The position numbers were made by a program, and so were the translations under genes. A stretch of DNA of 61,070 nt, counting the filler, from Catajapyx aquilonaris (taxonomy: Eukaryota): NCBI GenBank assembly GCA_000934665.2. It is 3 parts of 3 records of this genome, joined end to end, with 100 filler letters (N's around TTAATTAATTAA, not from the genome) between each part and the next. Parts side by side here need not be neighbours in the genome. Positions count along the whole stretch, not along the records: positions 40,786 to 61,070 come from JYFJ02006301.1; 2 more parts are not named here. The stretch is one strand, 5' to 3'. How positions within the stretch are numbered: the first letter of the stretch is position 1; each line of letters begins with the position of its first letter. Below are positions 1 to 61,070 of this stretch, one piece after another. Under the pieces are notes generated by a model, which made no database searches, was not told the origin of the DNA, and saw only the letters and a list, made by a program, of their open reading frames with translations.

Positions 1-570
1 AATTCGCAGTAAAAACCTCGTGACGGTCTCGAATCTCACTGGTACCGACATGGAAAGGAGTAATTGCGGGTCAAAATAAAAAACTGTACCTGGCCGCGGC
101 GGCCGCAAATATCGCCCCAGGAGAAAAATAAGCGCACCATCTCAAAGTGCAACCCTTTCGCGTCCATATACTCCAGTTTCATGCCGATACCTCCATATTT
201 GCGGCCGTGACAGCGAGAGGAAGAAGTGTCAAACTCACGGGCCGGCCCGCGACGGGCTCCCCGCAACAATGGATAGCGTAGCCTAGAGCACGCTCTTAAT
301 AACCCCACCATAATGGACAGGTGCAACAAATCCCTTACATATTCTAAGAGCACAGCACTCTACATAAATATTGGTTGAAAGGCATCATTATGGCATGTTG
401 GCACCAATTAAGTTTTGGTAATGCTCTCATATGAATGATAGAATACTCTGCTGGTTTTCCCTCCTACCAAGGCATATACATGGTGTTCCAGATTCATGGG
501 TCACTTTTTGATAACTGATATAGCCCGATAGCAGTTATTTTTTTGCAGCTTGTTGTGGCCCTAACGATGT

Positions 571-641
571 GCTCCATTCTATAGCACCTGCTATATTCAA
601 CCCCCAGTGGGTCGAATATAGCAGGTGCTATAGAATGGAGC
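571..641. repeat. Short near-perfect hairpin/palindrome (~32-bp arms), mini-MITE-like
   Basis: GCTCCATTCTATAGCACCTGCTATATTC...GAATATAGCAGGTGCTATAGAATGGAGC are reverse complements. Confidence 0.8.
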
Positions 642-891
642 CCTTTTAAATGTAACCTTTTAAAATCTGGATTTTAAAATTCTGTTCCATATATTCCATT
701 TACGTAAATATTTATGGTATGGTGGAAATAACAAGATTCCCCTCTGTAAAAGTAACATTATAAAACCATAGAATTAAAAATTGAGACATGTATAAATATT
801 TTTCGAAAACAATAGAGAGATACAACTGATCCCATGATAGGGATGGTTGTAACTGACGTACAGACATGTAAGAGACGTTTACACCCACATA

Positions 892-1816
892 CAGGGGATG
901 GACAAAATAATAGGGCCCCCTGCAAGAAGCGGTTGAAACTTGGGCATCCGCTTTCTTCAAAAACGGGAAAAGTTACAAATATGACTTTTACCTGGTTTTG
1001 AAGCTCTGTCAATGTACATTTGTGGAGGTATGCAGACAACGCAAAAATCACGAGAAGGGGAGAGAATCAAAAGACGAACAACACCTCCCCCCCAGCCCCA
1101 TTTTTGACCAATGTGTCTCACCCTTTTAATTTGAAAACGAAAATAGTTACAGATATGAACTTTAACTGGGTTCTGAAGCTCTATGGATGCCACCATGTGT
1201 GGTGTACAGATGGACCAATAATAATGAGTGGGGGCGGGACAAGAAAATAGAAACGAAACCCCCATCCCCGGCACTGCTTTAAAGAATAGGAATAATATTT
1301 AATTTAAAAACCAAAACCGTTGCCGAGATGATCTTGACTCAGTTTTTCAGCTCTATTGATGTCATAATGTGGTATACAGATGCCTCAAAAATCCATTATT
1401 TTGGCCAACCCACTGCATACTCGTCCTATTCTTATAATCAGTGCCGGGGAGGGGGGGTGTCATTTCTGTTTTTTCCCCCACGCGTGATTATTATTCCATC
1501 TGTGCACCAGACAAGGTGGCATCCATAGAGCTTCAAACCCCAGTTAAAGTTCACATCTGTTAACTATTTTTGTTTTCAAATTAAAAGGGTGGGAAACTTT
1601 GGTCAAATATTGGGGCCTGGGGGGATGTCGTTCGTCTTTTGTTTCTCCCCCCCTCTCGTAATTTTTGCGTCATGTGCATACCTCCACAAATGTACATCGA
1701 CAGAGCTTCAAAACCAGGTAAACGTCATCTTTGCAACTTTTCCAGTTTTTGAATAAAGCAGACGTGAAGTTTCAACTGCTTTTTGCAGGGGGCCCTGTTA
1801 TTTTGTCCAACCCCGG
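892..1816. mobile_element. Fold-back MITE, Tc1/mariner-type (TA TSD), long diverged inverted arms
   Basis: TA|CAGGGGATGGACAAAATAA ... TTATTTTGTCCAACCCCGG|TA; the arms stay complementary for ~380 bp. Confidence 0.8.
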
Positions 1817-2362
1817 TATATTCTTTGCAATTGTCTTATTCTTGATACAGCTAGATTATTCGGCTCTCAATATAACTGGAAGTGAAATAAGAGTTGACTG
1901 AATAATTATTACCTGATAAAATAAATCACCATAATTGTTAGGTGTGAGTGGCAACAAAGATGAAGACAAGAATTTATTGGCAAGTATCAGCCTATGAGAG
2001 AGAGGGGGGGAGAGGTGGTGGGGGGAGATGCTTCCATTGGTCTTTAATACAATATAAAGGTGGCAAACCCAACTGGACTTGTGAAGTCTCTGCTTTGATA
2101 ATAACCTGTGTGGGTCCAAAGCATGCAATGACGACAATATCATCTCACACAATAATCTTGTCTCTCAATAGCAACTAAGGAAGAGGGTGAACATGAAGTC
2201 AACTGAATAAGTACGTGCCTAGTGATATAACCAGCAAATTTATCAAAATCAACGAGGATGAGTACGTCTTAATAATCTGAAAGGAGCCCATGCCTAAAAT
2301 CACAAGCAAATTTTTCCACCACCCTCTATGTATAATATGACCTCCAAAGAACTTGCACTCAC

Positions 2363-5300
2363 CATCTGGCCTGTGGACTTCAAATTCTTCTTCAGGTCCC
2401 CTAACCTCCAACAAAAAGTCATAGGGGGCCTTTCCCCCACGTCCCCCTCCAGAAATCTCGGATATGGGTTGATCCTCTTGTTCCTCAAAACTGCATTCAA
2501 TGCTGTCATAAAATTTGTCATATCTTACGAGACGGCAACGCTCGATGGGTACTACATCCTCCAGGTCAAACTCCTTTGAATAACCAAAACCAATTAGACT
2601 CACTTGATATCACAGCTCCTCAAGCCACTTACTTTGTATGCCTGCAGAGTGGCCTCCCTAAGGGTGTCTTCTCTATCTAGTCTGAGTTTTGTGTCCACCA
2701 TCCTGCTCTCCGTTGGATGGTTTAAATACACCTTCACCTTGCATAAGCTCTTCTCACGTTCACGTGCTGCCCTTTCAAGCTCCTCCCGTTCACGAAGGGA
2801 TTCAAGAAGGCCCTGTACAAATAGTAACATTCCTTAATTTTAATTTGCCTTAGAAGTCGGTTCACACTCATCACCTTTATGTGCTCAGGGAAGTGTTCTT
2901 GTGCAATGGGTTCCGTGTTTCTACATTTATCAATTTGTCTATACATCAGCATGTATGCATTGGTGCTTGAGCTATATGCTCCAGAATAGTATGCACGGGT
3001 AGGGCCTCCACCATATGTCTTCCGGATGTCATCATATGTGATCTGCCAAAAGAAGTACATATGTATCATTTGGGGCAATTCAGTAAGTGTACTTATGTCG
3101 ACTAATGTACCATTCTAAACAGAAACCGCATTATATTGTACATAAATCAATGCCTTTTACAATGCAACTTAAATTCATCAATCATACCAAATCTCTGGCC
3201 ATCGTTCAGCAGTACTTCTGTCATGTATCGATATTTGAACATGATCTTTCAATGCAGGTGCCAGTCATTGTTTTGTTGAGGATTCCATTACATGCATTTG
3301 TCATTATATTCCTCTAATTTTTAAGACAAAAAGAAGCATATTTCACCAAATTCAACTTTAAATGACACACCAAACAAACAACTCGACACTCCCCAGTTAA
3401 CATTTAACATATGAATGTTGTAACAAATGCACGTAATGGAAGCCATTTTTGTCCAAGCATTCCCACGTTTGGAAACACAGAGTGGTAGAAAACACCCATA
3501 AACATAGGAGAGAATCTCTCTAAGCACTTCCCACATAAGAAAATCCCATCTGAATGTAGGATCAATCATGACACCTGAGAAGTGGAAGACTATGGCATCA
3601 CTCACTGTACGGGGTTGGACATTAATCACACCGTATTATTGCTAACGACATTTTCTGATGGGGCAGGATTGCAAATCAAAGTGATAGAGTGCACGCCGTG
3701 CGAGTAAGAAATGGTAGGCCTTGGGTGACGTCACTGGCTGGGGACAAGCCTTTTTCTACATTGCCCCCCAGCCGGTGACGTCACTCAAGGCCTACCACTT
3801 CTTACTCGCACGGCTCGCACTTTATCACTTCGAATTGCAATTCTGCCGCATCAGAAAATGACGCTAGCAGTATGACGGAATTAATGTCCAGCACTGTACT
3901 ACTGTACATTGTACCACCCAGTTAAAGTACAGTCACAGTTTGATAATGCAGCCCATCATGCAATGATTATTCACAAGTCACTCACCTCACTGATGTAATG
4001 TTTAAGAAATAACTTGGGACTTGAAATATTAGATTTGAGATAGAATCCTTTCCATATTGGATCATGCATGATAGGAAGAGGTAGCACATTTCATAGCACT
4101 TATTTTCTAAGAATTCCTAATAGAGTAGATGAACACTACCTCTCCTCTTGCGCGGAAAAATTAAAACTTTACACTCACATTTGAGACAAGCTGGTCATTG
4201 AAACAGAACCACTCTTGCAGCTGGAAGTCCTTGACATACGCATAATAATGCCCACCAGATGCACTCCCTGAGTGGATCATAATGGAGAACAACTCGTAGT
4301 CATATGGCCCTGCAGTACACTGCGGTGTTGAGTTCTGGCGGTTGCGTTCATTCTCCTGCTGCACGACAATGGGAGGTGATGGATGTGAAGTTGATCCACC
4401 ACCACTAAGGTCTATTCCTTCATCATCATCATCTTGCTCTGCTGTGCGGGGGTCCATTCCCATGCCTGTGCCTATATCTGTCCCAGCACAAGAAGTGGTT
4501 TCTTCATCCAAACCTGAACCACTGTCGGTAGTGCTGCTGTCATCGCATTTTCCAGGTAGATCATCAAGAAGTGTTTCCTCACCCAAGGCATGCACAAAAC
4601 TATTCAGGTTCAAGGTCTCTGGAAAGGTCACCCTGTAGTGGAAAAAAAAATCAATAAAATATACTAAAAGTAAATAATATTTTCATGATGAGCAATTAAT
4701 TAGCCTTTGGAACAGAAAAGTTTCAACCTACTTGTCATTGAGCTTGATACGATGTAAGGTAGCATAGTCAAAGTCGAACCTCTTCAGATGGATGGTGAGA
4801 ATGTATGGGAATTTAGAGAATTTGAGTCCCTTGTGAGCATCGCACTTCTTGTCACACTTCTCACAAAAGTACTGGTTGTTCCCCTCTAGAATTTCTGGCT
4901 GGACAAAGGCACGCAAAGCCTCTTCCTACAAAAAATTGAAGGCTACAATGGTAACCGCAATTGCACTTCCTACAAAGCAGAACATGGCACTGACCACACT
5001 CCCATATGCTGTGGAACTTCCAAAGGGCCTGACAGGCAAGGGTATGTCAAGGAAAGTATCCTCCCGTTGCTTCTCTGTGCCACATTCAAGGCACTTCACA
5101 TAATCAATCATCTTCCCCTCATAGAGGCGGGATATTAAGTCAGACTGGTCAGTGTTTCTGAACTTCTGTTCCAAGGCATCAAACATCACTCGGCACAACT
5201 CCTGAATGTCATGCTGCTGCCATGCCTCCGACGAATCCCACCCAAAGCTGCGGGTCAGCTCGGTTGTTTCCACTGCCTGCTTGTCTGAGGTCTATGCAAA

Positions 5301-8152
5301 AAAATGAAGAACAATGTGCTCTGTAATGTAATGTAAACCACTTAGAGCAGTGTTTCCCAAACTTGGGGTCGTGAACATAATATTTGGGGTTGCGAGGAAG
5401 GGAAATAACTTGTTTTTACAAAATGATTCTATCTCTCTTGAAAAATATGCCCATGTAAAATGTAAAAGCAAAGATGTGTTCTGAGCATGGCCCACTACAC
5501 TAACCCAGCTGAAAGTCATATTCTCATATTGCATAATTGGGTTCGTTCGTCCACACGTGTCTCAACACTGAGTAAGATACAGAACAATTTAGATGCTCAA
5601 CAATAAAATTATCAATGATTGTCACGACTATCATTGTGCTATAGGCTATGTGTCTTTTCATGTTGGTGGATTAAAATGTGCATATGGGTGACGGGAGAGT
5701 AGTGGTACGCTAGTGTGACGTGGGGAGGGGTTTGATGTGCAAAGTGGGGGCCGCGAATTTTATGATACAATTTTCTGGAGTTGCCAACGAAAAAGATTGG
5801 GAAGCACTGATTTAGAGTAACAATAAAAGTACAACTGATCACATGGAACGTAAAAACTGATATTGAAATAAATCGTATGTTCGAATTAACATGTTCAATT
5901 ACTGTTGCACGACATAAAATACAGGATGTGCATATTTAGATTAAAGCCTTCTCTATTTCAGATGGTAAGAAATTATTAAATCAATGTAATGGAGTAAAAT
6001 ATATCAAATTGGAACTAAGAACTGGCATAGTTTTCCTTAATGAAATTAGCTGGTGTTTGAAATCTCTGCATTACAGTAATCAGTTCTAACAAAGTGCCTT
6101 GGAACTACTTTGTCACTTAAGGGGGCACTACAGTCATCACCCTTCAAAAATTCGATTTTTAAAGTTTTATTTTTGAAAAAAATAAAGCGTCTTTTCCTGC
6201 GTCGAACGCGGGAAACAGCGTCCCGAAATTCAAATAATTGGCGCGTCGGGAGTGGACGCCTGGCAACCAGCCCTGGAAACGACTTTCGGTTCCCCCTCCT
6301 CTCCCCATCTACCCGCTGGCATGAGCGCCATCAGGTGCTGCTCCCGCGCGGACGCGGAGGCACTACACCGGTCCTGATGGCAATAGCTCGTCTGTGTGAC
6401 ACTAACGTATTTTTTGAATCACATTATCGCTCTGTTATGTTACCCTACTTTTAACACATTTTTCTCAGTTTGCCAGATTTGGACACTGTCGACATCGCCC
6501 AGGCCACAAAAATTTAGCTACGGACTTCCCACTTAACCAGATTTATCCTCAAACATGGTGCTATCATTCGGCCTAAAAGAATTAGCCTGCTCGAACTACT
6601 TCTATTTTTACTTTAATTAAATGTTTTTCAAAACTGTAGTTATCTTTCTGAAATCGTCAAAAAAATACTAAAACGATTTCAAAAATTATAATTCTAGGTC
6701 AAATGAAAACTACATGCTCAAGGAAGCCTGAGGTCTAATCTGACGGTTGTAGGTTGACCCCAGCGTCCTAAATCGTGTCGACAGTGGCTTGATGTCACGT
6801 GGCCCTGGAGGCCCTTTGACACATGAACGTGACTCGATTATTGCCGCTAATAGGTCTTTGACTTAGGGGTCGTCCATATACCACGTGACCGTTTTGGGGG
6901 GAGGGGGGGGGGGTGCTGATATACCACGGTTGGTCACGGGGGGGAGGGGGGGGGGTCGGCGAAAATTCACGTGGTATCTCTGAACACAGTGAATTNTGCG
7001 GAGCTGTCAATTTCGATCGCGTTTTTTCGACATTTAAAAAAACCACGTGAAAAAGGGGGGGGGGGGTTCCAATGGATACCACGGTCGGTCACTGGGGGGG
7101 AGGGGGGGTCAAAAAGTGCCCGAAAATCGGTCACGTGGTTTATGGACGACCCCTTATGAACATTCATGAAAATGAAGTCCCAAATTCTTGTTTCGAATGG
7201 GGTTTTTTTTGGCGATTTTTTACAAAACCCTTGATTTTGACTGTAGTGCCCCCTTAAGAAGTATGAGATAGTGAAACAGTCTACATTTTACAAATGTGAA
7301 ATGTCAGTTCACTTGTCTAGGAAGGACAGGGCATGGCTGTAGCTACAATCCTATAACAAAATGATTTTATCAACATATCCATCACCAACAACTCAGAAAT
7401 CCTATGCTAAGCGTGCTCCAGAAGATATTATTGATTTGGAAATTTTGCAAATGCAGGTGATAGATCATGAGTTTCCAGTTGAGAAAGTCAGCTTCAACCA
7501 ACACTAAAATAAACCTTTAGAACAGTGCTTCCCAAACTGTGGGTCACGAGGGAGGGTAACAAATTTTCACAAAGTGATTCTCTCTCTCTCTTGAAAATTA
7601 TGCCTATAAGGAAAGTTCCAGAACAATTCTGATACTAGACAGGGAGATGCAGTGGCGCTGCGGTAACGTACGTGCCCACGGATGTTAAGGTCCCGGGTTT
7701 GAACCCAACCCGGGGATACCCCTTTCATCTCGTGCAGAGTCCTCAGGTCGTCTCTGGTTTCATTTCGGGTGGTATTTCCGACAGACTAAGCCACCCAGGG
7801 GAGCTTACAAAATTACCTTGCTAGTCAATGCACTGCACCTTGCACATCCCCTCCCAGTCCCCCTGCCTGTAGGCCCGGGTGCTTCTAACATGGCCTAAGT
7901 TTCTATCGAACTTTAATCGATGGCGTATAGGAGCAATGGGTCTCCCCGAATACCCTGTAAGGGGTGGCAAGGGGTATTTAAAATAATAATAATAATAATA
8001 CTAGACAATGGTTATCAATGATTTTAATTTCACTGTTTACCTGTCTTTTCATGTTGGGGGGATCAAAATGTGCACATCAGGAGGGTAGCGAATTTTACGA
8101 GACCATTTTTTGGTGTCGCCAACGAAAAAGATTGGGAAGCACTGCTTCAGAA

Positions 8153-8194
<42 letters not shown>

Positions 8195-11100
8195 CAAATA
8201 CAGAAAGTACAGCCCTCCATATTGCATAGTAATCGTGTGCATGAGGAAATCAGAGGCAGCACACTTGGTGGCACTACTATAAGCATTTTCTGCAGGTCAA
8301 GGACCAGTGCATGCTGTTAGTGAAGCTATGGCTGTGGATAAATTGACAATGCGAGGCTAGCAGGGCCTCCTGGAAGTTCAGAAGTTAATATTATTTACAA
8401 CACACATCTTGGTATTTTCTGCTCTTTCATGTATACGAGGTGTGATCAAAAAGTTCCCGGATTTTCGGTATACCGTGCAAACCAGTGGAGATACGAACTT
8501 GTGATGCTACGGGGAGCTAGGAGCACCTTTCAGCTATTAGTCTGAAAAATATCGTCTTCATACGTGCAGATGTTTCCGAGTTTCGGCAGTTTTATTGACA
8601 CCGTGTTCTTGTGCTTCTGCGATTTTTCTAAATGGCTGAAGTTAGGGAGGAAAGGATTTGTATTAAATTTTGCTTCCAGCTCAACAAAATTTCGGCTGCA
8701 ACCCACCGAATGCTGAACAAGGCTTTTGATGAGTAATATGTAAGACAAGCAATAACATATGAGTGGGTTAACAGCTTCAAAAGTGACGCGCCAAGTTCGC
8801 AGCAAAATCAACTCAATGCTGATCATTTTCTTTGACATTATAGGAATTGTGCATATGGAGTTTCTCCCTCATGGTAAAGCTGTCAACGGCAAGTCTTACT
8901 GCGATGGTTTGAGACAATTTAGGCTCAATTGGCCGGAGATATGGAAGAACAGAGACAGGTTGCGGCACCATGACAATGCCACCTGCACACACCTCACGCG
9001 TAGTCAGGGACTTCCTGACAAAAAACAACATGACCACTGTTCCACACCCTGCATATTCGTTCGTCCTGGCACCACGTGATTTCTACCTCTTCCCTAAAAT
9101 GAAACTTGGGTAGAAAAGGAGGCATTTTGACTCCACTAAAGATCTCTAAGCAAAATCACAGCAGGTGCTGAACACGCAACAGCTAGCCAATTTTTTGGGG
9201 TGCTTCCAAAAATGGGAAATTCGCTGGTATCGTTGTATACGTGCCCAAGGTAACTACTTTGAAGGTGGCAGTGGAAATTAGGACTTAAAGTAAATATTAA
9301 TAGTTTTATGAACACAGTCTGGGAACTTTTTGATCACACCTCGTACAGTGAAACCACAACAAAAGAAGGTTAATGAAGTTTAATTGGCATTAAAATTAGT
9401 TCTATTATGTTAGTCTACTGATTTTCAATATTACCTGTAGCTGAAGGAAGAGCTTCTGCAGTTGATAGGGAATTGATTTTCCCTCCTCTTCCTCCTTCCC
9501 ATCAAATTCCCACCTGTACATGGCATTGCGGAATTCGGGAGTCATGAAAAGAGCTTGAAGGAGACTGTTCAAATAGCATGTCATGGCCTGGTTAACAAGT
9601 CCAACATGCCCACTTGATCCATCTAGTCTAAGGTGATTGGATGACGATGAGTCTGGGTAGTCAGAATTGATCACAGGGGCCAGAGGGGATTGGTTGTCAC
9701 TGCCTTTTCCATCTGAAGTTGAGCCAGAGGCAGACAACAGCTGGGTGCTTGTTTTCTCCGTTATAATGAGCCGGTTACGCATATCTGGGTCACAGGAAAA
9801 GCCAACTGATTCCAGAGTATGATTCTTCAGGTCATTCAGCACAACCTGCACAAGAAATGGAAAAGGAGTCTTCAGGTTACAATAGCAAGTGATTAAATTC
9901 AATTCCATAGTATTATTCACTTCAGCTATTCAGTACAGATTCTAAAAATCCACTGGCTAGGGGTTGTAATGCTGGTGGAGAAATTTGATATCAGCGTAAT
10001 GGATCATGAGAAGGAGGCAAAGGGTCCAGTTAAGCATAACATCACCCACTGTAGAATAGCAATTTTAAAATGGCAATTCAAAATCAGTAGAAATTTTAAT
10101 GAATCAAATTCCTTTCTCCATCCAGATCCCTACACTCTGATTTTTCAAGACTGAAATGACACCACCACACCATTGTTGTCATTGTATGGTGCCTTACTTA
10201 TAAATGGACAATGATAAAGTCATCACAACCATTAAAAATCAAGTGTGTCATTCTTAAGGCAACAATTTGTAAATTGGCCCCTGGCTCTTTCTGCAGCGGG
10301 CTACATATACTTTTAGGACGAACCCTTAACATCACCCATGAACAGTGTTAATGTAAATATAAATTTAAAATCTGGTTCAAAGAAGATGTGTTCTATCACA
10401 TACCCAGACCATCTCTAGGTCATATTCATGACAAATCACCATTATGCTGATCCAAATCAGTTATCAACATTACGTGGCACATTTTAAACACAGGGTGGTA
10501 CACTAACGCCTCGTTCACCGAGGCCACCAAGGTGACGCCACCACGTCTTTGCATTTCTGCAAGTGAAGCCTTTCACACGTGGTGGTGGCCACGTCCTTGG
10601 TCGTACCGCCAGAACGCCACCAGAAATACTGATGGCAGGCAGGGCGATTTTTGGCGCGACCAACGGGAAGCGCCGCCACATGTTTGCATCGAATCATATG
10701 AAGCCTTTCCCACAAGACGCGACATTTCTTGCAGCCAGACATGCATTTTGAGACTGCAGCTCCGCTGGTGGAGAGTTCATGGTGGCAAACAAATCTGCAA
10801 CACACGGCCAGAGAAGCGCTGCCTTTATGCGGTGGCGTGTCCATGGTGGCCTCGTGTGAAAGAGGCCTATGTTGACAACTCCAACAGTGAGGTGGGTTTA
10901 AATATCACAACTTGCTTGTTCCAGTTGCATATGCCCATGGGTTCCCACTGGTTGATCTGGTGACTTGTACATGAGAGTACAGTTTGAGACTCGAGCAAGT
11001 AATCCATCACATTTAACCCTGCCCCATTGTTGGAGGAATCAACTTAGGCAGTGTGTCACCCTGGCCACAGCACCATGCCATTTCCCACTACTCTCACAAG

Positions 11101-11320
11101 TACTTGCAGCATGCTTATCAGCTCAGCTCACCGACTCGTTGTCCCCAGGCCTCTGAAGGATGAGCTCGAATGTGTCAACCACATACTCCGCCACCTTGGC
11201 AACTGACTCAACCAGTTCCCCAACTGTGGCTGATGGGTTCATATCCATGTTGTACCGCTGCATGCTCCAGTTCGATGATGTCATATCCCTTATGACACAT
11301 GTGCACTTGCCTTCTGCCAT
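2363..11320 (-). CDS. USP47: Ubiquitin carboxyl-terminal hydrolase 47 (USP47/Ubp64E), 8 coding exons, 3'-partial
   Basis: Phase-compatible GT-AG exons 11320(or 11338)-11132, 9845-9435, 5291-4995, 4925-4732, 4632-4179, 3042-2875, 2812-2633, 2573-2363. Cys box [33 protein letters not shown], His box [13 protein letters not shown] and [13 protein letters not shown] are typical of USP47. No further exon recognised before the window start. Confidence 0.95.
3610..3896. mobile_element. Palindromic MITE, Tc1/mariner-type, in a USP47 intron
   Basis: TA-flanked; GGACATTAAT...ATTAATGTCC termini; almost the whole element is self-complementary. Confidence 0.75.
5348..5809. mobile_element. hAT (Charlie-like) MITE
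   Basis: CAGTGTTTCCCAA...TTGGGAAGCACTG TIRs; near-identical 8-bp flanks ACTTAGAG/ATTTAGAG; related copy at 7523-8144. Confidence 0.75.
6121..7253. mobile_element. Non-autonomous TTAA-specific DNA transposon (Kolobok-like)
   Basis: TTAA|GGGGGCACTACAGTCA ... TGACTGTAGTGCCCCC|TTAA. Confidence 0.8.
6866..7153. mobile_element. PIF/Harbinger-type MITE nested in the 6121-7253 element
   Basis: TTA|GGGGTCGTCCATA ... TATGGACGACCCC|TTA (3-bp TWA TSD). Confidence 0.8.
7523..8144. mobile_element. hAT (Charlie-like) MITE interrupted by a SINE
   Basis: CAGTGCTTCCCAA...TTGGGAAGCACTG; flanks CTTTAGAA/CTTCAGAA. Confidence 0.7.
7642..7997 (+). mobile_element. tRNA-derived SINE, family A
   Basis: A-box-like GTGGCGCTGCGG, B-box-like GGTTTGAACCC, (AAT)n tail, 10-bp TSD ATACTAGACA (7632-7641, 7998-8007). 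Confidence 0.85.
8436..9343 (+). mobile_element. Decayed, internally deleted mariner element
   Basis: TA|CGAGGTGTGATCAAAAAGTTCCC TIRs at both ends; transposase remnants [24 protein letters not shown] and DFYLFPKMK with frameshifts. Confidence 0.9.
10508..10866. mobile_element. Diverged Harbinger-like MITE
   Basis: GCCTCGTTCAC..GAGGCCACCA / TGGTGGCCTCGTGTGAAAGAGGC imperfect TIRs. Confidence 0.55.
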
Positions 11321-11450
11321 GCTGCACACCAGTTCTTGCTGCATTTTAAAGTGGAGAAGAAATAATAAGTATTAAAAATTATTCTTGTTGCTTTTCACAG
11401 AACAAAAAACATAATCATCAGAATGCCACACAGAGACATTTCTAAATTAA

Positions 11451-12154
11451 GCCCTTCCCTACCAGATCTAGGTGATGAGATTCTTTCTGTTCAACTTGCA
11501 TGTATTCTGAAGGTACGGACACGATATTTTACAAATAATAACAGCTATACTTACATGTTCATGCTGTACACTATGAATATGTTTGGAACAATTTTCCCCT
11601 TCTAGAAGTCGCAAAATTAATTTCCAAAAAGATCGCCTTAAAAACTCGAAATTAAATTACTACCGGCCAACTGTTAGGCTGAATTAATTATCAAATATGT
11701 CAAAATATACTGAATAACAACCTTGAGAATCGTGCTATGAAGAATCTGTTGAAATCGTCGTACTTTGTGAGAAGTAAATTAATTCTTACTGAGGCTTGCC
11801 TCTCACTTTGGAAAACTCCAAAATTGATTTAATTCTCGTCAAGTACGACAGTTTCAGGAGATTCGTCATAGCACAATTCTCAAGGTTGTTATTCCATATA
11901 TTTTAATGTGTTTCGAAATTAAATCAGCCTAACAGTTGGCAGGTAGTAATTTAATTTCAAGTTTTTACGACGATCTTTTTGGTAATTAATTTTGTGACTC
12001 CTAGAAGTGGAAAATGGTTCCAAACATATTCAGTGTACAGCATGAATGTGTAAGTATAGGTGTTATTATTTGTCAAATATCTTGTCCGTATCTTCAGAGT
12101 AAATGCAAGTTGAACAGAAACGAATCTCATTGCATAGATCTGGTAGGGAAGGGG
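11451..12154. mobile_element. piggyBac-type fold-back MITE (TTAA TSD), ~330-bp arms
   Basis: TTAA|GCCCTTCCCTACCAGATCTA ... TAGATCTGGTAGGGAAGGGG|TTAA; nearly the whole element is palindromic. Confidence 0.8.
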
Positions 12155-12688
12155 TTAAGTAGTACTGCTGCAAAAGAGTGGCATGCCTTCTGGTTCTTTT
12201 CTGGAGGCATAGCCTATTTCTTTTTAGGCAGCAACCACACTAATGCCATTGCTACGTATGATAACAAAAATGTGTAAGTTACGGATGGTTCACAAGCTTG
12301 CAAGAAAAGCTTTCTCACCAAGCTTTTTGGCAGTGAAGTGCACCCCATTTGCTCATGCTATGAGTACCAGTGCTAATGAAAAACTGGAGTGCAACTCACT
12401 GCTAAAATATAGCAAGAAGTCACTTCTCACAAGCCTGTGAACCCATATTTAGAAAGTAAAACACATTATGTGCCTTTTCAGAATCTTTCCAAGAAAATTA
12501 ATTTCCCTTCCTCTGTGCCGTGTATTTACAGCTGTAAAAGCTTTTGAATGCTGGCATATTTTGCACACAACTTGTTGGGGTCAAATGGTGCAAATCTACG
12601 CATTGAGATAAGACTTTCCAGCATGTCCTTCTTAAACCACAGAAAAAACTTCCTTAATTACCTGCTCAGGCTGATTCATACTGTACAG

Positions 12689-12817
12689 TGGTGGAAATTA
12701 ATGGAGACGCACAAGTGTCGCCTCCTGGCTGAGTTTTTCCTCTACATGAAGCAGCTTCATGTAGAGGAAAAACTCCGCCAGGAGGCGACACTTGTGCCTC
12801 TCCATTAATTTCCGCCA
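12689..12817. repeat. Near-perfect ~129-bp palindrome
   Basis: TGGTGGAAATTAATGGAGA...CTACATGAAGC-A-GCTTCATGTAG...TCTCCATTAATTTCCGCCA. Confidence 0.85.
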
Positions 12818-12848
12818 TGGCCTTAGAATACGAAGGTCTGGTCACTTC

Positions 12849-13144
12849 CTCTTATCGCCTGACGGGGCGTTTTGCAGGTGGTGCTCACTTGAGAGTGCCT
12901 GTCAGATCTGAGAATACATGTGGTGACCCTACCGGACTGCGCTGGACTTAGGCAGAAGGGAAAAGTCAGTCAAAATTAAGAATCTCCTACTCGAGCCTAC
13001 GTATGAGATTCTTAATTTTGACCGACTCTTCCCTTCTATACCTAAGTTCAGCACACTCCGGTAGGGTCGCCACGTATGTATAGAGCTGTGAAAGGCACTC
13101 TCAAGTGAGCACCTCCCGCAAAACGCGCTGTCAGGCGATAAGAG
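12849..13144. mobile_element. MITE-like element with ~50-bp inverted arms
   Basis: CTCTTATCGCCTGAC...GTGCTCACTTGAGAGTGCCT versus AGGCACTCTCAAGTGAGCAC...GTCAGGCGATAAGAG. Confidence 0.6.
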
Positions 13145-13188
13145 CTGATGATAGGGGGAGTGTCCGGGGGCTGATTTCCACAGCACCA

Positions 13189-13239
13189 TTACTAGCCTCA
13201 CTATGTTGGTGGTAGTCACCAACATAGTGAGGCTAGTAA
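13189..13239. repeat. Perfect 23-bp stem, 5-nt loop hairpin
   Basis: TTACTAGCCTCACTATGTTGGTG-GTAGT-CACCAACATAGTGAGGCTAGTAA. Confidence 0.9.
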
Positions 13240-14656
13240 GGGTGCTGGAGAGAGATAGTAAATTGCACTTTGTTGGACCATCAATTTCCACCTTGATGGG
13301 AGACAAGTACATCAGAGTGGACTTGGTGGAGGTGGTAGTCATAAATAGTTTTAATGGCTTGTCTTCATATGCCTATCATCTCTCAAGGCGTAAATCGACA
13401 AGTCAGATGTGAAGCTGCAAAATTATACTGCCTCTCCCTATTTGGTCACCCAGTACATGCTAGGTCTCATCTTTGATCATGATACCAAACTGGGGCATGA
13501 GAAACTGTAAAATAATATTTGAAGACCTCGGGGGAAGAAAGATCAAGGTCCAGTTTTTGTCAAAAGTGAGTTACATATCTCAGAAGATACTCTCCCTAGT
13601 GTCGAATATGTTTGGTCGTGGGTGTGGAGTAATGATCATAGGTCACTATGGAAGGCCCCGAAAGTGGGTACAATGGAACCTTATGGGCCCTCGAAATTTA
13701 AAATAGGATCATCTCAGTTTCACCTCAGGTGGACCTTGATTGATTTTCTCCCGAGGTCTTCATTTATAAATCTCCTGTTTTTCTAATGTCCCTTCCACTA
13801 TGGGTAGGAGAAACGTTCACACTAACATGTACATTGGATTTAGCTTCCATAATGGCTTCTCATAACAGAAATTTGCCTGTGCTCAAGCTGCTTTGAACAT
13901 GAGAACCACGAACCTATTTGATAAGCATTTAATTTGAGCTTGGTGAGAAGTCCATGTCAAGGAATAAATGTTGTTAGAAACCTGAAAATGTTTCAATGTA
14001 ATAACAAGCTCATTGCCTTTATATTTAACGAAACAGTATTCATTATACTTGTGCCAACTGCATCCCACCAATTACATCCAAATGAAAGAAAAAGATGCTG
14101 CTAATTAAGAGTAGCCTGCTTGAAGTATCTTACATTAAAGCAAACTTCTATTGTCCCATAAAATGAAGATGTATGCCATCATGTTCAGGAGGAAATATAT
14201 TCCATATCTGTTCTCAACCAGAGGCCAGATGAGACTGGACATGGTGCACACCACCTCACTGCAACTCCGGATTTTTCATATGGGTTTCCCCGTCAGATCC
14301 CCGTGACCTTAGAGCCGCATATCAGTAGTTTGGTGGGTTGCCGCTTCGCTTTAGTTTCGGCGCTTGTCCCGTTCGTTCAGTTACTTCAACCAACAATCAG
14401 CATACAGCGAATCTGGTGGCAGAACACGTCGGACCAAGACTCCCAAACTGCCAATTCAAATCTAGTATGCATGGTCCATCCGTTCCTTTACACTGGGGCC
14501 CGTTCGCATCCACTTTCTCATGATCCGTTCTAATAATAGTAATAATTTTCGCCGCAGTGTGGTAGTGTCGCTCCTCGACTTAGTGGATCAGCGGCTGGGT
14601 GAGACTCTATAGATCCACACGATACGAGGGGAAGTTGCCAGACCTGAGTATATGTA

Positions 14657-14869
14657 CACCCGCGAGCATAAAGATGGAGACGGCAGGCCCTCACCTTCGG
14701 CAGGCTGCTCTGCCAATCTCAGCTATTACGGTATCAAATATACTGTCATAATACACGAACGCACGCCTGAAGCATCAGCTAACGCGGTCCAAAAAAAGTT
14801 CATTAATTTGAGTTGGATAAAAAAAGGTCAAGAAAGGGTCTGCTGTCTCCATCTTTATGCTCGCGGGGG
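14657..14869. mobile_element. ~213-bp MITE (TA TSD in a gTAc context); second copy at 43466-43676 in opposite orientation
   Basis: ~35-bp TIR CCCGCGAGCATAAAGATGGAGACGGCAGGCCCT; two highly similar copies in the window. Confidence 0.85.
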
Positions 14870-15228
14870 TACATATAGTACTCACTACTCAAATGTGGTG
14901 CATGCATTTAAACATTCACTAACAACAGAATAATCTGGTATATCTAATTATCATGTATTTATGTTTCATCTCAAGTGCAACAACTTCCAAATTGCAACAA
15001 GTTCTTCCATTTTCAGGCACCAAAAGAATTACAGAACCGAGTCAAAAGTATGTAAGATCTAAATATATCCCATTTGTCAACAAACGCTGTAGTAACGGTG
15101 GCATGTGCCAAATGCTTGTCATTACAAATCCAACAATAATACGTGTAACAATATTGGCATATATTCCTGGCACATACGTATAAGAACATTTCTGAATAAT
15201 AAAATTTGGTTCACTGAACAACACGTAA

Positions 15229-15403
15229 AGGCCCATTCACACAGGCCGTCGACGGTTTTGGTTTTGGTTTTGGTTTTGGACCAATCAGAGCGGGCCCTCA
15301 CGGTAACCATGACGCGTTGTTTACGTGAGGGCCCGTTCTGATTGGTCCGCGGCGTCGACGAGACCAAAAACCAAAACCGTCGACGGCCTGTGTGAATGGG
15401 CCT
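15229..15403. mobile_element. PIF/Harbinger-type MITE
   Basis: TAA|AGGCCCATTCACACAGGCCGTCGACGGTTTTGG ... perfect reverse complement |TAA. Confidence 0.85.
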
Positions 15404-16878
15404 TAAGGGTGTCGCAAGGCATGCAGACTCATGGTTGTCAATATACACCATTTTTCCACAATACATTCTCTGCAAACAATAATGCTCATTTCGCACTTAC
15501 TATTTCATTTTTGACGTGTGTGTGTGGATCAGAAGCATATTGCCATGAGCCTTCCAAATGCCTGTGGTATATTTTTCTTGGTATCAAGTTTTATACTGAA
15601 TAAAGCGCATGAGAAATGAGCTAATTGTGAAAACAAACATTACGAAATGATCATACGTAATCAGCAAGGTCAAGTTGGGCAACACAGCTGGAAATATGAG
15701 GAAAAGCAAAATCACAGGAGAAAAAGTCAATATAATAACAGCAAGGGGGGAAAAACAAGATATTTATGGAAAATAAAGGGAACAGTTACTGCAATTAAGG
15801 ATTGTTGATGCTCAGTATATGTATTAAGTTTATAAAACAATATAGCCTAGGTGACAACCTGAACTGACACACGGGTATTTTTAGAATTAGTATCAAGAAG
15901 CTTTATAATGCTTAAATGCAACCTCAGAAGAAAGCAATGAAAGTAACACTAGCACTTTAACATGCAAGTCTACATTTAAACTAAATTGACACACTTAGAA
16001 TTAATTTTGCTTAGCATGATATACATGTATGAACATTCATATTAGTATGATGTGCACAAAGGACATTTGCCTCCACGTAAACGAATTATAGTTGCAAAAA
16101 CAGGCATGGAATCACTGACCTACTTTTCAAATTTCATGCTAAATTATCTGGTATCTAATCCAAGTCACTCACCAAGTCACAAAATGATACAAAATCCTTA
16201 CAGCCTTGTTATGTAACTGGCATCACTTTTATCATGCACAGCCAATATTACTCACAAATTATCAAGATTATTAGGTACTTATCAGGTGTTTAAACGCATT
16301 CAGGTCTTGTTGAACACTCTTACTCACAGCTGCCCCTTGCCGATTAACCGTAGACGTAGACCTTAATGATTCCCGGAAGAGTTAAAGTACTTTTTAGAAT
16401 CCCGGCATTTCAAGCGTGGGCAAAGAGGAACTTTGCCTCTGCTACTGGCCCTAGGCCAACCCGAGATTTTGGGCAGCCAGAAAATGGGGTGGGTGAGCCG
16501 GTTGCAGGCTATTTTTGGATACACATGCCTCTTTTCCTCCCTAAAAAACACTGGACAAGGTTATTGGTCCCCTGCTGTTTAAAAAATTGCAAGAAATGGT
16601 TGTGAACTGATAAGAATCAAATTTTACAAGTTCACCAGGTTAGAAGACATTACTAGGTAAAGAATACAAGAGAGTAATTAGAATAAGTAAAAATTGATGA
16701 GAGAGAAATGCGGGTCAATTTTCCCCAGTTCTAAGTGTTTCCAATTTGCTTATAGGCCTGTATATAGGGGGTGAGCCAAAATACTTGTCTGATTTAAATG
16801 GTTATTTTGCCATGATGCTACTTATTTTAAAGCAGTAACTTTTGCATATTTCATTTTAATGGTTATCAAGAGTATTAG

Positions 16879-16882
16879 TATT

Positions 16883-16917
<35 letters not shown>

Positions 16918-16918
16918 T

Positions 16919-16991
<73 letters not shown>

Positions 16992-17315
16992 GGATTAGTG
17001 CACTATCTGGCATGGTACCTTTATTTGCTTTTTGGGTGTACAAGCTTTGTTGGTCCTTTTCCATAAAGCCCGGGTACCGCGAGCGAGGGAAGGGTGAATG
17101 GGAGGGGATGTGCAATGTGCAATGAAATGTCGTTGCTGTGGTCATTTTGTGAACTTCCCCTCAAGGAAGTATCAAGGAATCCCACCCGAGAAGAAGCTAG
17201 AGATGACCCCGAACTCTGCATGAGATGAAGGGGGGAATGCCCAGGCTTGGTCTCAAACCTGGGACCCTTACATCGGTGGGGGCATATGTTATCACAGCGC
17301 CACTCTGCCTCCCCT
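16879..17315 (-). mobile_element. Diverged tRNA-derived SINE, family A, with long (TAT/GAT)n tail
   Basis: Reverse complement of the 7642/43201 head and body; imperfect TSD GTTATCAA(G/C)AGTATTAG. Confidence 0.75.
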
Positions 17316-17394
17316 GTTATCAACAGTATTAGCTACTACTATTAGGTTGTGTGTACCCATTTGTTTTAAGGACTTCAAAGGGTTTTTTGGCCTT

Positions 17395-17404
17395 AATAAT
17401 AATC

Positions 17405-17455
<51 letters not shown>

Positions 17456-17720
17456 TGTCATAGTAGTAGCAGAAGATATACCACGACAGGCCCCTGGTAT
17501 CTCAGGAGGATTTTCTTTTAATTAACCTGACATTATTAAATACCCGTGCTGGTAATGGATTATGAGTGTGAGGGAGGGAATGGAGAACCTGCAAGAAAAC
17601 CCTTGCAAATATGGACAGAACCCATGGCAACCCTTCCCACATGAGGATATCCTCTTTCCAATATGGGGTAGAATTCAGGACCACATAAGTGGTATATGGC
17701 ATGGTCCAAACCATTGTGCC
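17395..17720 (-). mobile_element. Diverged SINE related to the 19714 family (B)
   Basis: Reverse complement resembles the GGGTTCTCTCCATG...GGGTTTTCT...CCATTTCCTCCCAC body; (TTA)n tail. Confidence 0.55.
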
Positions 17721-18438
17721 TTTAGTAATAATTAGTAGTAGTAATAAGTAGTAGAAATTGTTCCTAATAATATTTGGTAAGTAAAACTCGTTTTAAAATA
17801 TCTGTTCTCTTAGTTGTAAATATCTGGGCTATAATGTCACAATTTATTTTTTTTGCTTTTAGAATAACCACAGAAAATGCTGGGAAGCTACCATTTCTAT
17901 CATCAACTTACACTGTGCATCTTAATTGCACCCCACTGCAAACATTATTGCATCCACGTCCTGGTGTACACCTGTGACAGATGTTCCTACACATTAAATC
18001 ACCAAACTGTTGCCACAAGATCATGGCAGCTAGTTGCGACCCCATACCAGGATAAGATTGATCAGGCTAACAAATCTGGCCAACTAAACGTGATTGACTT
18101 ACTTGTTGATTAAAATTCAAGACACATTCAGTAAAACCACCATCATGTGCCACACATGACTTACGGTTTGCAAATGTGCTGACAAAAACCTGGCACTGCA
18201 CCGCAACAAAGCTGTCACTTGATAAGACCCACCTAACCATCATGGTCGAAATGTGTGTTTGTCGTGAAATGTCTGTAGTGAATGATAATTTTGCACTAAA
18301 CAGCTTTTTATTAAGTAGTTAATTTCCAACAGTTCTCTTTAGGTTTAGGGGATATCAAAAATATTTGTTGCTACTATTTTGAGAGAAGCATTCATTTAGA
18401 GTTTTAGACCTTGAATTTCAATGAATTTCCCAACTTAA

Positions 18439-18951
18439 GGGGGGGCATTAGCAAAAAAATACGGCAACAATCGGTAACAATGCGAGCCTTTGGCGACTAC
18501 GTAAACAAACTCGCGTATGCATGGGCAGCATATGGGGATTCAACATGTCTACGCTTCTGCGGCCGTACGGCCGCAAAAATGGAGCAATGGACACAAAAAT
18601 TACACCAAAAAATAGGACATTATCTGGCGCAGGGCACCTTCGTCGTCATTTTACCATTTCCGGCCTAGAAGTGACCTTTTCATCGAGTTGAAGTGAAAGG
18701 AAAATGGCGTTCCCGAGAAGCCCATTTGAATAACATGGCAGCAGGAACGCGACAAAGTCGGGAACGCTTCTGTGCCCGTATGTCCACAATTTTAATGTAA
18801 TCAGTATGTAATCAGAGTATGGTACCATAGTAAAGGCCAAACCTTTGCGCAGGGCACCTTCGTCGTGATTTTTCCGATTAACGGTGCGCTTCGCCACAAA
18901 AATAAAATTCCCTCAAAAATGCGCCTACCGTATTTTTACTAATGCGCCCCC
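18439..18951. mobile_element. TTAA-specific MITE (Kolobok-like); second copy at 52269-52763
   Basis: TTAA|GGGGG(G/C)GCATTAG ... CTAATGCGCCCCC|TTAA; two closely similar copies. Confidence 0.85.
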
Positions 18952-18975
18952 TTAAGATGACCTATTAACATCTGA

Positions 18976-19563
18976 CGAGGGAACTGTACAAGGAACTGTA
19001 AGTATTGCAAATGGAGTTGCTGAATGAAACTTGGCACAATAATATAGGCAGGTAAGTTATTAAACAAAATGCGAACCGTTTCTGAGATTGCCTACAAGGT
19101 CAAACGTTATGACCTCTCGAACTCGCAAGGGACACTTTCCAAGGTCTCACGGATTTTCTTGACATTCAGTACATTGGTAGCCCACCCCAAGGGATGAAAA
19201 ACACACCCAAAGTGACCTGCCCAAAATGACCCGGTGACCCCAACCAGTGTACTGAATTTCAAGAACATCGGTGAGTTTTCGGCATTTATGAGTTGACTTC
19301 TGCCCCCCAAAAAGGGGTCACATTTTGAGCTGGTCACTTTGGGTGCGTTTTTCATCTCTTGGAGTGGGCTACTAATGTACCGAATTTCAAGAAAATCCAT
19401 GAGACCTTGGAAAGTGTCCCTTCCGAGTTCGAGAGGTCATAACTTTTGACCTTGTAGGCATTCGCCGAAACGGTTCACATTTTGTTTAATAGCTTACCTG
19501 CCTATATTATTGTGCCAAGTTTCATTGAGCTACTCCATTTTTACAACACTTACAGTTCCCTCG
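18976..19563. mobile_element. Fold-back MITE with ~230-bp inverted arms
   Basis: CGAGGGAACTGTA ... TACAGTTCCCTCG; long complementary arms. Confidence 0.75.
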
Positions 19564-19713
19564 TGAGATCAATGGCTGAACCCATTTTTTTACAGAGCAG
19601 ACCCTCCTTCATTAGTTATCTAGTCTTTTAAAATGCACCCATTCAGCTTAGTATTGGCAGGTGATATTTATGATACTTTCTGAGAGCATACTTAAAATTA
19701 AATCTTTAACAAT

Positions 19714-19967
19714 AGGGCGACACGGTGGCCGAGTGGTTAGCGCCGCAGCCTTCCACCTCTAAGGTCCCGAGTTCGATCCCCGGGTCGGACAGAGGATATT
19801 TATGTGGATAGAGTTTCGATGGGTTCTCTCCATGTTCACGTGGGTTTTCTCGGGGTTCTCCCATTTCCTCCCACTATCAAAATCCATCACATTACAGGCA
19901 AATTATTAAAGTCGGATATTCAAAAGATGATCCCCTAAGAGGCCCAAGGGGCCTATCACGGGGTATC

Positions 19968-20020
<53 letters not shown>

Positions 20021-20060
20021 TATTATTATTATTATTTTATTATTATTATTATTATTATTA
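19714..20060 (+). mobile_element. tRNA-derived SINE, family B, with V/Meta-like central domain
   Basis: A-box GTGGCCGAGTGG, B-box GAGTTCGATCCC, body GTGGGTTTTCTCGGGGTTCTCCCATTTCCTCCCAC, (TTA)n tail, 15-bp TSD TAAATCTTTAACAAT. Confidence 0.85.
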
Positions 20061-20299
20061 TAAATCTTTAACAATTAGCAGCCAAGTGCAAAAAATTACG
20101 TACCAGTTCAGACACTCCAATTAGAAGACTGTCTATATCAGCATTATTGTGACACAAAATTACCAGATTCACCCTACCAAATGGAAAGCCAATCATAATA
20201 TTATTACACTATGTAACACACTTTTTGTGTTTGGCAAGTGAGTGTTATGTCCTGCTTTCTTATGCCTAAAAACTTGAGATAATGGCCATTATACCTGCC

Positions 20300-20399
20300 N
20301 NNNNNNNNNNNNNNNNNNNNNNNNNNNNNNNNNNNNNNNNNNNTTAATTAATTAANNNNNNNNNNNNNNNNNNNNNNNNNNNNNNNNNNNNNNNNNNNN
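20300..20399. other. Artificial contig spacer (N44-TTAATTAATTAA-N44)
   Basis: 100 nt with a six-frame stop cassette at 20344-20355; identical design at 40686-40785. Confidence 0.95.
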
Positions 20400-21328
20400 T
20401 TCAGCGTCTTCAGTGATGAGTGATTGCTTGAGTTTTGCCACAATTGACTGGGAGGAAACTCAATGAGCATGGAAATATTCGACATAACTCGAAATACGAC
20501 ACTGAAGAAAAATTAAGGGGCCATGTACCAAATATGGCGTCCTCCACAGAGTAGACCAAACCCTTCTGAATGCCACGAAGAGAGAGCTTCCCCGCCCGTC
20601 CGCCAACCGGCGTGTGTCGCTGCCTCTGGAAGGGGAAAGGGAGAGAGTGCGACGGAACAAGTTGGAACACGCAGGGAGGATGTTTCTCTCCGCCCTTCCC
20701 GCCCCTGGGCCGCCCCCACACCGGCACCCACCCACGGACACACCACCAGGGTCCGGAGCAGCCAGCCAGGGAGCGAGGCCCCGGACAGGTAAATAGCCGA
20801 ATCTGAGCCCGGTTTTTGCACCCCCCTTCCCTTCCCTTCCCACCCACAACCCAACAGGACAGTCACTATTCGCCCCGAATTGTCGCATTGGGCCTTATTG
20901 CAACAGGAAGGACCTGCCCCTTGCAGACCCAGGGGTCCATGCAAACACCTTGTGGTACTGATGGGTTGGGTAGCCAGAGTTGCAAGCTGGGGGCTGTTCT
21001 TGCGGACACGCATTGCCAGACGAGGCCAGGCACGCAACTGTGACTGCGTCTAGATGCGAACAGGCTGGAGGCGTGAACTCGGTTGAGTGGGTTTTAGGTT
21101 GGGTACAACCTGAGCGCTGCGACTGTGCATGTTGGGCTAAATTGAAGGTACAGGATGCATGCACAACTTTGGACAGTTGTTCGGTTTAGGCGGGACATTA
21201 AAATATGTTCCTTCCACTGTAGCATAACCTGGTTCGGGCCACGCCTTAATGAGGAGAGGTTCGGTAAAGCCTTGTTTGCACTGCTGATGTTGTGCCACGG
21301 AGCGCACAAGCCCCACACGGTTAAAACA

Positions 21329-21610
21329 GCCCGTGCTGGTGGACTCGTGGTTAGCGCGGTCGCCTCTGGTCCCAAAGTTGTGGGTTCAAACCCGGCCGAG
21401 GACGGTGACTTTTCTCCGGGTGGTAGAAAAGTGAGAGTGCGCCTTCCTTCAGAGGGGAAGTAAAGCCATCGGTCCCGTGTGACATTGCGCGAGTGCACGT
21501 TAAAGATCCCCAGAGTGGCCAAATTTCCAGGAGGAGGACCACCCCCTGGCATCAGTGTTGAGGCTAGCGGCAGAAATAGGCCGACGTTAAGCCCCCACTT
21601 AAAGTTTTAA
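21329..21610 (+). mobile_element. tRNA-derived SINE, family C, with Deu/Nin-like domain
   Basis: A-box GTGGACTCGTGG, B-box GGTTCAAACCC; body GAAGTAAAGCCATCGGTCCC...GCACGTTAAAGATCCC. Confidence 0.7.
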
Positions 21611-22208
21611 AATAGTTTGTTTATCATGGCGTTCCCTCCGCACAGACCGAGACGCTGGGGTCTTTGGGGGGGATTTCGGAAGGGGGGGGGGGGGNTTTGG
21701 GTTTGGAGGGGGGGGGGGGTTCAAGGTCACACAAGCTTAGGTGAATGTTGGAGATTTGAATGGGCGTGTATTTGATGAAATTGGTAGCACTTTTTCGAAG
21801 AAAAAAATCACGAATTAGTAATTTCTAATGCTATTTCAAACTGTCCTGTATATCGTCACCGTCTGGATCTGGACTGCAGTCCGCCAATTGAATAGCTCTG
21901 ATCTAGGGTGCTAGGGGCATATTTTGGGGAAATTGTCAATAAATTTTGTACCCATTCATGCCCATTTACCACCATCTCCTTTTTAATTCGCTTTATACTA
22001 TGAACAGGAAATAGGATTTTGTGCCTTGACTTCTGACTCAGCATTAACAGCTCGCAGGTTGAGAGGAATTGCGGCCGGTTTCTCATAATTCAACTTTCTA
22101 TACTGCTCCGCTGTATGGTTGTCCAATCAAAGCCAAACACACTATCACGTTTTGTATGTGTTGTGAAAATTGTAACTGAGGTGACTGCTGGAGTCATAAA
22201 GGGGAGAG

Positions 22209-22372
22209 ATAATAATAATTCATACCCCGTTATCAGCCTATCGGCTCTTTAGGGGGGAAGTTTTGTTTTTCCTGGAACTCTTTGCTTTCATTTTACTGCG
22301 ATTTTTGGGATAGGATAGGGACGGAAGGAAGCGGCTGTGGCCTATTAATTACGGAAACAACTCCGGAATTTA
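22209..22372 (-). mobile_element. 5'-truncated SINE, family D (3' half of the 53925-54210 element)
   Basis: Near-identical to 53932-54088; (TTA)n tail. Confidence 0.8.
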
Positions 22373-22394
22373 AAGGGGAGATATAACCGCTGAT

Positions 22395-24575
22395 GGGTCA
22401 TTCCATGTCAGTTCATCCAGCCATGTCACCCACCATCTCAGATTTTCTTGAAATTTTAACCGGGCAAACTGTGTACTGAGAACCTAATATCCTGAAAATT
22501 TTAAGCCTCCTAGCTCTTATAGTTCTTGAGCTGTGGCCAGGCAAATGAGTGTGAAAATGGCTACGGCAGAGTTGTGAAGGCACGACTTGTTTTTCAAAAT
22601 ATTTTATTGTGTGTTAACTAATATTGGTGTAGAAAGTTGAAAATATTTGTACTTATGCACAGAAACCTTCCGATTCCAAAAATGCTGTCAGATTTGTGCT
22701 GAGATCATATCTTCACACATTAATCAATAACATTTGTTGGCATGACCTTGAAACTTTCACAGCTCATTCCCAAAATGTGTATCCTCCAATTTTAATGAAA
22801 TTGCACCAAAAGAAAGGTCTTGAAGTCTACTTTCAGGGGGTGTAAAAATTTGTCCGTGCATTTGGGTTTTTCACCTTGATAATGGTACATTAACACAAAG
22901 TTTCAATCAACAAGACTGTTCTCTTGACACACTCCTTCAGATTGCTATATAATTACTCCAGTATCTGGACATGATAATTTGAGTTTCATTCATTGGCCTA
23001 AAGAGGACACAATTACATATTACGGTGTCTATTTGGCAACACCGCACTTATACAAGTGGCAACACAATTCCTAACTATAGCAGCATGGTGTGAAACTGGC
23101 AACATGCGGGCAGGTGAATCACTCACTCTAGATCCAAAGTTCATCATTGTGCACCTGCACATTCAAAATGGCCAGTTCACATTGTTCAGTTGGCCTATTA
23201 GTGAATGATCCCTGCCATAAAACCAGTTATACCAGTGTTGTTGGGGAAAAAAGTGTGTCAGAACTAAGCATGAGGAAAACCAGGAGATTCTTGCATTGCG
23301 AATTGGAGTACCAAAGAGCAATTTGGTCACCCTTTGCCTGCACCATGAAAAACTACACCAAGCAGCTTCAATGTCCTTGGACGACACCCGTGACAGTTGG
23401 TATTGCCTTCCAGTTGCAGTAGTAGGCATTCCTACCACACAGCACATATTGCACTGGAACCCAGCACTTATCATCAGGATTTGGCCAATAGTAGGATCTT
23501 GGCTGGGCCATGTGGATGCATAAATTTCACATATACATCACCATCAAAGTCATGTTTTCCCATTTCATCCACAACCCCAAGATACCAATGGTGATCGTAA
23601 ACACATGCAACAAAAGAGTTCACTTGCATGGTGCAGGCAAAGGGTGACCAAATTGCTCTTTGGTACTCCAATTCGCAATGCAAGAATCTCCTGGTTTTCT
23701 TCATGCTTAGTTCTGACACACTTTTTTCCCCAACAACACTGGTATAACTGGTTTTATGGCAGGGATCATTCACTATAGGCCAACTGAACAATGTGAACTG
23801 GCCATTTTGAATGTGCAGGTGCACAATGATGAACTTTGGATCTAGAGTGAGTGATTCACCTGCCCGCATGTTGCCAGTTTCACACCATGCTTCTATAGTT
23901 AGGAATTGTGTTGCCACTTGTATAAGTGCGGTGTTGCCAAACAGACACTGTAAAATGTAATTGTGTCCTCTTTAGGCCAATGAATGAAACTCAAATTATC
24001 ATGTCCAGATACTGGAGTAATTATATAGCAATCTGAAGGTGTGTGTCAAGAGAACAGTCTTGTTGATTGAAACTTTGTGTTAATGTACCATTATCAAGGT
24101 GAAAAACCCAAATGCACAGACAAATTTTTACACCTCCTGAAAGTAGACTTCAAGACCTTTCTTTAGGTGCAATTTCATTAAAATTGGAGGATACACATTT
24201 TGGGAATGAGCTGTGAAAGTTTCAAGGTCATGCCAACAAATGTTATTGATTAATGTGTGAAGATATGATCTCAGCACAAATCTGACAGCATTTTTGGAAT
24301 CGGAAGGTTTCTGTGCATAAGTAAAAATATTTTCAACTTTCTACACCAATTAGTTAACACACAATAAAATATTTTGAAAAACAAGTCGTGCCTTCACAAC
24401 TCTGCCGTAGCCATTTTCACCCTCATTTGCCTGGCCATTGCTCAAGAACTATAAGAGCTAGGAGGCTAAAATTTTCAGGATATTAGTTTCTCAGTACACA
24501 CTTTTCCCAGTTCAAATTTCAAGAAAATCTGAGATGGTGGGTGACACGGCTGGAAGAACTGACATGGAATGACCC
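22395..24575 (-). mobile_element. Internally deleted Sola2-like DNA transposon with ~950-bp inverted arms
   Basis: Arms 22395-23347 and 23627-24575 (GGGTCATTCCATGTCA termini). The arms contain an N-terminal remnant MASSHCSVG..CHKTSY..LCLHH. The 279-bp spacer holds a minus-strand C-terminal remnant FVACVYDHHWYLGVV..VKFMHPHGP..WP..DDKCWVP..TGRQY. No TSD seen. Confidence 0.7.
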
Positions 24576-24692
24576 AGTAGCAACATGGTATTAGATAATA
24601 GACTTCCCTGACACTAAAGTTGTTTCTACCCAATTATATTGTACTGCTGGCCTTTTAATAAACCTGTTCTCGTTACTTACGCAGAGCGTGCC

Positions 24693-24911
24693 GGAAGTGG
24701 CGGCCGCGGCCTGGCTGGCTCCACGATCTCCTCAGCACAAGATGGATAACCACAGTTCATAGCTGGGAAGTGGCGGCTGCGGCCTGGCTGGCTCCACGAT
24801 CTCCTCAGCACAAGATGGATAACCACAGTTCATAGCTGGGAAGTGGCGGCCGCGGCCTGGCTGGCTCCACGATCTCCTCATCACAAGATGGATAACCACA
24901 GTTCATAGCTG
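24693..24911. repeat. Tandem triplication of a 73-bp unit
   Basis: GGAAGTGGCGGCCGCGGCCTGG...CATAGCTG starts at 24693, 24766 and 24839. Confidence 0.95.
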
Positions 24912-25537
24912 TTGCACCAGCAACCTCGACGGGGAAGTGACCCTGCACCTTCAATTATTTGTCCTTGACAACTGCAATACGCTGAATTCGCTGAAGGGAA
25001 AAACAAACCGGTCAAAAAGAGAGTATTCATCACTTCATAAAACTCTCCACAAAAGCATGTGCAACTCACCTGATCAGCCATGATTTCACTGACAGTTTTG
25101 TCCGTCAAGAAGGTGACTGTTGTATTATTGGGTCATACAAAATCACACTAGCTTGTTTGGCTTCAATCTGGCCGGCCGGTAGAGTAGGAACTGTGTTAGG
25201 ACAGGGAGGACTAGCTCAGGTTGGTGAGGGCGGAAGTGCTGGAGGAACTAGTGTTATCAGGTTCAGTCGCCATGCGGTTGACAGCGGTGCCAGGACAATG
25301 ATAGGTATTGGTCTGGCGGGACAGATGAATTGGGTTCAGGGGAATCCCCAGCTTTAGGCCTTTTATTTTACATGCATACATGTTACAACAACTTTCTTTT
25401 TTTTTTCTTTTTTTTTTTTTTTTTTAAGATCACTTTGAACTGTATGACAATGTTCCAATTACTTAAGCAAGAAAATACTTTGAATGAAAAATTAAAGAAA
25501 AGAAACCTAATCTCCACCGTTAATAGTTCATGATAAA

Positions 25538-25835
25538 CTCAATTGACGTAGTCTGCCAGCTTCTTGGGTGGCCGCACAACTCTGCCAGCGCGTGTCATCC
25601 GCCACTCCTTCCGGACCGCTGCGTCTGCTGCCCCGTCTGGATCATGGTCTGCATCGTCTGGATGTTGCTCTCCTCTAGCTGGTGGTGACTGGTTAGGAGT
25701 GCTGCTGTCAGGGTTATGGGAATCTGGGACTAACTCGGTAGGGAGGCGTCGTGGTTTGACTGAAGTAGCGGCAGTGGGTGGTTATGGAGTGTTTGTGGTG
25801 AAGGAATCCGGAATGAGTTTTGATGCAGGACGTGA
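25538..25835 (-). mobile_element. Gypsy-like pol/integrase C-terminal fragment
   Basis: Minus-strand translation ends ...MTRAGRVVRPPKKLADYVN*, the typical TRSGR-V-PP-RL-DY tail. Confidence 0.7.
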
Positions 25836-27029
25836 GTGATATGGATCTTCTGGGGTATTAATTCGTATAGGAGTCCCCACCCTTCCCGCTTTTCTTCGCT
25901 GGAAAATCGCGGCTCCGTAAGAGTTAAATGAAGGGCTCGGGGGGAGAAAATGGTACGCCACTTTCGCTAAGAATCGAGAAAAATTGGTTTTTAGGTTGCA
26001 ATGAAATGTAGAAATCATAATTTTGGCAATTTTTAATTACCATTTTGTTCATATATTCTTATATGCTTCTGGATACTGTTTCTGATGTAGTTTTTTCCAT
26101 TGACAAAGAATAGTGTGACCGTACGTACACGTGGGTGCACCAAATAAAATACGTTGTAGTGACAACGGTATGTATTCAGGCTATGACTCTTACAGGTGGG
26201 GTTGAAGGGAACAGGGTGGTGACCAGCGCGACTGGTCTTGTTGCTTGGGGGAAGTGACCAGGGCGACTGGTCTCGAACAACAGTCGGACAGGCATTACAT
26301 AGGCGAATACCGCAAGGCATGATGGTATAAATAGCAGATAAGACAGAGTAAACCAGAAGGGAGATTGCACGGTAAAATACATGTAGGCATACAAAAGTGA
26401 AATAGGGTAATACGAGGTCATGGTTTACATAGTTGTCAATCTTAACATTAGACATGTCATCAGTACTATCACACACCTACCGCCGAAGATACCACGTAGT
26501 GTGAAACACGTAGTGGGCGGAACAAAAGGGAAAACGGCAAGTACAATCAACAAAAGATCAACCAAGGAGGTCGTAAACAGCACTGTTGGCAGGCCATATG
26601 TGGCAATGACAGTTTGGGAAGAATCCCAGGCTCATGAGCCAGATAATACAGAAATCATAGTCTTCTAGTCAGCACACAGTCAAATATGGTCCAAAACAGC
26701 TTAAACAAAAAGAAGTCTTTTCACTGTCCAGATAAGAGGCAATGGCACTTTGGGAGGTAACAAAACGAAAGAAGAAAAAAAAAAAGGAGAAGGGCACTAG
26801 AGCAATATACGCGTGACATAGTTACATGAGGGCCAGGTAGTCGGAAGTGTCTTCATCTTCTGAAGAGCTGATAATCACGATGTCTTCTTTTGAAGGGGTC
26901 CTCTGCGGTTGTCCTGGCTGGTCTTGGCGTTCATGAGGGTTGACTGTTCAAGGACCCGAAGGGGTGTGTCGAAGTAATCCCGGGTTGCTGGATCAGAGAC
27001 AGGGCCGCAGCCCACCAGGCATCCGCGTT

Positions 27030-27858
27030 TCCGTAAGAGCCTGAAGATTTGCAATTAAGCTGTTGTTTTCCAGGCCCAGCTGCTTCAGTGAAACCAGTAA
27101 CTCGCATTTCTCTTTCCGTTCATCCTCCAGCTGTTTCTCCAGCTCCTTAATCCTCTCTTGCATATGTTGCAAAAGGTTTTCATCTAGTTGAGGTGGTTCA
27201 TTACATGATGGGCTGCCAGTGGTGTCCGACGAGGATGTTGATGGCTGATCTCCCTCATGTTCCTCTTCCAGCATATCTTGCGCTGGTCGTTTTCGACTTC
27301 TTCTTACGACTCTTTCACGTCGTGATGTGGAACTCTCCATAGGAACTAGAGTATTATAAGAAAGTCGCATTTTTGAATTGGGGACGGGTTATTCTATAAT
27401 TATTATTACTCATAGAGTCGTGTGACATACCTTCAACATGTGGCAATTTCAAATGAGGAACAGCATCGGCCTTAAGGGGTAGCCCATGTTCTGGCATGTA
27501 GTTGAGCAGTTCATGCTTTAGGCCTCTCACGTAGTCTTCTTCATTGAAGTGATTTGAGCATACACGCGGAGTTGAAACCTTTAAAATGCAGAAATTGTAG
27601 CCAATTGTATACTCCATAATAGTTGCAGATGCAGAATCATTACTCAATAGGGACAGGGAGAGAGAGAGATTTTCTCAAATAGGTGAATGTATACCAAGGT
27701 GTTTACCATTACAGTCTACTCCCATTGAATGTGTCCTGGCTTCTCAGAGCCGCAATCCACTTCGAGGAGAGTGCCGCATCTTTATGAAAGCGGTGCAACC
27801 TAATCTCTGATGTGTTTTTTTCATTATTGTTGCACCCAAAAGCACAGCACAAAGGCAT
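27030..27858 (-). mobile_element. THAP-domain plus coiled-coil transposase N-terminal fragment (intron retained, disrupted)
   Basis: MPLCCAFGC..HRF..KW..VCSNHF..LKADAVP (C2CH THAP signature) followed by ERIKELEKQLEDER. Confidence 0.8.
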
Positions 27859-28369
27859 GCTTGCCAGTACAGTCCCACATGAGAACTGGTTGTGAGCTAT
27901 CTTCGACTCCACAGATATTTTCTTCCCACAAGTCCCAAAATTCTTCACATTTTCACACCTTGATAGCCGGGCTCCAGGGCTTCTAGACATATGTCGCCAA
28001 TGTGAGCCCAAAGGTCGGGGGGGGTTACACATCATTGCCGACCAGAATAGCTTGTCTGCTCTTAGTCCCCAGTACTGACTGCAGTGACGGTACTTACCTG
28101 CAGAGCAGCCCACATTATTTAAAATTTAAAGTCTTCAGTTGGTGATCTCTCACATAATGCCATTGTTTTTGACCCATTAAGATAAATAATAAGTGCAGTT
28201 AAACAGGTAACGTTGGTATATGTTTATTTGACATATTTATTTATTAGTTACAGGAAACAGAATGGTGCTCAATGCAGCAATGTTCATACCGGGTGCTCCA
28301 AATCGCGCACCTTGTGACGCAGGCGCCTTGGGGGAATGGGACGGGAACCTGCGTAGCGTTCGACCTTCT

Positions 28370-28520
28370 TCTAGACCTTGTGTTTTGATGGACATAGGTT
28401 TCATCTACATAGTAGATTTCAGGGGTTGGGTCACTTAACATCATCTTCCTCATCTGCCTGAAGTACACACTCCGGAGAGCAACGATGTTGTTCCTCTCCA
28501 TGAGAATCTTGTGCGGGTGA
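28370..28520 (-). mobile_element. Tc1/IS630-like DDE transposase fragment
   Basis: KILMERNNIVALRSVYFRQMRK..IYYVDETYVHQN (first catalytic Asp motif). Confidence 0.75.
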
Positions 28521-28619
28521 ACTTGAACCCCATCTTGAGCATTATCCTTCTCATGGATGATGCACTTCCCTTCCAACCTCTTGGAAACTGTGCGATCAGA
28601 GGCTGTGGACATCTCGGAC

Positions 28620-28745
28620 AGGCTAGTAGAATTGGCTGGCAGAAATTTGGGTCCTCAGTCCAGTAGTTTCATGACCTCGTCTGGTGGGTTGAGGCGCTGA
28701 TGTCAATGACGGCGTGGCATCCTTGTTTCTTCACTTTCACTTCAC
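28620..28745 (-). mobile_element. Possible Penelope-like element ORF N-terminal fragment
   Basis: AVIDIS/LNPPDEVMKLLD*GPKFLP resembles the L..GPKF.P motif upstream of the PLE RT; disrupted. Confidence 0.45.
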
Positions 28746-29635
28746 TTTCCTTTTTTTGCAGTCCATGTCGCTATCAAACTCAGGCGGGTACTCCAAGAAG
28801 ATGACTCTCGTAACCCAGACTTTTTTTGTTGTGCCGGTATGTTTCCAAATGTGACGTTTTTCTTCCCCGCTGACACTCTTCCTCTTTGGTGCAATATTGA
28901 AAACTGCTTCCGAGTGAAGTGTGCAGGAATCAGACGCTGACAGAGAAGGAACAAAATAGCTCGTTTTGTGCCTTCTCATTAACGGGAGGGAGCCATGTGC
29001 CTTCTACATGATCATGGAGCCTTCCACCAGACTCCCCGACCACCCACTACCCACCTTTTTATGTCGCCCCTCCCCTCAGATGCAATTTTAGGTCACTGAT
29101 GGAAATTGGGTGAAGGGTGTTGGAAAGAAATTTGTGTACAGAGATTGGACACTGGTGCCAGACAGTTTTACTTACCCAATTTCCCCAAAGTCCCCCCCCC
29201 CCCCNCCCATACAAGGGGTGGTTGGGTTAGGTGATTAAGCAAGAGAACAAACAGCCGAGGAAACGTCTTTAAGCAAAGGTCATGTTACTAGACCACTCCA
29301 TTCAAACTGCCTGGCATGGATGCGACATGACTGCTATGATTACCTTATCTCCCACTGTTGCTTGGCTTGTCCACCAACTGGTTCTGGGTACCAGCTTACA
29401 AACCTGGAGTTGTCCCCATCTGTGTGACGACCACTGAACCGTTGTAACTGCCCTAATAAGCAAGAAGGACCTAGGTCCTGACGTGGAAGAAAATGCTGTG
29501 TTTTCTAGTCAAAAATAACTGTATTGACACTAGCTGCAATTGCACAATAGCCCTGAGGCAACAATCCAGGCAGCTTCCAGTTATTGATCCATAATGATTA
29601 CTGGGAATGTGGACACAAGTTGAATTAATGTGATA

Positions 29636-29677
29636 CCAGCCGACCGGTTTCGGGGTAAAGCCCCTCTTCAGGGCTGG
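29636..29677 (-). ncRNA. Minimal type I hammerhead ribozyme (Penelope-type)
   Basis: Minus strand CCAGCC-CUGAAGA-GGGG-CUUUA-CCCC-GAAA-CCGG-UC-GGCUGG: 6-bp stem I, complete catalytic core, 4-bp stem II, palindromic ACCGGU stem III, GUC cleavage triplet. Confidence 0.9.
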
Positions 29678-29846
29678 CAAAAAAAGTTTAGGTCCATTCC
29701 CAAGGAAGGAAGTCATGAAAGCACTCAACAATGTGCAGTAGGGAGGGAAAATGCATTATGGGATCAATAATGGAAAAAGAAGCATAGCTTCCACTGCACA
29801 TAAAGCATAGCACGCTGCACATAGACTGTTATGCAACTGGAATGGA

Positions 29847-31125
29847 TCAATATATCAGGAAGGGGCTTCCTTCTTCATTTATGCAACTAAACATCCCCTT
29901 AGCATGAGTCATAAATCTGACTTCGAATGCCAGCGTGGCTTCATGATGTACGGCTGCTAATCCATCCTGCGATCCAATGAAACTGGCATCTTCAAAATCT
30001 GTAATCATCCTGGAAAGGTCTGGACCTGACACCATCCACTTAAGAAGAGCTGTTTCATTGTCAACGATTCCTATTGCTCCACCATCACATTTAATCTTCT
30101 TATTGTTTTGCTCATGAAACTGGTCATCTGACATGGCAGAAAATGATGACGTGGTTCTGTTGCTTGTGAATTTTTCTTGCAGAAACTCCGCATATACATC
30201 GGGATGCCTGGCAGGCAGCTCTTCAAGATCACGCACAAACACTGGTAACCAACGTGAATAATGGACTGCATCCAAGGCAAAGGTCCAAGGGCATGTTCTA
30301 TTGAGTGTAACAACAAACAATTTGAAGTTTGCAGTACGAATGCTGAATACTAGTTGTAGCAGCAGGGTCTCGATCTCAATGACAGTATTCCAGTAATGAA
30401 ACTGTGAAGATTCCAACACCTGTCTCTTCTTCCATTCTGTTTTATCTTCCTTCTCATCATCGGACAAATCTTCGCAGTGTTTCTGGTACGCCTGTTCCTG
30501 GAGACTATACAGAGCAACTATAGTCACTTCATGAGCATATCTAGTTATTTTAACATGTGAGGCTGTCAGGCAGCTACACCTACACTGGTAACACCAGCAT
30601 TTACAAGAGTGTCTGTCCACCCGCTGTTAACTAACCATTTACCGAGGATGTTTAGGAGCATCATCTCAATGTGTAGGGCTCCCATCATTACTATGACTGT
30701 GTCTTCACCATGTGTGTTGGGAAAATGCCACTGGATCTGTTTGGCTATGGCGTAAACTGGTTGGTCTGCTGTGATCACAGGAGTTTGGTTTTGGTTCAGT
30801 TTGCATGTTGCAGCAATAACGACATCCATCAAATGTTTCACCATAGCTGGAGAAGCGATCTCCTCATGAAAAAGGGGCAGTAACGTGGAGTAGCTCTTAA
30901 GTACTTCACGTTGGTGCTGGTGAGACTTGGAATGAAAGCCAGCAAAGGATATCTGTCCTTGTTCTTCTTCGTCAGGTTCATCATTTGTGATGATTTCTGT
31001 AGCTGTATTGAGCCACTGCTCTGGTTTGAAGGTAGTTTCTTCATAAGTAGTGGGAGTAACAGTGTGTAATGAGGGATCCGCTACTACCTTTCCCAATGGT
31101 GGAACATTGGTGTAGGAGATCGGTA
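29847..31125 (-). mobile_element. Academ-like transposase core fragment (frameshift near 30570)
   Basis: QTPVITADQPVYAIAKQIQW, MMGALHIEM, TRYAHEVT, HYSRWLPVF and DQFHEQNNK motifs; family assigned from recalled motifs. Confidence 0.65.
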
Positions 31126-31254
31126 CACTGCAAAAAATACTTGGATGTGCCATCAATTTATAGGTTGCCACAACCAAATTTCTTGGATGGATCCAGGCCA
31201 ACCAATTTTATGGTTGTGACAACCAATGGGGATTGGGTGGGTCTGCTTGGTTGA

Positions 31255-31580
31255 GCCAACCATGAAACTTGGTTGAGGCAAGCAAATATTTTGTTGCGGT
31301 GGTTGAAAAATCCTTCGTTGTGCCAACCGTGAAATTTGGTTTAGGCAAGCAAATATTTTGTTGCAGTCGTTGAAAAATCCTTCGTTGTGCCAACCGTGAA
31401 ATTTGGTTTAGGCAAGCAAATATTTGTTGCAGTCGTTGAAAAATCCTTCGTTGTGCCAACCGTGAAATTTGGTTTAGGCAAGCAAATATTTTGTTGCAGT
31501 CGTTGAAAAATCCTTCGTTGTGCCAACCGTGAAATTTGGTTTAGGCAAGCAAATATCTTGTTGCCGTAATTGAAAAATCC
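31255..31580. repeat. Tandem repeat, 66-67-bp unit, ~5 copies
   Basis: TGCCAACCGTGAAATTTGG starts at 31321, 31388, 31454 and 31521; no unique spacers. Confidence 0.95.
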
Positions 31581-32879
31581 TCCCTTGCAAGTATCCTTTG
31601 ACATCTTCATCAGCTACAAGAGAATTTCAGATGAAATGATTTCCCAAGAGGAGGTCACAGATTTAGGGGAGGATCTAAGGAACATATTCTAAGCTTACAA
31701 AGGGCCGATGGCTGTGGTCTAACTACTGCAGTAGACCCTGATGCTGACGACTGATGCTGAGCCCTCCTTAAACCATTCTGCCTTAAGCTCTTCTTCAGGT
31801 TTGTGTACTTGTCGTACAACTTGCCTTTTGGCAAGGACTTGGCACCTTTGATGCCAGCAGATGGCAGGTAGTAACTTGTCTGCAATTATTGTACTTGCAT
31901 TGTCAGAATACAAGGTAAATGCATGTTAATGAACAGTTATGTGACTATTCCCCAGGTAGAGCTTCAGCAATCAGAGTGCTCAGCTCCAATGCAGCTTGAT
32001 CCTGAAAGGTTTTCATGTTTCAGGAACAACAAAAATTCAACAGTAATGTAACATAGGAAGCACAGGGTATATTATGTATACTAAGTCGGTGTCAGTGTTT
32101 GAGCCGAATTCTGCGCAGATCACTAATTCAGCCAATTTCACGCTATCTGTGGTACTTAGCCGTTCGTTTTTGTTCTTGGATAGTATGAGCTTGCCCTCTA
32201 CACTATTCCGGAGGATTTCTGACACAATCTAGGAAGAAAAGCATTACTTTACATGAAAATATAGTTTTGAAGTGAGATACTGCTACATAGTATGTTTTCG
32301 TACATTAGTGGCAGTCTTCCTTCTCTTAGAAGCGGATTCCACTATCTCGTCTTGTTCAATTTCAACCAGTTCCCACACTGAATGATTCTCAGAAGAGTTA
32401 CCTGCTGGTTGATCTTCTGGTGGTACTGTATCCTGCTATAATGATAACATCAGGAGTATAATTAAGGTCTAGGATGTCAAGTTTTAAAATACGGTAGGCT
32501 ACAGTCATAGTAAAAAGAAATATAGGCATCAATTGTTACATTACACCACAAATATGCCTTGGTTCATGCCAGCTAGTCAGTGTTTAGTACATGCAGGTCT
32601 GTCAATCATGCTAGCTGTGACCAAAGCTATATAAAATTGGTCCTTACTTCATTCCATCTCAACAGCATCCATCTTCTTAATTAGGTACTTTGAACTTATA
32701 TTTCTAGAAAATTAACCATTGCTTGACACAGTAAGGTGTTTCCTTACCTTGTTTTTCTCCAGTAAAGTGTGGTTTTATAGGACATTAAAAATGTGAAACA
32801 CTGCCGTGATTCCAAAATAAAACAAGGCACTTTCATTGGCCTGGAATATTCATTTCATTTTTACAATTCATTAAAATGA

Positions 32880-33168
32880 GGGAGACGGAGTGGCGCCGCG
32901 GTAACGCGTGTGCCCACGGAAGTTAAGGTCCCGGGTTCAATCCCCACCCGGGGTTCCCACCTTCTTTCGTGCAGAGTGAGACCGTCTCTGGCTTCGTTTC
33001 GGGTGGCGATCCTTTCACATATGCCACCCGGGGGAGTTCACAAAACGGCACATCAACGACATTGCACACGCACTTTGCACATCCCCTCCTACCTACCCTT
33101 GGAACACACTAAATACTATCTTAGTATACCGGTTCCNTAATGCAAAAAAAAAAAAAAAAAAAAAAATT
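32880..33168 (+). mobile_element. tRNA-derived SINE, family A, poly(A)-tailed variant
   Basis: Same head as 7642/43201; A-rich tail; 9-bp TSD ATTAAAATG. Confidence 0.8.
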
Positions 33169-34049
33169 ATTAAAATGCACCCACAGAACTGGTAGCTTTT
33201 TTAGGAAACAACAGAACAACGAGAATAAAAAGTGAATAATCTCTCAGTCTACCTAATCTTGCAACATGTCACTGAAGCCAGATAGTACAATGCATGAATA
33301 AACCTGACAACAAACAACTTAAATTGAGGGGCTCCCAGCAAGAGTGGTTCAAGTGACAAAAAAATTTAAAAAAGTTATTATATACCATTAGCATTGTTGC
33401 GATACCATCTTTCACGTGCAATACTGATTCTTGTGGAGAAAAATTATTAGCTATGCAATTTTTAAGTTGGCACGCTCCATAAGACATCACAGGAAGTTAT
33501 TAACTTTAAGTCCAATTTTCTCGGAAACAACATTTTGTGACTTGAACCGCTCTTGCTGGGAGCCCCTCAATTTTCATCAACTGTGTAACATAGACCGTAT
33601 AGGCCTATGCTTTTGGCTATGATTGACTGCTTCAAAACACTGTGTTCTGGCATGTTTGCTTACATAATTATAATTGACCTGTCATCGAAGCTGGACAAAC
33701 CTTCTTCACATCTTGAATGTGTAAGCTTCCTTGATATTTCAGCAGCTTTTCAAGAAACACTGCCCGTCGACCTAGGGGGGGAATTATTTCTGCCAGCAAG
33801 TCTGGCTTTGTTGACAAAAAACAAAGCAGACTCTCAGTATCCACATATTGCTCTAGAAGAAGAGATGCCTGTTATAGTTACCATTTTCACCCCTCTTGTT
33901 AGTTATAAAGGTGTCATGTCTCCAATGGTAATGTCTCCAATGTTAATGTCTCCAACTAACTGACTGGCCTCAGTGACCATGGCAATCAGTGGCACGTGCC
34001 TGTAACTGGGTTGTAACCACCTGCAACTAGTAACGGTTTGCAACCTAGC

Positions 34050-34745
34050 TGCTGTTGCAAGGAAGTAGCCTACTTCTTGAACCCTGTCATATGAAACACT
34101 TACACCTAATTTACAAAGTTTGTTAACTATTTTCTTCTTCTTGGTAACATTATGAATCATAAGTCCTATGTATAGAGGAAGAGGTGTTTCGTTCTTCAGT
34201 TGATGGTGAGGTCTCTGAACAGTTGCTTTTCTGATTGATTTCACGCTGTTGAATCGGATCAGCTGAGAAATGGAGAGTGCTGCATTTTGACAATGGTCCA
34301 AATTCTGTGCTTCGCTGTCAATAGTTGGGCCTACCAGTAACATTGTTATGAAATGCAATAACACTACTGAAACAGAATTCATAGGTGTAAAATCTCCCCT
34401 GAATGAGCCCTTAAATTGTGGAAAATCACGAAACAAGGTTTTCCTTATAATAGCAGCTGCCCGTCCCAGACACAGGCCATCACTGAAAGCACCCTGAGAG
34501 CATGAGTCGCTAATGGCTTCCCCAACATTGCCCTCGAAACTGAGAAGTATTTCACGACCACTCTTGTCAGCTCTTAGCCCGGGAACAAATGAAGCTAGGT
34601 GGTCTTTCAGACGTGTCCTGTTAATGTCTTTTTCTGCTGTGTTCACTCCCATTTCGGTCATACGCTGTGCAGTAACTTTGGTGAGAAATGATAGTTTGAA
34701 AACCGGTGACTGGTCACTGCACATGTACATGTCTTTCAGATAGTC
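34050..34745 (-). mobile_element. Academ-like transposase N-terminal fragment
   Basis: NRTRLKDHL, ALSISQLIRFNS, ETPLPLYIGLMIH and LGVSVSYDRV, which normally precede the 29847-31125 region. Confidence 0.65.
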
Positions 34746-35004
34746 GACTAATTCAGTGACAACACTTCTGCATCTTCTGCCTAAACCTGCCTTCTAGCCC
34801 ACTGTGCGGCGGTCCGCGGAATGAAAACTAATATATAAAATCCAGGCGTCGCCCACCCTTCACTATCCTCCCTACCCTTGTTGTCACCTTATTCGTTGCT
34901 TTTTGTTTTTGGGTTGCGGCCTTATGTTTTGGCCTTTCTTTCTTCTCACACCTCCTCGTGAGGGAGTACAATTGGTCTCTAAGCATCCCTCCCCTCCCCC
35001 TCCC

Positions 35005-35290
35005 GCGACACAATTTCTGGGTTAAATGCTAGTGATCCAGATTTTGTGTGGAGTCGAGATGATTGGTTCCTTAGGTTTACCAATAACCTTGTTAGGTGTA
35101 ATGGCATATTTAACGGAAAATAAAGTTCTTGATTGAAATTATTTTTAATCTTTGATAATACGGTACCGTAGATAATAAGTGAGTAGATATTATTTCGGCA
35201 TCTCTTCAATTTTCAAATCTAGCGGGCTTATTTGGATGTTTGAGAGGACGTCTGATACCTGCTTAAACCAATTTAAAGCACGCTCTTGAT
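35005..35290 (-). mobile_element. Non-LTR retrotransposon ORF2 C-terminal fragment
   Basis: ALNWFKQVSDVL...ELYFPLNMPLHLTRLLVNLRNQ resembles post-RT LINE sequence and the 46 kb fragment. Confidence 0.5.
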
Positions 35291-35839
35291 TTAACGTAAG
35301 GAAATCCCAGATGTTTTACCTCTTTTATTCCTGCTCTGCCCCACCCTGCTTACAACTGGTCTCCGGTTATGTGCCCCCGAGGCGATAGAGGATATTTTGG
35401 GAACCCCCTGCGGGGGAGGCAAATGGTTGGGTCCCACCACCTGCAAAGATTGAAGAGCAGAGATACCAAGCCATGTGCGTAGGTCAGGGGCATTGGAGGA
35501 ACTGGTCTCTGATTGGGCACTGGCCGGGTGGGCACGACCTCCCTCCAAAGAGGGCGGGCTGCCTCAGGAGGCGGTTGGGGTGGTTGGAGTGGTGGGGGGA
35601 ATCGTTTTCCCGTGACGTATCCCGGATATTTCCCATGTACCCCTACCGTGTTAAGTTTGCTGCGGTCAAACGGCCTTTCGGAGGCTCTCAGTTATTAGCT
35701 CTTGGTGATACTAGTGCCTGATCAGCAAGTCCTTGCAAAGTATATTTCTGGAGAATAAGTTACCTAGTCTCCACTTTCATAATCAATCTTTCCTTTCTTG
35801 CGAATACATCTCTCCTGAAACTTTGGTTCATCACCCATA

Positions 35840-36420
35840 TCCGCCGCAAATTGTAGTGACACTTTAAACATGAGGTTCTCTTGCACACAGGACAAAAGTC
35901 AAGCCATGAAAATATACGTATATTATAGTTACCTGAAACTGAACACGTATCCAGTGACTGCATCTGCCAGCATGAAAACCTTTATCCCACACTTTTTAGG
36001 ATTTTCTGGCATATACTCCCGCAGTCCCGATCATCTGCTCATCCAGGCTCAGTTGATGTCCTGGGAAGAACATCAGTGGCAGCTTCTCAGAGATGGCATC
36101 CACCAGCGGCCTCACCTTGAACTGCTTGTCATGGTTGTTGTTTTTTTTCATCTACGAATTGTCGTTGATATGCTGCTCTGATACAATGTCTGTGAGTCGA
36201 TTAATGGTCATCACACTCCTGTACCTATCGCGGCGTGTCATTGGGTCCGTGCTCCAATAGTCTGACACCATCCTGTCGCTAGCTTCCACTTCCATGGCCA
36301 CGCAGAGTCCCAGGAAGCCGTGGAACTCAGGAACTGTTAGCGGCTCCCACTTCAACCCCTTTATTTCCTTCCATTCTATATCTGTTTTGTGTTGTGTACA
36401 GGTTTGTCTGATCAAGAATC
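35840..36420 (-). mobile_element. piggyBac transposase fragments
   Basis: WEPLTVPEFHGFLGLCVAM..DYWSTDP..YRSVMTINR; downstream Cys-rich CPVCKRTSCLKCH. Confidence 0.75.
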
Positions 36421-36899
36421 TCCTTCATGGCATTGTCGTTAAAGGCTGACCTTTTCCATCGCGAAACCCTCAATGATTTCGTTCACTGGGAGATATCGAA
36501 GCAGTGTGCTCTCTATATTATTTTTATTTTTTGTCAATTTTATTTACCCCATCAGAGGACAGGGCCCTTTTAGGGGGACACATGCAAAGCATGTACAATG
36601 AATACTGCTCTAAACAACGGATACGATATGCATATGAACAAACACAAAATTTGCCGTTCGGGCCTCAAGCACACCTAGATCATGTCAGTTCCAGCACAGT
36701 TCTCAGTCACACATTTCGATTCATTTAATTACATTTTCCAAAAAAATTGTTAAAGTTATAGGTTTGTTCCTTAGTTATATCGGCCAACACTGACTGAAAT
36801 CGGTCGGGAGGTTAGGTTGGCAAGTTATGCAAGTTGACGTCTGGGTGTTCGGAAAAAAGGACAAAGATAAATTATGTGGCAGGGAGAGAATGGTTCTGT

Positions 36900-37300
36900 G
36901 ATGCGTGCTCTCTAAACTCAATCGAAGATTAAGCATGGCTGTTCTAAGTTGGTTTTTAATTCTGGTCATTTTTGATGAGAATCTCTCTCCGCTGCAGTTA
37001 GTGATCGGCAAGCATTTAAAAATCTTCAGTGCGACGGCCACATTCGGAAAGACACTTTCCAGTTTGTTGATCTTGATGTTTTTCAAATATTTTTCCGCTG
37101 AAGATGAATTCTGCTGCATAATGACAGTAAATTGCAAGAACTGGTCAGGAAATGTATCTCAACATCAGAAAGGTAACATGTGCAAAACTTTTTAGCCGCG
37201 GCAAGAATCTCTGCACTGCCCATGCCACTAAAATTGCTTATGAACCCGAATTTGTTGACAGAAGTGTTGTACGCACTAATGCGAGACTCCAAGCAAACCC
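36900..37300 (-). mobile_element. hAT transposase C-terminal dimerisation-domain fragment
   Basis: VFPNVAVALKIFKCLPITNCSGERFSSKMTRIKNQLRTAM. Confidence 0.85.
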
Positions 37301-37490
37301 GCATCGTGTGACCAGTTTGTTCAATAGAGATGAATACCATGTGCCAACCACGACACCTATTGTGTCCATAAAACGATCTTCGCTTCCTTCCTGGTTTCGG
37401 ACACACTTCCAGGATCTCATTGCGCAGAGTGCGGACCATCTCTCGTCCATCTGAAGCATCTGGCCGCTTCCTTCTCTTGCAAGTCTTCAT
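37300..37490 (-). mobile_element. EnSpm-associated ORF fragment
   Basis: RKRPDASDGREMVRTLRNEILEVCPKPGRK / FMDTIGVVVGTWYSSLLNKLVTR. Confidence 0.5.
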
Positions 37491-37739
37491 CAAAGAAACA
37501 GGAAACTTTTTCCCATGGAATTGCGATATGTATCTCCCAGTCGGCCTCCTTCAGGGAAGTTGTCGCTCGAGGCTCGGAGTGGAACTACTTGGATATGGAG
37601 AATAAGAGTGATTAATGAGACTGAATGGATTGGGCAGGTGAGGGGGGCAACAAAAGACATACCTAAATTACCAAGGTCCACCTCGACGTGGCCGTGTGAG
37701 TGGGCGAAGCTATAGTGGGTCTTATGACCCCTCAATTTC

Positions 37740-37990
37740 CACCTTCCCTGATAGCCACTGGTTCAAACTTTTTGCCATGCAACGTGGCACTTGTTGCAAA
37801 ACTCCTGGACTCAAGATATGTTGGTAATACCAATCTTACCAGAAGGGAGTTTAGTCCAATATAAATGTCTTCACCTAGAAACGGCAACATGGGTTTGTCC
37901 GTTTGAAATTTTTTGAGTATTGGAGTCAGCATGTTTTGCAATGCTCGCAAAGAAACTTAACTTGGCCACAGTAAATTTTGTCCTTGCATG
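37740..37990 (-). mobile_element. Second hAT-like transposase fragment
   Basis: AKLSFFASIA / LTPILKKFQTDKPMLPFLGEDI..LNSLLVR. Confidence 0.6.
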
Positions 37991-38059
37991 CGTCACGCAG
38001 CATTCTGTGGGTGTAGCTGTCTCCTGATGGCTCAGTCCTCGATGATTCCAATGTGCTTC

Positions 38060-38185
38060 TCCACCAACTGCCAACAGTAGGTTCTTCTCGTCTTCGCTAA
38101 AATAAGCGTCTTTATTGGCCTTCCTGGCACCCTCTTGCTCTCTGCCATGATTGCTACCATGTTGGACTAGACGGAGCGCCAAAAT
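38060..38185 (-). mobile_element. Myb/SANT-like (Harbinger accessory ORF) N-terminal fragment
   Basis: ARKANKDAYFSEDEKNLLLAV resembles the FSxxEKxLL helix 1. Confidence 0.45.
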
Positions 38186-38476
38186 GCGACTGCCGTTATT
38201 CTAGCCAAGTGCGTCATGCGTGACTAATAAAACGCGTTTATGTTTTTAAGCGTATAGAACGTGTTATCCAGTAGTTTTATATTACGTGAATGTATGTAAG
38301 AACATATATTTTATTGATAAATCTGCAATGGTGTCGATTGCTGCCGTCGCATGCACCTGCCACTGGCACTCTGTAAATCTGTGAGGGGAAAAACTCAATT
38401 TGTGTTTCTTTTGCACATACACCCCGCAAACAATAGATAGTTATACATACCATCATGTGCATCATCGTCCACTGCG

Positions 38477-40085
38477 CACTGTTAAAAAATTCTCCGTTAT
38501 TTTACAGACTTTGCCCGGCAGCAAGGGTTCCAAGCGCGCTCGTAATCTAACTGACCCAGTCCGTAATTGATTAACTGTAATGGTCTGTGTTTTAACTGAC
38601 AGTCCGTAATTTGTATGTAAATTCATTTACGGAATGCATCCGTAAAATTAACAGAATATTCAGTGCATTTGCGGAGAGCAGGTAATTACATACAGGTTTG
38701 CAAAAATTTCTGCACAAAAGGAATGGGACAAGGGATAACCAAAAGAACAGTTTTCACCAATTAATATAAAAGTTTATTCCTGGGGTTTCCTGGAATAAGC
38801 TAAGCTTATTCTTTAAGAATGGTTAACAATCTGAATAAGCTGGGATGGGTGTTGCGTCTTTTCTTCCCTGCCTTGGTGGTTCCCTTGGATCCTGTCTCCT
38901 CATCAATGTGAAACAGGCACCTGAAAAACAAAGGGGGGTTCTCGAAATAATGTCCTGTGCATACATATTGCCCAATGTCTTGTACTGCATGCTGCATTCT
39001 GCTATGTAACACTGCATGTTTAGTTTTGGGCAGTCACAAGCATGATAGGAATAAGAAAAACTATAATTTTGAGGTCAAGCAAGAGAAATCAGTTCAGGTT
39101 TTGTGATTACTTTATCTCCAACACACGAATCATTAAATGACAAAATTTCCATTATTGTTAAACGCTAACATCAACTTTAACACAACTCATAATTGCCGAT
39201 TGATAAATTACACGAGCTAAGCTGGAGAACAGTTTTACTTGTAAAAATATCGGCACATTTCACTCACTTTTGGACAAATTCAAGTGTTGCAGATATACCA
39301 GGAGGGTATTTTATCCCAAACACAAAGTATGCAGCCATGAGGCACAATAGGGCCTCAATTGGTGTTTCCACTTGCTGAATCGCCAGTTCCCTTTCTATAA
39401 ATATATGGAAACTTCTGGTTGTATATGTATAAGTCTGTCCCTGAAATAAAAATATCTGTCAGAGTCCAATTACATCCTCGTTAAAATACAAGAACTAACC
39501 GGCGTAGATGACTACAGGTCCTTCATCTGGGCACTTGTGGGAGGCAGCATGGGATGTCACTGGACCCTGTGGGAAGTCCTGCTTAGTTCCATATTGATGC
39601 AATTATTCAAAATCAGCTTACCTCACAGGGCAGGAACAAAGTTGTTATGTCCTCCTGAAAGTGAGCTGCAACTGCAGCGACTAATCCAATGTGCAGCGGA
39701 GCCTGGCTTTCCTCCGATGTCTCTGCAGCTTTTACAGCATCTAATACATTTTTAAGTGCTGTGGAAGTGGACTTCTCGCTCAGAGTCCTCAGAATAATCT
39801 TCGTCCTATTTTCAAGCTCACCAGCCAGGCTTGCAGCAACATCATACCCAACAAGAATGGTGAAATGTTTTGCCAAGCATTCTTTGTTGAACAAGAATGG
39901 CCACTCATTCCTTAACAGCATTATTTTCTTGCACTGCAAGATGTCCTGCCGCTCCTTCACAATTTGCAGAGACATCATTTTCATACAATTGACCCAGCTC
40001 CTTCTTAAGTGTCCGCAGTACGTTCCCCTCCACAGAAGTATTTTCTTGGGGAAACCACCTCACACAGGTGGCCCCTTTTCATGAG
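38477..40085 (-). mobile_element. EnSpm/CACTA-like 3' end with spliced accessory-ORF exons
   Basis: CACTGTTAAAAAA terminus with CCGTAA subterminal repeats; exons LRNEWPFLF..HFTILVG, LMAAYFVFGIKYPPGISATLEFVQ and CLFHIDEETGSK. Confidence 0.65.
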
Positions 40086-40160
40086 GTACAACTGTTATTT
40101 ATCCCTGCTTAGAGGACCACGAAAAAAACGGTGGCGTCCGTTTTCAGAGTGAAAGAAGGG

Positions 40161-40685
40161 GGGTCATTCCATGTCAATTCACCGAGCCCCCTGACCCTTG
40201 GGTTGTCAGATTTTGACGAAAATCGGCGAATCGCTTTAATTACGTCTTTCAAAAATACCATTTGCGCGGTTTTGAGATTTACCCCCCCTCCCCGGAGATA
40301 GGCCCACCGAAAAAAACGTCATTCTCGGAAGGTAGGGTTTCAGAAATCGGTCATATCTCGTGAACCAATTGAGCTACAGACGTCGTAGACCGCTCCCTTT
40401 GAAGAGATTCGAGAGCCCAATCTCACTAGGGATTGAAAATTCGCATTTTGACTTTTTTGAAAATTTTGTCCCATTTTCAAAATTTCAAATTTGTTTTTAA
40501 AAAAATCCGCCTATTTTAAAAATCCGATTTTTAAATAATGTTGTAGCTCAGACCCTTTCCCTCACATAGAAAAAAATCTCAGGAGGAATTTTTGATTTAA
40601 GGAAAATAATTGCATTTGAAGGAACGCATGTGCGCCTTGAAAGTACGCAATGGGGCCAAATATAGGCCCTAATCAGTCCCAGAAT
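40161..40685. mobile_element. End of a second Sola-like element, truncated by the contig end
   Basis: Same GGGTCATTCCATGTCA terminus as 22395 but different internal sequence. Confidence 0.6.
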
Positions 40686-40785
40686 NNNNNNNNNNNNNNN
40701 NNNNNNNNNNNNNNNNNNNNNNNNNNNNNTTAATTAATTAANNNNNNNNNNNNNNNNNNNNNNNNNNNNNNNNNNNNNNNNNNNN
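40686..40785. other. Artificial contig spacer (N44-TTAATTAATTAA-N44)
   Basis: Six-frame stop cassette at 40730-40741 inside Ns. Confidence 0.95.
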
Positions 40786-41616
40786 CCCCCCTTATCAAAA
40801 CCAGTTTCATCAGCCAGTCTCGGCTGTCGGCTGTGGTCTGATGTCCAATGGTCGACACGACGGTGCCATAACTAGCACATCAATGTTTTTCGGCCCCAGT
40901 CTATGGATCACCCAGATAAAACTTTGTTTACATAAGATTGACGCAAAAGTACCTACACCAAATCTGGAAAATTTGAAGCATTTATATCCCTTCCCACTCA
41001 AAAAACCCAAAGTAACACTTCCACTGATTTGGATGCAAGGTTTTACTTTCTACGTGTCTCATAGTGAATCCACTAAGAAGAGCAAAATTGCGAGGCAAAA
41101 ATCGGAGGTGACATGTTCACGCGCTTCTCATTCACTAAGTAGGTCATGAATGGTACACATGTTGCGATCAGTCAACCTCAAAGGGATGTGAAAAGAAGCC
41201 AGATGTCTCATTTCCACTGAATATTGCCACGTTCCATTGTTAGTTAGGTTCTAAGTCTCCACTGTGCCACCACTGGGGCACGGTCCATTACTGGGGCACG
41301 GTCCATTACTGGGGCACCTACCTTATATCAGGAGTCACAGCCACTAGGTTGATGAAATTGTAATCAGGGATATCGGCAGTCACACCCATGTGGTTGACAG
41401 TGAGGAAGCATGTTTCAAGGGTCACAAGAATGGGGTATAATCTGACGAGTGAGTAAGGAGAGCCACATAAAAGCAGCTCAGAAGAGGCAGTCCAAGACAA
41501 CACACAGGGTAGTCCAGGAGAGAGGGCCGGAATTAAAAGGACATCCACAAGCAACCTCCCACATTTGATTTATACAAAAAGTGCCCCCAACCCGTTGTGG
41601 TCTGGCACTTTACCTA

Positions 41617-42194
41617 CAGGGTGGGCGAAAAGTCCCAGGACACCTGGCTTTTTTTGCCTGCAAAACAAATCTGTGCATGGAAAATGTGTCGGGGATGCTG
41701 GTGTGACATATTCTGGACACTGACGGAACTGTTTGATGAGGGGAGACATCTGACGACCCCCAACAACACCCACAATAAATTAACAATGTTAACAGTGCAA
41801 GGTGGCTGATACGAGCGGGTTCACTGTGGAGGAGAGACTTGTGGCTACTGTGCGGGTCCACGGGAGGCCTCATACGGAAAAGAACATAAGGCACATAATG
41901 CAGGATATCAGGGCTCCTTTTGGTAAGGTGCCACCGAGAAGAAGTAACTTGAACAAGTGGGAGAAAAAAGCATTCAGCATGGGAAATGTGAAAGACGGGA
42001 AGCGTGAAAGACACTTCCCTTGCTAAATGTTTTTTATGGGTGTTGTTGGGGGTCCTCAGATGTCTCCCCTCATCAAACAGTTCCGTCAGTGTCCAGAAGA
42101 TGTTACACCAGCATTTCCGACACGTTTTCCATGCACTGATTTGTTTTGCAGGCAAAAAAAAAACCAGGTGTCCTGGGACTTTTCGCCCACCCTG
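41617..42194 (+). mobile_element. Tc1/mariner-type deletion derivative with ~160-bp TIRs and transposase HTH remnant
   Basis: TA|CAGGGTGGGCGAAAAGTCCCAGGACACC TIRs; internal FTVEERLVATVRVH..PPRRSNLNKWEKKAFSMGNVKD. Confidence 0.85.
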
Positions 42195-42264
42195 TACATC
42201 TCCCTTCCCAACCATCCCATACATCCTGTCCCAAACCCACTCCTCTCCCCCATCCTCATGTTAC

Positions 42265-42304
<40 letters not shown>

Positions 42305-42963
42305 CTTGCTCTTACTGGTGCGCGGGAGGCGGGAGGGCAGTAGTCGTGGGGGCAGCGGGCTGTGTCGCTAAGGTAGGTCTGTATCCGCAAGGAAGGAAGG
42401 TTAGGCTTGGTTAGGTTAGGTTGGTACACCATACCCCTTCCAAATTCCAAAAAATCAATCTGCCTTTGCGACATAGCCAAGCTGCCCCCAGCCACCACTC
42501 CCCCTGCTGCGACCCGCACGTCAGTAAGGGTTAGTCTTTCCGTAGTAGTAGTAGTAGTGGTAGTAGTGGTAGTAGTAAATAAATAAAATAATGGATTCCC
42601 CAGTGATAGGCTTACTTGAGTCTTTTCGAGGATCATCTTTACAATAACTGGCTTTAATATTGCCTGTGCTGCAATGGGTGTTGTTTGTGAGAGGAAATGG
42701 GACAGGCCCGAGAAAACCCTCACAAACACAGAGCGAACCCATTGAAGCTACACTATGTCCACATACTTCTGTCCAACCAAGGGATCAAACATGGCACCTC
42801 AAGGTGGAAGGCTGTGGCACTGCCCACTACACCATTGTGCTAGCATTATTATCAAAACCTATTGCAGCAAAGGAAAATGATTAAAGTCAGTTATTGAAAA
42901 GATGATTCCCTAAACAGTAGTTACCAACCCTAGGGTTGTGGCCCAAACTTAACTGACTTTTAA

Positions 42964-43035
<72 letters not shown>

Positions 43036-43200
43036 AGTAGAACCCCGTTTATCCAACCGCCCTGCTCCAGCAATAAATGTATGTTTTCTCATCAAATACT
43101 GTAATGCAGGCCTACTAATAATTAATTTGTTTTGTATTGCCTTAGTTAAATTTTAAACTGCAGAGTGTGTAAGTAAAAGATAAATACTTCACTATTTCTA

Positions 43201-43759
43201 GGGGAGGCGGAGTGGTGCTGCGGTAATGTATGCGCCCACGGATGTTAAGGTCCCGGGTTCGATCCCAGCCCGGGGACACCCCCTTCATCTCATGCAGAGT
43301 TCAGGGTCACCTCTGGCTTCGTCTCGGGTGGTATATCCACAGACTAAACCACCCGGGGGAGTTCACTAAAAATGGCCACATAAAGACATTGCACTGCACC
43401 TTGCACATCCCCTCCTGTCATCCTGCCAGTGGGCCCGGGTGCTACGTAAAAAAGGCTCAAATGTACCCCCGCGAGCATAAAGATAGAGACGGCAGGCCCT
43501 TTTTTGACCTTTCTTTATCCGACTCAAATTAATGAACTATTTTTTGACCGAGTTAGCTGCTTCAGGCTTGTGTTCATGTATTTATGACAGTATATTTGAT
43601 ACTGTAATTGCTGAGATTGGCAGAGCAGCCTGCCGAAGGTGAGGGCCTGCCGTCTCCATCTTTATGCTCGCGGGTGTACTTGATGTAATAAATTAAGGTC
43701 CGTGCTGCATACCTCAGATGAGGTCAAGCACTACCCCGGATTATTATTATTATTATTAT
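43201..43759 (+). mobile_element. tRNA-derived SINE, family A, interrupted by a MITE
   Basis: B-box GGTTCGATCCC; (TTA)n tail; 15-bp TSD TACTTCACTATTTCT. Confidence 0.85.
43466..43676. mobile_element. MITE, same family as 14657-14869
   Basis: CCCGCGAGCATAAAGAT TIRs, TA-flanked. Confidence 0.85.
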
Positions 43760-43926
43760 TACTTCACTATTTCTTAGAAAAGTGGCATATTGTACATTAT
43801 AATTTCATGATTTTATGCTTTTTGTTGTGTTTTCCTTTGCTCCTTGGATTATTCGACCTTTTCTGTTATCCGAAAATGCCCTAGTCCCGTGAGTGACGGA
43901 TAATAATTGGGGTTCTACTGTATTAA

Positions 43927-44209
43927 CCCTGGAACTGTGACATGCCTGAAAGTTACGGCAACCGTGATGTGGGGTCTTTTAGGACCTCATCCATACTTGA
44001 ATTTTTATTAATTTTTATATAATACTTTTAAATGTATTGACTATATGCAATCATTCTTTGACCAATGCCTACAATGATCGCTAATTCAAAATAAACATGC
44101 ACTTCCTGTTATATACTTTTTTTAAATGGCAAAAGTTCATTGTAATTATCATTTTAATGCATTTTAATTCCTTTGGGGTCCTAAAAGATCCCACGGCACG
44201 GTTCCAGGG
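43927..44209. mobile_element. piggyBac-type MITE
   Basis: TTAA|CCCTGGAAC ... GTTCCAGGG|TTAA. Confidence 0.8.
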
Positions 44210-44824
44210 TTAACTGTTGTGAATTTTGAATGTGGATTTTTATAACAACAGACATTAAATGACAACATTGAGTTTTACGTTTCTATCTTACATTATCAGG
44301 AATAACTTCCTCTAAAACCTGTGGTAGTTGACTGGGGGGGGGAAAAAAAAAAACTGGCAAGGATCCTTCCCTGGGGAGTGCTAACATCCCTATACAGCTC
44401 AAAAAAAGTGCAGAAGGAAGTATGGTACACATTTTAAGTCCTAAAACACCATGAGTCAGGATATTCTCATGACTTGTTAATGAAATGCAATGAAAAATGC
44501 AGTGACCTGGTGACAGAAAAGCAGTTTATTTCATAACAGAGTGAAACCTGTCAATAACTATTATGTACATTTAAAGTCCTGCCAGGACCACACTCAAGTT
44601 CTGTGAATGGCATTTCCACTGTGTTAAATCGTTCCCTGATTTCGGAGGCCACCTTCCTCAAGCTCTCCATTCTAGACAGATTTACATATATTGTGTTTGA
44701 CTTTTTATCCATGTAATGTTAGGGTTGCATCACTTTAAGAAATCTCTAGGTGTCCACTTTTAATAGTATGTGGGCTTCCTTGTACTGAGTCCTGTCACTC
44801 TTGGTCCTGTACAGTTTGTAGCAG

Positions 44825-45147
44825 TTACGACTTCTCCACCGCATCTGTAGCTTCCATGTCATTTCTTGGCTCAGGCTTCGTTTTCACTTTGCCACTCTTT
44901 GATTGCTGCTTTGGTTTAATGGTCAGCTGTAGGACAAATAGATGCCAGTTACAGTTTTAGTTTGACAATTTCAAAGAAATGGTACAAAAAACATTTCAGA
45001 ATGCAGTTACTGGGCATCAGAATTGAAAGTCACCTTCAGCAAGGTAGTTTTCACTGGCTTAGCATTCCCCTTCTTCTTCAAAGATTGAGCACCAGCCACT
45101 CGGTTTAAAGGTGCTGATGTGCCAGTCTTCTTGCTGCTTTTGGCCAT
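44825..45147 (-). CDS. RBIS: Small basic protein (71 aa), ribosomal biogenesis factor RBIS/C8orf59-like
   Basis: Coding exons 45147-45034 and 44926-44825 (GT-AG, phase 0): MAKSSKK..RVAGAQSLKKKGNAKPVKTTLLK|LTIKPK.. matches the recalled RBIS motif KAKPVTTNLKK. Probable 5' UTR exon ending at 45540; AATAAA at 44525-44530. Confidence 0.7.
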
Positions 45148-45346
45148 GTCTGCAAGTAGGTTAACATGAATAGTGTAAACAACATGGTACTCGTATCCAA
45201 TTTATTACACCCATTTCTCTCTTTCTGTGGTGAAAAAAAAAAATGTACCAGAAAGTACATTTATACTATCATACGGACAAGTCAATAGCGGTCAATAGCC
45301 TCTTTAATATTTCAGATTCCTTACAGTTATTATGCAAATAACAATT

Positions 45347-45426
45347 TTGAAGGGCTCGGGAGTAAACAATGGTAAGGGTATGGGTTTTACATGTCCCTTA
45401 CCATTGTTTACTCCCTAGCCCTTCAA
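45347..45426. repeat. Intronic hairpin, ~32-bp arms
   Basis: TTGAAGGGCTCGGGAGTAAACAATGGTAAGGG ... CCCTTACCATTGTTTACTCCCTAGCCCTTCAA. Confidence 0.85.
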
Positions 45427-45788
45427 TTAACTAGAAGAGGCGTAATTTTCTGCATAACTCGAAATGATACATGGATACACGAACCAACTGGCATTGCATA
45501 ACGTTAGGCTACACGTATACGTGCACTCTGAGGATTCACCTGCCCAGTGATCCTTGATGTCTGTAATACTGCCAGAACCGACGAGCTCGTTACCGGCAGT
45601 AGTTCTTCCTATCGTAAATAACGGTGTACTGTCAAAACGGCATTGCAGCGCAGCGTCAATGCGGTATTCAGAGCGGCAACAGAACGGGTGCGTTCAGAAA
45701 CAAAGAAGCCTAGCAGTTATACTCAGCTTTTGGAGAGCTACAACCGTTTATTGAAATATTAGCTATTCGCCTCCAATAACTTCTTTGA

Positions 45789-47143
45789 TAGTGTTGGGCA
45801 AAAGCTGCTTTTTTTACAAAGCAGCTTCAGTAGTAACTGCTTTTTTTAAAAAAAGCAGCTTCAAAAAGCAGTTTTTACGAAAGTTGTTTAAACAAAGACA
45901 CAAAGTAATGAAAGAACTGAAAGTAGCTCCGTGACGTTTTATACTTATTTTATCTATTTATATTAAATCATCATGTATAAATACTTGGGAGTTCCAATTG
46001 CTGCATAAACAAGTACGGCCAGTGACAAAAGGGATATCGGAGATATCCGGTATGTGACCCACACTAGTATAAACTTGAAGGTGAGGGGATATAAAAAGGG
46101 CGTTCAAATTGTTAGATACTAAAATAATACCAGTTGTAACATACAGTGCCGCGGTTTGGGCACTGGACCGAACACATGAAATAGAAAGAATTCAAATTTA
46201 TTTTATTAAGAAATTTCTCACATTGCCTCGCAAACAGGAAGGAGAAATATCTAGATAAACACATTCAAACAGCTAATTAAATTCTTACATAAGACATGGG
46301 AAAGTTGGGAACTGCCAGACAACTATTGGAGTAAAAAAGCCCTACGATGGCTAATTTCGAACGAAGTAAATTCTACCAAAAAATTGTAAATGGAAGACAG
46401 CTTTAAGACATCTGTTTCGGAGATTGGGCTTTACTTGGGAGAGTTGGTTGATGGCAGGAAATTATGAAAATATACAGATATTGTATAAAAATTATATAAC
46501 TTCAACGTTGGACCAATATTTATTCTTCTCATTACAGTCATTATATTCGATTAGCCCCAGACTTTGGCATGGCTCAATACTTTTTATATTCACTGCCTCT
46601 TACTCATACTCGCTTAATCTGTAGTCTGAGGAACAAGTCCGAGTATTTTTTCGTAAAGGGCTACAAATTTAAATTTTCTAATGAATCTAGCTGCACTTTG
46701 TGCAACGAGAATCAAGATTTGACATTGTTCCATTTGATATACAGTGCGACTGCAAAAATTTTTTCAAACCAGAGAATGAAACACCTCCAGGGTATTCCTC
46801 GACTTCCACCATATTCAATATATAATTTGTTTGATCTTTGATGAGAACCCGCTTTTTGCCGTACAACAAATGTTTTTTTTTTTCCGAAGCCGCAAATTAT
46901 TTGATGTTTTGTAACTTTTGTGATATAGTTTTATGAGTTTGGATATTATAACTGTACGTATATAAAGTGTTCTGTAAGGGGAAGTCTTCCTGATATGCCC
47001 GCGCAGACGCGCAGAGGCAGAAAAAACAAAAAAGCAGTTTTTCTCCAAAAGCAGCTTTTCCTCAAACTCAAAGCAGTGGATGTACTGCTTTTTTTCTAAA
47101 GCAGCTTTTAAAAAGCTGCTTTGCTTTTTTGGGCCCAACACTA
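45789..47143. mobile_element. Non-autonomous hAT element containing a decayed LINE ORF2 fragment
   Basis: TAGTGTTGGGC TIRs, perfect 8-bp TSD TTCTTTGA, AAAAGCAGC subterminal repeats; internal + strand YKYLGV, YSAAVWAL..IERIQ..FIKKFL and CTLCN...H. Confidence 0.85.
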
Positions 47144-47473
47144 TTCTTTGACCCATGCCTGTAAAGAATGACACAAGGGCTGGGCCGGGCTGGGCTAACA
47201 TAATTATGATACCAATGTTTTTATTGAACCTTACGGAACCTTCATTTGAATGGTGAATACTAGGAATTTAGCGTATAATTCCAGTTTCACATCCCTGGGC
47301 AAGGGCATTGAGCAAGACCGGCACCTTGACTGCTTGTGACTGGAAGGACAACTAGCTGGTGAATTTGGTGTTGACAGACTGTTCTTGGTAATGTATGCCA
47401 AGTAGGCCTAAGCCAAAATTGATGGTAATTAATGTCATGATTCTTCCTCCTAATACAGCTAATCAATTGAAAA

Positions 47474-48481
47474 ATGTCGAACGTCCAACATATGGTGTCT
47501 ACCCAGCAAAGTCAACCATTTGGCTTCAAGTGGACTATTGAGAAATATAAAGCGGTAGAAGCGGAGAGCAAAAGTATATCCCAACAATTTACTTCTGGTG
47601 GAAGCGAAACAAGGAAGTGGAGGATGACACTTCATCCCAAAGGCAATGGTCAGGAATCTAGTGGTTTTCTCTCACTCTTCTTCTGCTACCGTCCTATTCC
47701 AACTGGTGATACGCTAACAGCATCATGCAAGTACTCTATTAAGAGTGCCACCAACAACGACTACTCAAAAGGTCCATATGTCCATGTGTACAGCAGGGAA
47801 AATATGTCTCTTTCTTGGGGTGTACCTAAATTTATTTCTGTCGAAGAGTTGGCAAGGAGGTCAGATGACCTCCTTCCTAATGGTACCCTGACTGTGGTTT
47901 GTGAGCTGGAGATCATGTTGGAGAGAAAATCTCAGGAGGTGAAAGAGAAAGTTGAGGTTCATGGCCCTGAATTATCTGAAGACGTGCAGCAATATTTGAA
48001 GTCACAGAAGACCGATGTAACGTTGGTGGTTAATGGGTCAGGGTTTGAAGTGCACAAGTTTATTATGTGTGCTCGTAGCCCAGTATTTGCAGCCATGTTT
48101 GAGCATGAGACTGAGGAAAAAATGACAGGAGAGGTGATGATCAAGGACTTCAGTCCTGAAGTGGTGCGAGGCCTCATACACTTCATGTACTATGATCAAA
48201 CTCCAGAAAACATGACTGATAAAACAGCTATGGATCTGTTGGAAGCTGCCGATAAGTATCAGATTCTTCGGCTGAAGTCTTTGTGCGAGATTCATCTCAT
48301 AAGCCGTGTAACTGTAGAAACCGTACTTGATATTCTGACTGTGGCCATGATGCATGATTCGCCAGTACTGAAGGAAGCATGTGTGACGTTTGTCAAAGCC
48401 AACGTGAACGCGGTTAAGGGGTCCGAGGCTTGGAAACAGTGTACTAATGTTGAAGTAGTGAAACTCCTTTTTAATCGGTGA
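47474..48481 (+). CDS. Speckle-type POZ protein-like (MATH + BTB), intronless divergent paralog, 335 aa
   Basis: MATH (FKWTI..KWRMTLHPKG..FLSLF..SWGVPKFI..LLPNGTLTVVCE) and BTB (TDVTLVV..HKFIMCARSPVFAAMFEH..LLEAADKY); probable 5' UTR intron; AATAAA at 48899. Confidence 0.92.
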   Translation: MSNVQHMVSTQQSQPFGFKWTIEKYKAVEAESKSISQQFTSGGSETRKWRMTLHPKGNGQESSGFLSLFFCYRPIPTGDTLTASCKYSIKSATNNDYSKGPYVHVYSRENMSLSWGVPKFISVEELARRSDDLLPNGTLTVVCELEIMLERKSQEVKEKVEVHGPELSEDVQQYLKSQKTDVTLVVNGSGFEVHKFIMCARSPVFAAMFEHETEEKMTGEVMIKDFSPEVVRGLIHFMYYDQTPENMTDKTAMDLLEAADKYQILRLKSLCEIHLISRVTVETVLDILTVAMMHDSPVLKEACVTFVKANVNAVKGSEAWKQCTNVEVVKLLFNR

Positions 48482-49240
48482 ATTGGGTGTAGCACTTGTG
48501 CAAGTAATATGCTATTCACACCTAAATGATTTTCAAGTAGTTCACTGTAGGGTAGTAGGTGGCCCAAGGAAGGGTAGAGGTCAAGGCCATTTATAGGTTT
48601 TTAAAAAGAATCTATGAAACATACTTAGTTAATTCCATAAATTTTGAAATTATTTTCTGCCTATCCTACTTCTTACTTAAATTACATTAATTGTATACAT
48701 TACATCTTGAAATTATTTTCTTACTATCCTCCTCCTTAAATTACTTTAATTTTGTAGAACGTTTCCAACCCATAATCAATTCAAGCTAACATGTGAGTGT
48801 AGCAAATGATTTGCATTTATTAGTGTTCAAAAAAATTATTCAATTATTGAATGTATGTAATTATTGAAGGGTACCTGTCAATGAATTCTTTTCACCTGAA
48901 TAAAAAATACATTTTAAAACATGAAAACACAAAATGTTGCTTAACAGTTAACATCTTCCTGTATCTGCTTGGAGCGCATTTTAAAAAGAATACGAATTAC
49001 TGCAATGCAAATCTGTAATAGAAAATTCTCTGAAAATATTGTTACTTTGCAGTCGAGCCGTTTTTTTTTTTAAACTGATGATTACTGTCCAGTGCAAGTA
49101 TTTTTAATAGTGGCCATCAACATTGCTATTGAATCCTGTGAAATTGGTAATCAGAAACGCGGCGAGGACATACTTTATCTTTCAGGTTTTGACTTTAATG
49201 CTCATTCAGGTACATGGATTTCTTCAGCATGCAATGCATG

Positions 49241-50121
49241 TCACAGGCCTTCCTCTAAGGCTGGAGTGTCACAGTTCCCTCCGCCTTGGAACTCATCCCA
49301 AAGGTCATTGAAGACCCCCTGCATCAGGCCGATGTGCGGCCTGTTGTTGGAGATCAGGCAGTGCTCCCAGTTCCCGTAGATGGCTTGGTTGGTCCAGTTC
49401 AGGGAGCCCATCATGCAGTACTTTCCATCCATTATCACAAACTTGTTGTGCATGATGTACGACCCTTTCTTAGTTGCCACGGGTATACCTGGAATATAAA
49501 GATCACTTTATATAACAACAAGGTGTCTTTTCCCTCAATCAGCGGCATGCAAGCCATCCTCAGACGCACCTGCGTCACTGAAACGCCGCACCTGCGACAT
49601 GGTGGCAGTGACGTGGTCGTACTCTGTGATGATTCACACTTCAACTCCCCTCCTCTTGGCACGAATAGTGGCCTCGCTCAGCAGCATATGGGTAATGAGG
49701 CACATGCAGATGTCCAGCGTCTTCTCTGTCCGATCCAGGAAGCCAATGATGGTCCTGCAAAGGAATCGATTAGATATGTGCAAGTGATACGTCAATGCGG
49801 ATCGTACACAACGTGGTCTGCCTTGTGTATAAAGGGAGTCATGTCGATGTCCACCTCCTCCTTGAAGCCCCACTCCGGCTTCCCCATGCATGGGAAGAAC
49901 ATGGCATACTCCATGGGGATCACCCCCACGCCGTACTCCCTCTCCTGCTCCCTCCTGGCCTTCTCCGCCTTCTTCCTCCTGACCCTCCTCTCCTTCCTGG
50001 CCTCCCGCTTATTCCTCCGTACCACCCACCTCTTCACAATGCGGTATGTCAAGTACGCCGCACTCACGCATCCGACACGCACCAACATCGCAGTAACATC
50101 ACCCATCTTGCTCCCCTTCAT
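49241..50121 (-). CDS. zuc: Zucchini/PLD6-like (mitochondrial cardiolipin hydrolase family) with an in-frame TGA at 49636-49634; possible pseudogene or null allele
   Basis: Exons 50121-49808, 49754-49570, 49488-49241 (GT-AG, phases match); N-terminal hydrophobic anchor plus basic tract, FFP, LDICM, RGVEV*IIT, HKD motif MHNKFVIMD, GSLNWT..GNWE. Confidence 0.88.
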
Positions 50122-50164
50122 CCTCAACCTGCAATTAATCAGCATGGATTAGAAGTAAGCCTGT

Positions 50165-50700
50165 TTGGGCAAATATCATCAACAGTTTGTTTGTTTGTCC
50201 AGACTCGGTTGCCATGGACAGACAGACAAGGTTGTTTCCACGGGTAAGGTAATTAACTGTTTGTTCGTTTGTCCAGGGTTTCGTTGCCATGCACAGACTA
50301 GGCTGTTTCCGCAAGGTAATGCAATCAACAGTTTGTTTGTTTGTCCAGGGTTTGGTTGCCATGGACAAACTTCCATATGGGTAACGTGATCAGCAGTTTG
50401 TTCGTTCAGACTTGGTTTGCCATGGACACACAAACAGTCATGCAAGGCATCTGTTTCCATTGGCAAGATAATCAACAAGTTCGTCTGCATGTTTGTCCAT
50501 GGTTTGGTTGCCATGGACAGAGAAACTATAATATATATCCATAGAGCAATGCCATCAACAAGTCTGTTTGACTGTTTGTCCAGATTTGGGTTGCCATGGA
50601 CAAGCAAACGGGCAAAAAAAACTAGGCACTTTCCATGGGTAATGTTATTCAACATCAGTTTGTTTGTCCAGATTTTGGGTTGCCATGGACAGACAAACAC
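50165..50700. repeat. Degenerate tandem array (7 units, ~60-90 bp) with GTTGCCATGGAC and TGTTTGTTTG motifs in the putative zuc 5' UTR intron
   Basis: TTGCCATG at about 50209, 50284, 50356, 50417, 50508, 50591 and 50680. Confidence 0.85.
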
Positions 50701-50762
50701 ACTTTTTTCCCCTTATATAAGTGCGTGTAATGTTATGTGGGTATGTAGACCCCTTTTTGTAC

Positions 50763-51380
50763 CTTCCTGTGTCCAGTACCAGCACCCAGAAGACTTCGAA
50801 AAGATCGAAACGTTGAGCAGAAGAACCACGGAACTTTCGTTTCACTTTCTTAAGATGGCGGCCCTGCCGTTCGAATTTGAAGAGCAATGTTGCCAGATCG
50901 ACATATTTATTTGAGGGGAAAAACTGGAACTGCAAACAAAAACAATGAGTATGTAACAATATTATTTTTTAATGTAAAATTATTCACAATATTTTTAAAT
51001 ACAAATTTATTAATAATTCGCATGTCAACCGAACGGGAGAAAGCACGGGAGAAAGTAATAATATGTCAAGTTGCTACTTAAAATGATAGCTATTAGTTTT
51101 CCCTAATAACATCCTCAGCGATCTTCAGTTAGCTTATTTGTTCTGTTCAAAAACTACCTCACCGATGACATCACCCTGTCTGCCGCTCCATATCTGCTCC
51201 ATATGATGTGAATTTTAGAACACGCCCTTGGTTTCCAGCACCAGCAGTCCAGCAGACGGCCGTCTCCCACCTTCTGGCTTGCATGTCTTTTTTCCTCTCT
51301 TCTGCTTGCTCTCCTGCTCATGCCATCATAAGCTGCTAACAATGCTGTTATAACTAGTATAGCTAGTATAACTATAAGTC
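50763..51380. promoter_or_regulatory. Probable bidirectional promoter between the zuc-like and RTN4IP1-like genes
   Basis: Head-to-head genes; YY1-type AAGATGGCGGC at ~50852; minus-strand donor AAG|GTACAA at 50762. Confidence 0.45.
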
Positions 51381-51383
51381 ATC

Positions 51384-54300
51384 ATGGGAAGTACCACGGA
51401 GAACATGTTTTCACCAGTGCCTGTGCAGAATGACACAGCCAAGGTAATAAGCTGTTAGCTAGATGTGGGTGACATAGTTGCAGTATTTTACCAAACCTGA
51501 GGTGTGGTTTTTCAAATGCGTTACAGGTACCGTTAAGTGGGTTGCACCAGTCGGCAAGGCAGGCTTTACAGCGCATACAGGAAGCTGTCCGGCACTTGTG
51601 GTCACACCACATTCGAGAAAAGGCTCAAGATGCATGGGACTTTGTTCTTGATGGTTACGACGAGATTTGCTGGCATCTGGAAACTTTTCGCTTCCGCAAC
51701 CTTTATGATCGCTGCATCTTTTTTCTCACCACCGAAGGTCAGCAGCCAGGGGGGTTTGGTGAGATAGTCCAGTTCATTTGGGTGTTGTTTGTTACCACAT
51801 TCCAACAATACGATTTTGCCGTATATATTTTTAAATGCATTTGCCGTAAAATTCAATATAGTCACATGGCACTAATTGGCAGTGAGAGTGCACATGACAG
51901 AGGCTTTGCAAAATCAGGTACCATACAGTGGGTTTAAAAAATTACATTAGGTTGTGTCGGGGACACAAGCCACAGCTTTTGCAGGCTCAACCCACATTAT
52001 GTTTCACTTTTCTCGACTAGAATGGCGGGGGCATGCAGGCGTGGATACGTCTTTAAAATCGGATCAGGGGGCATGCAACCAAACTCGAGCGTTACAGAAA
52101 AGCGTCGGTTATAATAGACTCGGTTATAATAGACAAACGCTTTTCTCACTCAAATTTGCCTGCATGCCCCCGCCATGGGCCCCCTGGCGGGGGCCCCTGG
52201 CAGGGCCCTGCTGTAACGCTTTTCTGTAACGCTCGAGTTTGCCTGGATGGCCCCTGATCTGATTTTAAGGGGGCGCATTAGCAAAAAAATATGGTAACAA
52301 TCGGTAACAATGCGAGCCCTTGGCGACCATGTAAACAAACTCACGTATGCATGGACAGCATATGGGGATTCGACATGTCTACGCTTCTGCGGCCGCACGG
52401 TGCAATGGACACAAAAATTACACCAAAAAATAGGACATGATCTGGCGCAGGGCACCTTTGTCGTCATTTTACCATTTTCGGCCTAGAAGTGACCTTTTCA
52501 TTGAGTTGAAGTGAAAGGAAAATGGGGTTCCCGAGAAGCCCATTTGAATAACATGGCGGCAGGAACGTGACAAAGTCAGGAACGCTTCTGCGCCCGTATG
52601 TCCACAATTTTAATGCAATCATATCGAGTATGGTACCATAGTAAAGGCCAAACCTTTGCGCAGGGCACCTTCGTCGTGATTTTTCCGATTAACGGTGCGT
52701 TTCGCCACAAAATATATAATTCCCTCAAAAATGCGCCTACCGTATTTTTACTAATGCGCCCCCTTAAAGGCATGTTCAACTTGTCAGAATATGGAGACTG
52801 GTCTGCAAGATGAGTACAAAGAAGCCAGTCGCAGGCAAAAATGTTTTGTGTTCAAGGTCACACAAGCTTAGGTGAATGTATCTGACAAATTGTCTAAATA
52901 CTCGTTTAAAATGTCATTAACTGTTGACTAATTTTATGAACAAAATGGTGTAAATTATATGCACATAATTGGTAGAAATTCGTAGAAAAATCTTAAAACG
53001 CTTATTCAGTTGGTCTATACATAGTTGAGAGAGTCAGAATAATTGGCATTTATCGCGGGGCCTGGCAGTAATTAGGGAGGGAAACCCCAGTGAGAGAGAA
53101 TCAAAGGTAGCGCCTCGCTGCTCTTATCGAAGACGAAGGCGCACATGTTGTTAACAGATACCGTAGTTTCGGGAGTACTTTTTACCAGATGTGTGTGTAT
53201 AATTACCAGTAGACCTAAGTTATGTGTTCTTCGTAATGAAAAAACGAACATACCGGTATGTGTTCGTTTCAAGAATCTCACATATGATGCAAGAATGAAT
53301 TTTTATTATATTATAAGGTACCTGATGGTAATATGGCCAAGCTAATCTTTGGCTAATTTTTAAAAACAAAGTACGGTATCTTGTCAGCGGCGGATTTCCC
53401 ATTAGGCACAGTAGGCACTGGCCTAGAGGCGGCCAGGAGTTGCAATAAATAATATTTCTCAAATACAATAATAGGAAATTAAGGCGAGATCACAAAGAAA
53501 ATCGCATTTTTGAGAGCTTCATTTACCACTACAGGCAGAAAAGGTAATTGCCGAAGGGCGGCCATAACTTTCAATTTATTATTTTAAAATAAAATAACGT
53601 TAAATGAAGGAGAGAACACAATAAAAAAATTGCATTTTTAATCGTCAGGTCCCGGGGGGGGGGGGGGGGGGGAAAANTACCTGCTGTCCAACAAGAATTG
53701 TCGCAGCGGCAGCGCACGAACTACAGTCTCTCGTGTCCCTGTGCTCGTAGATTGTAGTTCGTGCGCTGCCGCTGCGACAATTCTTGTTGGACTGATAGGA
53801 CATTGGAACCTTGCTAGTGGACGAAAAAAATAATCCTACGTATAGCTGAAAGGGAACAGTGGAAAAAATATTTTTGCCCAAAGGTCTGCCATTTGGCCAT
53901 ATTAAAAACATGTGATGTTAATATTTTTTTTATTCATACCCCGTTATCAGCCTTTTCCGGCTCTTTAGGGGGGAAGTTTTCTTTTTGCCTGGAACTCTTT
54001 GCTTTCATTTTACTGCTCTTTTTGGGATGGGATAGGGACGGAAGGAAACGGCTGTGGCCTGTTAATTACGGAAACAACTCCGGAATTTTCCTGGAAGGAC
54101 CGTGGGAAACCACAGAAAACCACGGTCAGAGTTGCCGGCCCCGGGATTCGAACCCAGGACCTCCCGATTAGCAGTCGGATGCCTTATCCACTATGCCAAC
54201 CTGCTTCGGTCATGTGATGTTAATATAGCCAACAAACTTTCGCTCGCCTAAAAATATATTCATAAATATTTAGCAGAGTAACTGTTTTTTTGTTGTAACT

Positions 54301-57300
54301 CCTTACATGAAGATTAAGTTAGGTAATAGAAACTAAGGAAAAAATTGAATTGCATAAGTACTTATCAAATAAATGCCACTGCATTGCCACTGCAATAAGA
54401 ATGGAAGGAAGTAAGGAAAAGCTGAGAATGGAAGACTCAAAAATCAATGCAATTTTTTTCCCCCTTAATGTCCTTACATTCTCCTTCTGCGAAGGCCTCT
54501 TCTTCATAGGTTTCTTTTGTTTCTTTCTAATATGGCCAACATGGCCATAATTGCAACCCAGGCGATTTTACAGAATATCCTAAATTAAGGCGTCAGAGTT
54601 GGAGTAACTCAAATCACAATGAGTGTACTGGAATAAGCAATAAAATGTGCATATGAAACAATCGCACAATTGAAACTGAACGCCAATGGGACATGAAAAC
54701 AAAGGCCAACGTACGTTCAGAAATTAAGAAGGCACTTTGCTCTATACGATTCTCTCTGCAATATGGCGGGCTGGCGCCGAACTGCGCGGCGCCAAGTGAT
54801 GATATTCGGCACCACCCCTCTAGAGACCTGCCTGAACACCATGCAGGCACTATCTCCCTGATTCCGCTGTAACTAACCGAGATACAGTCCATTGGCCATA
54901 TTACCTTCTACGGCCATATTATCATCAGGGACCTTATTATAGTGGCCAAAAAAAATATGAAAAAATGACAATGTGCATGGTCTTCCCAAGTGCAGGGCCT
55001 GGGGCAGGGCCCCCTCTTGTGCCCCCCCCCCCTCCCCCCAGGGGTGGCTGTGGCTAGAGATGTGAACCATCATTTGGCTGTAATGAATTTTGTGCATGAT
55101 TAATTTGAAATAATTATGGCCAAATAATACTTTGGAATGTAGCTACAGATGAAAATGATATCTAGTGAATTCAAGTTTAAAATGGTATCCCCATTGTCCC
55201 TGTCTATTTCCACTTTGCAGTGACTCGAACCAGCTTATGTGTAGGATGCATTGGCTTTGCTGTTGGAGGTCTCTTTGGGCTCTACGTTGGGTTTGCTCTT
55301 CGGCGACGTGCTGCCATCACTCCTCGAATGAAAGCTGTTGTTTGCAATGCCTATCAAGGATTGGACGTAAGTAGGACATTTTTTTAGTGTGCTATAGGCT
55401 TGCCCATGAATTTGGGAGTAAAAATGGTGCTATCCTTGTTATTCTTGAGTGTAAAAATTATGTTGGAGATGGTTTAAAAGTAATAAATCGGAAATGGTGC
55501 AAATCACATGTTATTGCCTGTATGTGTGCACCTATTTCTGCTATGGTACATGTTCTGACAGTGAGTAAGATTTGTTGAGCCTCTCATACCTTGTAGGGTG
55601 TGACATTGATTGATGACATGCCTCTACCACAAATTACGGATCCGGACCAAGTGTTGATTCAGGTGAAAGCTGCCTCCATAGACGTGGTGGACCTGAGAAT
55701 ATGTACAGGATATTGTCGGGCGCTTCGTCGAATAGTCTCACCGGTGAGTTCGCACCTGCACAATAATTAATCTCATTAAAACTGACATCTTGTTGTGGTC
55801 TGTTGCAGAGTCAAGATGGTGAGTTTCCATTTGTCCTTGGGCGGGAAGCATCAGGAGTGGTACTCGAGACAGGTCAGGAAGTACGCCGGTTGGAAGTAGG
55901 TGATGAAGTGTGGCTATGCACTCCCATATTTGCCCCTGGGCTCATGGCAGAGTTTGTGGTGGTGAAGGAAAGGCATGTGGCTAGGAAGCCACGACACTTG
56001 TCCTTTGAAGTGGCTGCTACTCTGCCATACACCGTGTCGCAAGCTTGGACTCACCTGGTGGGACGGGGTCGAATACGCCCATATTCTTCCCGTGGGAAAA
56101 GGTCAGTCTTTCCTGCAGCAGCAAAGCATTATGCTTTTCATTATTTTTCCCCCTGCTTGAAACCAGCACTTTCCAACGGTCCACTAAGTCGTGAAGCGGC
56201 GATTTATTGTGCATGGCAGGGTGCTGATTTATGGTGGTGGCAGTGCTGTTGGTTGCACAGCCATGCAACTGGTGAAGGCTTGGGGAGGTCATGTGACAGC
56301 CACTGCTTCTACACGCTCCTTGCCTGTTGTGCAGACACTAGGTGCAGATGATGTACTGCTCCACACATTACCTGCAGCAGGAATTGAAATGGAATTGGCC
56401 GCCAAAGAAAAGTAAGTCACATGAGAAAGGCATACACAAGAGTGACTTTGAGACAACCTGATTATTAATTGGGTATTGGCTTCAATATTACATTATTTGC
56501 TGAAAGTCATATTCTATTAATAATACACAGTTCATAATATTTCACTGCCACAGTATCTGTCACAGTCACTGAAAAGTATCTGAAACATTGATGTTGTCAT
56601 TTTCAGGTTTGACCTGGTTTTAAATACAAATGACCCAATTCATCGCAATGACTCTGCATTGTCCTTGTTGCGCTTCTGCAAACCACGAGGACTGGTAGTG
56701 ACCACTTCACCATCACCACTTGCTTCAGATGACTTTGGATTTTTCCTGGGCTTACTCAATTCCTTGTGGATCCGTGTTAGATGTTTGCTACAGAAAGTAA
56801 GTTTTTTGCATTTTAAATCATTAAAGGTCTGAACTCATATCGACTTGAAACTACGACTTCTGCGTCAAAGTCGTACTTTTGCATGTGCGTTTCCATGGCC
56901 TTGTTTGCTTGGGAAAGAGGGCTGTTTCCATATCGACTTGTGCGTCAAAGTCGAACTTGTGCGTCAAAGTCGAACTTATGCGTGTTCGAATCCATCCCGC
57001 CGCGCCGGATGCGCATGCGTGTGCAGTTCCATCCCTGAGGGCACATGCGCAGTATGTCGTGCAGTACGATAATCGAAAAGTGCCAACAATCGAATGTCAA
57101 CAATAATTATATTGACCACGTTCCAGTTTCGTACCTCTAGCGGCGCAATCCGGCATCATGTCAAAATGTCGGCGAAATGCGATCATGCGCGGGAGTCTCG
57201 TATTACCTGCCCATTGTGATTGTGGATGGACTCTGCTTGTCCGCATCTGGTGGTCTGGCCCCAGGGCAGATCATACTGAGATTTTTTTTTTAATGTGAGG

Positions 57301-58947
57301 AGGGACCTGCCTTCCCTTTCCGTGTGTCTAAAGTCAATCGGCCTCATGTCAGCCTGCCCCTTGAGCGAATTTTGAGTCGATTGCGACTTGCTCTCTATTA
57401 CCTTCCCATTGTGAATGGCAATGGGATCTTCTCTAGCACGTGTGGTGGTCTGGTGGTGTGGAGGTCTGGATACGGGGCAGACCAGCCCGATATTTTTTGA
57501 GAAGTGATGAAGACGAGGGACTACTATTATTTTGGCTATTGGGTTTTCATTAGATTATTTTTTGAAATGTTTAATGAAACTTTCTTTGGTAATGACACTA
57601 CATCTACATGTAACACTCTTCTTGTCCATGGAATTTCATCACTATTACCATGTTCCTTAGGTCACTCGTAAATCATGATAATGAGCATTCCGTTTGTCTG
57701 AACGTAATTTTTGACCTTGGGGCAGTCAAAAAAACATATTTCTCGAAATAGTTGGGCCATTCCGAATCAAGAGAGCGAAAGAATGTTGCTCGACCATCTC
57801 GGATTTCGCAGGGAAAAAATCACTGCAGTACAGAACTATGACATAACGCTGCATATCAAGTTTCAGTCATATTGCGAAAGACTACCGCGCGTGGTCAGGG
57901 GGTGCGCCCCAGATTTTGGAAGGAGGTGAAAAGGAGGCCTTTTTAGGGGCATTTTTATTCGTTGTTGGAAGTGGTCAGAACTTAATGAACATATTATACA
58001 AAGAAGGAGGAAGACGAGGAAAACGCAACTTTGTAATAGGCCTACTGTTGGCTTTTTCGTGAAAGATGATCAGCAGCCTGTTGGTCAGACCGGCAGATGC
58101 TGACGACCAGGCCCCATCCACAATGGGCAGGCAATACGAGACTCCAGTGGATGATAGCATTTCGTCGCTCTTTGACGGCCAGCCAGATTTCGCCTGTATA
58201 CAGGCGGGAAACTTGAAAGTGGTCAATTGGCAGGGTGCCAAAAGAAGGGGGCAGTGGGTGTGGCAAGCAGGGGAGACCCATGTGACCACACACGGAGACT
58301 ATGATTGGTTACCGGTCGTGCGTGAGGCATGTGCATGTGCGTAGGATCTACCTGGAACAGATCCGCGCGGTGAGTGTCAACAAGAGCCCACAACGCGTAG
58401 CAACGGTGTTGCATCGAATATTGTTGCATATCGATCGACCTGGAGCAGATCGAAGCCAAACGCACAAGGGGGGCAACAGTTGCGCGTGGTGAATGGCAAC
58501 CACAGTCAACCAATGTCAACAAGAGGCCTACACGCATGCAGAAACGGCGTTCCAACGCACGCAAAAGTACGAATTTCACACACAAGTCGGACTTTGACAC
58601 ACAAGTCGTAGTTTCAAGTCGATATGCGTTCAGACCTTAAGTGATTTGCTGATGTGTATTTTGGGGAAGTTGAACTAATGCTACAAGTTTAGGAAAGTTT
58701 TGAATTATGAATTTAATTGAGAGAAGCTGCTTGAATACCATTTTTTTGTGCATGCACATGACAGGTGGATAACTGGGAAGAATACTCTCTGAAGACCGAA
58801 GCACTGGAAGAAGCTGCCAAGCTGGCTGAGCAGGGTCTTCTTCAACCCATCCTGGACAAGTCCTACAGTGCTACAGATGCTGAATTAGCTTTCCAACATG
58901 CAGCATTAGCTGAATCTGTAGGAAAAACTGTGCTGTGGTTCAGGTAA
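51384..58947 (+). CDS. RTN4IP1: Reticulon-4-interacting protein 1-like (MDR/quinone oxidoreductase family), 8 exons, ~473 aa
   Basis: Exons 51384-51443, 51527-51737, 55221-55366, 55597-55743, 55809-56101, 56220-56411, 56607-56796, 58765-58947, all phase-compatible; motifs VLIQVKAASID, FPFVLGREASGVV, VGDEVW, AATLPY, VLIYGGGSAVG, VGKTVL. The first two exons are less certain. Confidence 0.88.
52057..52264. mobile_element. TTAA-flanked MITE sharing its right TTAA with the next element
   Basis: TTAA|AATCGGATCAGGGG..CTCGAGCGTTACAGAAAAGCGT and its reverse complement |TTAA. Confidence 0.75.
52269..52763. mobile_element. TTAA-specific MITE, same family as 18439-18951
   Basis: GGGGGCGCATTAG TIRs, TTAA TSD. 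Confidence 0.85.
53925..54210 (-). mobile_element. Full-length tRNA-derived SINE, family D
   Basis: Head TTGGCATAGTGG..GGTTCGAATCCC on the minus strand; 16-bp TSD CATGTGATGTTAATAT (53909-53924, 54211-54226). Confidence 0.9.
56825..58637. mobile_element. 1.8-kb non-autonomous PIF/Harbinger-like element in the last RTN4IP1 intron
   Basis: TAA|AGGTCTGAACTCATATCGACTTGAAACTACGACTT ... AAGTCGTAGTTTCAAGTCGATATGCGTTCAGACCT|TAA. Confidence 0.85.
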
Positions 58948-59125
58948 TACCCAAACTATGATAGTATTTCTGTTTACAGAATGCTGAGACTGCTCCTTTT
59001 GACGTGTTTTCATTAGGGCTGGAACTTTAAGTCATTGACAGTACAAATTTTTAATGTTGATCATGCCAAATAAACAACAGAGCATTAGACCATATTATAA
59101 GTGGCATTTTAAATGCCTCTAGTGC

Positions 59126-59404
59126 AGCAGTTCTCAACCTATGCCACATTGGGCCCCCCTGGAAAGTAATTTCAGATATTGTCCCCCCTTTCCATCTCCC
59201 ACCCATCTAGGCAGTATGACAGCACGACTACTTCACTACTAGTAAGTAGTCCAGTGAGTAGTTTAGGAATGTACAGAAGTACTGCATTTACTTACCTAAT
59301 CAGTGCGACTTTTGCGCCTGTTTTGATTAACATACATTTTTTATTCCCCCCCCCCCCCCCCNCCCGGTCCCCCCTTCGTGTGCCCCACTGGTTGAGAACC
59401 ACTG
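59126..59404. mobile_element. hAT (Charlie-like) MITE in the RTN4IP1 3' region
   Basis: CAGCAGTTCTCAACC ... GGTTGAGAACCACTG. Confidence 0.6.
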
Positions 59405-60142
59405 CTCAAGTCCCATTCATGATTTTTTTTAAAGGTTAGTGTGAAAAGATGGGCACAAAGGTTTTAATTCAGTCTGTCAAAAAGTTCTCCACTGATGAGA
59501 GACTAATAATTCAGTATCAAATGAGATGTACTATTATTTTTATAACACAATCTGCAGAACACTTCTTTTTGGCTGCATTGCCAAGATTTTTGGTGGGAAA
59601 GGGGCATAATATTGCCTACTAGAAGATGTGATGACTCAAGTATACATCATTAAGAGCATTGGGTTTCATGGCATGGAACATTTTATGTTCCAATTCATCC
59701 TGTGGATTGAAAGTGCTACTTTCCTGAAGTCTACTCTCATCACTTCGTCAATTGTACCATAAGATGTTTTACTTTAACGATGCAAGATTTAAGATGATTA
59801 CTTGCCACAATGCTTAGAACCATGCTTGAGAACTTTTTGAACAGCAACCACATGTGTCACCTTCTCATGCAGATGGCCTCCCATATTTGAATGACTGGAT
59901 TTTATAATTTCTGAAAGCAGTGTTGGTACTTTTGGCATTTAAGTTTTATACATCAAAAGGGCATTAAATTTTTTTGCGATAAAGCTACAGAACTGCCAGT
60001 TTCTATCATCATCTTGATTATAAATATATTTCAAAATAGTCCAGAACTGGAGTAGGCTGCTCTTTACATCATGGTACTGACAAAATGTGATGATGGTTCA
60101 CACTTCACCACATTTCTGTGCTTTAAAAGACAACTTTGACTA

Positions 60143-60506
60143 CTGTCTGATTTATTTCACTCCCAACAGACGTCACCAAGCCCCCTTCTCCTCCACCCGT
60201 CCACCTGTCCATGGCCTGTACTTGTTACCAACCTAACCTCACACACATGGTCACCGCTGTCACCATTAATGCAATAGTATAGTCAACGCTGTTCCTTCCT
60301 GTCCATGACAAGGGAATATGCAGAGTGTCAATGAACACTCGCATTAATAATTTATATCACAAATGTATGCCGAATGATTTAATTACAACATTGTGATACC
60401 ACATGTGTGAGGTTAGGTTGGTAACAAGTACAGTCCATGGAGGGGTGGACGGGTGGGGGAGAAGGGGGCATGGTGACGTCTGTTGGGAGTGAAATAAATC
60501 AGACAG
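60143..60506. mobile_element. Fold-back MITE (TA TSD), ~115-bp arms
   Basis: TA|CTGTCTGATTTATTTCACTCCCAACAGACGTCACCA and its perfect reverse complement |TA. Confidence 0.85.
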
Positions 60507-61070
60507 TAGCTCATAAATTTGCAGTGTTTTACTTGTTGGAACAGTATATAGGTGCCACTAGGTAGGTTCAATATTTTTCATAAACAAGCCAGTAAGATAG
60601 CAATGTGGGTGTTGCATATCCCCCGTTGGCCATGGGAGATGTGTAGGGAGCCTGCATGTGACCTTTGTCCATATGGTTTTGTTTTGTTTTTTTAGATAGG
60701 GCTGTTTTCCTCGGGATGGCAGATGTCATCTGTGCCCAAGGAAATCTATTGCTGACAAGTTAAATTGACCTGCACTGCTTTAAGTCATTGAGTATGTTGC
60801 TAAACTCAGAGGCTGCCTCAGCGGAGGTAAACAAGTCGTTGCTGAACTCATTGCTGAGAAAGCCTCAGCTGCTGCTGCAGTGATGGCAACAGTGTTTGGG
60901 ACCGCTGAGTGTAGGTGGCCAGGTGAAGAGGTTTGTTATTCAACAAGGGTTGCCAGGTGAAGCCCCTTTAGCCGCGTATTCCTTAACCCTACCTGGGCTC
61001 AACTGGCGCTTCCGAATGCGCATCACCGCTCTCCCGCCGTGACGTCACATGCGTGACGTCACATGTGGGT

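Follow-up and report, generated by a model that had tools for sequence, protein, structure and literature searches.

A premature stop codon in one copy of a recently expanded PLD6/Zucchini-like gene subfamily of Catajapyx aquilonaris

The window analyzed here is a stretch of 61,070 nucleotides (filler included) joined from three parts of the Catajapyx aquilonaris genome (GenBank assembly GCA_000934665.2; positions 40,786 to 61,070 come from JYFJ02006301.1). It contains a gene resembling Zucchini (Zuc)/PLD6 that is interrupted by a single in-frame TGA. This raises the question of whether the stop is real, whether it is bypassed during expression, and whether it has cost the animal its zuc gene. 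The PLD6-like gene has three exons on the minus strand, with one internal stop and no frameshifts:

49808 to 50128, minus strand: first coding exon (presumed acceptor AG at 50130-50129; ATG at 50121 or 50106)
49755 to 49807, minus strand: intron 1, 53 nt, GT-AG, phase 2, equal in length in all five copies of the gene
49570 to 49754, minus strand: exon 2, coding for the first half of the PLD-like domain (PF13091, E 1e-6)
49634 to 49636, minus strand: premature TGA (sister copies: CGA in C576; CGG in C950, C1748 and C7735)
49489 to 49569, minus strand: intron 2, 81 nt, GT-AG, phase 1, from the gene-model splicing
49241 to 49488, minus strand: last coding exon with the normal stop (PF13091, E 1e-13; PF00614)

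Spliced from the ATG at 50106, the one of the two candidate starts that is common to all five copies, the frame comprises 732 nt with the single internal stop. The TGA lies in exon 2 in the context RRGVEV-TGA-IITEYD, after 139 or 144 codons and 64 nt ahead of the last exon junction. The exon 1 product consists of a moderately hydrophobic N-terminal stretch (best 19-residue Kyte-Doolittle mean of 1.33, and 1.2 to 1.9 in the sister copies) followed by basic residues, an R/K/E-rich basic run, and an FFPC segment without the Cys/His wing pattern described below. The intron 1 junction, weak on its face, is backed by the intronless paralog C1697, which reads through the same residues. PF13091 matches both exon 2 and exon 3, and the HxK(x)4D(x)6GSxN motif is intact in exon 3 (about 49450-49397), downstream of the TGA. 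Gene model and motif thus bear out a preliminary description of this DNA, in which splice sites, frames and HKD motif were held to be intact apart from the TGA and the truncated product was held to lack the catalytic motif.

The preliminary description had also called for a count of paralogs. Four queries (exon 3, PF13091, a distant library protein, and a named insect Zuc) agreed on the same 10 PLD6-like loci in the genome, and the PF13091 search added two loci that we read as PLD1/2-type and PLD3-type genes. Four loci (C576, C950, C1748 and C7735) are near-identical sisters of the window copy, with coding sequences (CDS) 92 to 93% identical to it, 49 to 59 differences per approximately 730 coding bases, and dS values of 0.11 to 0.15. 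All four are free of internal stops and retain the GT-AG introns. At the site of the TGA, all four sisters encode Arg, once as CGA (C576) and three times as CGG. The Arg is therefore well conserved, as had been claimed, but not invariant, as the open-frame paralog C933 has Gln. Likewise, the proposed CGA-to-TGA transition at a CpG is possible, but the single step is unproven, as three of the four sisters have CGG, and CGG>TGG>TGA fits too.

Because C576 pairs with a CGG copy in the tree (bootstrap 99), CGG is the likelier ancestral codon, and two changes would have been needed. A CpG-starting Arg codon would then have mutated through either CGG>CGA>TGA or CGG>TGG>TGA, and both paths include a C>T change at the CpG. 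A singleton-only test for CpG hypermutation was not significant (8/84 versus 25/407, p = 0.24), and the definition of CpG sites used in a broader count (51/141 versus 75/836) inflated that count. The copies do not resolve into a single branching order, with eight sites joining the window copy to C950 and eight joining it to C7735. C576 and C1748 (dS of 0.037) may represent a single locus in two haplotypes, in which case three intact sister loci would remain.

Pairwise dN/dS over the CDS was 0.28 to 0.61 in all 10 pairs of copies. Purifying selection was at first supported by a pooled private-change ratio of 0.50 (p = 0.01), but this support was gone once CpG sites were set aside. Among non-CpG columns, 35 of 404 0-fold (8.7%), 8 of 77 4-fold (10.4%) and 17 of 235 noncoding sites (7.2%) were variable (p of 0.47 to 0.66). 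Divergence between the window copy (49120-50106) and its sisters was 2.4 to 4.9% in the introns and 3' flank versus 6.7 to 8.2% in the CDS. With the CDS more diverged than the introns and 3' flank, and the non-CpG site classes varying alike, constraint since duplication appears weak or is not shown by these comparisons. CpG mutation explains part of the excess divergence of the CDS, and gene conversion or positive selection may contribute. Under neutrality, 2.8 to 4.0 stops would be expected among the 102 variable coding columns, and one was observed (P of 0.09 to 0.24); one stop among the copies is no more than chance gives. Coding indels among the copies were all in frame. With 9 nonsynonymous and 5 synonymous private changes in the window copy versus 31 and 18 in the sisters (p = 1.0), there was no clear excess of amino acid change in the window copy, and decay after the stop was not visible.

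Other members of the family have also degenerated. C1167 contains one stop, one frameshift and an insertion of approximately 90 nt, and in C933 the frame is open, with Thr in place of the catalytic Lys (HxT versus HxK), which suggests that C933 is possibly a catalytically dead copy. This locus (C933:23257-25251) also has a 1-kb second intron and a partial exon 1 copy nearby on the opposite strand. A predicted open frame with an intact HxK was found in 7 of the 10 PLD6-like loci, including C1549 and C7986, the N termini of which are uncertain. Another locus, C1697:17439-18110, holds an intact intronless PLD6-like open reading frame (ORF) of 223 amino acids whose DNA is approximately 80% identical to the intron-bearing, broken C1167:9576-14202; C1697 is apparently a retrocopy that is still intact after its parent gene decayed.

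The reality of the stop was checked in the read contigs of four of the five sequencing runs that contain the stretch (none of the five is recorded as RNA), and the TGA was present in three of the four. An identical 113-nt contig (49604-49716) bears the TGA in runs X1, X2 and X3, without a differing letter and at depths of 26.9, 20.3 and 28.8, respectively. The other zero-difference pieces of the window copy's coding region had depths of 18.8 to 38.2 among those shown, and sister-matching variants had depths of 59.7 to 83.4. Contigs of X5, from a second sample (share of 0.06), matched the upstream repeat only, and none covered the TGA site. In the assembly, the window copy is the only TGA version found by a search that is blind by design to C7735, which has CGG. 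The claim of a TGA at 49636-49634 therefore holds, at a depth of 20 to 29 and with no alternative letter at 49634-49636. As the stop-bearing contig recurs in three separate runs with no differing letter and at a depth matching that of the copy's other pieces, the base-call error offered as one explanation is largely refuted for this one sample. An assembly or base-call error is extremely improbable, even allowing that X1 to X3 are a single sample and possibly the assembly's own source, that contigs lose rare variants, and that at the third codon base the shorter side of the contig measures 30 letters, one below the required 31. The TGA support comes from one sample.

A real stop might still be bypassed or harmless. 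Read-through or recoding of the TGA (by a leaky stop, A-to-I editing to Trp, or selenocysteine) would give a full-length protein, consistent with the intact remainder of the gene and with the Gln tolerated at this position in C933. A leaky stop context is UGA-C, however, whereas the context here is UGA-AUC, that is, UGA-A. Furthermore, the surrounding 130 nt do not fold better than shuffled sequence (z score of -0.58; 51 of 200 shuffles as good), and no Rfam match was found near the gene except a subthreshold scaRNA at 47065-47187. All four sisters have Arg here and none has Cys, and the stop is present in one of five copies; since the sisters are intact, there is no need for rescue. Together, these observations make read-through very unlikely. 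There is even less room for splicing around the stop, for example by removal of 48 nt from the GT that precedes the TGA to an in-frame AG at about 49592: the acceptor is without a pyrimidine tract, an intron of 48 nt would fall short even of the gene's 53-nt intron, and the protein would be deprived of 16 core residues. A slightly better, though still poor, chance can be given to a truncated product (putative membrane anchor, basic run and partial fold) that is kept by selection, for instance as a mitochondrial decoy. Private changes in the window copy point weakly in this direction, with five synonymous and four nonsynonymous before the stop and none and five, respectively, after it. This before/after comparison, which had been suggested in terms of dN/dS, was not significant (p = 0.086), and the intact C7735 leans likewise (7/10 before and 1/8 after). 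Moreover, the stop occurs in just one copy, and the cut falls inside the core domain, according to an alignment to the mouse PLD6 structure 4ggj through C1697, so that the fragment would be unlikely to fold.

We consider it highly probable that a nonsense mutation disabled a copy that was redundant within a PLD6/Zucchini-like subfamily of recent expansion. Indeed, a young pseudogene or a null allele backed up by paralogs had been proposed, and the four sisters with open frames support this. The product would end after 139 to 144 residues and would be inactive because the cut precedes the catalytic motif; the mRNA of the stop-bearing copy would probably be a target of nonsense-mediated decay. 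Loss of the copy would be tolerated because the sister copies remain to cover for it. Young duplicated pseudogenes under birth-and-death evolution are a general concept. The window copy resembles such nonprocessed pseudogenes in its retained introns, one disabling lesion, intact recent sisters, weak selection, and other dying family members. It shows no difference of kind from them, although with its single lesion it may be a null allele that is still segregating and not a fixed pseudogene.

The gene was duplicated as part of a larger block, the components of which are as follows:

47293 to 51034, no strand assigned: duplicated block of approximately 3.7 kb, present in full in C576 and C950 and partly in C1748 and C7735
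47471 to 48481, plus strand: MATH-BTB (SPOP-like) ORF without introns, co-duplicated with the PLD6-like gene, to which it lies tail to tail
50178 to 50694, minus strand: array of 61- to 91-nt units from repeat analysis, seven of them with GTCCATGGCAAC (five exact and two with one mismatch)

The block thus contains the PLD6-like gene, the upstream repeat array and, in some copies, the MATH-BTB ORF, whose C576 copy is 96% identical and whose C950 copy is interrupted by an insertion. As introns are retained in the copies, duplication occurred at the DNA level. Several copies end near 51034 and 47293, which raised the possibility of a transposon origin of the block. This was not accepted: the 25 longest inverted pairs, out of 82, include no terminal inverted repeat that joins the block ends, no target-site duplication was seen by eye at the block ends, short homology extends past the ends in some pairs, and the end sequences are confined to these few copies. 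In C576:41330-43345 and C1748:25314-27336, the gene block is followed by a second copy of the upstream repeat and then by approximately 1.5 kb of shared sequence, in which no gene was identified. A genome search for MATH-BTB genes returned at least 123 matches, which came from 120 of the 271 candidates that were scored; many are full length, single exon and clustered. Judged by these matches, the MATH-BTB family is a large expansion in this genome. Also within the duplicated block, just upstream of the predicted first exon, is AAGATGGCGG (50853-50862, plus strand), which we take to be a YY1/Pho-like motif.

The repeat array probably lies inside a 5' untranslated region intron with a putative donor at 50762. 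The occurrence of GTCCATGGCAAC within one mismatch in seven units exceeds chance (mean of 0.34; 0 of 100 shuffles). Genome-wide, the 12-mer occurs 401 times versus 22 for a control (about 18-fold), frequently in clusters. GTCCATGGCAAC is similar to the right-hand half-site of the RFX X-box, RGYAAC, which is present in six of the seven array copies; we regard this similarity as a lead only. None of the seven matches the full X-box consensus, RYYNYY N1-3 RRNRAC (PMC2375033), and an X-box alone does not predict regulation, as stated in the same source.

Elsewhere in the window, transposon fragments comprising two THAP domains, a piggyBac/IS4-type DDE piece and a hAT dimerization piece are located at 27354-28125 and 36152-37158 (minus strand), and two long ORFs (29847-31207 and 33903-34793) are without a clear Pfam match. 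Ubiquitin C-terminal hydrolase exons (PF00443) at 2199-9929 on the minus strand presumably belong to a USP47-like gene, and a GroES-like dehydrogenase exon (PF08240) at 55767-56351 on the plus strand is presumably RTN4IP1-like.

With the Zuc/PLD6/MitoPLD proteins, the window gene shares a single PLD-like domain, the HxK(x)4D(x)6GSxN motif and a hydrophobic N terminus. The six best PDB matches of C1697 were all PLD6/Zuc structures (mouse, human-type and fly; E of 1e-21 to 7e-17), with mouse 4ggj matched at 1e-21; the fly structure is 4gel. A single-sequence structure model of C1697 (mean pLDDT of 42) was too poor for use. No close relative was seen in other species, as the best single-stretch match among 1.84 billion representatives, a named insect cardiolipin hydrolase, was only 43% identical. 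One word-index protein search returned no matches and another a single distant one. Five of 10 library matches that were looked up bear names, four of them insect Zuc/cardiolipin hydrolase and one uncharacterized. Aligned over 130 core columns, the window protein and Anabrus Zuc (XP_067004322) share 38% identity.

In all four named insect Zuc proteins (e.g., Anabrus XP_067004322 and Homalodisca XP_046659684), the FF motif is followed by a CxxH...C...C pattern, whereas the pattern is present in none of seven aligned proteins of the window subfamily. We take this pattern, in name and role, to be the "zinc wing" of Zuc. One Cys and two His remain in the subfamily, so that another metal site is possible. 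The subfamily further differs from Zuc in its long basic R/K/E run and its multiple copies, and the window copy in ending before the catalytic motif. In the tree, which excludes C1167 as a broken copy, the subfamily and C1697 form one clade (bootstrap 100); support drops to 13 to 34% at the deeper nodes, among them the one joining this clade to C1549 and C7986. C1549 (L036:4145-6444) and C7986 (L037) are PLD6-like loci with an acidic poly-Glu run. Both have an upstream exon with a wing-like Cys/His pattern, spliced in frame at a phase 2 intron in the equivalent position, and appear to be better candidates for a functional zuc than the window subfamily. The preliminary description had treated the window gene as the organism's zuc; as 1 of 10 PLD6-like loci, in a subfamily without the wing pattern, we class it as a PLD6 family member and not as canonical zuc.

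Zuc is held at the mitochondrial outer membrane by an N-terminal anchor, where it produces phased piRNA ends (PMC9114089), and is a homodimer (PMC10690185). The HxK(x)4D(x)6GSxN motif is common to Zuc and Nuc, and its catalytic His is required in both fly and mouse Zuc (PMC5714352). Extra copies of piRNA pathway genes have been described, including an additional pld6 copy carried on a cichlid B chromosome (PMC9490952) and, in 28 of the 100 insect transcriptomes of another study, duplicates of Piwi/Aubergine (PMC5521735). The 10 PLD6-like loci reported here exceed what these two sources describe in the parts available to us, and neither part concerns a wing-less subfamily. No published zuc expansion was found in titles or abstract openings, with subscription literature largely outside this scope.

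The single stop itself matters little and reflects drift acting on a spare copy. It implies neither a zuc-null animal nor unusual decoding. The family is of wider interest, as 10 PLD6-like loci in one invertebrate genome are split into wing-less and wing-bearing groups, and its members could serve as natural variants for studying the role of the zinc wing and the separability of nuclease and phospholipase activities. A more speculative reading, which we hold to be doubtful, is that the wing-less subfamily is a lineage-specific Zucchini offshoot that, with an array of RFX-like half-sites in front of it, was amplified jointly with a MATH-BTB gene. The intact copies would have a noncanonical germ line job, such as hydrolysis of spermatid mitochondrial lipid rather than RNA, while the wing-bearing C1549 and C7986 would make piRNAs. 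If true, the family would represent a natural split of two activities ascribed to PLD6.
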